A stretch of DNA of 64,000 nucleotides, taken from contig CAVXRD010000002.1 in the NCBI GenBank assembly GCA_963764165.1, forward strand, positions 3,104,001 to 3,168,000, read 5' to 3'. The notes beneath the pieces were generated by a model. That model saw nothing but the letters and a program-made list of their open reading frames with translations. It had not been told where the DNA came from and made no database searches. Each line of letters opens with the position of its first letter. Position 1 is the first letter of the stretch. This document shows, piece by piece, positions 1-64,000 of this stretch. This DNA is from an uncultured Verrucomicrobiae bacterium. GTDB taxonomy: Bacteria > Verrucomicrobiota > Verrucomicrobiia > Limisphaerales > Palsa-1400. A program made the translations under genes and the position numbers.

Positions 1-1
1 G

Positions 2-3000
2 GGGACAAACTTGGTCGACATTTCGCAGAAGACCGGAAACGAAACGGATCCATCCATTGCCATCAGCCCCCTGAACTCCAGCAACATGGTGGTCGCCGCG
101 GCGACGGATGCCCAGCAGCCGGGCCTTTTTTTTGCCTTTACTACCAACCTCGGCAAAACGTGGTACACCAATTACATCGCCACCAATTCGGATTCCCAAG
201 GATTAACCCCGGGTTATGGCGAGCCCTCGGTGGCCTGGGATTCCTTCGGGAATTTGTTCCTGGCGTATATGCCCTACACTTTCGAGGGCGTTGCCATCGC
301 GGTGAGCACGAATAACGGCAGCAACTTCATGTTCGTCACCAACCTCGCCAAATTTGACTCGACGGATCAGCCGCGCATCACCTCCGCCTACTCGGGGAAG
401 GGGGCTGGCAGCGTCTGGGTCGTCTATAAAGACTACACGACGACGATGCCGATCTTTTCCCCGCTTCAGGTTCAATCCGCTCTCTCCACCGGCCTCGGGT
501 CCATCGGGACGTTTGGCGTTCCCCAAATTGTGCCGGAATCGACCGACGGCGGATTCGCGGACATCGCTGTCGGGCCGCTGGGACAGGTCATGGTGGCGTT
601 CCAGGACAATCTCGATGGCGATCCAGATCCCGCCGCCTATCCCACCGCCAATATCTGGGCTGCCTTCGAAACAAACGATTACACCGGCGGCATCATCACC
701 AACAGCGGGTTTTTGGACGCGGAAATCATTGCCTCGGATGCGATTGGCGGGCGCACTTACATTGCGGCGGCGCCCACGGGTATCGGCATCAACGCCGCGC
801 CGGGATTGATGTGGAATTGCAATGCAAATTCCACCAATTACGACGAAGTTGGCATCGTCTATACCGCCGTTGGCCCGAACCAGAGCGCGGTGATCAATTA
901 CCTGACTTCGACGGATTTTGGAACCAACGCCTTGGGGGTCTCGACCAATTGGAATCAAACCTATGTGGACGACGACGCGGCTCAAGGCAACGCCGACCAT
1001 TTCCTGCCCCGCACGGCCATCGACCAGGAAACGGGCATCCTCGTGTGCTCCTGGTTTGACTGCCGCAACGATCAGGGCGGCGCTTCGGCGCCGATCACAA
1101 ACGTGTTTACGGCTAAGTTCACCTTCAGCAGCCTTTCGATGGTGACGAATGTCTTTTTCACCAATGACATTCCGGATATTTCGGAAACGTGGACAACGAG
1201 CACCTCCGGCAAAACGACCAACATCAGCATCTTCCTCACCGCCGACAACGCTGGAGGAACCGTGATCACCAATGACGGCATTTCGCAGATTTTCGTAGGC
1301 GATTCCACCACGACAAATTTCATCATGGATCTGGCTGGGACAAACGAGGGCAGCGTGACGGTCACGATCACTGTTACGAATCTAAACACGGAAGGTTACA
1401 CGGGCGGAACTCCGAATTCGGAACCTGTCATGTACTCGACCATCAGTTTTGACGGCGGCAGGACGTTTCTCGCGAATCAACAATTAAGCCCAGCCAATCA
1501 GCTTATTGTGAAACCGGCGGTTGGGGTTGCTTCCGAGGTGTCCGGGTCGACCAGCCTGACGGGCTGGGGCCATTACACGGGCCTGGCGGCGTATGGCGCG
1601 AGCTTCTTTCCTGTCTGGCCGGATAACTCCGATGTCACCACCAATAATCCAGACGGGGCGCACAAAAATTTTGATCTTTACATGATCACTTCCGGGCCGG
1701 GCCAATCCGGGATCTCCGTGCCGGTTGCGAATTTGAGGATTTGGGTGACGAATTCGCCCAACCCCGTCATTTCCGCCGGGGTGCTCGTTTATTCCGTCAT
1801 CGTCAGCAACGGCGGCCCCAAGACCGCGACTCCGCTTACGGTTACGAATATACTCTCGACCAATGTGACGCTTATTCCAAACGGCGTCATTCCGGCCTTG
1901 GGCGGAACCTACACGGTCGACTACACAACCAACGGCCAGGAGGAAGTTATTTTCAATCTGCCGTCGCTCCCCGCCTTGGGTTTGCTGACGAACACGATTC
2001 GTGTCACCGCAACCACTTCGGGTATCGATACAAATTTTGCCTCGGTGTATACTCCGTTCATCAATCTCTCGCCGACCAACGCGACCAATCAACTTGTCGT
2101 TATCGTGGAGGGCCAGGATTTGACGATGAGCCTCGGCGCCTCCGAGACCAATGTGCTCATTGGCGACACCGTCGTCAGTTGGGTAACGGTGACCAATCTT
2201 GGCCCCGCCACCAACGGGCCGGTCTACATCACCAATTATTTCTCCCCCAATTGGACAAACGTCACGATCCAAGCCCAAGGCACCAATCTCGTCACCAACA
2301 CGCCGTCGGGAACCATCGTCATCGCGGATTTGGGGCTTTTGCCAGTCGGCAAGCCCGTCACCGCCTATTTCACCGCTGTGGCGCTGAGCGGCGACGCCTT
2401 TGGAGACACCACCAACGCATCCGAATACGCGGTCGTTTCCAGCCAGGACTACGACACGAATTTGCTCGATAATGCGGCGGCCCTGAACTTCTACATCAAC
2501 GGCGAGAACCTTGCAGTCGGTTTGGTGACACCCGCCACCAACGTCGATCAGGGTGTTCCATTCGTATATTCGATTTACGTCACGAACCTGGGCAATTCAT
2601 ACTCGGGGCAGGTCGTTGTCACCAACATGCTTTCCACGAATTTGCAGCCGCTGTCGATATTGCAATCGCAGGGCACAGTTACAAACTACGGCGTCAGCAA
2701 TCAGCTCGTCTTCAACCTTGGCACGATTGGCGCCGGAGAAATTGCGGAGATGTCCATCACCGCCGAATCGATCGGCCTGCCGCCGGTCGCCACAAGCTCA
2801 GTCACTGTGTCCAGCTCTGACTTTGACTTGAATCTTGTCAACAACAGCGTCACCAACGCCATTGGCATTAACGGGGAAGATCTTGCCGTCGTCGTGACTC
2901 CGTCGAGCGCGAGCGTCGACTTGGGGCAATCCGTGACGTTCTCCATCGTGGTCGACAATTTCGGGCTTTCCTACAACGGCGTGATTACAGTGACCAACGT

Positions 3001-4678
3001 CGTTTCCTCAAACCTTGTGGTGACGGGCGAGACTCAATCACAGGGCACAAACGTCACCACCGGCAATCAAACGGTGTTCACGCTCGGGGCGCTCGGAGTC
3101 AGGCAATCCGCGGTTTTGACAGTGACCGCGATGGCTGTCTCCGGCCCGGCGCCTGCCACTGACGTGGCGCTAGTGTCGGAAACCGACTTCGACCTTTTCC
3201 CGGCCAACAACGCGGCAACCAATGCCATCACTGTCAACAATGAGGATTTGGCCATCGGAGTGACCGTCTCTCCCTCTACCCAGCAAGTCGGCCAGCCGGT
3301 GACCTTCAATGAAATCGTCACGAACATAGGGCTGTCCTTTAACGGTGATGTCCTCGTGACCAACACGATTTCCACCAACCTTGGCAGCATCACCGTCCTG
3401 CGCCCATCCAGCTACACCATCAATGGCAATGTGATTGTTTTCGATCTCGGGCAATTAAGCGCGGGCCAGACGGTTCCGATCGCCGTATCGGCCATTCCCA
3501 CGAGCGTTGGCACCGGCTCGCTGGCGGCGGGAGTGAGCAGCCTCAGCTTCGACACAAACCTTGCCAACAATTCCGCCACCGCCAAGCTCACCATCACCAA
3601 GGCGCTGCCGATGATCAGCAATATCGTCGTGACCCCGCTGGCCAGCAGCGCGTTCATCTCCTTCAAGACGGGCTACCCGGCGACGGTGCAGGTGCTTTAC
3701 GGGAACACGACAAACTACGGCAGCGTCACATCCGAAACTTCCGCCGCCACGACCAATCACGCTGTGTTATTGACGGGATTGGCGGGCGGCACCAATTACG
3801 ATTTTCAAATCCAGGCCACCGTGTATTCAAAATTATACACGACGAATGGAACATTCAGCACCACCACCAATTTAATTCTGACCACGGTGGACGCGCGTTA
3901 CTCGGGCTTGTGGACAGAAGGCGCCGGCATTCCCGGGATTTATGACACGACATATCAGTACACGCGAACCACCAACAGCAACGCAAATGCCTGGTCGAGT
4001 TTTGATCCGTCTATTCCGGCATCCGGATTATACAACGTGTACGTTTGGTATCCACAAAACGTGAATTTCACCACCAACGCCCAGGTTTACTTTTACGGCG
4101 CGACGAATCAGTTCAGCCTTTCGGTCAACCAAACCACCAACGGCGGAGCCTGGCTGCCGCTGGCGACCAACATGTATTTCAGCAGCGGCACCAACGGCGC
4201 TGTGCTCTATTACAACGACACTGGCGAAACCAACAAGTACCTCGTCGTCGACGCCATGATGTGGACATACGACGCGGCGCAGGATTATCCGACGAACGGA
4301 ACTGTGCCGGCGTGGTGGGCGAATTTTTATTTTGGCACCAACGTCAACGGCTACGTCAATGGCGCCAGCGACGTGAATGGAACCGGCTATTCTGTATTTG
4401 ACGATTACGTGCTTGGCCTCAATCCGACAGACACGAATTCAACCGTGAATTTCACTGTGGCCCCCATGCCGGGAAGCCAGGTCGCGGTGACATTCTCGCC
4501 ATGGCAGGGCGGCCGCAATTACGAACTGCAAAGCACGACCGACCTATCACAAGGCGCTTGGACCACGCTGACGAACACTTACACAGTCGGCACGAATGGA
4601 TCTGGAACATTTATTGTTTCCCAGCCCAATGCGGTCAATGCCTTCTATCGGTTGCAAGCCCAATTGAGCGGGCAGTAG
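2..4678 (+). CDS. Large secreted multidomain protein (5'-truncated by the window edge): sialidase/BNR-like N-terminus, several DUF11-like Ig repeats, FN3-like and golvesin/Xly-CBD-like domains, C-terminal 'W...FYRL' domain
   Basis: The frame is open from base 2. It has Asp-box-like motifs (STNNGSNF, SFDGGRTF), repeated 'DL.v...v.N.G...v.vtn.l...N N' DUF11-like units, a 'SGLYNVYVWYP...NQTTNGGAW...VVDAM' motif and the terminus NAFYRLQ. Confidence 0.8.
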   Translation, partial: GTNLVDISQKTGNETDPSIAISPLNSSNMVVAAATDAQQPGLFFAFTTNLGKTWYTNYIATNSDSQGLTPGYGEPSVAWDSFGNLFLAYMPYTFEGVAIAVSTNNGSNFMFVTNLAKFDSTDQPRITSAYSGKGAGSVWVVYKDYTTTMPIFSPLQVQSALSTGLGSIGTFGVPQIVPESTDGGFADIAVGPLGQVMVAFQDNLDGDPDPAAYPTANIWAAFETNDYTGGIITNSGFLDAEIIASDAIGGRTYIAAAPTGIGINAAPGLMWNCNANSTNYDEVGIVYTAVGPNQSAVINYLTSTDFGTNALGVSTNWNQTYVDDDAAQGNADHFLPRTAIDQETGILVCSWFDCRNDQGGASAPITNVFTAKFTFSSLSMVTNVFFTNDIPDISETWTTSTSGKTTNISIFLTADNAGGTVITNDGISQIFVGDSTTTNFIMDLAGTNEGSVTVTITVTNLNTEGYTGGTPNSEPVMYSTISFDGGRTFLANQQLSPANQLIVKPAVGVASEVSGSTSLTGWGHYTGLAAYGASFFPVWPDNSDVTTNNPDGAHKNFDLYMITSGPGQSGISVPVANLRIWVTNSPNPVISAGVLVYSVIVSNGGPKTATPLTVTNILSTNVTLIPNGVIPALGGTYTVDYTTNGQEEVIFNLPSLPALGLLTNTIRVTATTSGIDTNFASVYTPFINLSPTNATNQLVVIVEGQDLTMSLGASETNVLIGDTVVSWVTVTNLGPATNGPVYITNYFSPNWTNVTIQAQGTNLVTNTPSGTIVIADLGLLPVGKPVTAYFTAVALSGDAFGDTTNASEYAVVSSQDYDTNLLDNAAALNFYINGENLAVGLVTPATNVDQGVPFVYSIYVTNLGNSYSGQVVVTNMLSTNLQPLSILQSQGTVTNYGVSNQLVFNLGTIGAGEIAEMSITAESIGLPPVATSSVTVSSSDFDLNLVNNSVTNAIGINGEDLAVVVTPSSASVDLGQSVTFSIVVDNFGLSYNGVITVTNVVSSNLVVTGETQSQGTNVTTGNQTVFTLGALGVRQSAVLTVTAMAVSGPAPATDVALVSETDFDLFPANNAATNAITVNNEDLAIGVTVSPSTQQVGQPVTFNEIVTNIGLSFNGDVLVTNTISTNLGSITVLRPSSYTINGNVIVFDLGQLSAGQTVPIAVSAIPTSVGTGSLAAGVSSLSFDTNLANNSATAKLTITKALPMISNIVVTPLASSAFISFKTGYPATVQVLYGNTTNYGSVTSETSAATTNHAVLLTGLAGGTNYDFQIQATVYSKLYTTNGTFSTTTNLILTTVDARYSGLWTEGAGIPGIYDTTYQYTRTTNSNANAWSSFDPSIPASGLYNVYVWYPQNVNFTTNAQVYFYGATNQFSLSVNQTTNGGAWLPLATNMYFSSGTNGAVLYYNDTGETNKYLVVDAMMWTYDAAQDYPTNGTVPAWWANFYFGTNVNGYVNGASDVNGTGYSVFDDYVLGLNPTDTNSTVNFTVAPMPGSQVAVTFSPWQGGRNYELQSTTDLSQGAWTTLTNTYTVGTNGSGTFIVSQPNAVNAFYRLQAQLSGQ

Positions 4679-4699
4679 AGAAGAAGAGGGAAGAATTTA

Positions 4700-4851
4700 T
4701 TAATCAGGAACGACCGAACTCAGGAAAGGAGGCTTGGGATCGTTGTCCGAATTATGGGAGTAATGGGAATGAGGGGAGCGATGGGAGCGAACTAACGATG
4801 CGCGTGAGACCACTTTGGCTTCTTTTCCTGAGTTCGGTCGTTCCTGATTAA
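4700..4851. repeat. Palindromic intergenic element with a perfect 28-bp inverted repeat
   Basis: TTAATCAGGAACGACCGAACTCAGGAAA (4700-4727) is the exact reverse complement of 4824-4851. The spacer contains ATGGGA repeats. A solo arm (25/27 identical) lies at 22927-22953. Confidence 0.85.
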
Positions 4852-4876
4852 AAACCCCTTCCCTTTCCCCTTCCCC

Positions 4877-6457
4877 TCAGTTCGTGGCCCAATAACAATA
4901 TTCGATGTTCGGGAAGATATTGTCGCTCTGTTCGACTTGTGAGAGCCACGGCTCGTCCACTTCGCCGGCGGTGATTTGCCGGTGCAATTCGAGAAATCTT
5001 GCCAGATGGTCCTTCACCCGCCGCGTGGCGTATTCCGGGCTTGTGCCGGTGCGAAGGATGAATGGCCAATCGCTTGACTGTGCCAGCATGAGTTCGCGCC
5101 CAGCCTGGCAAAGCGCGCGGCGCAGGGTGCCTTCCGCATTTGGAAATGCGTCCGCCAATTCCGTCATGCGCGCTTGCGCGATGCGCAGATGCGGATAAAT
5201 CCATTCGTTGGATTCGTTGAGCCATACCCGCCAAAATCCTTCCTCGCCCCAGCTCGATGCCGCTGGCGTGGCGACTTGCTGGGTCGGCTGCTTCTTCAAG
5301 TATTCGCTCGGGGTAACCAGCGTAAAAACCTTTTGGTCAAAGTAGGCCTTGCGCATGAAATAATTCAAAAACTCCGGCCCTTCATACCACCAGTGGCCAA
5401 ACAACTCCGCGTCATAAGGAGACAAAACTAGTGGCGGCTTGTCCATGATCGCGCCCAGCTTGCCCAATTGATCCATGCGCGCCTGGAGAAAATGCGCCGC
5501 GTGCTCGTCCGCCGCGCGAAGAGCGGCAGTCCGGTCGTAAACCTGCTTGTCAAATGTATCGCCGGTGATGCGATGATATTTGATTCCCGTGAAACCTCGC
5601 ATGTCCGGGGTCGGCAAATAGGGTTTGATGTAGTCGAAATCCAAATCGAATCCAATGTCGCGGTAGAAATCGCGGTAGCGCCCATCGCCCGGATAACCCT
5701 GCTGCTTGCTCCAAACCTGCCGCGCCGATTCAAAATCGCGCCCGAAAGCGGCGACGCCATTCGGCGTGAAAATGGGCGCGAACACGCCGTAGCGCGGCCG
5801 GGGCGTGGCGTGCAAAAGCCCGTGTGTTTCCGTCACGAACCAGCGAATGTTCGCTTCCGCCAAAACTTCCTCGATGCCGTGCGAATAAGCGCACTCGGGA
5901 AGCCAGATGCCGCGCGGGTCGCGCCCGAAACACGAACGGTGGAAATCACGCGCCACCAAAATCTGCGCCCGCAGCGAAGGTTTGTCGTCCGCCAGCAGCG
6001 GCAGCAGCGCATGTGTCGCGGAGCACGTGGCGATTTCAATGAGATCGTCCTCCTCCATCCGCCGGAACGCGCCGACGATGTTCCGCCCGTAATCAAAATA
6101 CGTTTCGCGCAGGCTGGTGAATCGGTGGTGATACATCCACGCCAATTCGCGATAAGTCTTGTCCCAATGCGTGCGATGAATTTCGCTTTCCGCGAGTTGA
6201 ATCAGCCCGTCCAGATGGCGCACGTAGCGCTCCTGCAGCATCGGGTCGAGCAGCATGGCGCAGAGCGGCGGCGACATGGTAAGGGTCATGCGGGCCTTCA
6301 TGCCGTCGCGCTGCCACGATTCCATGATTTGGATCAGGGGCAGGTACGTTTCTGTGATGGCCTCGAAAAGCCAGTTCTCCTCCAGGAACTTCGAATGTTC
6401 CGGATGCCGGACAAACGGCAGGTGCGCGTGCAGCAATAGGGCAAAATGGCCTTGCAT
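4877..6457 (-). CDS. GH57 family 1,4-alpha-glucan branching enzyme (DUF1957-containing)
   Basis: Motifs HAHLPFVRHPE, WLFEAITETYLP, GIWLPEC, PYDAELFGHWWYEG and AQSSDWPFI. Confidence 0.95.
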   Translation of the reverse strand: MQGHFALLLHAHLPFVRHPEHSKFLEENWLFEAITETYLPLIQIMESWQRDGMKARMTLTMSPPLCAMLLDPMLQERYVRHLDGLIQLAESEIHRTHWDKTYRELAWMYHHRFTSLRETYFDYGRNIVGAFRRMEEDDLIEIATCSATHALLPLLADDKPSLRAQILVARDFHRSCFGRDPRGIWLPECAYSHGIEEVLAEANIRWFVTETHGLLHATPRPRYGVFAPIFTPNGVAAFGRDFESARQVWSKQQGYPGDGRYRDFYRDIGFDLDFDYIKPYLPTPDMRGFTGIKYHRITGDTFDKQVYDRTAALRAADEHAAHFLQARMDQLGKLGAIMDKPPLVLSPYDAELFGHWWYEGPEFLNYFMRKAYFDQKVFTLVTPSEYLKKQPTQQVATPAASSWGEEGFWRVWLNESNEWIYPHLRIAQARMTELADAFPNAEGTLRRALCQAGRELMLAQSSDWPFILRTGTSPEYATRRVKDHLARFLELHRQITAGEVDEPWLSQVEQSDNIFPNIEYCYWATN

Positions 6458-6474
6458 GGATTCGTGAGGGTGTC

Positions 6475-6741
6475 TTATTCGAGGTCTTTCGTCAAATGCG
6501 CCGCCATCGCTTTTGACTTAGCATAGACCGCCAGTCCCAGGACCATCGGAATCCCTTTCAAAATCAGCATGACCGGCCCCGAGGGCTGCGCCTCGTGCTG
6601 GAAGTATTGGGAAAATGCCGAAGAATGGTGCAACAAGTATAAAAAAATATCTGGCGAGCAGAGCGCCAGGCTGATAATCATCAACCCGCACGCCACCAGC
6701 CGAATCGTGAACAAGGCGGCCTTGGCGTAAGGGCTTGTCAT
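6475..6741 (-). CDS. Small membrane protein (two predicted TM helices)
   Basis: ATG at 6741 directly abuts the MITE, and the product has two hydrophobic segments. The longer ORF start (6801) lies inside the MITE. Confidence 0.6.
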   Translation of the reverse strand: MTSPYAKAALFTIRLVACGLMIISLALCSPDIFLYLLHHSSAFSQYFQHEAQPSGPVMLILKGIPMVLGLAVYAKSKAMAAHLTKDLE

Positions 6742-6742
6742 T

Positions 6743-6999
6743 GGTTCCTCACTGTTTTCAGTGGAGTGCGGATATGTCTTTGTGCTCCTCTGCGCACTCA
6801 TCTTCTCCGCGCGAGACTTCTTTTCTCTCTGGCAGGCCGTTGGCCATGCGTGTGATACCGTCCAAGATTTCCGGTGATCTCATTTTGTTTCATCGTGTCA
6901 TTAAACGCAATCGCGCGCAGAGGCGCAGAGAACGCAGAGTTTCCTCGCCGAAATGAATCAGATTTGCCGCTGCTATTCCACCGAAATCTTCGAGGAACC
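6743..6999. mobile_element. MITE-1 (257 bp, non-autonomous)
   Basis: Imperfect terminal inverted repeats (TIRs) GGTTCCTCACTGTTTTCAGTGGA / TTCCACCGAAATCTTCGAGGAACC, flanked by a perfect 8-bp direct repeat TTGTCATT (6735-6742, 7000-7007). Confidence 0.85.
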
Positions 7000-7048
7000 T
7001 TGTCATTCGTTCACAAGGCTTGAACCGGCGCTGCTGCGGATTCCACGC

Positions 7049-8911
7049 TTATGCCACCGAACTGACCAGCGGCGGTTTCAGCGTCTTGTCCTGCGGATGC
7101 GTTCCAACATCACCCTTGTAGGAAGTGTCGCGGCTGAACGTCAGGCTCGCCACGCGAGTCTCGACCCCGTCGGCGGAATGCGCGGCGGCGGGCAGGGAAT
7201 AATTTCCGTCCGGCAGCGCGAATCGGAAACTGAACGAACCGTCCGGGCGCAATTTGATCGGGCGATCGCCGATGGTGACTTTCGCGTCCGGCTCGGTCGC
7301 GCCGTAGATGATCAATTCCGCGTTCACCATGAACCAGAAACCGCGCTTCTTTTCCGCCGCGCCGCCAAACGGGCTGGAGACGCTCGACTCCGCGCCAAAT
7401 TGCGAACTCGGCAAGCTGAATTTCGCCGCGCCCATCGAGGAAATATTTTCCAATAGCTGGCGGCGAATCAATTCCGTGATCTCGAGCGAACCGATCCAAA
7501 TGCGGCGCACCTGATCGATGGAAATGACTTCGGCCAGCGCCTTTTCCTGGGCGGGCGTCCATTCGGCAGCATGAACGGCTTCCGGCGTCGGAAGACTGCG
7601 ATAACCTTGCGTGCGCATCTGCTGCATCGCTTCCACCAGCGGCGTGTGTTCGCGAACGGCTCCTTTAACGAGAGACAGCAATTCGGTAAACGGCACTTCG
7701 CCCGGGATCGTGGCAAAGCGAATGGACGTGTCATCGGAAAGGCTGTCGGGCGGGGTAAAGGTCGCCGCCGAGCGGGCCAGCGAGACCCACTTGTGGGTGG
7801 TGTCCAAGTAGCCGATTTCGCCAAGATACTTGGTGGCCACCGAAGGCACCGGCGCAAACCAGGTGCGCGATTCGGGATGCACATGAATCTGCGAAATGGG
7901 CTCGCTTTCAAACGCGCCCTTGTAAATCCGGAGAATCAAATGCCCGTCCGCCGAGAGTCCGTTATACATCTTGAGCTGTTCCCGGCTGAAATCCCAATGC
8001 GCATAAAGCCAATGCGGGTCGCGCGCTGTCAAAAATAATTTCTGCGTGCCGTAGGATTCCGGCAACTCTGCCGCGGCAGCCGGCGCGGCTGTGCCGGGTG
8101 CGGACGGAGGCGTCGGCCCAAGCGCATAGCGCTGTCCGGGACCGCTTGCACTGGGCGCGGCGGGCGCATCTCCTTCCAGGAGAATCGGCGGAATCTTCAA
8201 CTTAGTGACACGGGAAGTCTTTTTGGCTTTCGCCTGCGTGGCCGCTGGAGCTGCCGGGGCCGCAGGAGTTGCAGGAGCTGTGGCAACGGAAGTTGGCGCC
8301 GGAGTTGGAGCTGGCTTTTTGGCGGGCGTGGGCGTCGGCTCGGGCTTGGGAGCGGAGACAGATGCCGGGGCTGGAGCAGACGCCTTGGATTTGGCGGCTG
8401 CTGGCGCTGGAGTCGGGGCCGGGACTGGCTTCTTAGCGGGCGCGGGCGCGGGCTCAGGCTTCGCAGCAGGCGCTGGTGCCGGTACTGCTGGTGCCTTGGG
8501 CTTGGCGGCCACTGGAACTGCAGCCGGGGCCGGGGCCGGCGCGGGCTTCTTAGCGGGCACCGGAGCAGGCGCAGATTTGGGAGCAGGCGCCGGGGCCGGA
8601 GCTGCCGTTTTGGACTTGGCGACGGCGGGAATTGGAGCCGGAGCGGGAGCAGGGGCCTTGGATTTCGCGGTCGCTGGCGCGGGAACCGGAGCTGAGGCAG
8701 GCGCAGGGGCAGCGGGTTTCTTGGCTGGAGTTGGAGAAGGTGCCGGAGCAGCGGGTTTTTTCGCAGGCTCGGGGGCTTTTGCCTTCGCAGCGGAAGCTGC
8801 TGGAACTACAGGCGCAGCTGGTGTGGTGGCTTTGGAAACGGTTGCAGTTTTCGCGGGCTTTGCCGGCTCGGCGGCAGCTTTGCGCGATCCTTTTTTGTCT
8901 TTCTTGCTCAT
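7049..8911 (-). CDS. DUF4912-domain protein with a long Pro/Ala/Lys-rich (histone-H1-like) N-terminal region
   Basis: LPESYG..L.ARDPHWLYAHWD motif and a C-terminal 'FWFMVNAELIIYGATEPDAKVTI...RPDGSF' Ig-like domain; lies upstream of GH57. Start placed at MSKKDKK. Confidence 0.85.
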   Translation of the reverse strand: MSKKDKKGSRKAAAEPAKPAKTATVSKATTPAAPVVPAASAAKAKAPEPAKKPAAPAPSPTPAKKPAAPAPASAPVPAPATAKSKAPAPAPAPIPAVAKSKTAAPAPAPAPKSAPAPVPAKKPAPAPAPAAVPVAAKPKAPAVPAPAPAAKPEPAPAPAKKPVPAPTPAPAAAKSKASAPAPASVSAPKPEPTPTPAKKPAPTPAPTSVATAPATPAAPAAPAATQAKAKKTSRVTKLKIPPILLEGDAPAAPSASGPGQRYALGPTPPSAPGTAAPAAAAELPESYGTQKLFLTARDPHWLYAHWDFSREQLKMYNGLSADGHLILRIYKGAFESEPISQIHVHPESRTWFAPVPSVATKYLGEIGYLDTTHKWVSLARSAATFTPPDSLSDDTSIRFATIPGEVPFTELLSLVKGAVREHTPLVEAMQQMRTQGYRSLPTPEAVHAAEWTPAQEKALAEVISIDQVRRIWIGSLEITELIRRQLLENISSMGAAKFSLPSSQFGAESSVSSPFGGAAEKKRGFWFMVNAELIIYGATEPDAKVTIGDRPIKLRPDGSFSFRFALPDGNYSLPAAAHSADGVETRVASLTFSRDTSYKGDVGTHPQDKTLKPPLVSSVA

Positions 8912-9246
8912 AGCTAAACGTCCGAAGAACCAAGTGAAAATCAATCTGCCGGTTCACTATGGACGACCCGCCAGCCCCGCGCAAATGGAAAATTCCTCCT
9001 TGAAAATCAACGTGCCAACTGGCACGCGAATCCAATATCAAATCAAGCAATCTCGTCGCCGGGGATGATTGCGTCGTCGCGCAAGAATGCGGGGACCGGC
9101 CTGCTGACTCCTGCGCCACATCTGTTCGCATCGGAATGCGCATTAGGGCTGCGGAAACTTGCATAACGAACTTCTTTCGGCCATCCGATCACATCTATTC
9201 TGCCAAACCGTCACCGCCCACTTGACAGGCAAATTAGAATTTGACC

Positions 9247-9795
9247 ATGACTAGTTGCCCTTGCCAGCATTGCAATTCCGAACTTGAAATTGATGACCAA
9301 TTCATGGGGCAGACCGCAACCTGTCCATCGTGCGGGGCGGAAACTCGATTGGTCCCGGTCATTCGGGTTTCATTGCCAAAACCGGAGCCATCGCCCGCTG
9401 AGTCCGAGCCTGTCATTCTGAGAAGTAAAAACGTGGTCGTTACTAAGTCCCGATTTATCGTTGGTTCGAAGACTTTTTCCGTGCGCGGCATTACATCGGT
9501 TCAAGCGGTGGAAATCCCGGCGAGTTACTCCGGCCAAATTGTGGTCATTATTTTTGGAATTGTCATGGGACTGGCTGCCTTTGCAAACGATTTGCGCGGA
9601 GCCGGAGCTGTTTTGCTGGTTATCGCGCTGATGCTCTTGATCACCGGCGTCACATTGCTCTTCACAGTTAAGCCCAAATACCAGGTAGTAATTACCACAT
9701 CGAGCGGCGAGATTACTGCCTACGAGAGCCGGGACGACCAGGACATTTCAAGTGTCGTGCATGCCGTCAATGAAGCCATTGTCGCTTTGGGATGA
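9247..9795 (+). CDS. Zn-ribbon + DUF6232-like membrane protein
   Basis: N-terminal CxHC...CPSC, a 'VVVTKSRFIVGSKTFSVRGITSV' motif and two TM helices. Confidence 0.7.
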   Translation: MTSCPCQHCNSELEIDDQFMGQTATCPSCGAETRLVPVIRVSLPKPEPSPAESEPVILRSKNVVVTKSRFIVGSKTFSVRGITSVQAVEIPASYSGQIVVIIFGIVMGLAAFANDLRGAGAVLLVIALMLLITGVTLLFTVKPKYQVVITTSSGEITAYESRDDQDISSVVHAVNEAIVALG

Positions 9796-9807
9796 GAAAA
9801 CCTGTGC

Positions 9808-9957
9808 TCAACCGGAAGTAACCATGGAGGCGGTTTTCCGAGATTATGCACATTCAATGCTTCGCCCAAATTCAAGCCACGCTTGCTCTCTCCAAGCAAG
9901 CGTCCTGGCAACGGCTGGCGTGGAAATTCTCACCCACTGAAGAAAGTTCGAGGAGCC
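9808..9957 (+). mobile_element. Decayed right half of a MITE-2-like element (heptamer-module tail + degenerate TIR)
   Basis: TCAAC..GTAACC...TTTTCCGAGATTAT...ATGCTT, then sequence alignable by eye to ~11075-11173, ending CACCCACTGAAGAAAGTTCGAGGAGCC. Confidence 0.55.
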
Positions 9958-10095
9958 GGCAATTTCTCTGCATTCTCGGGGCCTTGGCCTTTTGCAGTTG
10001 AAATTCCCCTGTTTCATTTTCCTACATTGGAACAAAGGCATTTCAACGCAAGGGCGCAGGGGCGCAATCTGAGACGGATTCTTGTCCCGTCCGGA

Positions 10096-10199
10096 TGAAA
10101 TGTAGCAGTCCTGTTGCACTAATCTTGCGCTCTATCTCATTGATAATCAACAATGTAGAGGATGTGTCGGTATTTTTGAGGTCACGCATTCAATGCTTT
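10096..10199 (+). repeat. Heptamer/palindrome module, copy A (degenerate)
   Basis: TGAAA-TGTAGCA..TGTTGCA..TCTTGCG-TATCTCATTGATAATCAAC-AATGTAG...TTTTTGAGGT..CATTCAATGCTT. Confidence 0.7.
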
Positions 10200-10249
10200 A
10201 GCATATTGGTTGTGTGGTTTATTGGGTGGGAAGTTGTTAAGTAGACAAG

Positions 10250-10330
10250 ATGACGAGCAATGAATTGATCCGCTGTTACCTGTCCGAACGCTCCGAGACG
10301 GCTTTCGCCGAATTGGTCCGGCAGCACGTC
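10250..10330 (+). pseudogene. Truncated ECF sigma factor N-terminus
   Basis: MTSNELIRCYLSERSETAFAELVRQH matches the typical verrucomicrobial ECF N-terminus. Similarity stops after about 26 codons. Confidence 0.6.
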
Positions 10331-10541
10331 CTCGCGCCAGCGACAGACGGTGGCATGGCCAGGCTGTTTTGCCAGGCCGAGCTGCCGCTGGTCATTGCCG
10401 AAAATTCAAGTGACGGCGTGGTGGACGTCGGTGAAGTCATGCTTCGACCGACTCCGTAGCATCGGGGGTATCTGCGAGACACCGGGGAAGGACACGCGTC
10501 ACGCCCTGATATACCACATAAGGGTGTAATTGCACTCTTAA

Positions 10542-10603
10542 TTGACAAACAAGGCTTCAGCCTTATGCTCCTGCTTGCCGCCATCAGGGCATGTTCTTTG
10601 AAA
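10542..10603 (+). promoter_or_regulatory. Sigma70 promoter followed by a boxA-like site
   Basis: TTGACA (10542-47), 16-bp spacer, TATGCT (10564-69); TGTTCTTTGAAA at 10592-10603. Confidence 0.55.
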
Positions 10604-10607
10604 TTTT

Positions 10608-10690
10608 GCGAATGCCTGCGCCCGGGGAGCAGTTGGCTTGTTAACGGACTCCCCGGCACGGGATATAACTAAGCCGTATTCGGGCATTGC
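10608..10690 (+). ncRNA. Candidate structured RNA (three-way junction)
   Basis: Closing stem AATGCCTG/CGGGCATT, hairpin CCGGGGAG/CTCCCCGG with inner GTTGGC/GTTAAC, and hairpin ACGG/CCGT. It sits behind a promoter with no ORF. Confidence 0.4.
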
Positions 10691-10816
10691 ACCCTATTGC
10701 ACCCTTGGCTTTTCACGACAAGGATCTTCAGGGAAAAGAACGTGCGCCCAGAGGCGATGAGTGCGCAGAAGGGCACAAAGCCAAAAAAACTATGGATAGA
10801 AAGCGGACTGGCAAAA

Positions 10817-11257
10817 TGTTACCATGTGTTACCGGTCTGTTACCATTTTTGTTAGGTTCCTCGCTGTTTTCAATGGAACAAATGATGGTGCAGGCATCTT
10901 GATGAAAATTTTCAGGGAACGACGGAAAGAGGCCGCGTTTCATGCAACCCGACAGCGCGGGAAGAAATGTTGCGGGTTTGTTGCGGGTTTGTTGCTCTTT
11001 TTGTTGCCCCTTATCTCGTTGATGGTCAACCGTGTAGCGGGTGTTGCCCCTTTTTCGAGATCACACATTATACCGAGCTTTCGCCAAGCCAGTGCCAAGC
11101 CTGGATTCCAAATGGGTTGTCCCGCAGCGACGGCTAACGAGTTGTCTCATTCCACCGAAAATGGCGAGGAACCATTTGTTACCAATTATCTCGTTGATAA
11201 TCAACGATGTAACCAATGTTACTGATTTTCCGAGATTATATATATATTCGATGCTTT
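10817..11257 (+). repeat. Heptamer/palindrome module, copy B, split by MITE-2
   Basis: TGTTACC x3 + TGTTA|MITE|CC-AAT-TATCTCGTTGATAATCAACGATGTAACCAATGTTACT..TTTTCCGAGATTATATATATATT. Confidence 0.8.
10855..11173. mobile_element. MITE-2 (319 bp), carrying module copy C (10968-11072)
   Basis: TIRs GGTTCCTCGCTGTTTTCAATGGAA / TTCCACCGAAAATGGCGAGGAACC; flanks TTTTGTTA / ATTTGTTA (7/8-bp target duplication). Confidence 0.8.
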
Positions 11258-11264
11258 CCTCAGC

Positions 11265-11939
11265 CTAATTCGGATTCTGCCGGTCATTCCAAAGGACGGC
11301 TTCGCGCAAAAGTTCGACGGCGTTCTTGAGATGCAATTTCCGTTTGATGCGCGCGCAGAAAGCCTGCACGGTGCCGAGAGTCACGCCGAGTTCTTCGCCG
11401 ACCCGCTGGGTGGTGTAGCCGCGTCCCAGCAATTGAAACACCTCCAACTCGCGCCCACTCAAGGAAGCCAGGGGTGAGGCGGCCGGGGCCAGGCCGCCCT
11501 CGACCAGCTTTTCCGCCAGCAAGGCCGTCGCGCGCTCGCTCAGGTAGCGTTCGCCCCGGAGGACGCAGCGAATGGCTTCGAGAATTTTGGAAGTCACGTC
11601 GCGCTTCATCACGTAACCCCTCGCCCCGGCGCGCAAGGCCCGTTCCGCATAAAGCGATTCCTCGTGCATGGACAAGACAATGGCGCGGACGCCGGGAAAT
11701 TGCGATTTGAGCTGCGAAATCAAATCGAGCCCCGATGCGCCCTCAAGAGAAATGTCAACCACCGCCACGTCCGGCTTGGCCGCGCCAATTTTTTCCATGG
11801 CTTGCCCAACGTTTGAGGCGTCGCCGGCGATCATCAAATCAGCCTGCTGATTGATCAACTGGCTGAGCCATTCCCGAACGAGGGGATGGTCATCCACTAT
11901 AAATACGCCGCGTTTTTCGCTTGATTCTTGATTTTCCAT
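11265..11939 (-). CDS. NarL/LuxR family response regulator
   Basis: IVDDHPLVR receiver domain, LSMHEE..YAERALRAGARGY, and LSGRELEVF HTH. Confidence 0.93.
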   Translation of the reverse strand: MENQESSEKRGVFIVDDHPLVREWLSQLINQQADLMIAGDASNVGQAMEKIGAAKPDVAVVDISLEGASGLDLISQLKSQFPGVRAIVLSMHEESLYAERALRAGARGYVMKRDVTSKILEAIRCVLRGERYLSERATALLAEKLVEGGLAPAASPLASLSGRELEVFQLLGRGYTTQRVGEELGVTLGTVQAFCARIKRKLHLKNAVELLREAVLWNDRQNPN

Positions 11940-12122
11940 GTCAGTTGCCAGCTGGCTCGGGCGCTTGGATTCCTCCACTTGATGCGGCTCCGGGCTTTCA
12001 ATTGTCAAGTGGCTGGCTTCAAACGCACAACCCCGACTGCGCATAATATTACCAACCGGGCAACTGGGTGTCTGTAGGACGTGGCCTAATAATCGCACAA
12101 GGCGAAATCGTACGCCAGTGTA

Positions 12123-13307
12123 CTACTTCTTTAAGATCTTCTCGAAAACTACGGTTTCCTCTATCTCGATCCTGCCGGTTTCCGCGCGGTCGGCCTGCGG
12201 CGGAGGCGGAGTTTCGGCGGGATGTGCAGCGGGCGCCGTGGAAGGCATCACTCTGGGCAGCGACGCTTTGGAAGGCGGCGCGATTTCTTCATCCGGCTCG
12301 TTTTGCAAATCCGGCATCTGAAAGCCGGTCCGTTTCTCAAGCCAGGAACGGTAGCGCTGGAAAGTCCACATGCCGTATTCGGCGCCGGTTTCGATGGAGG
12401 AAATGATTTTGAAAAATTCGCGGTTGCGGATGAAATTCTTGATCGGCAGCGTCGCCTTCAGCACTTCGCATTCCGGCACGCAGATGTTCATTCCAGCCCG
12501 GAACTGGAGGCGCTGGGAAATCACGCCAATCAAGCAGTCCGCCAGTTGGGCCGCGACATTGCTTTGGATCTCCGCCGGGAATGCGCCGACCACTCGCTGC
12601 AGCGCCTCCGCGCAATTGGCCGAATGCACCGTCGCCAAGACCAGGTGCCCCGTTTCCGCCGCGCTGAGTGTCAAACGCATGGTCTCCGGCTCGCGCATTT
12701 CGCCGACCATGAGCACGTCCGGATCTTCGCGCAAGCTATCCAGCAGCGCCTGCTCGAAACTCGGCGTGTCGCGCCCGACTTCGCGCTGGCGGATGAACGA
12801 ACGTTGCGGGCGAAACGTGTATTCGATGGGATTCTCGATGGTGACGATGTGCTTGGCTTCGGTTGCGTTGATCGTTTGAATCAAACCCGCCATCGTGGTG
12901 GATTTGCCGCAGCCGGTTGGCCCGCTGACCAGGATCATTCCGTGCTGGTGCTGCACCAATTGCTTCAAGTCGGGATTAAGATTCAGCGACTCGATTGTCG
13001 GCGTAAAGGGCGGGAGCAGCCGGATGGCAAAGCCGACGCCGCGCGCCGTGTGCAAAACGTTAATGCGGCAGCGAACGCGCTCGATGGATTTCGAAAGATC
13101 GAACGACCGGCGTGTTTGAAAAAAGGCCCATTCGTCCGGCGGGATGATGTCGCGCGCCCAATCCAGCGAAAGCCCCGGGCTGACCGGCTCGCCGATGGAA
13201 CGCAACTGTCCTCTCACCCGCAGCATCGGCGCAAGTCCGGGTTCGATGTGCAAATCACTGGCGTTCTCCGCCTTGGCCGCCGCGATGAGTGAGCGAAGGG
13301 TTGTCAT
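12123..13307 (-). CDS. pilT: PilT/PilU family type IV pilus retraction ATPase
   Basis: ASDLHI, Walker [32 protein letters not shown] and [10 protein letters not shown]. The start overlaps the aroF stop. Confidence 0.9.
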
Positions 13308-14350
13308 GCCGAAAGTTGCTGGTAGCCCCAGCGCAGCATTCGTTCCGTCATTTCCCACCCGACACAGCCGTCGGTGATCGACAAGCCGTAGCGCAGTTCG
13401 TCCGCCTTTTTCGGAAACGGCTGCGCGCCTTCCTCAAGATAACTTTCCACCATCAGGCCAATCAACGACTTCGTGCCCCGCGAGCGCTGCTCGATGACGC
13501 TGTGCCAGACATCTTCCTGGCGAGTCGCCTGTTTGCCGGAATTGGCATGGCTGCAATCCACCATCAACACGCGCGGCAACCCATGTTCCGCCAAAGTGTC
13601 TTCGGCCGTCTGGATGCTGGTGGCGTCGTAATTCGTGCGCAAACGGCCGCCGCGCAAAACGACGTGCCCGACAGGATTTCCCGTCGTGCGAATAATGCTG
13701 GTGACGCCGTCCTGGTCGACACCAATAAAACTGTGGGCGTGCTTGGCCGCGCCCATCGCATCAATCGCGATTTGCAGGCTGCCATCCGTGCCATTTTTGA
13801 AACCGACCGGCATGGAGAGTCCGCTGGCCATTTCGCGGTGCGTTTGCGATTCGGTCGTCCGCGCGCCGATGGCGGCCCAACTCACCAGTTCCGCAATATA
13901 CTGCGGGATAATCGGGTCCAGAAATTCCGTCGCGGCGGGGATGCCCATTTCCGCGATATCGAGCAAGAGCTTTCGGGCGATGCGCAGCCCGGTTTCGATG
14001 TCATGCGAATTGTCCAGATGCGGATCATTGATCAGCCCCTTCCAGCCGATGGTGGTGCGGGGCTTCTCGAAGTAAACGCGCATGATGATTTCCATACGAT
14101 CATGGAATTCAACCCGCAATTTGCTCAAACGTTGCGCGTAATCGAGTGCGCCTTTGACATCGTGAATTGAGCAAGGCCCTACCACGACCAAAAGGCGCGG
14201 ATCCTTTTGGGAGAGAATATTAAAAATGGCTTCGCGGCCGCGCACGACGGTGGCATTGGCCTTTTCGGTTTCGGGCAGCGCCTTTTTCAAGGCAAGCGGC
14301 GTCGAAAGCCGGACAATTTCATGAACATTTAGATCCTGCGTCCGTAACAT
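13304..14350 (-). CDS. aroF: 3-deoxy-7-phosphoheptulonate (DAHP) synthase, class I
   Basis: [38 protein letters not shown] and DCSH.NS.K motifs. Confidence 0.95.
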
Positions 14351-14484
14351 CAGGCGGCCAGTATACGCCGGGAAGCCCGCAACAAAAGCGCGAAAGAGGA
14401 AGCGTCCGGCAAGTGTCTCATGGGAGGAATGGGACTTAACCCAGACTTCCCATTCCTCTCCTCATTCCCATTTCACTAAGCCTC

Positions 14485-14512
14485 TTGACATGCAACCAAA
14501 AGGTTGCATAAT
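14485..14512 (+). promoter_or_regulatory. Promoter with palindromic ArsR-type operator
   Basis: TTGACA (14485) ... CATAAT (14507), overlapping the palindrome ATGCAACC-AAAA-GGTTGCAT. Confidence 0.75.
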
Positions 14513-14523
14513 GGAAACCGAAA

Positions 14524-14847
14524 ATGGATGCAGTGTTCAAGGCGCTGGCGGATGAAAGCCGCCGCACGTTGCTGGACGAATTGTTCAAGAACAATGGGCA
14601 GACGCTGACGCAGTTGTGCCAGCACCTTGAAATGTCGCGCCAGGCGGTCACGAAACACCTGGGCTTGCTTGAGAAGGCGAACCTCGTGGCCACGGTTTGG
14701 CACGGGCGCGAGAAGCTGCATTATCTTAATCCGGTGCCGTTGCACGAGATCTACGAGCGGTGGATTAACAAATACGAGCGCCACGGCCTCCAGGCCTTGA
14801 GCGATTTGAAAAAAGGTCTCGAAGAACAGCAGGACGAAAGGAAATAA
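14524..14847 (+). CDS. ArsR/SmtB family transcriptional regulator
   Basis: VFKALAD.SRR.LLD.L...MSRQAVTKHL..LE.ANLV. Confidence 0.92.
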   Translation: MDAVFKALADESRRTLLDELFKNNGQTLTQLCQHLEMSRQAVTKHLGLLEKANLVATVWHGREKLHYLNPVPLHEIYERWINKYERHGLQALSDLKKGLEEQQDERK

Positions 14848-14848
14848 G

Positions 14849-15310
14849 ATGACGCAAAAACCGAAATTCGTTTACGTGACTTACATTCGCACCACGCCGG
14901 AAAAACTCTGGCACGCGCTGACCGACCCCGAATCCATCCGCAAATTTTGGGTGGGCATCCGCGTTGACACCGACTGGAAGGCAGGCTCGCCGTGGCGGCT
15001 GATTTTTGCCGACGGCAGCGTGGCGGACACCGGGGAAATCCTGGAATCAGTGCCTCCTCGCAAGCTGGTGATCCGGTGGCTGAATGAGTTCCGGCCGGAA
15101 TTGAAAGCCGAAGGCTATTCCCGCTGCACGATGGATCTGGAGCCGGTGGAGACTTCTGTCAAATTAACGATTACCCATGAAATGGAGGGCGAAAGCGGCG
15201 TGAAATTTATCGAGGCAGTGTCGGGCGGCTGGCCGTTTATTCTCTCGAACCTCAAGTCATTGATCGAGACGGGAGAAATCGTGACGGGCCACAAGCCCTG
15301 CAAAGGATAA
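14849..15310 (+). CDS. SRPBCC (AHSA1-like) family protein
   Basis: YVTYIRTTPEKLW.ALT...GW..ILS.LKS; typical ArsR-SRPBCC pair. Confidence 0.9.
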   Translation: MTQKPKFVYVTYIRTTPEKLWHALTDPESIRKFWVGIRVDTDWKAGSPWRLIFADGSVADTGEILESVPPRKLVIRWLNEFRPELKAEGYSRCTMDLEPVETSVKLTITHEMEGESGVKFIEAVSGGWPFILSNLKSLIETGEIVTGHKPCKG

Positions 15311-15436
15311 TGCGGTGGGCTCGGACAGTGTCGCAGACCAGTCGCAGCACGCTGAACTCAAAGGCGCGCTGCGCCTGATTTTTCATCGCATTGCTCCTTC
15401 GAACACGTCCGCGCACCGCTCCACGGCGACGCGGAT

Positions 15437-15700
15437 GCAAATCTGATTTTGTAAACTTATTTGCCCTCTTCCGTGCCGTCGGCTCCGATTTGGTTTGCTT
15501 GGATTTGAATCGCAGTTGCGCCCGATGCTTTTCCAAACATTGGCACGGGGGCATTGTTTGGCCTCAATGCCCCCGTGCCAATGTTAATGACGAGATCGTT
15601 GTGTCTTCAAGAAAAAAGAATAGGTCATCCCGAAAGAGGCCAATCAATGCCGCCGCGTCTTGGCATCGGCGCGGCGCGGCGAGCCGAGCTGATCTGCGCC
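15437..15700 (+). repeat. Dispersed long-stem element, copy 1
   Basis: 21-bp perfect stem 15536-15556/15565-15585; collinear with the reverse complement of 33325-33655. Confidence 0.8.
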
Positions 15701-15768
15701 CGCGGCGCGCCTCGGCCATTTTTGAACTTTCGCCGAGCGCCGGTTTGGCACATGTTGATTCTCTGAGC

Positions 15769-16554
15769 GTGAGTGATCATTCTACATTGGTCGTCGCCGG
15801 CAGGGAGTTCCGGTCGCGGTTGCTGCTGGGGACTGGCAAGTTTTCGTCTCCGGAATTGATGCGCCAAACGCTGGAGGCCAGCGGAGCGGAAATCGTCACG
15901 GTGGCTTTGCGCCGGGCGGATTTGAGCGGCAAACGCGATCCGTTCGCCAACATTCTGGAATTCATTGATCCCGGCAAGTACCTGATTTTGCCCAACACCA
16001 GCGGCGCGATAAACGCCGCCGAAGCGGTGCGCCTCGCCCGGTTGGCGGCGGCGGCGGGTTTGCCCAAATGGATCAAGTTGGAAATCCATCCCGATCCGCG
16101 CTACCTCCTGCCGGATCCGGTCGAAACGTTGGAAGCCGCGCAGATACTCGTTCGCGAAGGCTTTGTCGTGCTTCCCTACATCAATGCCGACCCTGTGCTG
16201 GCCAAGCGATTGCAGGAGGTTGGAACAGCAACGGTGATGCCGCTGGGTTCGCCCATTGGCTCGAATCGCGGTCTGGAAACGCGCGAGCAAATCCGCATCA
16301 TCATCGAGCAAGCCACCGTGCCAGTCGTTGTCGACGCGGGCATTGGCGTCCCTAGCCATGCGGCGGAAGCGATGGAGCTTGGCGCGGACGCCGTGCTTGT
16401 CAATACTGCGATTGCCGTGGCCAGCGATCCTTGCCGGATGGCCCGCGCCTTCGCCGAAGCGGTGCATTGCGGCCGCGAGGCGTTTGAAATCGGACTCGCC
16501 CTGACCCGCCCCACCGCCGAGCCGACCAGCCCCATCACCGCTTTTTTGAATTAG
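15769..16554 (+). CDS. thiG: Thiazole synthase
   Basis: [37 protein letters not shown] and [11 protein letters not shown] start at 15769 inferred. Confidence 0.95.
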
Positions 16555-16556
16555 GT

Positions 16557-17609
16557 TTGATGAAGAACCATGTGCAAGTCTTGAAGGGTTTCGCGCCGCC
16601 ATTCGCGCGCATCCGCGAATTGCTGGACGCCGCCACTCGCGCCCGCGTGCTGGTGATGGGCGATGTGATGCTCGATCAATTTGTGCGCGGCCGCGTGGCC
16701 CGCATTTCGCCGGAAGCACCCGTGCCAGTCGTCGATTTTGAAAGCGAAAGTTTCGTTCCCGGCGGCGCTGGAAATGTCGCCCGTAACCTTGCCGACATGT
16801 GCGCGGCCACTGAATTGCTCGGGGTTGTCGGCGAAGACAACGCGGCGCGGCAATTGAAGGAAGTGCTCGCGCATGACCACATCGGCTGCGGCGGTTTGCT
16901 GGTGTGCCCGGAACGCGCGACGAGCATCAAGACGCGCATCGTGGCGCATCGCCAGCAAGTGGTGCGGGTGGATCGCGAGAGCCGCCATAGTATTGACGCT
17001 GGCACGACGCAGCGCTTGCTCAAGCAATTGGAAAAGGACCTGGCCGCTGCCGACGCGGTCATCATTGGCGATTACGCCAAAGGCGTCGTGACTCAGGAAT
17101 TGCTCGATGGCGCGAAGAAGCTTTGCCGCGCGCGAGGCGCGTGGCTGAGCGTCGATCCCAAGCCCTCCCACCATCTCGATCTTTCCGGAGTTTCGCTGCT
17201 GACGCCGAACCGCAAGGAAGCGTTTGAATTGGCGGATATGGCCGATTTGACACCGAGCGCTCCCGCCATCGAAGATTTGAATTTGATGGCAGCGGTCGAA
17301 AAATTATTCATCGAATTCAAACCCGCCCTTCTCCTCGTGACACTCGGCGACCAGGGCATGATGCTGTGCCAGCGCGGCCAGGCGCCGCTCCTGTTTCCAA
17401 CAGTGGCGCGGGAGGTGTTCGACGTTTCCGGCGCGGGCGACACGGTCATTGCGTCGTTCACGCTGGCCATTGTGGCGGGCGCTTCGCCGCAGGAAGCGGC
17501 GATTATTTCCAATCACGCGGCGGGCATTGTGGTGGGCAAACTCGGAACGGCCACGGTGCGGCCCGAAGAGCTGCTCGAAAGTTTTCGCCAGGAAGAGGCC
17601 GTTAAATGA
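16557..17609 (+). CDS. rfaE1: D-glycero-beta-D-manno-heptose-7-phosphate kinase (RfaE domain I / HldA, PfkB family)
   Basis: GDVMLD...RISPEAPVPV, GGAGNVA, DYAKG and VFDVSGAGDTV. Confidence 0.9.
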   Translation: MMKNHVQVLKGFAPPFARIRELLDAATRARVLVMGDVMLDQFVRGRVARISPEAPVPVVDFESESFVPGGAGNVARNLADMCAATELLGVVGEDNAARQLKEVLAHDHIGCGGLLVCPERATSIKTRIVAHRQQVVRVDRESRHSIDAGTTQRLLKQLEKDLAAADAVIIGDYAKGVVTQELLDGAKKLCRARGAWLSVDPKPSHHLDLSGVSLLTPNRKEAFELADMADLTPSAPAIEDLNLMAAVEKLFIEFKPALLLVTLGDQGMMLCQRGQAPLLFPTVAREVFDVSGAGDTVIASFTLAIVAGASPQEAAIISNHAAGIVVGKLGTATVRPEELLESFRQEEAVK

Positions 17610-18379
17610 CGCCCGACAAAGTTCAAAGAATTCGCGCCATGAAAGGCCGCGAACGCATCGCCGCCCTCACTGCCTACGATTTCCCGATGGCGCAAATGCT
17701 CGATGCCGCCGGCATTCCGCTGCTGCTGGTGGGCGATTCGCTGGGCATGGTCGTGCTGGGCTATCCCAACACCACGCTGGTCACGATGGATGACATGGAG
17801 CATCACGTCCGCGCGGTGGCCCGGGCCAAGCCGCAGGCGTTGCTGGTGGCGGATATGCCTTACGGCAGTTGCGCCACGACGGCGAAGGCGGTCGAGAACG
17901 CGCGCCGTTTGAAAGCCGCAGGCGCGGAAGCTGTCAAAACCGAGGGCGGACGAAAAATTCTTCCGCAAATTGAGGCCATTCTCGCCGAGAGAATTCCGGT
18001 TGTGGGCCACTTGGGAATGCTGCCGCAAAACGCCGTGATCGAGGGCGGCTATCATGTGAAAGGCAAAAGCGAAGAGGAGCGATCGGCTCTGATCGCCGAC
18101 GCCAAAGCCGTGGCGCAAGCCGGGGCATTTGCGGTGGTGCTCGAATTGGTCACAGCCCCTGTCGCGGCGGAGATTACGGCGCAAATTCCGATTCCCACCA
18201 TCGGCATCGGCGCGGGCCGGAAATGCGACGGCGAAATTTTGGTGATCACAGATTTATTGGGGACTTCGCCCGGCGGCTTCATTCCGAAGCATGTTAAAAA
18301 AAACTGGCATTTGTCGGAACAAATTCGCGCGGCGGTGGTTGAATGGAAGGAAGGCGTGGTGCATCCGGGCCAGCCATGA
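17606..18379 (+). CDS. panB: 3-methyl-2-oxobutanoate hydroxymethyltransferase
   Basis: LTAYD, LVGDSLGM, ADMPY, GHLG and PTIGIGAG. Confidence 0.95.
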   Translation: MTPDKVQRIRAMKGRERIAALTAYDFPMAQMLDAAGIPLLLVGDSLGMVVLGYPNTTLVTMDDMEHHVRAVARAKPQALLVADMPYGSCATTAKAVENARRLKAAGAEAVKTEGGRKILPQIEAILAERIPVVGHLGMLPQNAVIEGGYHVKGKSEEERSALIADAKAVAQAGAFAVVLELVTAPVAAEITAQIPIPTIGIGAGRKCDGEILVITDLLGTSPGGFIPKHVKKNWHLSEQIRAAVVEWKEGVVHPGQP

Positions 18380-18828
18380 AACAATTTTCGCATTTGGACG
18401 CGCGGGGGCAGATCAGCATGGTCGATGTCTCCGCCAAGCCGCCCGCCAGCCGCGAAGCGGTGGCGCGAGGGGAAATCCATTTGCAATCCGAGACCATTGC
18501 GGCTATCGAGCAGGACCAAATCGCCAAGGGCAACGTGCTGGCCTGCGCCCGTGTGGCCGGAATCATGGCTGCTAAAAAAACGGGCGAACTCATCCCGCTC
18601 TGCCATCCCCTCAGCATTACGCATTGCTCGGTTGAATTTGAAATTCCCGCTTCGCGCGACCGCATCGTCATCACAAGTTCTGCCCGCATCAACGCCTCCA
18701 CGGGTGTGGAAATGGAAGCGTTGACGGCGGTGAGCATCGCGGCCCTGACGATTTACGATATGTGCAAGGCGGCCGACAAATCGATGCGGATCACGGACAT
18801 TGTGCTCGTGTCAAAAACAAAGAAATAA
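18376..18828 (+). CDS. moaC: Cyclic pyranopterin monophosphate synthase
   Basis: MVDVSAK, LIPLCH, TGVEMEAL and YDMCKA. Confidence 0.95.
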   Translation: MKQFSHLDARGQISMVDVSAKPPASREAVARGEIHLQSETIAAIEQDQIAKGNVLACARVAGIMAAKKTGELIPLCHPLSITHCSVEFEIPASRDRIVITSSARINASTGVEMEALTAVSIAALTIYDMCKAADKSMRITDIVLVSKTKK

Positions 18829-18835
18829 CGCGCCC

Positions 18836-19318
18836 ATGCAAATCGAAGCCGGCATTCTCACCATTTCCGATCGCGCCTCGCGCGGCCAATACGACGATTT
18901 GGGCGGCCCCGCCCTGCGCCAGGCGGCGACGGCGCGAGGTTGGAAAATCGCGGCGGAAGCGCTCGTGCCAGACGAGAAGCGCGACATCCAGCGCGCCATA
19001 CGCGAAATGATCAACAAAGGCTGCAACGTTGTCCTGACGACAGGCGGAACGGGCGTGGCCATTCGTGATGTCACACCTGAAGCCGTGAGAGAAATTGCGG
19101 TGCGCGAATTGCCGGGCTTTGGCGAGGTGATGCGGATCGAATCGATGAAGATCACGCACAACGCCATTTTGTCGCGGAATCTCGCCGCTATTGTGGACAA
19201 GGTTTTGGTGATCTGCCTGCCGGGCAAGCCAAGCGGCGCGGTGGAGTGCCTTGGTTTCGTGGCTGCGGCGGTGCCGCATTGCGTGCAGGTTCTGCAGGAA
19301 GTTCCAACGAGTTGTTGA
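18836..19318 (+). CDS. mog: Molybdopterin adenylyltransferase (MogA/MoaB family)
   Basis: TISDR, TTGGTG...RDVTPEA and LPG.P. Confidence 0.9.
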   Translation: MQIEAGILTISDRASRGQYDDLGGPALRQAATARGWKIAAEALVPDEKRDIQRAIREMINKGCNVVLTTGGTGVAIRDVTPEAVREIAVRELPGFGEVMRIESMKITHNAILSRNLAAIVDKVLVICLPGKPSGAVECLGFVAAAVPHCVQVLQEVPTSC

Positions 19319-19320
19319 AC

Positions 19321-19965
19321 ATGAAATCGCATAGACAAAACTATCTAGTTGAAGCGCAGGGCGCGTCTGCCGAAGATGCCGGAGGCATCACAGCTTGTAG
19401 CCGGTGGTTGAGCGAAGCGACACCACCGGACCCAGCGATAATAATGGCTCATCCCGGCAGGGATGACAGCCGCGTGGCGGTGCGACGGCACAGGGTGGCA
19501 TCCTTTCAGGATGCAGGGATTATTGAACATTTTTCCGGTGGAGTCGCTTCGCTCAACCACCGGCTGCTAGCTTGCAGCCCTTCCGGGATGCTGCTCGCAT
19601 TTCTCCTCATCGCGGCCACCGGCTGTGTCAGCCAGAAAAAGGCGAACGAGCGAGCGCGGGAAGCTTATATGCAGGGCCAGCAGCAGGCCATGCAGACGGC
19701 GATGCAAACACGGCAGGACCAGCAAGCCGCCGAGGGCCCGGTGGTGTACGTGCAGGGCCCGGTGCGGCATTCGCAAGTGCCGTGGGAGGAAGGGATGAAA
19801 CTAAGCCAGGTTGTCGCCGCGGCGGAATACACCGGCTTCATGAATCCGCGCCACATTCGCCTGCTGCGCAACGGGCAGTTGGCGGGTGAATTGAAGGGCG
19901 TCGATCTTCTGCGCCACCAGGATTTGGATGTGGAAAAAGGCGACACCGTCCTTGTCGTGCCATAG
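19321..19965 (+). CDS. Putative lipoprotein with an SLBB/ubiquitin-like C-terminal domain
   Basis: Lipobox-like LLIAATGC and 'VYVQGPV...GDTVLV'. The start is either 19321 (reading through the REP) or 19588. Confidence 0.6.
   Translation: MKSHRQNYLVEAQGASAEDAGGITACSRWLSEATPPDPAIIMAHPGRDDSRVAVRRHRVASFQDAGIIEHFSGGVASLNHRLLACSPSGMLLAFLLIAATGCVSQKKANERAREAYMQGQQQAMQTAMQTRQDQQAAEGPVVYVQGPVRHSQVPWEEGMKLSQVVAAAEYTGFMNPRHIRLLRNGQLAGELKGVDLLRHQDLDVEKGDTVLVVP
19376..19590. repeat. REP-like palindromic element
   Basis: AGCCGGTGGTTGAGCGAAGCGACACCACCGGA (19399-19430) and its inverse at 19534-19565 match 31/32, with short inner palindromes. Confidence 0.85.
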
Positions 19966-20039
19966 AATTCCTCGCGAATCTGCTGCAACGGCATGCAATT
20001 ATGTTGGCAGCCAATTTTTGTTCGTTTTTTCCGGGCGGC

Positions 20040-20239
20040 GCACCCGCGCCGATTCCGTTGAGAGCATTGACGATTACGCCACCCCAGAGTTGGAAGCGGC
20101 CTGGGACGATGAAATCGAGCGACGCGTGAAGGATATCCAGTCTGGCGAGGAAAAAGGGATTCCAGCCGAAGACGTGATGAAAGAGGCTCGCCGCGCGTTA
20201 AATGAAACCCGTCGCCTGCCATCGGCTCGCCGCAAGTGA
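20040..20239 (+). pseudogene. Addiction-module antitoxin (TIGR02574-like), N-terminus apparently lost
   Basis: The C-terminal 'EAAWDDEIERR...I.SG...IPAEDV' motif is intact, but there is no plausible start or N-terminal helix. Confidence 0.55.
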
Positions 20240-20498
20240 GTTGATCACGTCGGCGAAGTTCTGCGATCATCGGAATCCAACCCTCGGCGAGGCTTTTCTT
20301 TCCTTTGTGGAAGCAGCACTGCCGAAAATCCAGCGCAATCCAGAACTCGGCACGCCTGGCAAGCTCGGAACCCGCAGTTGGAAAACGAAACGCTTTCCTT
20401 TCCGAATTGTTTATCTGGACCAGCCGGACCGATTTTGGATCGTGGCCGTCGCGCACTTGAGCCGCAGACCGGATTATTGGGTTCGGCGATTGCAGTGA
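20202..20498 (+). CDS. RelE/ParE family toxin
   Basis: H.LA.SEL...LG..F, RFPFRIVY and IVAVAH..RRP.YW. Confidence 0.88.
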   Translation: MKPVACHRLAASELITSAKFCDHRNPTLGEAFLSFVEAALPKIQRNPELGTPGKLGTRSWKTKRFPFRIVYLDQPDRFWIVAVAHLSRRPDYWVRRLQ

Positions 20499-20568
20499 TT
20501 TTTCTCTGCTCCTCTTTTAATGCTGATGGCGCTTTTTTCGGATCAAAAGGCTGGGGTTCACATCAGTG

Positions 20569-22770
20569 CTAGCGCAAAAACGCCTCGTGCAAGCCGCCGT
20601 CCACCGTGATGATCTGGCCGGTTGTTTTTGACAGGCGTTGCGAGACGAGCAGGAAATACGCTTCGGCCTGGTCCGCGGGCGTAATCGGCGCTTTGGTGAG
20701 CGTGCGGTCGGCGTAAAATTGCGCGAGCTTTTTTACTAGCGATTCCGTCGCCTCGTCGTTCTGGTAAGGAATGTTGTATTTCGCGAGCGAGCCGATGACG
20801 CGATCGCGCGGGAACATCGCCGAGCCTTGCACGACAGTCGCCGGCGCGACGCCATTCACGCGCACCAGCGGCGCAAGTTCGATGGCGAGCTCGCGCACGA
20901 GATGATTGCCTGCGGCTTTGGAAACGTCATACGCGACGGAGCCTTTTTTCGCGACCGCGCCGTTGGCTGAAGTCGTCAAAACCAACTGGCCTTTCAATCC
21001 TTGTTCCTTCCATGTCTTGAACGCTTCGTCGCCGACGAGATAACTGCCGGTGACGTTGATGTTGAACGTCAGCGCCCATTTGTCGTCGGGAATGTGGCCG
21101 GTCGTGTCGCTCGGCACAAAAATGCCGGCGGTCACGCAGATCGAATCGAAGCCCCCGTAAGCGAGCGCGACTTGATCGAGCATCTTGCGAATGCTCGCTC
21201 GGTCGGTGATGTTCGCGGCGAGTCCAATGGCCGGGCCGCAATTGGAAATTCCCGTGCCCGCCACGCCGATGCCCAAACCAAATTTGTCCGTGATTTCCTT
21301 CGCGGTCGCCCGCGCCGCCGCTTCATTCAAATCCACGCAGACAATATGCGCGCCGTCTTTGACCAGCCGATGGGCCGTTTCTTTGCCGATGCCCGAGCCC
21401 GCGCCAATTACGACAATGATTTGCCGCGCCAACTCTTTTTCGGCCGGCATCCGCTTCAATTTTGCTTCCTCCAGCAGCCAGTATTCGATGTCGAACGCTT
21501 CCTGCTGCGGCAGCGCAATATATTTGTCAATCGCCTCCGCGCCGCGCATGACTTCGACAGCGCAATTGTAAAATTCCGCCGTGACGCGTGATTCGGATTT
21601 GTCCTTGCCCCAGGCCACCATGCCGAGCCCGGGAATCAAAACGACGGTCGGGTTCGGGTCGCGCATCGCGGGCGAATTCGCGTGCTTGCACTTATCGTAA
21701 TACGCGGCGTAATCCTTGCGGTATTGCACGAGGCCCTCGGCGAGTTTTTTCTTCAAAGCCGCCGCGTCCTCCGTCTGCGGATTCCACGCGACGTAAAGCG
21801 GCTTGATTTTCGTGCGCAGGAAATGGTCGGGACAGCTCGTGCCGAGTTCCGCCAGGCGCGGCGCATCGGCGGAATTGACGAAACGCAAAATCTGTTCGTC
21901 GTCCTGAACCGTGGCGATGAAACGCTTTTGCTGTGAAACCTGCCCGCGCAGCCACGGCAGAACGGCGGCGAAAACTTCATGGCGCTTTTCCTGCGCCAGC
22001 GTCTGGTATCTTGCGCCGCCGAATGCCTTCGCGTCGCCGCCTTTGGCCTGATATTTCGCCTCGATGAATTGCGACGCGCGTTCGATGAAATCCAGCGTGC
22101 GCAAATAACATTCCCTGTCGTCGTCCGCCCAGGAAATAAAACCGTGCTGGCCCATCATGATCCCGGTCGCCTTTGGATTCTTCTTCACGATTTCCTGCAT
22201 CGCGAGGCCGAGTTCAAAACCGGGCCGCATCCATTTCACATAATCCATTTCGCCGCCGAAAACTTCCTGGGTGAGCTCTTCGCAATTCGCCGAGGCCGCG
22301 ATGGCGATGACGGCGTTCGGGTGCATGTGATCCACGAACTTCGCGGGAATGAAACTGTGCAGCGGCGTGTCAATCGAGGAGGCGCGCGGATTCAAATTAA
22401 ACGTCGTGTGGTTGTAGGCCGCGACCATGTCGTCCTCGGCCTGGGATTTCAAACCCTTGTCGGCGCGCGCGGCGTAACTTTTTTGCAGTCCGATCAATTT
22501 GTCCTGATAGAGCGAGGAAAAGTTTTCGCGCAAGCTCGTCCGCAGATCGCCGCCGGAGCCTTTGACCCAAAGCACGTCCACCTTCTCGCCTGTGAGCGGA
22601 TCGGTCTCGGAAATTTTCGACGACGTGTTGCCGCCGCCGGTGTTGGTGATGCGCTGGTCCGCCCCGAGTTTGTTCGAGCGATACACGAGCCGGTCCACGC
22701 CCGCGAGCTTCGCGGCGTCGGCATCAGTCCAAAGATTGTTGACGAATCGAAAGAATTTTTCCGTTTGCAT
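20569..22770 (-). CDS. Bifunctional rhamnulose-1-phosphate aldolase / short-chain dehydrogenase
   Basis: GGGNTSSK, WVKGSGGDL, CPDHFLRTK, F.IEYW.LEEAKL, then SDR motifs GAGSGIG and Y..SK. Confidence 0.93.
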   Translation of the reverse strand: MQTEKFFRFVNNLWTDADAAKLAGVDRLVYRSNKLGADQRITNTGGGNTSSKISETDPLTGEKVDVLWVKGSGGDLRTSLRENFSSLYQDKLIGLQKSYAARADKGLKSQAEDDMVAAYNHTTFNLNPRASSIDTPLHSFIPAKFVDHMHPNAVIAIAASANCEELTQEVFGGEMDYVKWMRPGFELGLAMQEIVKKNPKATGIMMGQHGFISWADDDRECYLRTLDFIERASQFIEAKYQAKGGDAKAFGGARYQTLAQEKRHEVFAAVLPWLRGQVSQQKRFIATVQDDEQILRFVNSADAPRLAELGTSCPDHFLRTKIKPLYVAWNPQTEDAAALKKKLAEGLVQYRKDYAAYYDKCKHANSPAMRDPNPTVVLIPGLGMVAWGKDKSESRVTAEFYNCAVEVMRGAEAIDKYIALPQQEAFDIEYWLLEEAKLKRMPAEKELARQIIVVIGAGSGIGKETAHRLVKDGAHIVCVDLNEAAARATAKEITDKFGLGIGVAGTGISNCGPAIGLAANITDRASIRKMLDQVALAYGGFDSICVTAGIFVPSDTTGHIPDDKWALTFNINVTGSYLVGDEAFKTWKEQGLKGQLVLTTSANGAVAKKGSVAYDVSKAAGNHLVRELAIELAPLVRVNGVAPATVVQGSAMFPRDRVIGSLAKYNIPYQNDEATESLVKKLAQFYADRTLTKAPITPADQAEAYFLLVSQRLSKTTGQIITVDGGLHEAFLR

Positions 22771-23012
22771 ATTTACAAGATTACCAGACCGCCAGGGAAA
22801 GCGTTTGGGTTTTTATTATGGTGTCCTTGGCATTTTTCAATGTGAAAAAGATTGCCGCAGTATAAGCGCATGCGCTTTTGCAGTCCACCCCCGGGCTTTT
22901 GTCCCGGCGACCTCATGGGATCTAAATAATCTGGAACGCCCGAACTCAGGAAAAGAGGCCACGGTCGTTTTTCAGACGATCGCGGTAATGTCGCTGCGTC
23001 GATTCGCTCGCC

Positions 23013-24347
23013 CTACACCAGAGCGAGTGGAGCAAATTTTTTTCCGAGAATCGGAACGCTCGGCGTTTTGAGCCACTCTTCCAGAAGCCCGGCGTAAACC
23101 GAGCGGAAATCGACGTTGTATTTCAAGTCCCCTTGGAAAAGGTCGCCGGGCGCGAGGCTCGGATACTCGCCGTGCAGTCCCGATTTAACTTTGTCGCCGA
23201 TGACGAACATGGGCGCGGCAGCGCCGTGGTCTGTGCCTCCGTTGGCGTTCTCGGCCACGCGCCGGCCAAATTCGCTGAAAGTCATGATCGTCACGCGCCC
23301 GAGATTTCCCTGCGCTTTCAAATCTTCAACAAAAGCCTTCACCGAATCGCCGAGCTCCGTCATCAAGCGGTCATGCTGCCCGCCTTGATTTGTGTGCGTA
23401 TCGTAACCGCCTTGTGAAACATAATAAACACGCGTGGGCAATCCGCCGGCGATCAACTGGCCGACCAATTTCAGCGAGCGAGCCAATTGCGTCGTTGGAT
23501 ACTCCGCCTTGTTTTCCACGCGCTTGGTGATGGCCAGAATTTTGTCGGAGCTGACCTGCGCATCCATCGCGGTGCGCGAAAGAAAATCCGCCACTGAGCC
23601 GTGGTGCGCGACCGGGCCGCCAATGGCCCCAATGGTCGCGCCGGAGTTTTCCGTCTGGCCTTCCTCCATCGCGGGCTGGTTTAATTCGCGATAGGATTTT
23701 TCATCGGCGTTCATTTCGCCGTCCGCCTGGTGCTTGCCGCCGTTGAAACGGTAGCTTTGCGGATTGTCCAGGCAAACACCGGTCGGGGTGTGCGCGCTGA
23801 AGGCTTGCGGCATTTGGCGCCCGATATTCACGCCGACGGTTGGATCGCATCCTGCGCACGCGTTGTCAAAATAACGGCCGAGCCAGCCGTAGCTTTCCGT
23901 TTTCTCGGCGTCGCTGGCGGTCTGCCAGATTTCCGTGGAGCGGAAATGGGAGCGATTCGGGTTCGGATAACCGACGCCCTGGATGATGCTCAAATGCCCG
24001 CCATCATACAAATCCTTGAAGCCGGAAAGCGACTTGGGCAACGCCACTTGATCGTTGATTTTCAGGAGCGAGTTCTCCTTCAAACCAATGCGAGGGCGGG
24101 CTTTGAAATAATGATCGTTCGCATAGGGCACCACGGTGTTGAGGCCGTCATTGCCGCCAGCCATCTGCAAGACAACAAGAATATTCCCGTCCTTGCCGTT
24201 CGCGGTTTGCGTGGCGGATTGGTCAGCCTGCGTGTGCAGCGCGGAAAAGGTGTTGGCCAGAAAAGCGGGAACAGTCCAGCTTAGCGCGCCACCAAGAATT
24301 CCGGTGCGAATAAATTGGCGGCGGGTTTGCAATGAGAACGGTTTCAT
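23013..24347 (-). CDS. DUF1501 family protein (Tat signal)
   Basis: TRRQF, GGNDGLNTVVP, NRSHF, GGYDTH and SEFGRR..N...GTDHG. Confidence 0.9.
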   Translation of the reverse strand: MKPFSLQTRRQFIRTGILGGALSWTVPAFLANTFSALHTQADQSATQTANGKDGNILVVLQMAGGNDGLNTVVPYANDHYFKARPRIGLKENSLLKINDQVALPKSLSGFKDLYDGGHLSIIQGVGYPNPNRSHFRSTEIWQTASDAEKTESYGWLGRYFDNACAGCDPTVGVNIGRQMPQAFSAHTPTGVCLDNPQSYRFNGGKHQADGEMNADEKSYRELNQPAMEEGQTENSGATIGAIGGPVAHHGSVADFLSRTAMDAQVSSDKILAITKRVENKAEYPTTQLARSLKLVGQLIAGGLPTRVYYVSQGGYDTHTNQGGQHDRLMTELGDSVKAFVEDLKAQGNLGRVTIMTFSEFGRRVAENANGGTDHGAAAPMFVIGDKVKSGLHGEYPSLAPGDLFQGDLKYNVDFRSVYAGLLEEWLKTPSVPILGKKFAPLALV

Positions 24348-24354
24348 AAAATCT

Positions 24355-25875
24355 TCAAGTCACCTGGTATTCGGGAGTGCACATCAAGAGCCGGATGGCG
24401 TGGCGAATCTCGTCGTCGCCAAATTGCGTCCGCGAACCAAGGTAATCGCCCAGAATCTGCCGGTGCTGGCTGGTCAGGCGGTCCTGCATAAACCGCCGTC
24501 CAAGCGCGGCAATCAACGTTTTCACATCGCGGCGATCACCTTCGTCAATTATAGAATCCACCTCAACCGGAGTCATGCGCCGCGCCTGCATGTTGGCGAA
24601 TTGCGCGACCATATTCTGCCCCGGTTTCCCTCCGCCCTGCGCGCCGAGTTCTCCCTGGCCCATCACGAGCGTGGCGGCCTGATTGTAACGGGCCAGAAGC
24701 GTATTGGTGGTAATCCAGCTTACGCCGCCATCCCAGCCCTTCACATTCGGCGGAACGAGCAAATCCTGCCCCAGCGTTTTCAGCATTTCCGTCGAGACGA
24801 TGGGCGGCGGCATGGGGCGATCGAGAAAGCGGATCGAGCCGACCAGCCATTGCACAGGACTCTTGACCTGATTGGCCACCACGGTGTCCGAATAAAACTC
24901 CTCGCTCCGAAACATCGTGTGAAGAAGCGGCTTGAAATGGTTGCCGTTGGAGCGGAACGCATCGGCCAGCGCATCGATCAAAGCCTTGTCCGGATTTTCG
25001 CTGGCGAAAAATTTCCACAATTTCCCCGAAATAAACCGGGCCGATTGCGGCTGCGCCACGATGATTTCCAAAACATCGCGTCCGTCGAAATTTCCTGTCT
25101 TGCCGAGAATCGTCTTGGTTCCCGTGTCATGGGCGAAGGGGCGGTAGATGTATTTTTCGTTGATCCGGTCGAGTGACCATCCCGTCATCGCGCGGGCGGC
25201 TTCCGTGACATCCTTCTCCGTGTAATGCCCTTCGCCGAGCGTGAACAACTCCATGCACTCGCGCGCGAAATTCTCGTTGGGATGCTGTTTGCGGCTTTGC
25301 GCCTGGTCGAGCCACACCAGCATCGCTGGATCGGTGGCGACGGCCTCGAGGAGCGTGAGCCAATCCCCGGAACCGAGTTCGCGGAAGGTCTCGATCTGCT
25401 TCCACATGAAATAGGCGTCGCGCACCTTGACCGCGCTGGTGGCAAAATGGCCGTGCCAGAATAGTGTGAGCTTTTCCTGCAACGGATGCGGGCCTTTGGC
25501 CATGCGCTGGATCCATTGCCCGCGCATCTGCTGCAAATTGCGCAGTTGCTCCTTCTGCACCTCCTGCACCGCTTTGCGCCGTTTCTCGGCTTCCTCTTTT
25601 TTCTCCTCTTCGGTGAGGTTTTCGCTCATTTCTTCGCGCTGCTTTTGATAAGCCTCGCGAACTTTTTCGTTGCGCTCGGGATCAGCCTTGGCCCATTCCG
25701 GGCGCTCGTCCGAGTCGGGTGTTTTCTCGAAATCGACAAAATAGGAAACGGCCTTATCTGGCCCCAATTGGACCAGTTTCTCGATTTCCGACGGCGTTCC
25801 CCCGAAACCGGCGCGGTTGTACAGATGAGCCGCGGCGGCATAATTCCACTTGGATGCTGGCAAAGGGTTCAGCAT
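24355..25875 (-). CDS. DUF1800 family protein
   Basis: HL..RAGFG, EKLTLFWHGHFATS and PNENFARE.MELFTLG; paired with DUF1501. Confidence 0.92.
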   Translation of the reverse strand: MLNPLPASKWNYAAAAHLYNRAGFGGTPSEIEKLVQLGPDKAVSYFVDFEKTPDSDERPEWAKADPERNEKVREAYQKQREEMSENLTEEEKKEEAEKRRKAVQEVQKEQLRNLQQMRGQWIQRMAKGPHPLQEKLTLFWHGHFATSAVKVRDAYFMWKQIETFRELGSGDWLTLLEAVATDPAMLVWLDQAQSRKQHPNENFARECMELFTLGEGHYTEKDVTEAARAMTGWSLDRINEKYIYRPFAHDTGTKTILGKTGNFDGRDVLEIIVAQPQSARFISGKLWKFFASENPDKALIDALADAFRSNGNHFKPLLHTMFRSEEFYSDTVVANQVKSPVQWLVGSIRFLDRPMPPPIVSTEMLKTLGQDLLVPPNVKGWDGGVSWITTNTLLARYNQAATLVMGQGELGAQGGGKPGQNMVAQFANMQARRMTPVEVDSIIDEGDRRDVKTLIAALGRRFMQDRLTSQHRQILGDYLGSRTQFGDDEIRHAIRLLMCTPEYQVT

Positions 25876-26006
25876 GAAGAGTTAGACGGCTGGCGAAATC
25901 CCGGGTTACAACTATTTTGTGTGCGGCGTGACGCACATGCCCTTGCGCGGCGATTCGCCTTGATGCGCCGCGCCGGCTGCAAGCATGATGGATTGGAATA
26001 AATTGA

Positions 26007-26783
26007 TTGAATATTGAGTGGCCCATTCTGACCCGCACTGGAGTCGCCTTCGTCGTCGCCATGGTCGGTGGAGTTTTGAGCGCTTTGCTGGCGCGGACGC
26101 ATAAGCAGCTTTGCGCCATGATCAGCCTTGGGGCGGGCACGCTGCTGGGCGTCACGTTTTTTGCCATCGGGCCGGAGTGCTGGCATGATTCGCAGAAAGG
26201 CGGAGTTTCACCGTGGTACTTGCTGATTTCGGCGGCGGCGGGCTATCTGCTTTTCGCGCTCATCAGCAAATACGTTTACCACGTCTGCCCGGCTTGCGCG
26301 GCAAGTCACTTCGATGAGGCGACAACGCATCACTTTGCCGAAATCGCGACGGCGATGATGATCGCGCTGGGGATTCATTGCACCATTGACGGATTGGCGG
26401 TGGCGGCTGGCAGCAAAGAATTGTGGCTTGATATGTCGCTGACGATGGCCGTTTGCGTTCATAAAGCGCCAGAAGGCTTGGCGCTGGGGGCTTTGCTGCT
26501 GGGGGCGGGAATTCCCAAAGGCAAGATGCTTTGGTACGTGGCGGCGGTCGAATCGACCACCATTGTCGGCGGAGTGCTGGGCTGGTATGTTTTCGGCGGT
26601 GCCACGAAAATCTGGGTGCCTCTGGCACTGGCCAACGCAGGCGGCGGATTCATTTTCCTCGCGGCTCACGCCGTGCTTGGCGAAATCATGAAGCACGAAA
26701 AGAAGATCGTCATCATCAGTTTCGCGGTCGGGTTTTGCGCGATTGCGGCCCTGGTGCTTGGGTTCCGCTTGCAGGCGGATTGA
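26007..26783 (+). CDS. ZIP family divalent metal transporter
   Basis: Multiple TM helices with H..IDG and HK.PEG motifs. Confidence 0.85.
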   Translation: MNIEWPILTRTGVAFVVAMVGGVLSALLARTHKQLCAMISLGAGTLLGVTFFAIGPECWHDSQKGGVSPWYLLISAAAGYLLFALISKYVYHVCPACAASHFDEATTHHFAEIATAMMIALGIHCTIDGLAVAAGSKELWLDMSLTMAVCVHKAPEGLALGALLLGAGIPKGKMLWYVAAVESTTIVGGVLGWYVFGGATKIWVPLALANAGGGFIFLAAHAVLGEIMKHEKKIVIISFAVGFCAIAALVLGFRLQAD

Positions 26784-26889
26784 AACGCGGGCCACCTTCG
26801 CGTTTCATCAAAATGACAGAGGTGCCACTGAAAACGGGCGGGTCCTTATATGTTGGGCCATGGGAGGCTTTTCTTGTCTTTTACACTTG

Positions 26890-26904
26890 GTATGATAATC
26901 ATAC
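26890..26904. promoter_or_regulatory. Palindromic operator of the vapBC module
   Basis: GTATGAT-A-ATCATAC immediately before the antitoxin ATG. Confidence 0.6.
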
Positions 26905-26907
26905 TCC

Positions 26908-27156
26908 ATGACGACAAACATTGGACAGCGGGGCCAGCTTGTGATTCCGAAGGCGATTCGGGCCAGCCGGAATATTGAACCTGGTGACGATTTTGAAGTG
27001 ACGGCGGACGAAGATGACTTCGATCTGATTTTGCTGCGCCGAATCCGGCCGCATGCGAACGCGGGGTTGGTGGACTGCCTCAGTGCCTGTCCCGTCAAAG
27101 GGCCACTTGTCAAACCGCCCCGGCAAGTCGAACCGATGAGGAAGATCACTCTGTGA
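26908..27156 (+). CDS. AbrB/MazE-type antitoxin (VapB)
   Basis: GQRGQLVIPKAIR...I.PGD. Confidence 0.88.
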   Translation: MTTNIGQRGQLVIPKAIRASRNIEPGDDFEVTADEDDFDLILLRRIRPHANAGLVDCLSACPVKGPLVKPPRQVEPMRKITL

Positions 27157-27569
27157 ACTATCTTGTAGACACGAATGTCTTGTCCGAACCGCGGCAAAAG
27201 AGGCCTGAAACCAAAGTGGTGCAATGGCTGAAGGCCCACGAGTCCAACATTTACACCAGCGCTCTGGTCGCTGGAGAAATTCGTTTCGGGATCGAATTGC
27301 TTCCGGCCAACAGCGCCAAACGCGTGGCTCTGTTGAGTTGGTATGAGCGGCTCCTGGCGATTATGGCCGGACGGATCCTTTCGGTGAATGCACGGGTCGC
27401 TGAGGAATGGGCCAGATTGCAGGCGGAAGCCCAGGCCAAAAACCTTCTTTTGCCAACGGTTGACGGATTATTGGCCGCAACGGCGCGCCGGTACCAATTG
27501 ACTGTCGCCACGGCCAATGTGAAGGACTTCAAAGCTGCTGGTGTTAAAGTATTCAATCCTTTCGATTGA
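27153..27569 (+). CDS. vapC: PIN-domain toxin VapC
   Basis: YLVDTNVLSE, GEI..G, D.LLAATA and TANVKDF. Confidence 0.92.
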   Translation: MNYLVDTNVLSEPRQKRPETKVVQWLKAHESNIYTSALVAGEIRFGIELLPANSAKRVALLSWYERLLAIMAGRILSVNARVAEEWARLQAEAQAKNLLLPTVDGLLAATARRYQLTVATANVKDFKAAGVKVFNPFD

Positions 27570-27580
27570 CTCACCGCAAA

Positions 27581-27613
27581 ACGAGGGTTCGATTCCCTTC
27601 GCCCCGCTCTCCA
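27581..27613 (+). other. Degenerate 3' fragment of tRNA-Gly (att-like scar)
   Basis: ACGAGGGTTCGATTCCCTTCGCCCCGCTCTCCA corresponds to a T-arm plus acceptor end; no 5' half is present. Confidence 0.7.
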
Positions 27614-27627
27614 ATGTTGTTCAAAGT

Positions 27628-28836
27628 TTAAAAGTGCGTCGGAATCCAGCCGATGGTGCGGTCCATATAAGTTGGCGCGCCGGGGTGCTTGTTGCGCAGA
27701 TTCAGCTCGAAAAGAATCCCAATCGTTTGCGCGCCCCGGCCATTGGATCGAATTGCCTCAAAACCGTAGCCGTAATTAAGCATCGCCTGCCATGCCCCCG
27801 AGGGAGCCTTGTATCCGAACGCCAGTCCCACCCCGGAATTGAAGGCGTCGGATTGCTGCATTCCGGGCAGGTAATCCACCGCCGCCACTGCGCCCATGGG
27901 CGTGATATTCCACGTGTTTTCCGCGTTCAGCGGGATGGTGTATTGGCCATTGAAGCAAACAAAATTGCGCGCGCTCAATTCCTGGTAAAAATAGCCTGGA
28001 ATCAGCAGCGGGAACTCCGAAGCCAACGGGAGCGAGCCACCCAGCCGATAAGCGCTGAAGCGGTCGGCCCGGCCGCTGGTGCCTGCGGTGAAGTTGACCG
28101 CAAAATTCTGTTTCGACTCAGGCATGGTATAAACCAGCAGGGACCGCATCCACCACAAATCCGATTCATTCTGCAACATCCGGTCGCCGTCGACTCCGTA
28201 AGCGCCGGAATCGGTGCGGTATTGGCCTTCATACCAAACGGAAATTTCCCCGGCCAGTTCCGGGGTCAAGAGCGGCTCGCGGCCGCCCAATCGCAAACCA
28301 GCCCTCCAACTAAACGTCGAATGGTCATGGGGCAAATCAAAATTGGCCGCAGTTTCGTCGGTTCGATCGTAGTCGGAAAAGTGTTCCTTTACGCGCAGCA
28401 CTCCGAACAGCGGTATCCGCTGGCTGGGATTAAACGTATGATAAAGCGATAGGGAAGCTTCGGCGCTGTCGCCGTTAAAGGACTGCTCCGGGAAGTATTT
28501 GCCGTGTTGGTATTCGTAATAGTTGTCGGCGAAACCGCCGCCAGCCAAACCGATTCCCAAGTCCGTATGCGGCCCGAGCAGCCCAACAATCCCGAGTTCC
28601 GAGTCAAGATACACCGGCGCGAGAGCAAGCCTCAGCGTCAGATTGGTGCGGTAAAAATCGGGCTCGTTCAGGTAATAATATCCGTAGGCGGCCACCGGGG
28701 ACGCGCCTTGCGTCGATTGCGTGCCGCCAAACTGGATAAGCTCGCGCCGTTCAGGGTCGACCTGTCCGCTGGCCGAGCCGGCCAGGCCGCAAATGGCAAC
28801 AATACCCGCGAGCAGAAGCCCACTGTAGTTTCGCAT
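27628..28836 (-). CDS. Putative outer-membrane beta-barrel protein
   Basis: Signal peptide, aromatic-rich alternating beta strands, and a RLGG...IPGY motif reminiscent of Omp85/ShlB-type barrels. Confidence 0.6.
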   Translation of the reverse strand: MRNYSGLLLAGIVAICGLAGSASGQVDPERRELIQFGGTQSTQGASPVAAYGYYYLNEPDFYRTNLTLRLALAPVYLDSELGIVGLLGPHTDLGIGLAGGGFADNYYEYQHGKYFPEQSFNGDSAEASLSLYHTFNPSQRIPLFGVLRVKEHFSDYDRTDETAANFDLPHDHSTFSWRAGLRLGGREPLLTPELAGEISVWYEGQYRTDSGAYGVDGDRMLQNESDLWWMRSLLVYTMPESKQNFAVNFTAGTSGRADRFSAYRLGGSLPLASEFPLLIPGYFYQELSARNFVCFNGQYTIPLNAENTWNITPMGAVAAVDYLPGMQQSDAFNSGVGLAFGYKAPSGAWQAMLNYGYGFEAIRSNGRGAQTIGILFELNLRNKHPGAPTYMDRTIGWIPTHF

Positions 28837-28957
28837 GGCCCCATTTAGACACAGTTTCCGAAAGGCGCAAGCGGGTTAACGAAGCCTGTCAACCATTCGG
28901 CGCTTCTTTTATGGGCTTGGCCGGGGAAGCGTCAGCCGGACCTCAGATCTTTGAAAT

Positions 28958-29050
28958 TAAACAGGAGGAAACCGAGAGGACCGAGAAAAATGCCCTTAGC
29001 CCAGCGATGATTTTCTCATCTCCGTTCCCTCGGTCTTCCTCCCGTTCAAA
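28958..29050. repeat. REP-like inverted repeat with 9-10-bp internal periodicity
   Basis: AAACAGGAGGAAACCGAGAGGACCGAG ... CTCCGTTCCCTCGGTCTTCCTCCCGTTC. Confidence 0.65.
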
Positions 29051-29114
29051 TTTTTCAAATCCCGAAATTCCTGTTTCCTTTTCGGGAATCGACCGTCTAA
29101 TCTGGCAGACACCT

Positions 29115-30146
29115 ATGCCACAGAAATATAAGTTTTGTTTCGGACCCTGGAACATCAGCGAAGGCACGGATCCTTATGGGCCTCCCACCCGCGCGCCCAA
29201 GACGTTTGATTGGAAGCTGGAGGCGATGAAGAATCTTGGCTTCGATGCCATGATGTTTCACGACGATGATGTCGTTCCTGATATTGACACGAAATCGCCG
29301 AGGCAAATCCTGGCCGAGGCCAAGGAAGTCAAAAAGAAATTATCGGATGCGGGGCTGGTGGCCGAGATGGTGGCGCCGCGCCTTTGGTTTTCGCCCAACA
29401 CGATCGACGGCGCTTACACCAGCAACAATGTGGCCCATCGGCAGTACGCCATCGACCGCTCGCTGCGCTGCATCGAGATTGCCAAGGTGCTCGGCACCGA
29501 TGTGATTGTGCTGTGGCTGGCGCGCGAAGGCACTTACATGCGCGAATCCAAGAGCGGGCGGCAAAGCATCGAACTGCTTGTTTCGGCATTTGACAAAATG
29601 CTGGGCGCGGACAAAAAAATCCGCCTCGCCATCGAGCCGAAACCCAATGAGCCGATGGACCATGCCTATCTTCCGACCATCGGCCACGCGCTGGCGGTGG
29701 CGCATTTGACCCGCGATCCAAAACGCGTGGGCTGCGTGATCGAAAGCGCGCACGCCATTCTGGCAGGGCTTGATCCGGCGGATGAAATTGACTTCGCGAT
29801 GAGCTTCAACAAACTGTGGTCGCTGCATTTGAACGACCAGAACGGATTGAAATTTGACCAGGACAAACCGTTCGGCAGCGCCAATCTTCGCGTCGCGTTC
29901 AACCAGGTTCGCGCGCTCGAACGGAACCACTACGGGAGCGACGGCCAGTTTGTTTGCTTTGATGTGCATCCATTCCGAACGACAAAAGAAGAGCATTGGC
30001 TGGCGCATTTGGACAACAGCCGCAAGACGTTTCTGCGCCTGCTGGAAAAATCGCGAAGCTTCGACGAGAAGCGCGCCAAAGCTTTGATTTCCAACCGCGA
30101 TTACCAGGGGTTGGACCAAATGATGATCGAGCATTTGCTCGGCTAG
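29115..30146 (+). CDS. Xylose-isomerase-like TIM barrel protein
   Basis: FHDDD, W..REG, IEPKPNEP, E.AH and HLNDQNG.KFDQD metal ligands. Confidence 0.88.
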   Translation: MPQKYKFCFGPWNISEGTDPYGPPTRAPKTFDWKLEAMKNLGFDAMMFHDDDVVPDIDTKSPRQILAEAKEVKKKLSDAGLVAEMVAPRLWFSPNTIDGAYTSNNVAHRQYAIDRSLRCIEIAKVLGTDVIVLWLAREGTYMRESKSGRQSIELLVSAFDKMLGADKKIRLAIEPKPNEPMDHAYLPTIGHALAVAHLTRDPKRVGCVIESAHAILAGLDPADEIDFAMSFNKLWSLHLNDQNGLKFDQDKPFGSANLRVAFNQVRALERNHYGSDGQFVCFDVHPFRTTKEEHWLAHLDNSRKTFLRLLEKSRSFDEKRAKALISNRDYQGLDQMMIEHLLG

Positions 30147-30187
30147 CGCAGAGACTCGACGCGCGCCAGAAGGAGCCCGCACGAAGC

Positions 30188-33082
30188 TCAGGGTCCCACC
30201 GAAAGGGCTACGCGGTAATATTCCGGCGAGCCCGCACTGATCGTCTCGGATGCGCTCACAACGCCGCCCGTGCCAGCAATCGCCGAGCCCACATTGGCCC
30301 ATTGCGGATGATTTAGATTCGACGTCACTTGCACCTGATACAAGGCGTTGGCCAAACTGCTCCAGGAAAAGTTGATCGCGCCCGCCGCATGAGTGACCGC
30401 TTCCAAAACCGGCGCGGGAACAGTCTCGACGCTGACGTCGTCCAGCCCAAAAGCCGCAGGCACGTTGTAGAAATCGAACTCCAGCGTGGCGCTGGCCGAG
30501 GTGGCGTGAACAACAAATTGCATATTGGTCCACGCCACGGCGTCCATATTGGTCTGGGCAAAAAGAATAGAACCGTCCCAAATCGCCGCGAAATTGTTCG
30601 GCGTGGTCGATCCGTCGGAAGCGACGCTGGTAAACCAAAACGACACCAGATATTGGCGGCCCGGCGTTGTCGCCACCGTTTGCGAGAGCGATCCTTCCGG
30701 CGGCTCGCCATTCCAGTCAAATTGGCCAAGGTAGCCGCCGTATATTCCACTATGCACAAAGTCCCAATCCGGGACGTCCTGGAGCGCGTTGGTGCCGGCC
30801 ACGTCCACATCGTCGCCAGCCAGCGCGAAGACAAGGGCCGGGTCGCCGTTCAAAGTCCAGTCCGTCAGGTCGCCCGTTTCAAATCCTCCGTTGCCAACGT
30901 ATAAATCAAATTCGCGGTTTTGAACTGTGTCGGAAGTTTGGTCAAGAATGGTGATGTTCCCGCTGGGGCTGCCAATCAACAGATCGTTCGCCGCAGAGCT
31001 GAGGCTCACTGTCACCGTCGACACTCCGCCGGGCTGAAGCGTTCCGGAGGAAGCCGTAACAGCCAGCCAACTGGAAGTATTGACGAGGCTCCAATTCAAA
31101 GGCGAGTCTCCGATGTTTGACAGCGTGAATGCCTGCGACGTGACCGAAAACGGCCCCTGCCCGGGACCGAACGAAGCAAAGCCAATCGGCGGCGTCACGA
31201 GCAGGTTTTCAACTGGCGGGGCCAGGATGGCGTTGATCAGGTTGCTGCCCGTGGGCGAGCCCCAACCCGTGCAGAGATCATAACCCGCCACGGCCGCGAA
31301 CCGGCTCGGATTGCTTGGGGTGTAATTATTCCCTGTCTTTACGTCATGGAAGCAGGCGCTGTATCGGGAGCTTTTGCCAATGGCATAGAGCGCGGGATTC
31401 GCAAAACCCACCCGCGGCTGGCCATTGGCAGCCGCTTGCTGGTTCACCAGGGCCATGAAGCTGGCCCACAACGGTGTGGCCAGGCTCGTGCCCGCCTCGG
31501 GAAGATCAATCGACTCACCGATCAAGTCATTTCCCCAAACAACGTCCACGTTGTTGGCCACCATGGCCACGTCTGGAAGATTTCTCATGGTCGTTGATCC
31601 CTTATTGGCCGTCATGCTGATGCCTTGCTGCCACACGGGCATTGGGTAAGCGAGACTGATGCCGCCTCCGGAAGCAGCCTCAGGAGTGTTCCCGAAAAGC
31701 GGGTCCTGCGACGCGGGAGTAAGCCAGACGGTCTCCGAAGTCCAGGCACCCGAGCTGGACGTCGACAGCGTCGTGCCGCCCACGACAGTAAGGTAGGGAT
31801 CATCCGCCGGTTCGTCGATGGAGGCGGGATAGGCGCCGGAGTCGCCGCTCCCCGTGAACATGCTCTGCCCTTGCACCGCGAATTGCTGGAAAATTTGAAC
31901 GGTCGACAAATTAATATCCATCTCGTACGAGCAGCTAATCTGACTGGCCAGATTGTCGGTGGCTATTTGGTTGAAAACGTCGTTGATCTGGGCGGTCGTC
32001 ACGGGGTCTTGGACGTAATTTGTGCCCAATGGCGCGACATCAAGAGGAGTCGGCCCTTCATAGACCAGCACCCCACTCAGGCCTGGAGCCATCGCGATGG
32101 CCATCTCGATATCGGCGGTGGCTTCGATGGCGTAATCGTAATTGGTGTCATTGCCGTCAAAACCGTCAATGAGCGTGTTTTGCAATGGGACCGACGGCAA
32201 GCCCGCTTCGCCTTCGTAATCGCTGATGTCATCGGGATCGTATCCTGTCAACTCAAACAGAGCCACGTATTGCCCTGTGCCATCGAGCGCAACGCCAGGG
32301 GCGTAGGCGTTCCGAAAATCGTAACCGAGATATGTGTTCTCGCCGCCGTTCCCGGCCGGACCCGACCCGCCACCGCCGAGAATTCGGACATCCGGCTTGG
32401 GCAACGTGATTCCCGCACCGGGCGAGTTTCCAAGCCCGCGCGGTTTGGGAGTTTTGTAATTATCCAATCCGCTGATCGCCAGCACTGGAGTCGCCAAATC
32501 CAGTGATGGTTCCACGTCTGGCGCGAAGAACGTCCGCGCTTCGGTCGGATGCTGATAGACCCGCATCGTCACGTGGAAAGCGTTCTCAATGTCTTCGACT
32601 GATCCGCTCACGTCCAGCAGCGTCCGATTTGGATGGGTGCCCTTCACCACGAGCCCGTGGGATTTGGCAAAATCGATCACTTTCTGGTAATCCTCGGCGC
32701 TCGGGCCAAATGAGGACGCAAATTCATCCGCCGTTAGAAAATGGCGAAAATGAGCGCTGGACGGCTGGGAAAGATCTTCCAGCAAGTTCGTCAATTTGTC
32801 GCCATTGCGAAGCGGCAGGCCTATCGCCAGCTCCAGCCGCCTTCCGCTGTCGAGGCGGTCTACGGGTTGAAGTTGACGGGTTGCTTTCGGAACGTGACCT
32901 TTGAGAACCTGCGGGGCTGCTTGCAATGATGAGGAAATCGAAAACCACATGGCGGCGGCCACGACCAATGCCGCAAGGCGGGGGACCTGGCGTTTTTTGG
33001 GGTGAGTTGCATCGGCGGCGGAGTGCGCCGGAAAAAAGTTGGAACCCGGGTTTCCCAACCAGATAGAAAAACTCCCTTGCAT
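30188..33082 (-). CDS. Secreted S53 (sedolisin/kumamolisin) peptidase with propeptide, BACON-like and CBM-like domains and a C-terminal 'W...YYRV' domain
   Basis: Catalytic EATADIE, SGDSG and GTS.ATP, plus GYDLCTGWGSP. Start uncertain. Confidence 0.9.
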   Translation of the reverse strand: MQGSFSIWLGNPGSNFFPAHSAADATHPKKRQVPRLAALVVAAAMWFSISSSLQAAPQVLKGHVPKATRQLQPVDRLDSGRRLELAIGLPLRNGDKLTNLLEDLSQPSSAHFRHFLTADEFASSFGPSAEDYQKVIDFAKSHGLVVKGTHPNRTLLDVSGSVEDIENAFHVTMRVYQHPTEARTFFAPDVEPSLDLATPVLAISGLDNYKTPKPRGLGNSPGAGITLPKPDVRILGGGGSGPAGNGGENTYLGYDFRNAYAPGVALDGTGQYVALFELTGYDPDDISDYEGEAGLPSVPLQNTLIDGFDGNDTNYDYAIEATADIEMAIAMAPGLSGVLVYEGPTPLDVAPLGTNYVQDPVTTAQINDVFNQIATDNLASQISCSYEMDINLSTVQIFQQFAVQGQSMFTGSGDSGAYPASIDEPADDPYLTVVGGTTLSTSSSGAWTSETVWLTPASQDPLFGNTPEAASGGGISLAYPMPVWQQGISMTANKGSTTMRNLPDVAMVANNVDVVWGNDLIGESIDLPEAGTSLATPLWASFMALVNQQAAANGQPRVGFANPALYAIGKSSRYSACFHDVKTGNNYTPSNPSRFAAVAGYDLCTGWGSPTGSNLINAILAPPVENLLVTPPIGFASFGPGQGPFSVTSQAFTLSNIGDSPLNWSLVNTSSWLAVTASSGTLQPGGVSTVTVSLSSAANDLLIGSPSGNITILDQTSDTVQNREFDLYVGNGGFETGDLTDWTLNGDPALVFALAGDDVDVAGTNALQDVPDWDFVHSGIYGGYLGQFDWNGEPPEGSLSQTVATTPGRQYLVSFWFTSVASDGSTTPNNFAAIWDGSILFAQTNMDAVAWTNMQFVVHATSASATLEFDFYNVPAAFGLDDVSVETVPAPVLEAVTHAAGAINFSWSSLANALYQVQVTSNLNHPQWANVGSAIAGTGGVVSASETISAGSPEYYRVALSVGP

Positions 33083-33324
33083 GATAGCAAGTTTAACAGG
33101 CGCTCCGCCTTGCCGCAAGCGAATACGCATCGGGTCCGCAGAGCCTTGACTGGAGTGAATCCTTCGGATTAAAAACAATAACCCGAAAAACGGAACCGGA
33201 GGAGGGCCAGAGAGCCATCGCGCCCTGGCTTTCCTCAGTTCCAATTTGGGTAACACCTATTTTGAGTCAACCGGAAATAATCCGGCCTCATTTTAGGTAA
33301 CACTTGCTTTTGAGTTACGGCGGT

Positions 33325-33655
33325 GGCGCGAAGGTCAGCTTTTGGCAAGGCTGGCGCGCCGCGCGGAGCCGATGCCAAAGTGTGGGAGACACGTATGGCC
33401 CGGCATAAATATTGATCGGCCCCGGCGTGTTGCCTCTCGATAAAATGTTTCCCGCTGAATAAGCAAAAGAGGCTGGGATGACGGTATCTTTTTTTGTGAA
33501 TCCGCAACAACTACGCTCCTAAAATTGACACGGGGCATTGAAGCCGGACAATGCCCCGTGTCAATTTTTTGAACTAGCATTATTAAGTGCGAGTGGGAGT
33601 CAAATCGGAGCAGAGGGCAGGGGGCGCAAATAAGTTTACAAAATCTGAACTGCGC
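33325..33655 (-). repeat. Dispersed long-stem element, copy 2
   Basis: 20-bp perfect stem 33521-33540/33549-33568; shares GATTTTGTAAACTTATTTGC and other blocks with copy 1. Confidence 0.8.
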
Positions 33656-33707
33656 ACGCCCTATGATGGAACGCGTGCGCCGATCGGTTCCCAGGAAAAT
33701 CAAGGAC

Positions 33708-33739
33708 AAGTTGGTGCCGACGGAGGGGGTCGAACCCAC
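33708..33739 (-). repeat. att site (duplicated tRNA-Leu 3' end)
   Basis: AAGTTGGTGCCGACGGAGGGGGTCGAACCCAC is identical to 41333-41364. Confidence 0.95.
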
Positions 33740-34145
33740 TTCGTGAATTTCGTGAGTCTTCGTAAAAAGCGTGATTTCTCGGGGAATTATGTAGGTAATT
33801 CTCATATTCCCAAAAATGATGACTGTGCAGACTTATGAAGATTTACGAGGAAAATTAGTCAGGAAATGTCAGGAACTCTCTTTCGTGTCTAAAAATTAGG
33901 AATAGGCCGGCGCCGATGGCTGCCTATCTCGCAATCTCCAGGCGATTCTCCGGTATCCAACAGGAGATCGAAATCTTGTAAATCCATCGGCCATCTTTGA
34001 ACAACGACGCAACAACATAACCCTCGCACTCTGGGAACTCTTTGCCTGTGGTGCGAACTTCATTCAGTTCTGAAAAGCGAGCGTCCGTGGAGGCAGTATG
34101 ACGGGTGATTCGCTCGGATTCAATCCAACCTTGGCTCTCCTCCTC

Positions 34146-34919
34146 TTAAATCTCAATCTTTTCAAATTGCTTCTCGAGACTTTTTGTCCACTCAGCATAT
34201 TCCTTTAAATAATCCTCCCAAAGATCATCCTCCGTCTCGTCGGGATGCTTTGCCAAGTTGCTCAGAATTCGCTTTTTGCGCTCATTCGACGCCTTCATTC
34301 TGCCCGCTGGGTCGATCTTGCGTTCGGCAAAAAACTTGGTTACCGTTCTTACCGCCTCCCCGACTTGAGGAACGAAATGTTCCAAATTATAAATTGGGCA
34401 TCGCAATGCCATTAAATTGCCCTCAAAATTAAGCTCGAACCCATATCTGGAGTCCAAATGGTAAGGAGTGTTCGGATTCCAATCTGCCAAAAGTTCCGCG
34501 CCAAGTTGCTTAAGCCAATCGTGGTTAGGAACAGTTGACAACTCAAATTGACATTCGCACCACAATGGCCGTGCACCCTTCAAGTCATCTAGCAGGAAGG
34601 CCAAGCCCTTTTTCTTAATTGCGACATATAGTCCTGCGATGTAGGGGTGAAGCGGGCGGCCATGTCTTGATTCGTATTCGACGTCGCCGATGAGGATCCG
34701 TCCAGAATCGCCCTCAAAATATGGACGATCTCCAATAACCAATCGGTAAACTGCAGTATGGTCTGTCATAACCCCTCTTTCATTCAGAAAATCCGCCACT
34801 TTACGCCAGGAATATCCTTTCTCCCGCAGAGTCAAAATCGTCTTCCGGTGGCCTTGCAATTGAGACCTCGCAGGACTTTCCACGGCATCCTTCAGTATCG
34901 AATCAGTGTTCATATGCAA
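34146..34919 (-). CDS. Hypothetical protein with an N-terminal HTH-like segment
   Basis: 257-aa ORF; LREKGYSWRKVADFLNERGV..DHTAVYR. Confidence 0.7.
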   Translation of the reverse strand: MHMNTDSILKDAVESPARSQLQGHRKTILTLREKGYSWRKVADFLNERGVMTDHTAVYRLVIGDRPYFEGDSGRILIGDVEYESRHGRPLHPYIAGLYVAIKKKGLAFLLDDLKGARPLWCECQFELSTVPNHDWLKQLGAELLADWNPNTPYHLDSRYGFELNFEGNLMALRCPIYNLEHFVPQVGEAVRTVTKFFAERKIDPAGRMKASNERKKRILSNLAKHPDETEDDLWEDYLKEYAEWTKSLEKQFEKIEI

Positions 34920-35034
34920 CTAATTGAACCATTATGCAACAGTTTGCAACACACGCAAGATAAATTTTCGCCGAGTGTCTGATTCAGTCGTGGTTGGTCA
35001 TCCTTTGTCCAACCAGCCTTGATATTCTTCTCAA

Positions 35035-35379
35035 ATGAAAAATATCAAAGAGCCCAAAGAAATCATTCCAATCGGCCTTGACCCCAAACTCTTTCCATCC
35101 GAACGCCTGTTTTACTGGCTCACCAAACCCAGAAACCCCGTCCTGGCCTCCTCCGATCCGCTCACCCTGATGTTTATCCAAGCTTGGTTGACGACCGAGC
35201 CTGTGGAGTTCATTTATTTGGGCGGATCAAAACCAGGCTCATCTCGGAAAATTCAGGTCTCACTGGTGTTTCAGCACGAGGAGGAAGGTCGGATTTACGT
35301 GACTGGCTATTGTGCGGACCGAAAGGCGAATCGTGTGTTTGCGATGGATTTGATCATGACGATTTACGCTTGGAATTGA
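35035..35379 (+). CDS. Stand-alone WYL-domain protein
   Basis: VEFIY.....S.R.I......IYVTGYC..RKANRVF..D.I pattern. Confidence 0.75.
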   Translation: MKNIKEPKEIIPIGLDPKLFPSERLFYWLTKPRNPVLASSDPLTLMFIQAWLTTEPVEFIYLGGSKPGSSRKIQVSLVFQHEEEGRIYVTGYCADRKANRVFAMDLIMTIYAWN

Positions 35380-35542
35380 CGCATGTATCCGATTTTAAGC
35401 CGATAATTCCGCAGGGTTTTCTTCAACGAGATCGCGCCGATTCCGCCCTTGCCCAACATTGGACTCATGTGTATGAAGAGAGTCATGTCGAAATTGAGAA
35501 CAAGCGTGTGATGCCGCCAACAGGTTCCACGCGTAATCCGGC

Positions 35543-35914
35543 ATGAACTGGAAACTCATAGCCAAGCTGTCTGCCATCGGTGCGGGAACTCTGTCTGCCG
35601 GTCCAGCGGGTGCCGCGTTGGGAAGCACAATATCGCATTTGCTGGAGCACACGCCATCTGACCTGGGGAAGGTCGGAGAGATTTTGGAGAACGTGCTCGA
35701 ACATATCGGTGACGCGACCTCGCATGGTGCAAATGGCGGGCCCGTTGTTGACTTGGAAGTGCAGGCTTATAACAATTTATTCAAAGGTGGGCTAACCCTG
35801 TCGCCGTTAAGTAGCGCTGATAGCGGTCAGTTAGACATGCACGATTTTCCTGCCGACCTCGTTACGCTTCCGTCGAATATTGTGCAAAGCCTTAGCCTGT
35901 ATGCGAGGCCATAA
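35543..35914 (+). CDS. Hypothetical protein
   Basis: 123-aa ATG ORF, 21 bp upstream of the next gene. Confidence 0.5.
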   Translation: MNWKLIAKLSAIGAGTLSAGPAGAALGSTISHLLEHTPSDLGKVGEILENVLEHIGDATSHGANGGPVVDLEVQAYNNLFKGGLTLSPLSSADSGQLDMHDFPADLVTLPSNIVQSLSLYARP

Positions 35915-35935
35915 CGCTGCCAGTGTCGTTTTTAT

Positions 35936-36841
35936 ATGAAAATTGCTTATCAATTCTATTTATTTACATTTCTATCTGGATTTTGGGTGAATGCCCAGCC
36001 AGCGCCGGGAGGGACAATTGCGGGCGTCAGACAGACCATAAATTCTGGCGCGTACGTTAGTGTTAGCCAAGAGAATAATCCGTTTTACCACCAAGCGCGT
36101 CCGCCGACAAACGCCCCTTCTACGAAAAATGATCTTCGCAATTATTACCAAGACGTTGATACGCTTCAGGCCTTCAGCTTTAGCGGATTTTGTACGATTA
36201 TGGGTGGAACTGCGTATATGTATAAGCGCAACTGCCATGATTTCGCTTGGGGTCCGTGGATGCTAGACGGACCTCCTATCATTGGTGCAACCTACGCTCA
36301 ACATGAGGCGTGGTGGATGGGCGAACCTAACGACGCTACTTCGTGGCCGTACAAGAATTGGCAAGCAGCAGATGGTAGCTTTAAAGTCGGTGCCATAGGC
36401 ACCAAAGACACGAACGGAGAGTATACATTCTCTCTCGCGAGCCTGCAAGGGTTTATAGGTAATTATATAAATAGTACCGCAACGCCGTTCGCTCCGGCGC
36501 CGCCATTTTATTCATTGCCTAGCCCTCCTAACGCCCTTACAGCTGCATTCCGACCGATTATTCCCCTGCCAGTCTGCCCGTTAACTAATTCGGTTCCGAT
36601 GGCGTCAACCGAATGGCCTGTACATTCAGCGTTGCTTATTGGGTGGATTCCGACGGCTGACAATTCGAACGCGCACGGTGTCTTCGTTTCTAAGTGGGGT
36701 AACATGGGAGTTTATGTTCATCGTTGGGGAGTTACATATTGCGATTCGACCTACTGTAATGCCTCTAACATTTATGTGTTTGTCCCTTGGAAGGGATGGG
36801 GATCACCGCCGCCCTATAATATCGTCGTAACTCCCTGGTGA
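35936..36841 (+). CDS. Secreted protein with papain/NlpC-like Cys-His motifs
   Basis: Signal peptide; NCHDFAW ... HSA ... SKWG..GVY.H. Confidence 0.6.
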   Translation: MKIAYQFYLFTFLSGFWVNAQPAPGGTIAGVRQTINSGAYVSVSQENNPFYHQARPPTNAPSTKNDLRNYYQDVDTLQAFSFSGFCTIMGGTAYMYKRNCHDFAWGPWMLDGPPIIGATYAQHEAWWMGEPNDATSWPYKNWQAADGSFKVGAIGTKDTNGEYTFSLASLQGFIGNYINSTATPFAPAPPFYSLPSPPNALTAAFRPIIPLPVCPLTNSVPMASTEWPVHSALLIGWIPTADNSNAHGVFVSKWGNMGVYVHRWGVTYCDSTYCNASNIYVFVPWKGWGSPPPYNIVVTPW

Positions 36842-37452
36842 TGACCGCGAAAATGTGGTATACGTTTGGTATGTACGCAAGGATCGTTTGTTTATATATA
36901 GTGGCGTTATGTTTTATTTTCAGTGTTGAAGTGCCATTGGGTGCACAAGACGCTAAGAGAGCGGTAACAAATGCGTACGGATTTGCGATTTACATCGGTG
37001 ATGGGGTCGCCGGAAGAGGAGACGAAGTGCTTCCCGACGTTAAGTTGATGATCCCGATTTTGTGCGATAAAGATTTTGTTTCGATCCAAACTAATGGACA
37101 CGGCTTTGTCATTACGCGCAATGCAGTGCGAAAGTTGCTTGAAGAATTGCAGCGCCCTTTCACTTTTAAAAGACCCGACGAGCTTGTTTGGCCAGATACA
37201 CCGTTTATTCTGGCGGTCGATGGAGAAGCCGTATACAAGGGGGTTTTTACCTCTTTACGGTCGAGCGCTAATTTTCATATACCGAGACTAATGGTTATAG
37301 ACCGCAGGCTGGAGTTGGGCGGAACTAATAGCGTGGAGTTTTATATTGAGGGGCCCGAAAAGTCATGTGGGGATGAGCGGATTGTCAGGAAGGCGAGGCA
37401 ATTGGCGTTGCGTTTAGGCGATGTTGTTAAGACTCCCGGGCACGGGCCATGA
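36838..37452 (+). CDS. Secreted hypothetical protein
   Basis: Overlaps the previous stop (GTGA); signal peptide; PFILAVDGE.VY.G motif. Confidence 0.6.
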   Translation: MMTAKMWYTFGMYARIVCLYIVALCFIFSVEVPLGAQDAKRAVTNAYGFAIYIGDGVAGRGDEVLPDVKLMIPILCDKDFVSIQTNGHGFVITRNAVRKLLEELQRPFTFKRPDELVWPDTPFILAVDGEAVYKGVFTSLRSSANFHIPRLMVIDRRLELGGTNSVEFYIEGPEKSCGDERIVRKARQLALRLGDVVKTPGHGP

Positions 37453-37793
37453 TTCATAATCAGTAGAGACGTCAAACTCAATTTACGCGGCGGTACTCAT
37501 TTGGGTGTTGATTTTGCCCGTGAGTGATGTTGCTTAAGTTTAAGATTTATCTCCGCCGTTTCCAAATATAGAGACCAATCGCGCTCCTCGTCCAAGAACG
37601 TGCAATCAGCCAGACCGAGGCCACCCACATTCGCGCAGTGCACAGGCAGATGCTTGAAGAAGAAGTCCAGATTGCATGTCCCGGCGTTGGTAAAAGCCCA
37701 ATTATAACCTTCGCACGTGGACTAGCCGACGTTTACATCAAAAGGCCAGGATTCGATGGTGGACATGGTTTTCGTGACCACAAAAGACCGCGA

Positions 37794-38318
37794 TCATCTC
37801 TTTCCCTGCCGGTATGCCGGGACGAAGCCTTTGATTCTCAAAGCTTGGCGCTTTCTCGTTACTGACATCACGCTGCGACCTAGGCATAGGGAGATGATTC
37901 GATCCGCGTCTGTGCCAAGAATTCTGACTTCTGAATCCCTCCACGGACTTTTCTTGAGCGGGGCGCGCAGCCGAATACCCAAGGAATGTCTCCTCGCTCG
38001 GATACTCTTGGATGTTCGCTTGATGATTCGCGCCAGCTCAGTTGTCGAGAGCTTCGAGAGCAGTTTTTCTTCTTCAGGAATCCACGGGTCCGATTTGGTC
38101 GCCTTTGGAAATTTCCCAGTTCTCAAATAACGCTGGCGGCGAGCCTCAAACCGCTCCTTCCACCCAGCTTTCATCGCAGCGAAGAGGTGTTTTTTATGCG
38201 GTTTGGAGAGCACTTTGCCTTGCATCGCGGCCGATTGCTTAGCCCGGCTTTCAGGGCGTTTAGCCAATTCCACTCCAAGCTCGACCAGCCTATGTGCTCC
38301 GGCGCTCCTCCCCTTCAA
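37794..38318 (-). CDS. Hypothetical protein with two Myb/SANT-like 'PW...E..LL' repeats (possibly truncated)
   Basis: PWIPEEEKLL...LARIIKRT..SIRARR and PWRDSEVRILG....LGRS..SV..KR. Confidence 0.6.
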   Translation of the reverse strand: MKGRSAGAHRLVELGVELAKRPESRAKQSAAMQGKVLSKPHKKHLFAAMKAGWKERFEARRQRYLRTGKFPKATKSDPWIPEEEKLLSKLSTTELARIIKRTSKSIRARRHSLGIRLRAPLKKSPWRDSEVRILGTDADRIISLCLGRSVMSVTRKRQALRIKGFVPAYRQGKR

Positions 38319-38368
38319 ACCAAGCGCCCTTCGCCAATTAGTGATCGTGCTGTGCGATACACCCCAAT

Positions 38369-38524
38369 GATAAGCGATGGCGGTGGCTGCTTCAGACCAC
38401 GCGCACCGTTGACGCTTGGATGGCTGCGGGAAAATTACCGTATTTCAAGATTGGTCGTTCCGTCCTGTTTGATTGGACCGATGTTCAGCGCCATCTGAAC
38501 GAATACTTCCACGTCTCTCGATAA
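38369..38524 (+). pseudogene. Excisionase-like HTH remnant (not in the ORF track)
   Basis: Translates DKRWRWLLQTTRTVDAWMAAGKLPYFKIGRSVLFDWTDVQRHL; no in-frame ATG/GTG upstream of the HTH. Confidence 0.65.
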
Positions 38525-38827
38525 TCAAAAATGAAAGCCACGATCTCGATCAAAAGTATGCTGCGTTTCATATCAATCGGCTTTTTCGCGTTGGTTGGTT
38601 TTGGGGGAATCCAATGGCGGACGCCGGATGACCCAATTGCAGACAAGGAATTCGCCAGGCCTTCGTCATTACACAAGGCGGCCATCCAAGGCCGTGCGAT
38701 GCCGTCTGCGGAACACGGGACCACTAACACCAGCCGTATCCACAATTTCAGTTCAACGCCGATCAACAGCAGGAGCGGCGACGCTGGGGCTCCTGCATCT
38801 AACAAAATACAACAGAAAGGAAAAGAC

Positions 38828-39148
38828 ATGTTGTTCCAGTCAACAAAAACAACTGGGCGCCTGCCGCCGCCGGATACGTATCTGGCGGGCTTTCAGCAGG
38901 TCAAATCGAAAAACGAAGGCAAAAAACTCGCACTGGGATTCAAGCTCGATGCGTTCGACGACTTGGTTGTCAAGGACGTGATGGCGTCCTTAGACACCGG
39001 TCCTCTTCGCGCCGATCTTGAAACAATTCAGGGTCGTCCATTCAGTGACCAGGAAGCCAAAGCAGGCGTCGACCCAGAAAAACTCCTCGGCAAAAAGTGC
39101 AGGGTTGTCGTTATTCGCAAGCGCGCGTCGGGTGGCAGGGAGGTTTGA
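38828..39148 (+). CDS. Hypothetical phage/ICE-type protein (possible DUF669/SSB-like fold)
   Basis: RBS AGAAAGG then MLFQ...PPPDTY.A ... LLGKKCRVVV. Confidence 0.5.
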   Translation: MLFQSTKTTGRLPPPDTYLAGFQQVKSKNEGKKLALGFKLDAFDDLVVKDVMASLDTGPLRADLETIQGRPFSDQEAKAGVDPEKLLGKKCRVVVIRKRASGGREV

Positions 39149-39297
39149 GTGGTGAGGCGGGCAAACCTCAAGCATTATCATCTTCCCCTGGTTCTAAACC
39201 AGAAACACCGAATGTCGGACAGCCTACAACCCATATTGGAGCACCGCGACTTGGGCCAGAACCAGGCGAAACTGTGGCTATCGGACGGCGCAGAAAA

Positions 39298-39873
39298 ATG
39301 GCTGGCGTGCTAATGGGATCGGCTGTCCTAATAGTTGCATTACGAATCTATTGGATAATATTCGTGCAACAATCCGAGAGTGAGCGGTATCTCGTCAAAC
39401 AATCATTGATTTACTCGAAAATATCTCCGTTTGCTTTAACGACTGCCAATAATCAAATTTCCCACCAGCAATCATCAGCCCGTCCATTCGAAATCTATGC
39501 GGAGTCCAGATATTATGAGAGGGATGATAACCCCCTCAACCTCGAAATCGTTTTTGAGCCAAGCGGAACGTGCAAAGATTTGTGTGTTCGGTGGGCAGAC
39601 CTTTCTATAGAACTAACATACGCAACCAGCAAGACAAATGTGACCGCTAGACATAGATGCTGGGATTCGAAACATCCAATCATAATTGAACTTCCCGATC
39701 GTCATACCACACCACAAACGGTTCGGATTACTGGCAAGTATGGTATGATTTTCCGTTTTAAGCCAAACGTGAAAGAGGTTCGCGTCCCACCTGAGACGAC
39801 GGAAGAGGATTTTAGGGTGAACGTGGCTATCGAAGAGGGATATGTGATTGACACGTTGTTTTTTTGTGATTAA
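39298..39873 (+). CDS. Hypothetical membrane-anchored protein
   Basis: Long ORF with an N-terminal TM helix; start uncertain. Confidence 0.45.
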   Translation: MAGVLMGSAVLIVALRIYWIIFVQQSESERYLVKQSLIYSKISPFALTTANNQISHQQSSARPFEIYAESRYYERDDNPLNLEIVFEPSGTCKDLCVRWADLSIELTYATSKTNVTARHRCWDSKHPIIIELPDRHTTPQTVRITGKYGMIFRFKPNVKEVRVPPETTEEDFRVNVAIEEGYVIDTLFFCD

Positions 39874-39992
39874 TGCGACGAACAAATCAAAACTATAAAT
39901 TTCTCTGTCAGAGCTTGCGCCATGGTCTGACTGTTGCACCGTTACGCCAATGACCGTGAGTTTCCATCGCCAAAGTTGCTCCATTTTTGTAT

Positions 39993-41273
39993 TCACTCTT
40001 GATTTTTCCCATCTCGGGCAAGGTGCTCTAGGGCGGAATTCGTTGGAAAGATGGAAAACCACGCCGTTGCTGCTGCTGGGGTCACCAATTCGCGATAATG
40101 CTGGAAAATCATCTGAGGTGAATTCCCAGCCTCCAACGCGACCTCCGCCGTGTTTTTGATCTGAGCCAGCCTGTAAGAGCAATATGAATGACGGAGAGCA
40201 TTACGCCGCCATTCAACTGCTGGTTTCAGTTTTGATTTGGGATGTTTAGGGTCATTTGGACGAGTGTTGTCAATTAGTCGGTATATAGCACTGGAAATGC
40301 CAATAATCTCGACGACGGGGCCTTCGCGCTTCGCGTAGGGTTTGAGCCAGGCTCGTAGGTTTGGCTGAATGGGGATCAACCGGCGCGAATTGGTTTTAGC
40401 AATGCTCGCATCGACCGTAATGTATCCTGTTTCCAAATTGACCTTGGACCAATCCAAGCGACTAATCTCTGCGCTTCTCAGTCCCGCGAATGCTCCAATG
40501 GCTAAAAAGGGCAGCAGATTATTGCTTGCCAACGAAAATAATTGTTCCAATTCCTCAGGAGTGAAGATTGCCACCTGCTCGCTTTTTATCTTCCACAAGG
40601 GAACAGAGTCAAACTCCCGCCAATCAGCCGGTAAATATTTTCTCGATTTCGCAAAAGCAAAAAGCGTTTGGACCGCCAACCGACAGTTGTTTCGAGTCCT
40701 GTTTGCGACTGGCATGGCCTGCAGCCAGTCTCTGATTTTCTCCATCGGCACGCTCGCCAAGTTGCATTGGAAATCCTTGGCGAATTTTCCGCCCCTGATT
40801 TTGAGATCTCGCAAATACAGATCGCTTAATCCCTCGTCGCGTTTGGCTTTCAACATCTCATCCAGCACCTCGGAGACGGTCTTATTGGGAAGATCGCGCA
40901 GTTTGTGCTGGGCATAATATTGGGCGACATCCACCAGTGACGCTCTCTTGGCGATCCTCTTGGCATCCCGGTATTCGAAGGCGATGGAATCAAGCGAAAG
41001 ATCGAATTCTGCCAAAGCGCTCTTGGCTCGCACAAAGGCCAGGCGGTCTTCACCAGATAATTGAATTATTTCCGCTTCCCCCTTCGACAGGCTGTTCACC
41101 ATGCTGCTTGCATGAAGTTCTGCTGCCGCTAACGATGCAAAGGCTTTGCGCTTTCGGATTGCCCCCTCGAACCAAGCCACAGTGAATGAATCACACCCAT
41201 GCGACGGTGTTTTGTAAATTGTCGCCTTCGTCTGGCCAACCCGAACAACTTTAGGGAATTCGACTTTCCTCAT
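39993..41273 (-). CDS. Tyrosine recombinase / phage-type integrase
   Basis: AGLRSAE (R), K in AKT, LRHSYCSY (second R), GNS and HYR (Y). The true start MRKVEF lies downstream of the tRNA. Confidence 0.93.
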   Translation of the reverse strand: MRKVEFPKVVRVGQTKATIYKTPSHGCDSFTVAWFEGAIRKRKAFASLAAAELHASSMVNSLSKGEAEIIQLSGEDRLAFVRAKSALAEFDLSLDSIAFEYRDAKRIAKRASLVDVAQYYAQHKLRDLPNKTVSEVLDEMLKAKRDEGLSDLYLRDLKIRGGKFAKDFQCNLASVPMEKIRDWLQAMPVANRTRNNCRLAVQTLFAFAKSRKYLPADWREFDSVPLWKIKSEQVAIFTPEELEQLFSLASNNLLPFLAIGAFAGLRSAEISRLDWSKVNLETGYITVDASIAKTNSRRLIPIQPNLRAWLKPYAKREGPVVEIIGISSAIYRLIDNTRPNDPKHPKSKLKPAVEWRRNALRHSYCSYRLAQIKNTAEVALEAGNSPQMIFQHYRELVTPAAATAWFSIFPTNSALEHLARDGKNQE

Positions 41274-41336
41274 CCTGCAGATTGTCAGGAATTGGTCAGG
41301 AAAGTCAATGTTGCCGAGGCTTTCCCAGTAAAAAGT

Positions 41337-41423
41337 TGGTGCCGACGGAGGGGGTCGAACCCACACACTCTTCCGAGTACTAGATTTTGAGTCTAGCGCG
41401 TCTGCCAATTCCGCCACATCGGC
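41337..41423 (-). tRNA. tRNA-Leu(CAA)
   Basis: GCCGATGTGGCGGAATTGGCAGACGCGCTAGACTCAAAATCTAG...GGTTCGACCCCCTCCGTCGGCACCA; long variable arm and CCA end. Confidence 0.97.
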
Positions 41424-41573
41424 TTAATAACCAACCACTTACATCTGCAATTTTGGCAATTTCCAATTTTGTGTCCCGCCTTTGTATCCCGGACACCCGA
41501 AAATACTCATCCGAGAACGCCATTTCGTCAAGCAATACTGGGAGACCAGTTCCACCGGATGGGAAAACATTCT

Positions 41574-41603
41574 CTGTCCTTTAGGGCTGTTTATTTCGCA
41601 CTG
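41574..41603 (+). promoter_or_regulatory. Putative ECF-dependent promoter (copy 1)
   Basis: CTGTCCTTT-N10-ATTTCGCACTG, with the same spacing as 44823-44852. Confidence 0.55.
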
Positions 41604-41627
41604 AAGGGTGAATGATTGGATTCGCCC

Positions 41628-44585
41628 ATGCCCGAGCCATCTGAGCACGAAATCGAGGTGTTCAACGTTGCGCTGGAATTGCCAGCCGCAAAGCGGACTT
41701 CTTACCTCGACAAGGAATGCGCTGGCGACGCCGCGTTGCGACAGCGCGTGGAAGCATTGCTCAAGGCCAGCGAGGATTCTTACACCTGCCTCGAAGGCTC
41801 GGCTGCCATCCCATCCGGGAATTTCCGCCTCCCGCCCCTTCCCGCCGAAAAACCCGGTGATCGCATTGGCCGCTATAAACTTCTTCAACAAATTGGCGAA
41901 GGCGGCTGCGGCGTGGTTTACATGGCCGAGCAGGAGGAGCCTGTTCGCCGCCGCGTGGCGCTGAAAGTCATCAAGCTGGGGATGGACACCAAATCGGTCA
42001 TTGCGCGATTTGAAGCGGAGCGCCAGGCACTCGCGTTGATGGACCATCCGAATATCGCCAAGGTTCTCGACGCCGGCGCCACCGACACGGGCCGGCCCTA
42101 CTTCGTGATGGAATTGGTAAAGGCCATTCCCATCACACGGTACTGCGACGAGAACAACCTCAGCACCCCGGCGCGGCTGGGGTTGTTTCTTCAAATCTGC
42201 CAGGCGATTCAACATGCGCACCAAAAAGGAATCATTCATCGGGACATCAAGCCGTCAAACATCCTGGTTGCCGACCACGACGGCGTTCCGGTGCCCAAGA
42301 TCATAGACTTCGGCATTGCTAAGGCGACGACCGATCAGCGGCTGACAGACAAGACGGTGTTCACGGCGTTTGAGCAATTCATTGGCACGCCGGCTTATAT
42401 GAGTCCGGAGCAAGCCAAGCTTAGCGGGCTGGACATAGACACGCGCACCGACATTTATTCATTGGGAGTGCTGCTCTACGAATTGCTGACTGGCAAGACC
42501 CCGTTTGAATCCAGGCGCTTGATGGAAGCTGGCTTGGATGAAGTGCGCCGCATTATTCGGGAAGAGGAGCCGGCGCGGCCCTCAACCAAGCTGGAAACAC
42601 TGGAGGCAGCGGAACAAACAACCGTCGCCAGGCATCGCCAATCCGATCCTCCCAAGCTGGCGCATCTGATCCGAGGCGACTTGGATTGGATCGTGATGAA
42701 GGCGCTGGAAAAGGATCGGTCGCGGCGCTATGAAACCGCGAACGGTCTGGCGATGGATATTCAGCGGCACTTGGAAAACGAACCAATTCTGGCTCGGCCG
42801 CCCGGGACCGCCTACCGGCTGCAAAAATCATTTCGCCGACATAAGCTCGCCTTCACCACTTGCGCGATCGTGGGGGCGTCGCTGCTGCTGGGCGTCATCG
42901 GAAGCACTTGGCAGGCAGTGCGCGCGACCAAAGCGGAGAAGCTGGCCGAACATCGGCTTGGAGAAGCAGCCGCCGAGCGCGATGCAAAGGAAGAGGCGCG
43001 CAAGGAAGCCGAAGCCATTTCGACGTTCCTAACGCAAGTATTCACAAGTCCATCCCCATTTCGAGACGGTCGCACCATTACCGTGGCCGAAGGTCTTAGC
43101 AATGCGACGCAGAAGCTGGAAATCGACCTCGCAAACCAACCCGCGCGCCGGGCCAAGCTCCTATCGGCGGTTGGCGCAACTTATTATGGGCTCGGCCTAT
43201 TCTACGACGCCATCCCTCTGCAAGAGAAGGCTCGCGATTACTATCTGGCCACGATTGGACCGGAAAGCCGCGACACGCTCGTGGCGACGCGCAGGCTGGC
43301 GAATCTTTACGCAGAAGTCGGGCGCCTGGACGAAGCCATCAAGCTGCTTGAGCCGGTGGTCACACTCAGCCGCAAGGTGCTCGGCCCGGAAGACCCCGAG
43401 ACGATCAACGCGATTTCTACCCTGGCGGGCACCTACAATGTTGCCGGCCGGTGGGCCGATTCGCTCAAACTGCGTGAAGAGTCGCTGACGCTGAGCCGCA
43501 AGGTCAACGGTCCGGAAGACCCAATTACGATTCAGTTTATGGAAGAGCTGGCGATTTCCCACTTGCAACTGGGACATCTGCGCGAGTCGATCCCGCAGGG
43601 TGAGCAGGTCTTGGCCCTGAGCACTAGGGTTCTCGGCCCGGAACACCGCCAAACACTTCGCTGCATGTACAGTTTGGGGGCGTCCTACTACGCGGCTGGC
43701 CGCCGGGACGATGCCCTAAAGTTGTGGGAGAAAGCCCTGCCGCTCGACAGCAAGGTCAATGGCCCGGAACACCCCCTGACGCTTAAAGTAATGTCTCGCT
43801 TGGCAATAGCTTACAGTGAGACGGGCCGCTATGACGATGCTATAAACCTGAGCGAACAAGCCTTGGAGATTAACCGCAAACTCAACGGCCCTGCCCACCC
43901 CGACACGCTCGAAGCGATGCAAGTCTTGGCGATTTCCTATGACCATGCAGGCCGGCACGAGGAGGCGATCCATCTATTGGAAGCGGCACTGGAGCTTTCC
44001 AGCAAAAAATTTGGCGACGAGAATCCAATCACGCTCAGTAAGATGGGGACTTTGTCATTTGTGTTATTCGAGGCCGGTCGTCGGGACGAGGCGATCAAGC
44101 TGGGGGAGAAGGCCCTGGCGCTCAAAAGCAAGGTGCTCGGCCTGGACAACTATGAAACGATAGGCGCGATGGAGAACATGGCCGTTTTCTATGCAGCGGC
44201 TGGCCGGCAGAAGGAGTCCCTCACGCTTAAGGAGCAGGTGCTGGCGCACGATCGCAAGGCGCTCAGCTCGCAACACCCCATAACACTCCAGGCAATGAAC
44301 GATGTGGCATGGATACAGGCCACCAGCGATGCGGCAGAAATTCGGAACGGCACGAACGCCGTGCTTCTGGCCGAAGAGGCGGTCGCAGCCACCCATCGCA
44401 AGAACCCCGGTTTTCTCGACACCTTGGCCGCCTGCTATGCTGCGACGCAACAATTTGACAAGGCTGCAGCCGTGCAGTTGGAGGCCATGAGCCTGCTTCA
44501 AACCGAACAGGAAAAGAAGGATTTCAACTCGCGATTGAAGCTTTACCAGGCGCACAAGCCTTTTCAGAAGCCAGCAAACCCCTGA
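41628..44585 (+). CDS. Hanks-type Ser/Thr kinase with one TM helix and C-terminal TPR repeats
   Basis: GEGGCG, VALK, HRDIKPSN, DFG and GTPAYMSPE; 42-aa 'GPEHP.TL' TPR repeats. Confidence 0.95.
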   Translation: MPEPSEHEIEVFNVALELPAAKRTSYLDKECAGDAALRQRVEALLKASEDSYTCLEGSAAIPSGNFRLPPLPAEKPGDRIGRYKLLQQIGEGGCGVVYMAEQEEPVRRRVALKVIKLGMDTKSVIARFEAERQALALMDHPNIAKVLDAGATDTGRPYFVMELVKAIPITRYCDENNLSTPARLGLFLQICQAIQHAHQKGIIHRDIKPSNILVADHDGVPVPKIIDFGIAKATTDQRLTDKTVFTAFEQFIGTPAYMSPEQAKLSGLDIDTRTDIYSLGVLLYELLTGKTPFESRRLMEAGLDEVRRIIREEEPARPSTKLETLEAAEQTTVARHRQSDPPKLAHLIRGDLDWIVMKALEKDRSRRYETANGLAMDIQRHLENEPILARPPGTAYRLQKSFRRHKLAFTTCAIVGASLLLGVIGSTWQAVRATKAEKLAEHRLGEAAAERDAKEEARKEAEAISTFLTQVFTSPSPFRDGRTITVAEGLSNATQKLEIDLANQPARRAKLLSAVGATYYGLGLFYDAIPLQEKARDYYLATIGPESRDTLVATRRLANLYAEVGRLDEAIKLLEPVVTLSRKVLGPEDPETINAISTLAGTYNVAGRWADSLKLREESLTLSRKVNGPEDPITIQFMEELAISHLQLGHLRESIPQGEQVLALSTRVLGPEHRQTLRCMYSLGASYYAAGRRDDALKLWEKALPLDSKVNGPEHPLTLKVMSRLAIAYSETGRYDDAINLSEQALEINRKLNGPAHPDTLEAMQVLAISYDHAGRHEEAIHLLEAALELSSKKFGDENPITLSKMGTLSFVLFEAGRRDEAIKLGEKALALKSKVLGLDNYETIGAMENMAVFYAAAGRQKESLTLKEQVLAHDRKALSSQHPITLQAMNDVAWIQATSDAAEIRNGTNAVLLAEEAVAATHRKNPGFLDTLAACYAATQQFDKAAAVQLEAMSLLQTEQEKKDFNSRLKLYQAHKPFQKPANP

Positions 44586-44596
44586 CACCAGGGGAA

Positions 44597-44781
44597 GCCA
44601 CAGACGGACACAGATCAACACAGATTTTTGATTTATCTGCGTTGATCTGCGGCCATCTGTGGCCATTCCGATTCCCACGCCGGCAAGGGGCCGTTTAGCC
44701 GCAGATTGACGCAGATGAACGCAGATTTTCTGACGAAGCAGCCCTTTCTTCGTCTGTGTTGATCTGTGTCAATCTGTGGCT
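44597..44781. repeat. Two tandem CAGAT-type palindromic (REP-like) elements
   Basis: (C/G)CAGAT repeated at ~10-bp period and mirrored as ATCTG(C/T)G; 44597-44663 and 44697-44781. Confidence 0.85.
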
Positions 44782-44822
44782 TCAACTGGCTTATTCAGGT
44801 TCAGCCGTCGCTTCAAAATCAA

Positions 44823-44852
44823 CTGTACCTTTGGCCCCGGAATTTCGCACTG
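44823..44852 (+). promoter_or_regulatory. Putative ECF-dependent promoter (copy 2)
   Basis: CTGTACCTT-N10-ATTTCGCACTG upstream of the first LRR gene. Confidence 0.55.
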
Positions 44853-44906
44853 GTTGGTGGTGAGCGCATCGGCTCACGCGCAAAAAATTCAGCCGAACTT
44901 TGCATT

Positions 44907-46766
44907 ATGATTGACATCAACTGTTCTCGAAACCTTGCTGTGCGTTCGCGTGCTGCCCGGTCCTCAGCCCTGCTCGTCCTGTCCGCGTTGCTGGCGCTGC
45001 CCGCTCTCGTGCAGGCGCAATTCACATGCACAACCAACAACGGGGCCATCACCATCACAGGCTATACCGGCGGCGGCGGCGCCGTGGCCATTCCTGCCAC
45101 CATCAACGGCTACCCCGTTACCGCCATCAGGTATGGGGCGCTTTCCGACCAAGGCAGCATCACCGGCGTAACAATTGGCGCCAATGTCACCAGCATCGGA
45201 CTTGAAGCGTTCGCTGACTGCTCCAGCCTGACCAACATCGCCGTGGCTGCGGCCAACCCGGCTTACAGCAGTCTCAACGGAGTTTTGTTCGACAAAGGTC
45301 GAGCCACACTCCTTCAATTTCCCGGAGGGCTTGGCGGCAGTTACGCCATACCCAGCGGCGTCACCAGCATTGGAGGGGCAGCGTTCGAATACTGCACCAT
45401 ACTGACCAGCGTCACAATTCCTGACAGCGTCACCAGCATCGAAACCAATGCGTTCCAATCCTGCGATGACCTGGCCAGCGTCACGATTGGAGACGGCGTC
45501 ACCAACATCGGAAATAGTGCTTTCTCCTTTTGCGGCAGGTTGGCGAGTTTGACGATTGGCACCAATGTCATCAGCATTGGCAGCAATGCGTTCGAGAGTA
45601 TCGGCGTGACCAGTGTGACGATTCCGAACAGCGTCACCAGCATCAGCCAAGCTGCGTTCTTTTACTGCTCCGACCTGGCCAGCGTCACGATTGGCGACAG
45701 CGTCACCAACATCGGAGAGGATGCCTTCGATTGGTGCACGAGTCTGACCAGCATCAGTGTGGCTGCGGCCAACCCGGCTTACAGCAGTCTGAACGGAGTT
45801 CTATTCGACAAAAGCCAAGCTACACTCCTTCAATTTCCAGGAGGACGGGGCGGAGGTTACGCCATTCCCAGCAGCGTCACCAGCATCGGGGAGGCTGCGT
45901 TTGGCTACTGCACCAACCTGACCAGCGTGACCATTCCCAATAGTATTACTAATATAGGAAGTTATGCCTTTGCCTACTGCTATAGCCTGACGAGCGCGAC
46001 CATCCCCGGCAGCATTACCAGCATTAGCGATTCTGCTTTCTTTGCTTGCTATGACTTGGCGAGCGTGACCATCCCCAATGGCGTCACCAGCATCGGGGAT
46101 TCTGCTTTTTTTCTCTGCAACCTGACAAGCGTGACTATCCCCAACAGCGTCACTAGCATCGGGGACTCTGCCTTTTCCGACTGCACCAGCCTGTCGAGCG
46201 TGACCATTCCTAACAGCGTCACCAGCATTGGTGGTGATGTGTTTTCCGGCTGCACCCGCCTGACAAGCGTGACCATTCCCAACAGCGTCACCAGCATCGG
46301 AGATGGCGCGTTCGATGGCTGTGGCTTGACGAGCGTGACCATCCCCAGCGGCGTCACCAGCATCGGGGATTCCGCGTTTTACAACTGCTACAGCCTGACG
46401 TCCGCCTATTTTCTGGGGAACGCGCCGCCCGATGTTGGAACCGCTTTCCTCTCTCGCCGCGGCACGGACCCTGCCATTGTCTACTACCTGCTTGGCACGA
46501 CCGGCTGGGGTTCAACTTTTGGCGGCGTCCCGGCGGTGTTGTGGAATCCGCAGGCTACTGCGCTTAGCTTCACCGGCAGTCACTTTGGATTCAACTTCAC
46601 CGGCCCCACCAACGCGGCCATCGTGGTGGAAGCCTGCACCAACCTTTCCCATCCCGTGTGGCTGCCCCTCAGCACCAACACCTTGTCCGCCAGCGGCACC
46701 TCCACTTTCACCGATTCATCATCCAGCGGTCAGCCGAGCCGTTTTTACCGTTTCAGCGCACCGTGA
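44907..46766 (+). CDS. BspA-type (LRR_5) leucine-rich-repeat surface protein 1
   Basis: Signal peptide (VQAQF), [15 protein letters not shown] repeats and the C-terminus RFYRFSAP. Confidence 0.93.
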
Positions 46767-46807
46767 CCCGCAATTCAAGAAAAGCAGAACCAAAGAAAAT
46801 TGACACT

Positions 46808-47902
46808 ATGAAAACAAGCATGCAGAAACTGGTAATCGCGCTGGCGTTGCTGGCGCTGCCCGCCCTCGCGCAGGCGCAATTCACCTGCACGACCAACGAC
46901 GGGACCATCACCATCACTGGCTATAGCGGCGGCGGGGGCGCGGTGGCCATACCCGCCACCATCAACAGCTACCCCGTGACCGCCATCGGGGATGGCGCGT
47001 TTTCCGACCAAGGCGGCGTCACCATCGTGACGATTGGCGCCAATGTTACCAGCATCGGACTTGAGGCGTTTGCTGCCTGCACCAGCCTGACCGAAATAAC
47101 CATTGCCGCAGCCAACCCGGCTTACAGCAGCCTGGGCGGCGTTTTGTTCGACAAGACGCGAGCGACCCTGCTGCAATTCCCCAGCGGTCTCGGAGGAGGT
47201 TACACCATCACAAACAGCGTCACCAGCATCGAGGATTATGCGTTTTACGACTGCGTCGGCCTGACGAAGGTGACCATCCCCGACAGCGTCACGAACATCG
47301 CGGATTCGGCGTTTGGTTATTGCCGCAGCCTGATGAGCGTGAGCGTCCCCAACAGCGTCACCAGCATCGGGGTGGGTGGGTTTGCCTTCTGCACCAGCCT
47401 GACGAGCACGACCATAGGCAACGGCGTCACCAGCATCGGAGAACAGGCGTTTTACGGCTGCACCAACCTGGCGAGCGTGACGATTCCCAGTAGCGTCACC
47501 AGCATCGGGGATGGTGCGTTTACCTTCTGCCCCAGCCTGACTTCTGCCTATTTTTTGGGGAACGCGCCGCCCGATAATGGATACGCTTTCTACGGTGAGA
47601 CCGCCACCGCCACAGTCTATTACCTGCCTGGCACAACCGGCTGGGGTTCGACGTTTGGCAGCGTCCCGGCGGTGTTGTGGAATCCGCAGGCCAATACGTT
47701 GAGGTTCACCCGCGGCCACTTCGGTTTCAACCTCACCGGACCTACCAACGCGGTCATCGTGATTGAAGCCTGCACCACCCTGGCCGATCCTGTCTGGCTG
47801 CCCGTTAGCACCAACACTTTGTCTAGCTTGGGAACGGCCACTTTCAGCGATTCCCAATCGGGCGGGTATCCGATTCGTTTCTACCGTTTCCGGTCGCCCT
47901 GA
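46808..47902 (+). CDS. BspA-type LRR surface protein 2
   Basis: MKTSMQK signal peptide, the same repeats and the C-terminus RFYRFRSP. Confidence 0.93.
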   Translation: MKTSMQKLVIALALLALPALAQAQFTCTTNDGTITITGYSGGGGAVAIPATINSYPVTAIGDGAFSDQGGVTIVTIGANVTSIGLEAFAACTSLTEITIAAANPAYSSLGGVLFDKTRATLLQFPSGLGGGYTITNSVTSIEDYAFYDCVGLTKVTIPDSVTNIADSAFGYCRSLMSVSVPNSVTSIGVGGFAFCTSLTSTTIGNGVTSIGEQAFYGCTNLASVTIPSSVTSIGDGAFTFCPSLTSAYFLGNAPPDNGYAFYGETATATVYYLPGTTGWGSTFGSVPAVLWNPQANTLRFTRGHFGFNLTGPTNAVIVIEACTTLADPVWLPVSTNTLSSLGTATFSDSQSGGYPIRFYRFRSP

Positions 47903-47960
47903 CAGACATACGACAACCGACAACATTTTCACGAAATGGACTGAAACTTGGAAAAACTCT

Positions 47961-50867
47961 ATGAAAACAAGCATTAAAAATCTGTTGCTCTTGCTGTTAC
48001 TCTTGGGATTACCCGCCGTGGTGCAAGCCCAATTCGCTTCCAGCACAAATGCCGACGGCAGCAGCTACTATTACACCACAAACGACGACGGCAGCGCCAA
48101 CATCGAACTTTACGGATGGCCCCCTCCCCCAACCGATTGGCGTCCCGTTCTGACCATTCCAACCAGTATCAACGGCCTGACCGTCACCAGCATCGGGGCT
48201 TATGCGTTTGACCGTGCCCCCATAGGGAGCATCACGATCCCCAACAGCGTCACCAGCATCGGGGAATTTGCGTTTTCCGTCTGTAGCATATCGAGCGTGA
48301 CCATTCCCAACAGCGTCACCAACATCGGGGGTGGTGCGTTCCAAGAATGCACCAGTCTGACAAACATCACCATCCCGAACAGCGTCACCAGCATCGCAGG
48401 TTTGTTTGCATACTGCACCAGCCTGGCCAGCGTGACCATTCCCGACAGCGTCACCAACGTGGATGGGTTTTACGAATGCACCAGCTTGACGAGCGTGACC
48501 CTCCCTAACAGCGTCACCAGCATCGGGGACGGTGCGTTCGATGACTGCACCAGCCTGACCAACGTCACCATCGGCAACCGCGTCACCAGCATCGGGATTA
48601 ATGCGTTTAGCGAGTGCGCCAGCCTGACCAACGTCAACATTCCCGACAGCGTCACCAGCATCGGAGATGGTGCGTTCGGCGGCTGTGGCCTGAAGAGCGT
48701 GACCATCCCAAACAGTGTCACCAGCATCGGGGAAGATGCGTTCGAGGCCTGCTTCAGCCTGAGGAGCGTGACCATTCTCAATGGTGTCACCAGCATCGGG
48801 GTTAGTGTGTTTGAAATCTGCGGCAGCCTGACGAATGTGACCATCCCCAGCAGCGTCACCAGCATCGGGAATGGTGCGTTTTACGGCTGTGGCCTGACGA
48901 GCGTGACCATCCCCAACAGCGTCACCAGCATTGGGGATGCTGCGTTTGAATACTGTTCCAGCCTGACGAGCGTGACCATCCCCTACAGCGTCACCAGCAT
49001 CGGGGTTGGTGTGTTTGACAACTGCCAAAGCCTGAGGAGCGTGACCATTCCCAACGGCGTTACCAGCATCGGGGATTATGCGTTTGGGGCCTGCTACAGC
49101 CTGGGGAACATGACCATCCCCAACAGCGTCACCAACATCGGGACTAACGCGTTTTACAACTGCACCAGCCTAACGAGCGTGACCATCCCCAACAGCGTCA
49201 CCAGCATTGGGGCCTATGCGTTCTTTGATGATTACGGACTGACCAGCGTCACGATTCCCGGCAGCGTCACTAGCATTGGGGATTATGCGTTTGCCGGCTG
49301 CGCCAGCCTGAGGTCCGCCTATTTTCTGGGGAACGCGCCGCTCGATGATGGAACCATTTTCGCCGGCTATCCGGCAGATGGCCTTGCCACTGTCTATTAC
49401 CTGGCTGGCACCACGGGCTGGGGCGCGAGGTTTGACGGGCTTCCGGCCGCATTGTTCAGCACGAATGCCGACGGCAGTATCTACGGTTACAGCACCAACG
49501 CCGATGGTAGTGCCAACATCATCTCTTACTCCGGGCCTCCCTGGGTTGTGACCATTCCAACCAACATCCACGGACTGACGGTCACGAGCATCGGGGACGA
49601 TGCGTTCTCTAACTGCACCAGCCTAGGAAGCGTGACGATTCCCGGCAGTGTCACCAGCATCGGAGAGAATGCGTTCTATCGGTGCAGGAGCCTGACCAGC
49701 GTCACAATCGGCAACGGCCTCATCAGCATCGGGGAGGAGGCGTTCGAGGGGTGCTGGAATCTGACCAGCGTAACGCTTCCTGGCAGCCTCACCAACATCG
49801 GTGCGGAGGCGTTCGAGGAGACCGCCCTGGCCAGCGTCTCGATTCCCGGCAGCGTCACTAACATCGGGGCAGGTGCGTTCAATTATTGCACCAGCCTGAC
49901 CAATGCCACAATTGACAATGGCGTCGCTAACATCGGGGCAAGTGCATTCAATTATTGCACCAGCCTGACCAGCATCACGATTCCCGATAGCGTCACCAGC
50001 ATCGGGCATGGGGCGTTTTACGATTGCACCGCCCTGACGAACATCACGGTGGATGCGTCCAATCCGGCCTACAGCAGTATGAACGGAGTTTTGTTTGACA
50101 AAAGCCAAACTATGCTTATTCAATATCCGGACGGCTTAGGTGGAAGTTACACGATTTCAAACAGCGTCACCAGCATCGGGTATGATGCGTTCGAGGGCTG
50201 TTACAGCCTGACCAGCGTGACGATTCCGGACAGCGTCACCAACATCGGGGATTATGCGTTTTACTACTGCATCAGTCTGAGGGGCGTGAGCATCCCCAAC
50301 GGCGTCGCCAGCATCGGGTATCAGGTGTTTTCCGGTTGCACCAGCCTGACGAGCGTGACCATTCCCAACAGCGTCACCAGCATCGGGTATGGTGCGTTCT
50401 GGCTCTGCACCGGCCTTGCCAACATCACGATTCCCGACAGCGTCACCAGCATCGGGGGCTATGCGTTCCTTGATTGTTACAGCCTGACCAAGGTCAATTT
50501 CACGGGCAACGCTCCGTCCACAACCAATGATTCAACTGTTTTCTCTGGCGACTTCGCGACGGTCTATTACTTGCCGGGCACCACGGGCTGGGGCGCGATA
50601 TTTGACGGTCTTCCAACCGCGCCATGGTTCCTTCCGAACCCGCAAATCCTTAACCACAGCGCCGGCGTCGGCGTGCAACCCGGCGGGTTTGGTTTCACCA
50701 TCTCCTGGGCAACGAACGCTTCCGTCGTGGTGGAATCCGCCACGAATCTGGCCAATCCTATCTGGATTCAGGCGAGCACCAACACCCTGACCGGCGGCAC
50801 AAGCTATTTCAGCGATCCGCAGTGGACGAATTATCCCAGTCGCTTCTACCGGCTCCAAATGCCGTGA
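47961..50867 (+). CDS. BspA-type LRR surface protein 3 (two tandem capped LRR solenoids)
   Basis: MKTSIKN signal peptide; the STNADGS cap and YYL.GTTGWG cap each occur twice; C-terminus RFYRLQMP. Confidence 0.93.
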   Translation: MKTSIKNLLLLLLLLGLPAVVQAQFASSTNADGSSYYYTTNDDGSANIELYGWPPPPTDWRPVLTIPTSINGLTVTSIGAYAFDRAPIGSITIPNSVTSIGEFAFSVCSISSVTIPNSVTNIGGGAFQECTSLTNITIPNSVTSIAGLFAYCTSLASVTIPDSVTNVDGFYECTSLTSVTLPNSVTSIGDGAFDDCTSLTNVTIGNRVTSIGINAFSECASLTNVNIPDSVTSIGDGAFGGCGLKSVTIPNSVTSIGEDAFEACFSLRSVTILNGVTSIGVSVFEICGSLTNVTIPSSVTSIGNGAFYGCGLTSVTIPNSVTSIGDAAFEYCSSLTSVTIPYSVTSIGVGVFDNCQSLRSVTIPNGVTSIGDYAFGACYSLGNMTIPNSVTNIGTNAFYNCTSLTSVTIPNSVTSIGAYAFFDDYGLTSVTIPGSVTSIGDYAFAGCASLRSAYFLGNAPLDDGTIFAGYPADGLATVYYLAGTTGWGARFDGLPAALFSTNADGSIYGYSTNADGSANIISYSGPPWVVTIPTNIHGLTVTSIGDDAFSNCTSLGSVTIPGSVTSIGENAFYRCRSLTSVTIGNGLISIGEEAFEGCWNLTSVTLPGSLTNIGAEAFEETALASVSIPGSVTNIGAGAFNYCTSLTNATIDNGVANIGASAFNYCTSLTSITIPDSVTSIGHGAFYDCTALTNITVDASNPAYSSMNGVLFDKSQTMLIQYPDGLGGSYTISNSVTSIGYDAFEGCYSLTSVTIPDSVTNIGDYAFYYCISLRGVSIPNGVASIGYQVFSGCTSLTSVTIPNSVTSIGYGAFWLCTGLANITIPDSVTSIGGYAFLDCYSLTKVNFTGNAPSTTNDSTVFSGDFATVYYLPGTTGWGAIFDGLPTAPWFLPNPQILNHSAGVGVQPGGFGFTISWATNASVVVESATNLANPIWIQASTNTLTGGTSYFSDPQWTNYPSRFYRLQMP

Positions 50868-50921
50868 CCAAATCTAAAGAACTTGGCCCTTTCTCGGATT
50901 GTCATTCCCGCACGAAGTCTG

Positions 50922-51070
50922 GATTGGCCGCAGATTCACGCAGGTCAGGGCAGATTTTCTGGGAAGCAATGCCTTTAAAAATCAACGCAGCTCGACTGTG
51001 CCACACATGACTGAATTTGTTCCCGGCCTTCTTCCTGTCCGCGTTGATCTGCGACCATCTGGGGCCAATC
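50922..51070. repeat. CAGAT-type palindromic element
   Basis: GATTGGCCGCAGATTCACGCAG ... GTTGATCTGCGACCATCTGGGGCCAATC. Confidence 0.75.
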
Positions 51071-51106
51071 AGGTTTCTGGCGGAGCTGGAGAACCGAGCC
51101 ATCTGC

Positions 51107-51213
51107 TGAAATGTTGCCGGTTTGTTGCCACCTTGTTGCCATTTTTGTTGCCACTTAAATGTTTCGCAATCAACAGGGTAACGGATGTTGCCACTTTTTG
51201 GAGATTATATAAT
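51107..51213 (+). repeat. Heptamer/palindrome module, copy D
   Basis: TGAAA-TGTTGCC x4 (periods 11, 11, 12)...AATCAACAGGGTAACGGATGTTGCCACTTTTTGGAGATTATATA. Confidence 0.85.
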
Positions 51214-51363
51214 GATTAACACCGAGACGAGGGTTTGGCTCCCTTTGCCCGCTCCCTCGAACGACCACAGGGCGAATCCTCGTAGCGGCGAGGAGACGAG
51301 CTTTCAGATCCCTAACGATCATCGGTCTGGCGCAACGCCGGAGGATGTGGTAATCGTTGGCCG

Positions 51364-51927
51364 TTGAGCGACGTTACCCGCATTCTCGAGTCCATCGAAC
51401 ATGGCGATCCAAAGGCCGCCGATAAATTGCTTCCGTTGGTCTATGAGGAGTTGCGCAAGTTGGCGGCGGCGCGCATGGCGAACGAATCGCCCAACCAGAC
51501 GTTGCAGCCCACCGCGCTCGTGCATGAAGCCTGGCTGCGGTTGGTGGGCGACGCGAACCCCAACTTCTCCGGACGGGCTCATTTCTTCGGCGCCGCCGCC
51601 GAGGCCATGCGGCGCATTCTCATTGAAAAGGCCCGCCGCAAGCGCGCCCATCGGCACGGAGGAAACCACCAACGCGTGGATCTTGAATGTATTGAAATTG
51701 TGGGCCCCGGCGACGACGACCAACTCCTCGCCGTGAACGAGGCCCTCGACAAGCTCGCCGCCATCCACGCCGTCCAAGCCGAGGTTGTGAAGCTGCGCTG
51801 TTTTGTCGGCATGACCAATGTTGAAGCGGCCCAAGCCTTGGGCCTTTCGGAGCGCACCGCCAAGTATTACTGGACTCACGCCCGCGCCTGGCTCATCCAC
51901 GAAATCAACGCCGCCCGAGCTGCCTGA
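51364..51927 (+). CDS. ECF sigma factor, TIGR02999-like (kinase-associated)
   Basis: LLPLVY.ELR.LA, TLQPTALVHEAW and HFF.AAAEAMRRIL. Confidence 0.93.
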   Translation: MSDVTRILESIEHGDPKAADKLLPLVYEELRKLAAARMANESPNQTLQPTALVHEAWLRLVGDANPNFSGRAHFFGAAAEAMRRILIEKARRKRAHRHGGNHQRVDLECIEIVGPGDDDQLLAVNEALDKLAAIHAVQAEVVKLRCFVGMTNVEAAQALGLSERTAKYYWTHARAWLIHEINAARAA

Positions 51928-52189
51928 TGATTTTTCCCTGTTGTCGGATCGACCCATCGCCGACTCCGCAACGCACATCCCATTGGACAACCACCACCCT
52001 CAAATCGGGCGGATTTGGCCAATATCACTGGCACGCAGGCTGGTTTTTGAAATGTGCACACCTTAAAGCCAAAAAACTGTCAAAAATAATTGCCTGAGTG
52101 CAGAAAAAGTGTACAGTCTGCCGCTATCTCACCTGTGTGCCAAAGTGGTACATGGGTGGTGAATCGCAAACCGAAATACCGCAAGAGCC

Positions 52190-54325
52190 ATGTTTACCAT
52201 CGAAAAAAAGTTGTCGCGCAATCGTGCAGTTTCCTCCCGTTCAATCCAATCAGCCCATTTGTTGGCAGTCCTCGCGTTGGCCGTCTTGGCCGCTTTTATG
52301 GTCCCCGCCAGAGCTTTGGCGGCGCCGATGTTCGTCCTTAAGTCAGAGATGCCTGATCCTCAGTTATATAGCGCGGGACTCAATAATGCGGGCGACTTTT
52401 GTGGCATATATAACCCTACGCCAAGCACCACCGCGCCATTTTTGAACCGCGGCGGCACGCTCGCCGACCTGACGCCGACTGACCCGAATATTCTGAGCGC
52501 TTATCCGTTGGGGATTGGGCCTCGGTTGTCGGACGGCTCCGTGATGGTGGTTGGCTTTTCGGATGACGCGGATGGATACCGCCGGCCCATTGTTTGGACG
52601 ATTGAATCGAATTTGTCGTTTTCGACTTTGGTTTTGTCGAATTACGTTTTGCCTCCCGACAGCCAGTCGCCCGGCGAACAGGGCAGCGGCGAGGCGCTGG
52701 CGGTCAACGCCTCGGGCGAAGTGGTGGGCGACGGACAGTCTTATCTGGCGGATGTGGCGATGAATTGGCAGTTGCCCGATACAACGGCGCAGGCGCAATT
52801 TTTCAGCACAGGCTCCCAAGCGGTGGCGGTCAATGCCAGCGGGCTGATGCTCGTCAACGGCATCGAGTACGATCATGGCGGCCCGCTGGACCGCGTTTCG
52901 GCGGGCGTCACTTACGGGGCACCAGATTCGACAGAAATTCCCTATGCCTATTATGATGGCAACCCGGTCAACGCCGCGGCGATGGACGGTGATTACGTTT
53001 GCGGGTCCGCCTCATTCTCGTCGAATTATGTGGGCGCGTTCGTTTGGACGATTGGCGCGCCGGGCATTGTGCAATTGCCTGCGCCTGCGGGTTATCCGAT
53101 GGATTCATCGGCGGCGAATTCAGTGAATTCCGCGGGAGACGTTGTGGGATGGATTCACACGCCGGGCAGCTACGGTGGATATTTCAATGCGTTTTGGAAA
53201 CTGAAAAATGGCTCCTACACTGGGTATATTCTCAACACGCTCTTTCCGCTGGAGCCATACCAAGCCGGAATCCCAACGCATGAAAACACGGGCGAATTTA
53301 TAAATGACAAAGGTGAGATTCTCATATTGAACGACTATGGTTCGTACAGCGACTATTCCATCCGTGTCTATGAACCTGTCACCAACGCGATCGTGCAGTT
53401 TGACCAGCCGTATTTTAGCGGCGACAAACACACTAATTCGGTGTCGGCCACTGTGGATATCTTGCGCGCGGACGGTTACACCGGGACGGTTTCGGTGCAT
53501 TACGCGACGACAGACGATACCGCCATTGCGGGACAAGATTACACAGGCGCCAGCGGCGTTCTCACTTGGACCGGCGCCGACAGTTCCGCGCGGACGATCT
53601 CTGTGCGGCTCCAGAGCAATGATCTTTACAGCGCATACGGGTCCGATTTTTACCTCGAGCTTTCCAATGTGAGCGGGGCAATCCTCGGAACCACTACGAA
53701 CGCCGAAGTTGCTATTGAAGCGTCTTACGAATCCATTGGCCTCACCAATCTTTCGAGCGTCGACAATCAATCCTTCGATGTCACCGCAAGCCAGACCAAT
53801 GTGGTGATCACGGTGACCCGGCTCGGCTGGCCGGACGGCACGCTGACCATCAGCTCCGTCACTGGCGATGACGGAACGGCAGTCGCTGGCACAGACTACA
53901 TTCAGGACACCAATGATCTGGGGCTTGCGTGGGCGCCCGGTGAAACCGGGCCAAAATCATTCGACATCGAGCTGATCCCCCACCCTGGAAACACCGAGAC
54001 GAACACATTTTATCTTTCCATTTCCGGTGACGTGGATGGGACCAACGCCGTGTACGGATTTGCCACTGTGAACATTGTGCCCGTCGGAACCGTGCCGCCG
54101 GTGGGATTCGGCACGAATAACCTCTGGGGCGCCGGACGAACCAACCTGGCGCTCAGCGTTGCAGTCGGACAAGGCCTCACAGTGACGATTCAGGAATCAA
54201 CGAATGCGCTAAACTGGGTCGATTACACCAACATTCTTTGCACAAACGGCCTCGTCACGTTTGACCCGCCAATCATAAAATCGCGACCGCTCAATCTCTT
54301 CAAACCCATCGTGAAAGGAAATTAA
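52190..54325 (+). CDS. Secreted protein: HAF-repeat-like propeller, two Calx-beta domains and a degenerate C-terminal sorting-like domain
   Basis: A.AVNASG.VVG repeats; V.YAT.D.TA.AG.DY twice. Confidence 0.8.
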   Translation: MFTIEKKLSRNRAVSSRSIQSAHLLAVLALAVLAAFMVPARALAAPMFVLKSEMPDPQLYSAGLNNAGDFCGIYNPTPSTTAPFLNRGGTLADLTPTDPNILSAYPLGIGPRLSDGSVMVVGFSDDADGYRRPIVWTIESNLSFSTLVLSNYVLPPDSQSPGEQGSGEALAVNASGEVVGDGQSYLADVAMNWQLPDTTAQAQFFSTGSQAVAVNASGLMLVNGIEYDHGGPLDRVSAGVTYGAPDSTEIPYAYYDGNPVNAAAMDGDYVCGSASFSSNYVGAFVWTIGAPGIVQLPAPAGYPMDSSAANSVNSAGDVVGWIHTPGSYGGYFNAFWKLKNGSYTGYILNTLFPLEPYQAGIPTHENTGEFINDKGEILILNDYGSYSDYSIRVYEPVTNAIVQFDQPYFSGDKHTNSVSATVDILRADGYTGTVSVHYATTDDTAIAGQDYTGASGVLTWTGADSSARTISVRLQSNDLYSAYGSDFYLELSNVSGAILGTTTNAEVAIEASYESIGLTNLSSVDNQSFDVTASQTNVVITVTRLGWPDGTLTISSVTGDDGTAVAGTDYIQDTNDLGLAWAPGETGPKSFDIELIPHPGNTETNTFYLSISGDVDGTNAVYGFATVNIVPVGTVPPVGFGTNNLWGAGRTNLALSVAVGQGLTVTIQESTNALNWVDYTNILCTNGLVTFDPPIIKSRPLNLFKPIVKGN

Positions 54326-54399
54326 AACGGGTTGTTTCGGGAGCCGGGCGCGTTTATAATACGCTGATTAGCACGAAATTCCAGCGTCTTGCGGCAACG

Positions 54400-57300
54400 A
54401 TGCTCAGCCTGTTGCCGGCACTTGTCTTTGCCGGAGCAAGCCAGGGGCAGGAATTGCGCTACGACCGCGACATCCGCCCGATTCTCTCGGACAATTGCTT
54501 TCGCTGCCACGGGCCGGAATTAAAAAGCCGCAAGGCAAAGCTGCGGCTGGATGTGCGCGAGGTGGCTCTTGAAAAAAAGGCGTTCGCGCCGGGCAAACCG
54601 GACGAAAGCGAAATAATCCGCCGCCTTGTCACCACAAACGCGGACGATCACATGCCGCCCGCGGTCATGCACAAAACCGTGACGTCCGCGCAGATTGATT
54701 TATTGCGCCGCTGGATTGCCGAGGGCGCAAAATACGAGACGCACTGGTCTTACGCGCCGCTGGTTCGCCCGCCTTTGCCGGAAGTTTCCAACGCCGATTG
54801 GCCGCAGGACGCCGTTGACAAATTCATTCTCGCGCGATTGGAAGAATCGAACATCGCGCCATCGCCACAGGCGGATCGGCGCACGTTGCTACGGCGTCTT
54901 TCCCTTGATTTGACCGGGCTGCCGCCGACGCCGAAGGAGGTGGATCAGTTTGTGAATGATTCTTCGGCTGACGCTTACGCGAACCAGGTCGAGCGCCTCC
55001 TGGCCTCGCCGCATTTTGGCGAGCGCATGGCCGTGCCGTGGCTGGATGCGGTTCGGTTTGCGGACACCGTGGGTTATCACGGCGACCAGGATCAAAATGT
55101 ATTCCCGTATCGCGATTATGTTATTGATTCGTTCAACCGCAACAAGCCTTTCGACCAGTTCACCATTGAGCAGATTGCGGGCGACCTGCTGCCCAATCCA
55201 ACGGTGGAGCAAAAAATTGCCACCGGCTTCAATCGCTTGAACTTGATGACGCGCGAAGGCGGGGCGCAGCCGAAGGAATATCTCGCCAAATACGCAGCCG
55301 ACCGCGTCCGCACGGTTTCAACGGCGTGGCTCGGATCCACGATGGCGTGCTGCCAATGTCACGATCACAAATATGATCCGTTCACCGCCAGGGATTTTTA
55401 TTCGCTCGGCGCGTTCTTTGACGATGTGAAGCAATGGGGCGTCTACATGAGTTACGGTTATTCGCCAAATCCCGAGCTGGACGGCTGGGACAACGATCAT
55501 CCATTCCCGCCGGAAATTGTAGTGACAAATCAGTTCCTACTGCGGCGAGAGGCGCAGTTGCGGGCCGAATTGAATCAGATTGTGCCGGATGCCGCCGCAA
55601 AACTTTCCGGAGACCCGAAAAAGAATTTCGACGAATGGAAAAACAATCTCCGCACATTATTAAAAAAATCGCCGGACGGCTGGAACGTCGTCACCCAGCC
55701 AGAAGTGTCGATGAAAGACACCAATTCCACGACTCAGCTTGCGGCACAACCGGACGGAACTGTGATTGCGTCGGGGAAACCCATGAAGGGTGACGCGTAT
55801 GAAGTGCGCTTCACGCCGCCGCCGGGCTGGCTGGCCGCCATCCGGCTGGAGCTGCCGCCCGTCCCTGCCAACACAAATTCTTCACTCCGCTCTCGCACGG
55901 GCCAGGCGGAAGTCAGAATTTCGGCGGAGTTGCAGCCCGTGAAGGGCAAATCCATTCGCCTCGCGCTTGGCGCGGCCGACGCGACGAGCCGTCTGCCATT
56001 GTATTCCAACGGCCATGAAATTCTTCAAATGTCCTCCGCGTGGAAATTGAGCGCCAGCGCCGGAACGAATTTGCAAAGCGCCGTTTTTCTGCTTGACACG
56101 CCAGTATTCTGCCATGACGGAGAAGCGCTAAAGCTCAAACTGACATCCACCGACCTCGCCAGCTTCCGGATCGCGACCACCGCTTTGGCCGCTGCCGCGC
56201 CGTTGCAATCCGGCGCCAGCAAAGAATTGCGGCAGGCGGCTCGCGGAATTCCCAGCAGGGCAAAAACGGAAACGCTCGCCGGGGCATGGATCCGCAGCAC
56301 GACAAACGATCTGGCCGACTACCAGCGCGTGAAAGCTTTGGAGCGCGAAATCGTCCAGTGCAACCACGGCCTGGCGCCGACACTTGTGACGGTGGCGGTG
56401 ACCAACAGCCTCGTCTCGCGCGTCCTGCCGCGCGGCAATTGGCAGGATGAGTCCGGCGAAATCGTCCAACCGGCGGTGCCGGCGTTTCTCCCGCAGCCGC
56501 CGCGCCGCGGCACGAATATCCTGACCCGGCTTGATCTCGCGCGCTGGATTGTGTCCCCGGAAAATCCACTGACACCGCGCGCCTTTGTCAACCGGCTCTG
56601 GAAACAATTGTTCGGCAATGGCCTTTCCAATCAACCAGAGGAACTCGGCACGCAGGGAGAATTTCCCACCCATCCCGAACTGATTGATTGGCTCGCTGTG
56701 GAATTTCGCGACAGCGGATGGGACGTCAAGCATATGGTGCGCCTGATGGTTATGTCCGCGACGTATCAGCAAGTCTCAAGAATCCGCCCTGACCTGCGGG
56801 ACGTCGACCCGAACAACCGCTTGCTGGCCCGCCAGAATCCGCGCCGGCTGGACGCGGAGTTTGTGCGGGACAACGCGCTGTTCATCTCTGGCTTGCTTGA
56901 TCCTGAGCTCGGCGGGCCAAGCGTGTATCCGTACCAGCCTGTGGGTTACTACTCCAACCTCCAATTTCCCGACCGCGATTATTTGGCCAGCACCGGCGCG
57001 GACCAGTATCGGCGTGGGATTTATTCGCACTGGCAGCGGACTTTCCTGCACCCGATGCTGGCGAATTTCGACGCGCCCGCGCGTGACGAATGTGTGGTGG
57101 ACCGCCCCGTTTCCACCACACCGCAACAGGCGCTGACGCTGCTAAATGACCCCTCGTTCGTCGAGGCGGCGCGCGCGTTCGCGGAAAAAATTCTCACCGC
57201 GCCGGAGGCAAAAGACGATGCTGCGCGGGTGAACCTGACCATGGAAACCGCTTTGCTGCGCCCGGCGAAAAAATCGGAGCGGGAATCACTGCTGGGATTC

Positions 57301-57468
57301 TTGGCCGAGCAGCGAAGTTATTACCGCGCCAATCTGGACGACGCGAAAAAACTTTTGCAAACCGGCCAGCATCCCACGGACGCCGCCTTGGATCCGTCCG
57401 AAGACGCCGCGTGGACGACACTCGCGCGCGTCATCCTGAATTTGCACGAAACCATCACCCGCTATTGA
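54400..57468 (+). CDS. Planctomycete cytochrome c / DUF1549 / DUF1553 (PSCyt/PSD1) protein
   Basis: IRPILSDNCFRCHG, RRLSLDLTGLPP, CQCHDHKYDP, PTHPEL.DWLA and LNLHE.ITR. Confidence 0.93.
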   Translation: MLSLLPALVFAGASQGQELRYDRDIRPILSDNCFRCHGPELKSRKAKLRLDVREVALEKKAFAPGKPDESEIIRRLVTTNADDHMPPAVMHKTVTSAQIDLLRRWIAEGAKYETHWSYAPLVRPPLPEVSNADWPQDAVDKFILARLEESNIAPSPQADRRTLLRRLSLDLTGLPPTPKEVDQFVNDSSADAYANQVERLLASPHFGERMAVPWLDAVRFADTVGYHGDQDQNVFPYRDYVIDSFNRNKPFDQFTIEQIAGDLLPNPTVEQKIATGFNRLNLMTREGGAQPKEYLAKYAADRVRTVSTAWLGSTMACCQCHDHKYDPFTARDFYSLGAFFDDVKQWGVYMSYGYSPNPELDGWDNDHPFPPEIVVTNQFLLRREAQLRAELNQIVPDAAAKLSGDPKKNFDEWKNNLRTLLKKSPDGWNVVTQPEVSMKDTNSTTQLAAQPDGTVIASGKPMKGDAYEVRFTPPPGWLAAIRLELPPVPANTNSSLRSRTGQAEVRISAELQPVKGKSIRLALGAADATSRLPLYSNGHEILQMSSAWKLSASAGTNLQSAVFLLDTPVFCHDGEALKLKLTSTDLASFRIATTALAAAAPLQSGASKELRQAARGIPSRAKTETLAGAWIRSTTNDLADYQRVKALEREIVQCNHGLAPTLVTVAVTNSLVSRVLPRGNWQDESGEIVQPAVPAFLPQPPRRGTNILTRLDLARWIVSPENPLTPRAFVNRLWKQLFGNGLSNQPEELGTQGEFPTHPELIDWLAVEFRDSGWDVKHMVRLMVMSATYQQVSRIRPDLRDVDPNNRLLARQNPRRLDAEFVRDNALFISGLLDPELGGPSVYPYQPVGYYSNLQFPDRDYLASTGADQYRRGIYSHWQRTFLHPMLANFDAPARDECVVDRPVSTTPQQALTLLNDPSFVEAARAFAEKILTAPEAKDDAARVNLTMETALLRPAKKSERESLLGFLAEQRSYYRANLDDAKKLLQTGQHPTDAALDPSEDAAWTTLARVILNLHETITRY

Positions 57469-57470
57469 AA

Positions 57471-58925
57471 ATGAAATCGAATTTTCAATTCAACGAAGAA
57501 GCGTTCCGGCAAAGCATCAACCGCCGCACGTTTCTGACGCGTTCCGCCTACGGGCTGGGCGGGCTTGCTCTGGCAACCCTCTTCAATCCCAAATTGCTCG
57601 CGGGCGAGACGCCGTCGCCGCACGGAATCCCCGGGTCAATCCAGCCGCTGCACTTTCCCGCCAAGGCCAAGCGCGTGATTCATTTATGCATGGCAGGCGG
57701 ACCTTCGCATCTGGAATCATTCGATAACAAACCCAAGCTCACGGAGCTGGATGGCAAACCGTTTCCCGAGTCGCTGACCAAAGGCCAGCAGCTCGCGCAA
57801 TTGCAACTGGCAACACTCAAGGCACGCGGTTCTTTCGTGGACTTCGCGCGCTACGGCAATTCGGGCCAGGAGATTTCCAGCCTGTTTCCGCATATCGCGT
57901 CCATGGCTGACGACATTTGCATCGTCCGTTCCATGCACACCGAACAGATCAACCACGATCCGGCGCACGCGTTCATGAACACCGGCTCGATCATCAAGGG
58001 CCGGCCCAGCATGGGCTCGTGGCTGTTCTACGGCCTCGGCGCGGAGACGGACAATCTGCCGGGTTTTGTGGTCTTCACCACGCAGGGAAAAATCGGCGTG
58101 CAACCCGTTTCGTCGCGGCAATGGTCGGCGGGATTCCTGCCCAGCCGTTACCAGGGGATTCAATTTCAATCGCGCGGCGACGCCGTTCATTACGTCGGCA
58201 ATCCCGCCGGAGTCTGCCAAAGCACGCAGCGCCAGGTCATTGAGGAAGTCAACCGCATGAACGGCATTCTCGAGGACGAAAAGCTCGATCCCGAAATTCA
58301 AACGCGCATCGCACAATACGAGTTGGCGTTTCGGATGCAGAGTTCCGTGCCAGAGCTGACGGATTTTGCGAGCGAGCCGCAGCACATCCTCGACATGTAC
58401 GGCATCAAGCACGTCGGCGAGGGAACGTTTGCCTCGAACTGCCTGATGGCGCGGCGGCTGGCCGAACGCGGCGTGCGTTTCATTCAGTTATATCATCGCG
58501 CATGGGATCATCACAGCGAGATTGTCAAAGGAATGACGGACGCCGCCAAGGATGTGGACCAATCGAGCGCCGCCCTGGTGCAGGACCTCAAGCAGCGCGG
58601 CATGCTGGAGGACACACTGGTGATTTGGGGCGGAGAATTCGGCCGCACGCCGATGGGCCAGGGCTCGGGCCGCGACCATCACATCAAGGCCTTCAGCATC
58701 TGGATGGCCGGGGGCGGCATCAAGCCCGGAATCACCTACGGACACACGGATGACCTCGGCTACAGCTACCTCGAAGACGGCCAGGACATGGACGTCCACG
58801 ACTTGCACGCGACAATGTTGAAGCTATGCGGCATCGACCACACAAGGCTGACCGTCCGCTACCAAGGCCGCGACTTCCGGCTAACCGATGTCCATGGACG
58901 GATCATAGACGGGATTTGCGCGTGA
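57471..58925 (+). CDS. DUF1501 family protein (Tat signal)
   Basis: NRRTFL, AKRVI.L.M.GGPSH, ARRL.ERGVRF, WDHH and GEFGRTP. Confidence 0.93.
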   Translation: MKSNFQFNEEAFRQSINRRTFLTRSAYGLGGLALATLFNPKLLAGETPSPHGIPGSIQPLHFPAKAKRVIHLCMAGGPSHLESFDNKPKLTELDGKPFPESLTKGQQLAQLQLATLKARGSFVDFARYGNSGQEISSLFPHIASMADDICIVRSMHTEQINHDPAHAFMNTGSIIKGRPSMGSWLFYGLGAETDNLPGFVVFTTQGKIGVQPVSSRQWSAGFLPSRYQGIQFQSRGDAVHYVGNPAGVCQSTQRQVIEEVNRMNGILEDEKLDPEIQTRIAQYELAFRMQSSVPELTDFASEPQHILDMYGIKHVGEGTFASNCLMARRLAERGVRFIQLYHRAWDHHSEIVKGMTDAAKDVDQSSAALVQDLKQRGMLEDTLVIWGGEFGRTPMGQGSGRDHHIKAFSIWMAGGGIKPGITYGHTDDLGYSYLEDGQDMDVHDLHATMLKLCGIDHTRLTVRYQGRDFRLTDVHGRIIDGICA

Positions 58926-59028
58926 GATCCGGCACCCGGCAGTAATCCACGCGTTGCATGTTGTTCCGTTCGGAACGGATATTTCTCTGGACTTGGAACC
59001 TAAAGAAATTAAAGACGTTGGAGCGAAT

Positions 59029-59445
59029 ATGACGTGGCTTGCGTGGGCATTGCTTTCGGCGTTGTTTGCGGGCCTTACCGCCGTGCTCGCGAAAGCTGGC
59101 GTCAAGGGCGTTGACTCGAATTTGGCCACCGCAATTCGGACTGTGGTGATCCTGATATTCGCGTGGGGAATCGCCCTTTACAGGGGAATCGAGAGCATAA
59201 ACAAAGCCTCTGGGAAAACATGGCTTTTTCTCGTTTTGTCCGGTCTTGCCACTGGGGCCTCATGGCTTTGTTATTTCCGCGCGTTGCAGATGGGCGAGGC
59301 TTCAAGAGTGGCGCCGATAGACAAGCTCAGTGTAGTGATCGCAATGCTTCTTGCTGTCGCATTCTTGGGCGAGAGCCTGACCTTGCGCCAATGCCTTGGC
59401 GCGGCGTGCATCGTGATCGGCGCGATTTTGATTGCGAGGGCTTGA
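59029..59445 (+). CDS. EamA/DMT family transporter (single domain)
   Basis: LAKAG...VDSNLATAIRT, SWLCYFRAL and VAPIDKLS. Confidence 0.9.
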   Translation: MTWLAWALLSALFAGLTAVLAKAGVKGVDSNLATAIRTVVILIFAWGIALYRGIESINKASGKTWLFLVLSGLATGASWLCYFRALQMGEASRVAPIDKLSVVIAMLLAVAFLGESLTLRQCLGAACIVIGAILIARA

Positions 59446-59632
59446 GAATGCGGCGGGGGCGCATCTCATGTTTTTGAGCGGTCAAGTCAAGAACACCAAA
59501 AGGCGCCACCCAAAATAATCATATCGGTGAAATCTGAGAGGACGGATGGCAGCGAATGCGGGGCGGTTTGTCACTTATAATTAACTTGATGTTTGGCCGC
59601 TTTGGCATTTAGATAGCCGCTTTCCAAGACGC

Positions 59633-60016
59633 TTGTTCACGGAAGAGAACAATTTTAAGTCGGCGTACTGCGCGCGCTTTCGCGTCGCGCCAGAACAATA
59701 TGAATCGAGTATTCTGCGTCGATGCCTGCCCCTTCATGCCAGGCTGGCCGCCCCGCTGCTGATCGCGTTCGGTTCACAGCTTTTCGCAAAGGATCTGGAA
59801 TTCGTTCACTATTTGGGTGACACCACCACGCGGCGCGAGGTGCGGATGCAGTTGGACGCATTCAATTACGAGCGCCGCCTGAAGCCAAGACCAGTGAAAA
59901 ACATCTTCCGCCTGTGGGTGTCGGCGTCGAAGGTTCTCCGCTTGAGCAATGAGCTTCTGCCACGGCGTTCAACAACCGGGGAAGGCGCTGGCGAAGTTCG
60001 ACTCGAGAATCCCTGA
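59633..60016 (+). CDS. Hypothetical protein
   Basis: 127-aa ORF (TTG start) filling the gap between EamA and the convergent ECF gene. Confidence 0.55.
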   Translation: MFTEENNFKSAYCARFRVAPEQYESSILRRCLPLHARLAAPLLIAFGSQLFAKDLEFVHYLGDTTTRREVRMQLDAFNYERRLKPRPVKNIFRLWVSASKVLRLSNELLPRRSTTGEGAGEVRLENP

Positions 60017-60024
60017 CCGATTCT

Positions 60025-60615
60025 TCAAGGAGCCTTTGCCGCCTTTTGAACGCCTGAAGGCGGGCCGCCATCGGATAGTTCCCGGTGCAGCCAAGCTTTC
60101 GCAAAAGACCAATCTCGTTTCGCCGTGGTAATGGAAATTTGGAGCGATTCAGCGGATTCCTCAATGGTCATTCCGACAAAATACCGGAGCTTGACGAGTT
60201 CGGCTTTCTGGGGATGCGACTGCGCGAACTTGTCAAGCGATTCACTGATGGCGACCAGGCGGGAGTCATCGTCGGGGGCCGCCAGCGAGTCGTCGAATTC
60301 CACCCGCGATTGCCCGCCGCCATGGCGAATGGCGCTCTTGCGCCGGGCGCGGTCGACGAGGATGCGCCTCATCGCCTCCGCTGCCGCGCCGAAAAAATGG
60401 GCGCGCCCGTCCCAATGGTCCTGCTTGCCTCCGCTCAGCTTGATCCAAGCCTCGTGAACGAGGGCCGTGGGTTGCAATGTATGCCCGCCCGGCTCCTGCG
60501 CCATGCGCCGGGCGGCGAGCTGGCGAAGCTCATGGTAAACCAAGGGCAGCAATTCCGCGGCGGCCTGGCGGTCCCCGCCTTCGATGGCTTCGAGAAGTTT
60601 TGGAACGGGATTCAT
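60025..60615 (-). CDS. ECF sigma factor, TIGR02999-like
   Basis: LLPLVY.ELR.LA, TLQPTALVHEAW and LVKLRYFVG. Confidence 0.93.
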   Translation of the reverse strand: MNPVPKLLEAIEGGDRQAAAELLPLVYHELRQLAARRMAQEPGGHTLQPTALVHEAWIKLSGGKQDHWDGRAHFFGAAAEAMRRILVDRARRKSAIRHGGGQSRVEFDDSLAAPDDDSRLVAISESLDKFAQSHPQKAELVKLRYFVGMTIEESAESLQISITTAKRDWSFAKAWLHRELSDGGPPSGVQKAAKAP

Positions 60616-60630
60616 TTCCTAAACGGGCAT

Positions 60631-63600
60631 TTATTTGTTTGCGGCCATGGGTGGAACGCTATCGGGCGAATCATTCCAATCAAGACCCAATGCGGCCACC
60701 TTCGCGCGCAGCGCGCGAAGATCCCACAATTGCAACTCGCCGCCTGATTCCACCGCCGCCAGGCGTTTCCCGTCGGCATCGAGGGCGATCGCCGAAAACG
60801 CCAGTGCCGAACCGGGAGCCCGAATATTATACAAGACGCGATGGCTTGCGCTGTCCATGATCGCAATGCGGTTGAAGTCGTGAACATAGGCGGCGAACCT
60901 GCCGTTCCGCGAAAAGGCCATCCTGTTTACCTGCTGAATCCAATCTCCGCCCTGCCGCCATGAACCTGCCGTGCCGTTCGTTTTCCATGTTTGGTAATCC
61001 GTCGAAATCAGGACGTAGGAAGCGCTATCCGGCGCGAAAGCGACGCGCGCGCGGCTTGGCATGGCAAACGATCGATCCAGCCCGCCGGCGGCGACGTTCC
61101 AAATTTTGGCCTCGGTATTTTGCCACGAACCGGTGCCGACCCAGTGCCCATCCGGGCTGATGGCAATGTAGTCGGCGTTCTTGTGCGTGCGCAAATGAAC
61201 GACGTTCGATGGGGAAGCCGGATCGACGACCACAGCCTCGCCGGCCCCGTAATCCGCCACCGCCAAATGGCGGCCCGACCGGTCGATGGCCACCTCGCGA
61301 AGTTCGGGAGAGGCGTAAACGGTTTCCGGCTCTCCCAACTCCCAGCCTGGCTTTTTCCGAACGAGCGGTCGTTTGACCAGCCCAACACCGCGCTCGCTGA
61401 CGAACAGGCTTCCGCCGTCCGGTGAGAAGACAAGCCCTTCGCAGTAATTCGACACGGCGAACCGAGCCTCGGATTTTCCGGTTTCCGCATTCCACAGTAG
61501 AATCGAATTGTCCGTGGCAACGGCTAGAAGCTGGTTGTCCGGACTGAAAGACGGCGCGACCGCATAGTGTTCCGCCGAATCGATGTGCAGCCGGTGGTAA
61601 ACGGGAGTCACATCAATGTCCAACATTCGGAAATGGCGGTCCACCGCAACGACTCCCAGTTGCCGGTCGTCGGCCGTGAAGGCCAGTGATTGGAATGTTG
61701 CTTTGATTGACACCAACTGTTCTCCCGTGTCCGGCAGCCAGAGACGGACAGATCCGTCCCAGCTTCCGCTGGCGAGGACGGAGCCCGCATGGTTGAACGC
61801 CAGGGCGACGACTGGCGCGAAGTGGCCTTCGAGCGCGAGGCGCTCCTCAAAGGTGGCCCGATCCATCAAATGCACCCGGTTGTCACGCCCCCCAATCGCC
61901 AGCCATTTGCCAGCGCAATCCCACGCCACGCAGTCCGCGCCGTAACCCAGCTTTATTGACCGTAATAACCCGCCCGAGCGAAGCTCAAAAATGTAAAGCA
62001 CACGGCCGTCTCTTGAAAGCCCGGAAAGCAGTTCGTTTTCATGGGCCAGCGCGAGATTATTGAAGTCTTGGCCGGCGGAAACGCGAAGAATTTCTTTGCC
62101 TGTCGCCGTATCGAATATCATGACACCGCCGTTTGGAGCGCCAACGGCGAGGCGGCTTCCGTCATCGCTGAATGCGTCGCTGTATCCCGCCGGGACATGG
62201 CTAAGCAGTTCCTTGCCGTGATCCACGTCCCACAGGGACACCGCGCGGTGCTCCCCATCCGGGGATTCCCAGAAAAGGGCGCGGGAGCCGTCCGGGGTGA
62301 ATCGCGCGGCGAACAGGCGATTGGTGCCGCGCGGGATCGACAACATCGGGCGGTCGCCAAAAACCGCGCGAATCGTCACGTTGGCAGGCTCGTCCAGCAG
62401 CACATACCGCGACCCATCCGGGGAGCACTCGGCGCGCCGTCTTTCCAGAACCCAGTTGGAGAGTGAATAATAACCGGGCGTGCCAAGTTTCACGTCAGTC
62501 AACGCCAGGGCCGCGATGGCCTCGTCGCGAACTTCGTCTGTCACGCGAATAGAGGCGGCGGTCAAAATCGCGGCCAGACTTTTTTCTTTTTGACCTGCCT
62601 GGTGGCTCGAAGAAAGTGCGGCGGCCTCGGCCAGCGACGAATTCCAAAGACGGTCGGTCGCCACGCGCGTCGCCCGCGCCTCGGCTTCGCGGGCGGATTG
62701 GATGCGCACCACTGCCACCAGCGTTCCGCATAGGCCGAGAATCAGGACTCCCACAAACGCGGCAGCCGCCGTCACCGCCGTCTTGTGCCGCCGGGCCGCC
62801 TTGGCCAGCAAATACCATTTGTCGGGAGGACACGCGGCCACCGGTTCGTCGGCCAGGTGGCGTGCGACGTCGCGGGCGAGGCGTTCCGCCGTTTCGTAAC
62901 GCCGCGTGCGGTCTTTTTCAAGCGCCTTGAGGACGATCCAATCCAATTCGCCGCGAATGGTGCGCACGAGTTTGGGAACATCCGTTTGGCGGCGCATCGC
63001 GGTGCTGGTGAGGTCGCCGTTGGCCATGGTTTGGAGCATGGTGGAGGGGGTGGCCGGCTCCTCTTCCCTGATGATGCGCCGAATTTCGTCAACTCCCGCG
63101 CGAAAAAGGCGGTCGCTCGGGAATGGCGTCCGTCCTGTCAACAATTCATAGAGCAGCACGCCAAGCGAATAGATGTCGCTCCGCGTATCGACGCCTTGCG
63201 CATTCATCTCGGCCTGCTCGGGGCTCATGTAGGCGGGCGTTCCCAGGAACTGCTCAAAGGCGGTGAACAGCGTTTTGTCGGTGAGCGGTTCCTGGGTGGC
63301 CTTGGCGATGCCAAAATCAATGACCTTCGGCAACGGCACCCCGTCGTTGAGTGTCACGAGAATGTTGGAGGGCTTGATGTCGCGGTGAATGATTCCCTTT
63401 TGATGCGCGTGCTGGATGGCGCCGCAGACTTGGATGAAAAGTTCGAGCCGTTCGCGGGTGGAAAGATTGTGGCTGTCACAGAATTCCGTGATTTTGACGC
63501 CGCGCACCAGTTCCATCACAAAATACGGACGGCCTGAAACGGTCGCGCCCGCGTCGAGAACCTTGGCGATGTTCGGATGATCGAGAATGGCGAGGGCCTG

Positions 63601-63993
63601 GCGCTCGGCCTCAAAGCGCGCCACCACGTTGCGCGTGTCCATGCCGAGCTTGATGATCTTGACCGCGACTTCGCGGCGAATGGGTTCGTTCTGGCTCGCC
63701 ATGTAGACAACGCCGCAGCCGCCTTCCCCGATTTTTTCGAGGAGCTTGTAGCGGCCCACCTTGCGCCCGGCCAAATCGTTGACCGGCAGCACGGACTCGA
63801 ATGCTTCCAATTGCGCCGGGGGAGTCTCGAGGAAGGTCTCAGCGTTGTTGTGCGAATTCAGCAGCGCCTCGACCCGGCGGAGCAGTTCATCATCGCCAGC
63901 GCAAGCCTCCGACAAGTAGGCGGCCCGCCGTTCCTCGGCCAAATCTATCGCCGCGGCAAATATCGTTTCTTCGGATTTGATTTCTCCGTTCAT
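60631..63993 (-). CDS. Ser/Thr kinase with TM helix and WD40 repeats
   Basis: Kinase motifs as above; GH...V..LAF...LASGSWDGSVRLW repeats; 15 bp upstream of the ECF gene. Confidence 0.95.
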   Translation of the reverse strand: MNGEIKSEETIFAAAIDLAEERRAAYLSEACAGDDELLRRVEALLNSHNNAETFLETPPAQLEAFESVLPVNDLAGRKVGRYKLLEKIGEGGCGVVYMASQNEPIRREVAVKIIKLGMDTRNVVARFEAERQALAILDHPNIAKVLDAGATVSGRPYFVMELVRGVKITEFCDSHNLSTRERLELFIQVCGAIQHAHQKGIIHRDIKPSNILVTLNDGVPLPKVIDFGIAKATQEPLTDKTLFTAFEQFLGTPAYMSPEQAEMNAQGVDTRSDIYSLGVLLYELLTGRTPFPSDRLFRAGVDEIRRIIREEEPATPSTMLQTMANGDLTSTAMRRQTDVPKLVRTIRGELDWIVLKALEKDRTRRYETAERLARDVARHLADEPVAACPPDKWYLLAKAARRHKTAVTAAAAFVGVLILGLCGTLVAVVRIQSAREAEARATRVATDRLWNSSLAEAAALSSSHQAGQKEKSLAAILTAASIRVTDEVRDEAIAALALTDVKLGTPGYYSLSNWVLERRRAECSPDGSRYVLLDEPANVTIRAVFGDRPMLSIPRGTNRLFAARFTPDGSRALFWESPDGEHRAVSLWDVDHGKELLSHVPAGYSDAFSDDGSRLAVGAPNGGVMIFDTATGKEILRVSAGQDFNNLALAHENELLSGLSRDGRVLYIFELRSGGLLRSIKLGYGADCVAWDCAGKWLAIGGRDNRVHLMDRATFEERLALEGHFAPVVALAFNHAGSVLASGSWDGSVRLWLPDTGEQLVSIKATFQSLAFTADDRQLGVVAVDRHFRMLDIDVTPVYHRLHIDSAEHYAVAPSFSPDNQLLAVATDNSILLWNAETGKSEARFAVSNYCEGLVFSPDGGSLFVSERGVGLVKRPLVRKKPGWELGEPETVYASPELREVAIDRSGRHLAVADYGAGEAVVVDPASPSNVVHLRTHKNADYIAISPDGHWVGTGSWQNTEAKIWNVAAGGLDRSFAMPSRARVAFAPDSASYVLISTDYQTWKTNGTAGSWRQGGDWIQQVNRMAFSRNGRFAAYVHDFNRIAIMDSASHRVLYNIRAPGSALAFSAIALDADGKRLAAVESGGELQLWDLRALRAKVAALGLDWNDSPDSVPPMAANK

Positions 63994-64000
63994 GGGGCGG

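Follow-up and report, generated by a model that had tools for sequence, protein, structure and literature searches.

The 64-kb window, the whole stretch of DNA that was analysed, belongs to a genome of 7.0 Mb (G000) and carries a short repeat, hereafter called the module, which is found as copies A to D and as a scrap, copy E. The features relevant to this repeat, all on the forward strand, are the following:

9810..9846 (+): copy E, a collapsed module scrap consisting of the right end alone (last ~25 bp); seen in the sequence, no detection with the module HMM
9847..9957 (+): right arm, including the worn terminal repeat, of an ISL3-type MITE of older date, 3' of copy E (blastn against the flanks of other modules, E 5e-10 to 8e-8; worn terminal inverted repeat judged by eye)
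10098..10184 (+): copy A, a worn module with three left heptamers (nhmmer E=9e-15)
10250..10330 (+): ECF sigma-like N-terminal fragment of 27 codons, a pseudogene neighbouring the module and outside it (phmmer E=5e-4 against an ECF-like ORF of the same genome)
10813..10854 (+): left part of copy B, with three TGTTACC heptamers and the first copy of an 8-bp duplication (10847-10854); seen in the sequence
10855..11173 (+): 319-bp ISL3-family MITE with ends GGTTCC...GGAACC, located within the fourth heptamer of copy B (ends match the only ISL3 element of the genome)
10965..11063 (+): copy C, a complete module carried as cargo of the MITE (nhmmer E=9e-26)
11174..11240 (+): right part of copy B, with the second duplication copy, spacer, two heptamers, T tract and GAGATTAT end (nhmmer E=6e-12)
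51109..51210 (+): copy D, a complete module of a subfamily also found 3' of DUF3631 genes (nhmmer, genome profile search)
51224..51255 (+): worn 3' half of a tRNA-Gly(CCC), after copy D (blastn, 84% over 32 bp, E=4e-6)
51364..51927 (+): an intact gene for an ECF sigma factor, which follows copy D as a neighbour only (PF07638, E=7e-58)

Copy B is split by an 8-bp duplication, TTTTGTTA (10847-10854) and ATTTGTTA (11174-11181) with one mismatch, that flanks the 319-bp element, and rejoining it in silico by excision of this element restores a module recognised at E=1.2e-17. The proposal of the first-pass annotation that copy C rides inside a MITE inserted into the fourth heptamer of copy B is thereby confirmed. 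The same annotation counted five copies: A, B, C and D were found at their places with alignments far beyond chance, but the family comprises some 104 loci genome-wide, and the partial copy E, although its last ~25 bp are followed by the right arm and worn terminal repeat of the older MITE, is a mere scrap that escapes the HMM. The last 62 bp of copy D show 89% identity to a gene-linked copy at G000:C2:1440676.

Other repeats were noted in the window and elsewhere in the genome. The segment 10505-10720 is a different dispersed repeat with up to 35 genome matches, which contains TTGCACCCTA triplets and whose ends match an 11-copy IS-like family. REP-like palindromic repeat families occur at window positions 4687-4864, 22927-22968, 44588-44790 and 50924-51075, and one REP-like family lies directly 3' of about ten modules elsewhere in the genome. 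A tyrosine integrase gene (39993-41423) overlaps the end of a tRNA-Leu(CAA) gene. Free 3' halves of tRNA-Gly(CCC) are present at window positions 27578-27603 and at G000:C2:903951, C2:863493, C2:1354695, C2:1349798 and C1:921610; several of these scattered halves are followed by an IHF-like word and one lies beside an integrase gene, and they are probably attachment scars of another element family.

A dispersed module family

An nhmmer model built from copies A, C and D, and iterated once on 61 non-redundant copies, gave 124 matches at E<1e-3 in G000, compared with a best E of 0.26 in the reversed genome; this profile scan, proposed in the first-pass annotation, showed that copies A to D align significantly. 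Matches having the right end were merged into 104 loci, nearly all of which are intergenic according to crude gene calls (4594 genes defined by a hexamer score, without a standard caller). The layout of the module is fixed: AAAT precedes four TGT(T/A)(G/A)C heptamers spaced ~11 bp from one another; after a spacer whose last letters are ATCAAC come two heptamers at a distance of 9 bp, then a T tract and GAGATTAT. Four left-hand heptamers had been described for every copy, but copy A has three, and the two right-hand heptamers follow a 9-bp period. Heptamers are uniform within a copy, as had been noticed at the outset: in 58 copies, the fraction of identical heptamer pairs within a copy is 0.61, against 0.29 (maximum 0.35) in 1000 shuffles. 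The palindrome GTTGATAATCAAC, described earlier as part of the architecture, does exist in exact form in 14 of the 77 full copies, but it is not the conserved feature; the IHF consensus, allowing at most one mismatch, is matched on the left in 25/77 and on the right in 40/77 of these copies.

The module itself shows neither terminal inverted repeats nor a target duplication in flank listings inspected by eye. It consists of direct repeats only, and no hairpin with a pC194-like nick site was found in it, the consensus fold of 19 copies being -0.17 kcal/mol with RNA parameters. A structured RNA was considered and rejected on the same fold and on the lack of any Rfam match at E<=1 across window positions 9700-11400. 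Right flanks are common to members of a subfamily for up to 60 bp, and six modules, two of them linked to DUF3631 genes, are followed by a worn tRNA-Gly(CCC) 3' half.

The genes on the right-hand side of the modules are closer than those on the left (median 189 vs 415 bp) and score more host-like, and a gene start faces the right side at 76 of the 104 loci (expected 53%, p=3e-5). Copies A and D had been reported to precede ECF sigma sequences. These are present, as an intact gene after copy D and as the 27-codon fragment after copy A, but the link is one of chance: a module lies upstream of 1/56 sigma-like genes and of 64/4594 genes overall (p=0.55), and an ECF-specific role was rejected on this count.

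About ten of the weaker profile matches belong to a TGTGAC sister family of the module, seen at G000:C4:443307, C2:2209888, C1:1171401, C1:1599251, C2:2985547 and other positions. Its members terminate on the right in a G-run, and ~70 bp further they have another array, made of AAATCTCACC repeats. A search for a cognate gene of this family found none, and a TGTGAC-variant pattern gave no match in 301 genomes of the order, G000 among them, so that this pattern is uninformative.

Linkage of the module to DUF3631 genes

Two modules of G000 begin at the TAA of intact 447-aa DUF3631 genes (PF12307, E=1e-25 and 4e-22), whose proteins are 83% identical. The DNA common to these two gene-linked units measures 1522 bp (85% identity) and extends from ~60 bp before the ATG to the right end of the module. 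A third, broken DUF3631 gene is located upstream of another module, and a fourth one (40% identical) is preceded by a TGTGAC module that lies on the opposite strand. Between the intact genes dN/dS is 0.11-0.19, which, as judged from substitution rates, shows the gene to be under purifying selection.

PF12307 is present in all 100 aligned homologs, where it is the sole domain, and the invariant columns correspond to the P-loop motifs; with the alignment covered by PF12307 only, no HUH (Y2) transposase domain was found in the homologs. Neither a primase domain in the DUF3631 protein nor an adjacent primase gene appeared in the domain scan, the alignment and the neighbours. A single-sequence fold of the protein had a pLDDT of 38. 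The structure model, confident outside residues 90-191 and with an ATPase core pLDDT below 50 at 90-191, matches phage primase-helicases (best E=2e-10); searches of the PDB, by Foldseek and by sequence, returned nothing significant, the matches to the NrS-1 helicase and ORC/Cdc6 lying below significance, and PHROGs gave no match. The protein is thus predicted, from the model, to be a helicase/initiator.

A palindrome, TGGACA-N5-TGTCCA, precedes the start codon by ~25-55 bp both in the DUF3631 genes of many relatives and in several small G000 ORFs of unknown function, with sites at window positions 34995-35011 and at G000:C2:918995, C2:1567051, C4:317116 and C5:67148; it looks like a shared operator. 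The order also contains DUF3631 homologs of ~800 aa with long N-terminal extensions and short repeats within the 3' ends of their genes (L132, L133, L134 and L135, in G033, G001, G035 and G009, respectively), and these are possible primase-bearing ancestors of the solo DUF3631 genes.

The linkage extends to other genomes. Among 80 metagenomic DUF3631 loci, some of which repeat one site, 66 had enough sequence to be scored, and a module near the stop codon was found in 22 of the 47 relatives with at least 50% identity, always on the strand of the gene, and in none of the 19 relatives below 50%. In the other 25 close relatives no module could be detected near the stop codon; by eye, a few of them show variant or cut modules. 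The neighbourhoods of the DUF3631 genes differ between the 25 long loci, and none of the 76 neighbouring ORFs at these loci encodes an integrase, a primase or a transposase, one being a group II intron reverse transcriptase. In the tabulation of neighbouring genes suggested earlier, the gene for the predicted DUF3631 helicase stands as the linked gene, integrase, primase and transposase genes are missing among these 76 ORFs, and the ECF genes are there by chance.

The module pattern was found in 5 of 30 genomes of the same family (0 of the 4 that share the genus) and in 0 of 30 genomes of other families; most of these genomes are fragmented, a zero meaning not found. Four of the five positive genomes hold a close DUF3631 gene and the fifth (G013) a fragment with the module at its stop, and 11 of the 25 pattern-negative genomes of the family have only more distant DUF3631 homologs. 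Orthologous DNA for the modules was matched in none of the four same-genus genomes, and named records with the module pattern belong mostly to Verrucomicrobiota/Limisphaerales, which makes it probable that the host is a member of this group. A variant pattern, derived from the modules behind the genes of genus g10, has 40, 40, 12 and 3 copies in G013, G018, G026 and G028, respectively, and 0 copies in G000 or the other 26 genomes, where, most genomes being fragmented, zero again means not found.

ISL3 elements and the module-carrying MITE

The sole ISL3 transposase of G000 (PF01610), encoded in two frames, belongs to a 1336-bp element (G000:C4:500130-501465), which is flanked by an exact 8-bp duplication and inserted in a TGTGAC module. 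Its inverted ends are those of the 319-bp MITE, which places the latter in the ISL3 family, for which 8-bp target duplications are typical. These ends match 101 sites in G000 and none in the reversed control, and 18 copies of the MITE in the genome are young, 14 of them near full length and 4 truncated.

An 8-bp duplication with 0-1 mismatch borders 13 of the 27 end pairs listed, including those of the element in copy B and of the full element. After four outer or spurious pairings were dropped, 23 elements were left, 15 of which are inside modules, and 11 of the 13 that could be measured are inserted at the same register, the fourth heptamer. As a baseline for this targeting, modules make up 1.0% of the intergenic DNA and contain 4.5% of the TGTDRC words. 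ISL3-type ends abut module heptamers in loci of G013 and G028 too. Insertions of the MITE outside modules, at G000:C3:205878, C3:544326 and C2:1167186, lie in stretches of other short repeats or of IHF-like sequence, a hint that the ISL3 target is an architecture rather than a word.

An inward-facing ISL3 end within 200 bp is found at 28 of the 86 full modules and is absent from the other 58; hitchhiking therefore accounts for at least a third of the copies. Recombination between cargo and target modules would, on comparison of the sequences, explain solo-end and hybrid copies.

Relation to primase-helicase origins

P4-type origins have two opposed iteron sets around an AT-rich centre and are served by a protein with a primase domain or by an adjacent primase. 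Comparable two-sided regions were found among the distant matches of the module. In L051 (a record named Ca. Scalindua rubra), a two-sided repeat region, the right half of which has the module layout, begins immediately past the stop codon of the gene for an 885-aa CHC2-Toprim-DUF927 protein, and an integrase lies beside this origin. The viral contig L093, with a primase-helicase gene for an NrS-1-type protein, has a two-sided origin version, and in L084 a Prim-Pol/DUF5906 gene has a one-sided match at its 3' end. Several other distant matches are located inside genes and were discarded as chance. Viral contigs contained no match to the strict pattern and five to a looser one, one of which (L093) is an origin. 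The D5-like helicase gene of G000 is not followed by a module, and VapE has no match in this genome.

As read from these sequences, the module has the layout of a single half of the two-sided iteron origins that follow primase-helicase genes. Since the module starts at the DUF3631 stop codon and has this half-origin layout, it probably serves the predicted helicase as binding and loading site. The first-pass annotation had pointed to primase-helicase origins and had described the repeat as a non-autonomous, origin-like module with co-varying repeats; both views are supported by the DUF3631 linkage and the half-origin layout. Its parallel suggestion of integrase arm sites was not upheld, the nearest of 22 tyrosine-recombinase matches being 3.9 kb from any module.

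Origin and spread of the copies

The module very probably descends from the site behind the DUF3631 gene, and the ~100 gene-less copies are, on their sequence relationships, likely orphaned offspring of this gene-linked site. Information on how they moved came from comparison of G018 with its close relatives. At six of seven orphan modules of G018, host synteny is retained to within ~300 bp of the right end, with lineage-specific or rearranged DNA on the left, and one orphan forms the end of an island of 2.3 kb that is lacking from G026 and G028, where the sequences flanking it adjoin each other; at the seventh, by contrast, host synteny is confined to the left side. G013 twice retains the right end alone at the same place. 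A gene-bearing unit of G018 is within a 2.9-kb insert missing from G023. A paralogous search of G000 gave no clean empty site for a bare module, and one ragged replacement inside another repeat. Simple 5' truncation of a gene-bearing unit is not supported as the source of the orphans, with gene-tail remnants exceeding shuffles in 1/58 orphan flanks and 1/60 controls. None of the copies of an eight-copy 1.7-kb element lies within 300 bp of a module, and PF02486 has no match in G000.

We favour, with a probability of roughly 0.55, the reading that the module is an orphaned half-origin, spread by one-sided local copying started by the helicase and by re-insertion through host repair. The C-terminal domain of the DUF3631 protein would bind the TGT(T/A)(G/A)C heptamers, an IHF-like protein would bend the spacer while the T/AT tract opens, and the half-origin would then start local copying in one direction. 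Host repair would re-insert the module together with flanking DNA of variable length (right side 0-60 bp, left side from 0 to several kb), without target duplication; this step is assigned to host repair because the DUF3631 protein has no known strand-joining domain. A second route is visible in the sequence itself, as the 319-bp ISL3 MITE, with a complete module as its cargo, inserts into other modules, and cargo-target recombination may shuffle module halves and flanks.

This second route could in principle suffice: the module, once derived from the DUF3631 origin, might have spread only as cargo of the ISL3 MITE or other mobile DNA and then have been trimmed and recombined, with the helicase uninvolved. 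Such passive spread would fit the 18 young MITE copies that carry a module, the ISL3 end kept by 28/86 copies, solo-end copies such as C4:661168 and C2:1667192, expected from cargo-target recombination, and the orphan at C2:1888813, which shows no difference from a gene-linked module between the fourth heptamer, where ISL3 inserts, and the right end. We nevertheless consider it rather unlikely as the whole explanation: 58/86 copies lack an ISL3 end, some stand alone in gaps of 170-250 bp, which would require exact loss of both MITE arms, the scattered variants match the DUF3631 gene of each lineage, and this gene itself occurs in ever-changing neighbourhoods without a transposase.

Two further explanations are quite improbable. 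The copies could be origin-plus-attachment ends of decayed elements, integrated by a tyrosine recombinase at tRNA-Gly-like sites, in line with the tRNA-Gly(CCC) halves after six modules (two gene-linked), the integrase adjoining the L051 origin, and the occurrence in the order of the ~800-aa DUF3631 homologs with repeats at their 3' ends; yet about 98 of the 104 loci have no tRNA piece, integrases are absent within 3.9 kb of any module and from the 76 neighbours of the solo genes, and the g10 elements end in a different flank. Alternatively, the host might keep the module upstream of genes as a promoter or as a binding array for DUF3631 or a host regulator. The bias towards right-hand gene starts and their short median distance (189 bp) would agree with such a regulatory site, as would the single weak sigma70-like match of copy D and the upstream palindrome common to DUF3631 genes and a few small ORFs; against it, module positions are mostly unshared between close genomes, the pattern is absent from the four same-genus genomes, no functional class is enriched (ECF was tested), and the gene-start bias is expected if islands insert at promoter-side gaps.

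If the helicase-driven reading holds, DNA would move without a transposase or an integrase, which would contribute to the gain of islands and the breakage of synteny in soil Verrucomicrobiota. Taken further, one initiator-helicase gene and its half-origin could represent a new class of selfish DNA without a recombinase, which spreads and drags neighbouring genes along by one-sided replication and host repair, and whose orphan half-origins seed ~100 inducible copying and rearrangement sites per genome, adopted as a dedicated landing site by an ISL3 lineage; this generalisation is tentative, and we regard it as doubtful.

Comparison with known systems

The nested element resembles ISL3 insertion sequences and their MITEs in its matching inverted ends, 8-bp duplications and PF01610 parent. 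Unlike these, its lineage strongly targets one position of an origin-like repeat, and the MITE carries its own target. The literature searched, which left most subscription papers outside its coverage, held no account of ISL3 elements targeting iterons, and the present family offers a clear case of an ISL3 element aimed at one position of a probable protein-DNA complex. Compared with the attachment arms of tyrosine integrases, the module has no linked integrase (nearest 3.9 kb), and a tRNA piece at six loci only.

One-ended rolling-circle transposition of the IS91/ISCR type (PMC13181058) is alike in that no target duplication is seen and variable DNA adjoins one side of a kept end. It differs by its HUH transposase, which is missing here; the right end of the module is ragged by up to 60 bp, and no fixed target tetranucleotide was seen. 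A cargo-like left side is present at 6/7 loci of G018.

DUF3631 is the family of RepAM, the initiator of pMEA300 (PMC3218068), a protein that binds to repeats of 8 bp at the 3' end of the gene encoding it (PMC2440964). Both the protein family and the placement of several short, nearly identical repeats at the gene's 3' end are shared with the origins of pMEA300-type actinomycete integrative conjugative elements (PMC2440964, PMC3218068). The module differs in having direct repeats only, without hairpin or nick site, in starting at or just past the stop codon, in the absence of integrase, excisionase and transfer genes from its units (0/76 neighbours), and in its ~100 gene-less copies per genome in a Verrucomicrobiota-like host.

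The Rep proteins of SaPIs load at iterons right after rep (PMC9371898), and the module is similar to such satellite primase-helicase origins in that its iterons directly follow an AAA+ initiator-helicase gene and lie by an AT-rich tract. Relative to SaPI and P4 origins, the G000 module represents one of two opposed iteron sets, both of which are present in L051 and L093, and the DUF3631 gene has no primase domain or primase neighbour and lies outside any satellite.

The literature searched, again with most subscription papers outside its coverage, gave no account of solo DUF3631 units or of mass orphan origins. The matched protein-site pairs, with their natural variants, provide material for work on DUF3631/RepAM function. 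Known origins of this kind occur singly, within satellites or integrative elements; here the gene for the predicted DUF3631 helicase stands alone, and its site has reached a hundred times that number, each lineage having copies that go with its own gene.
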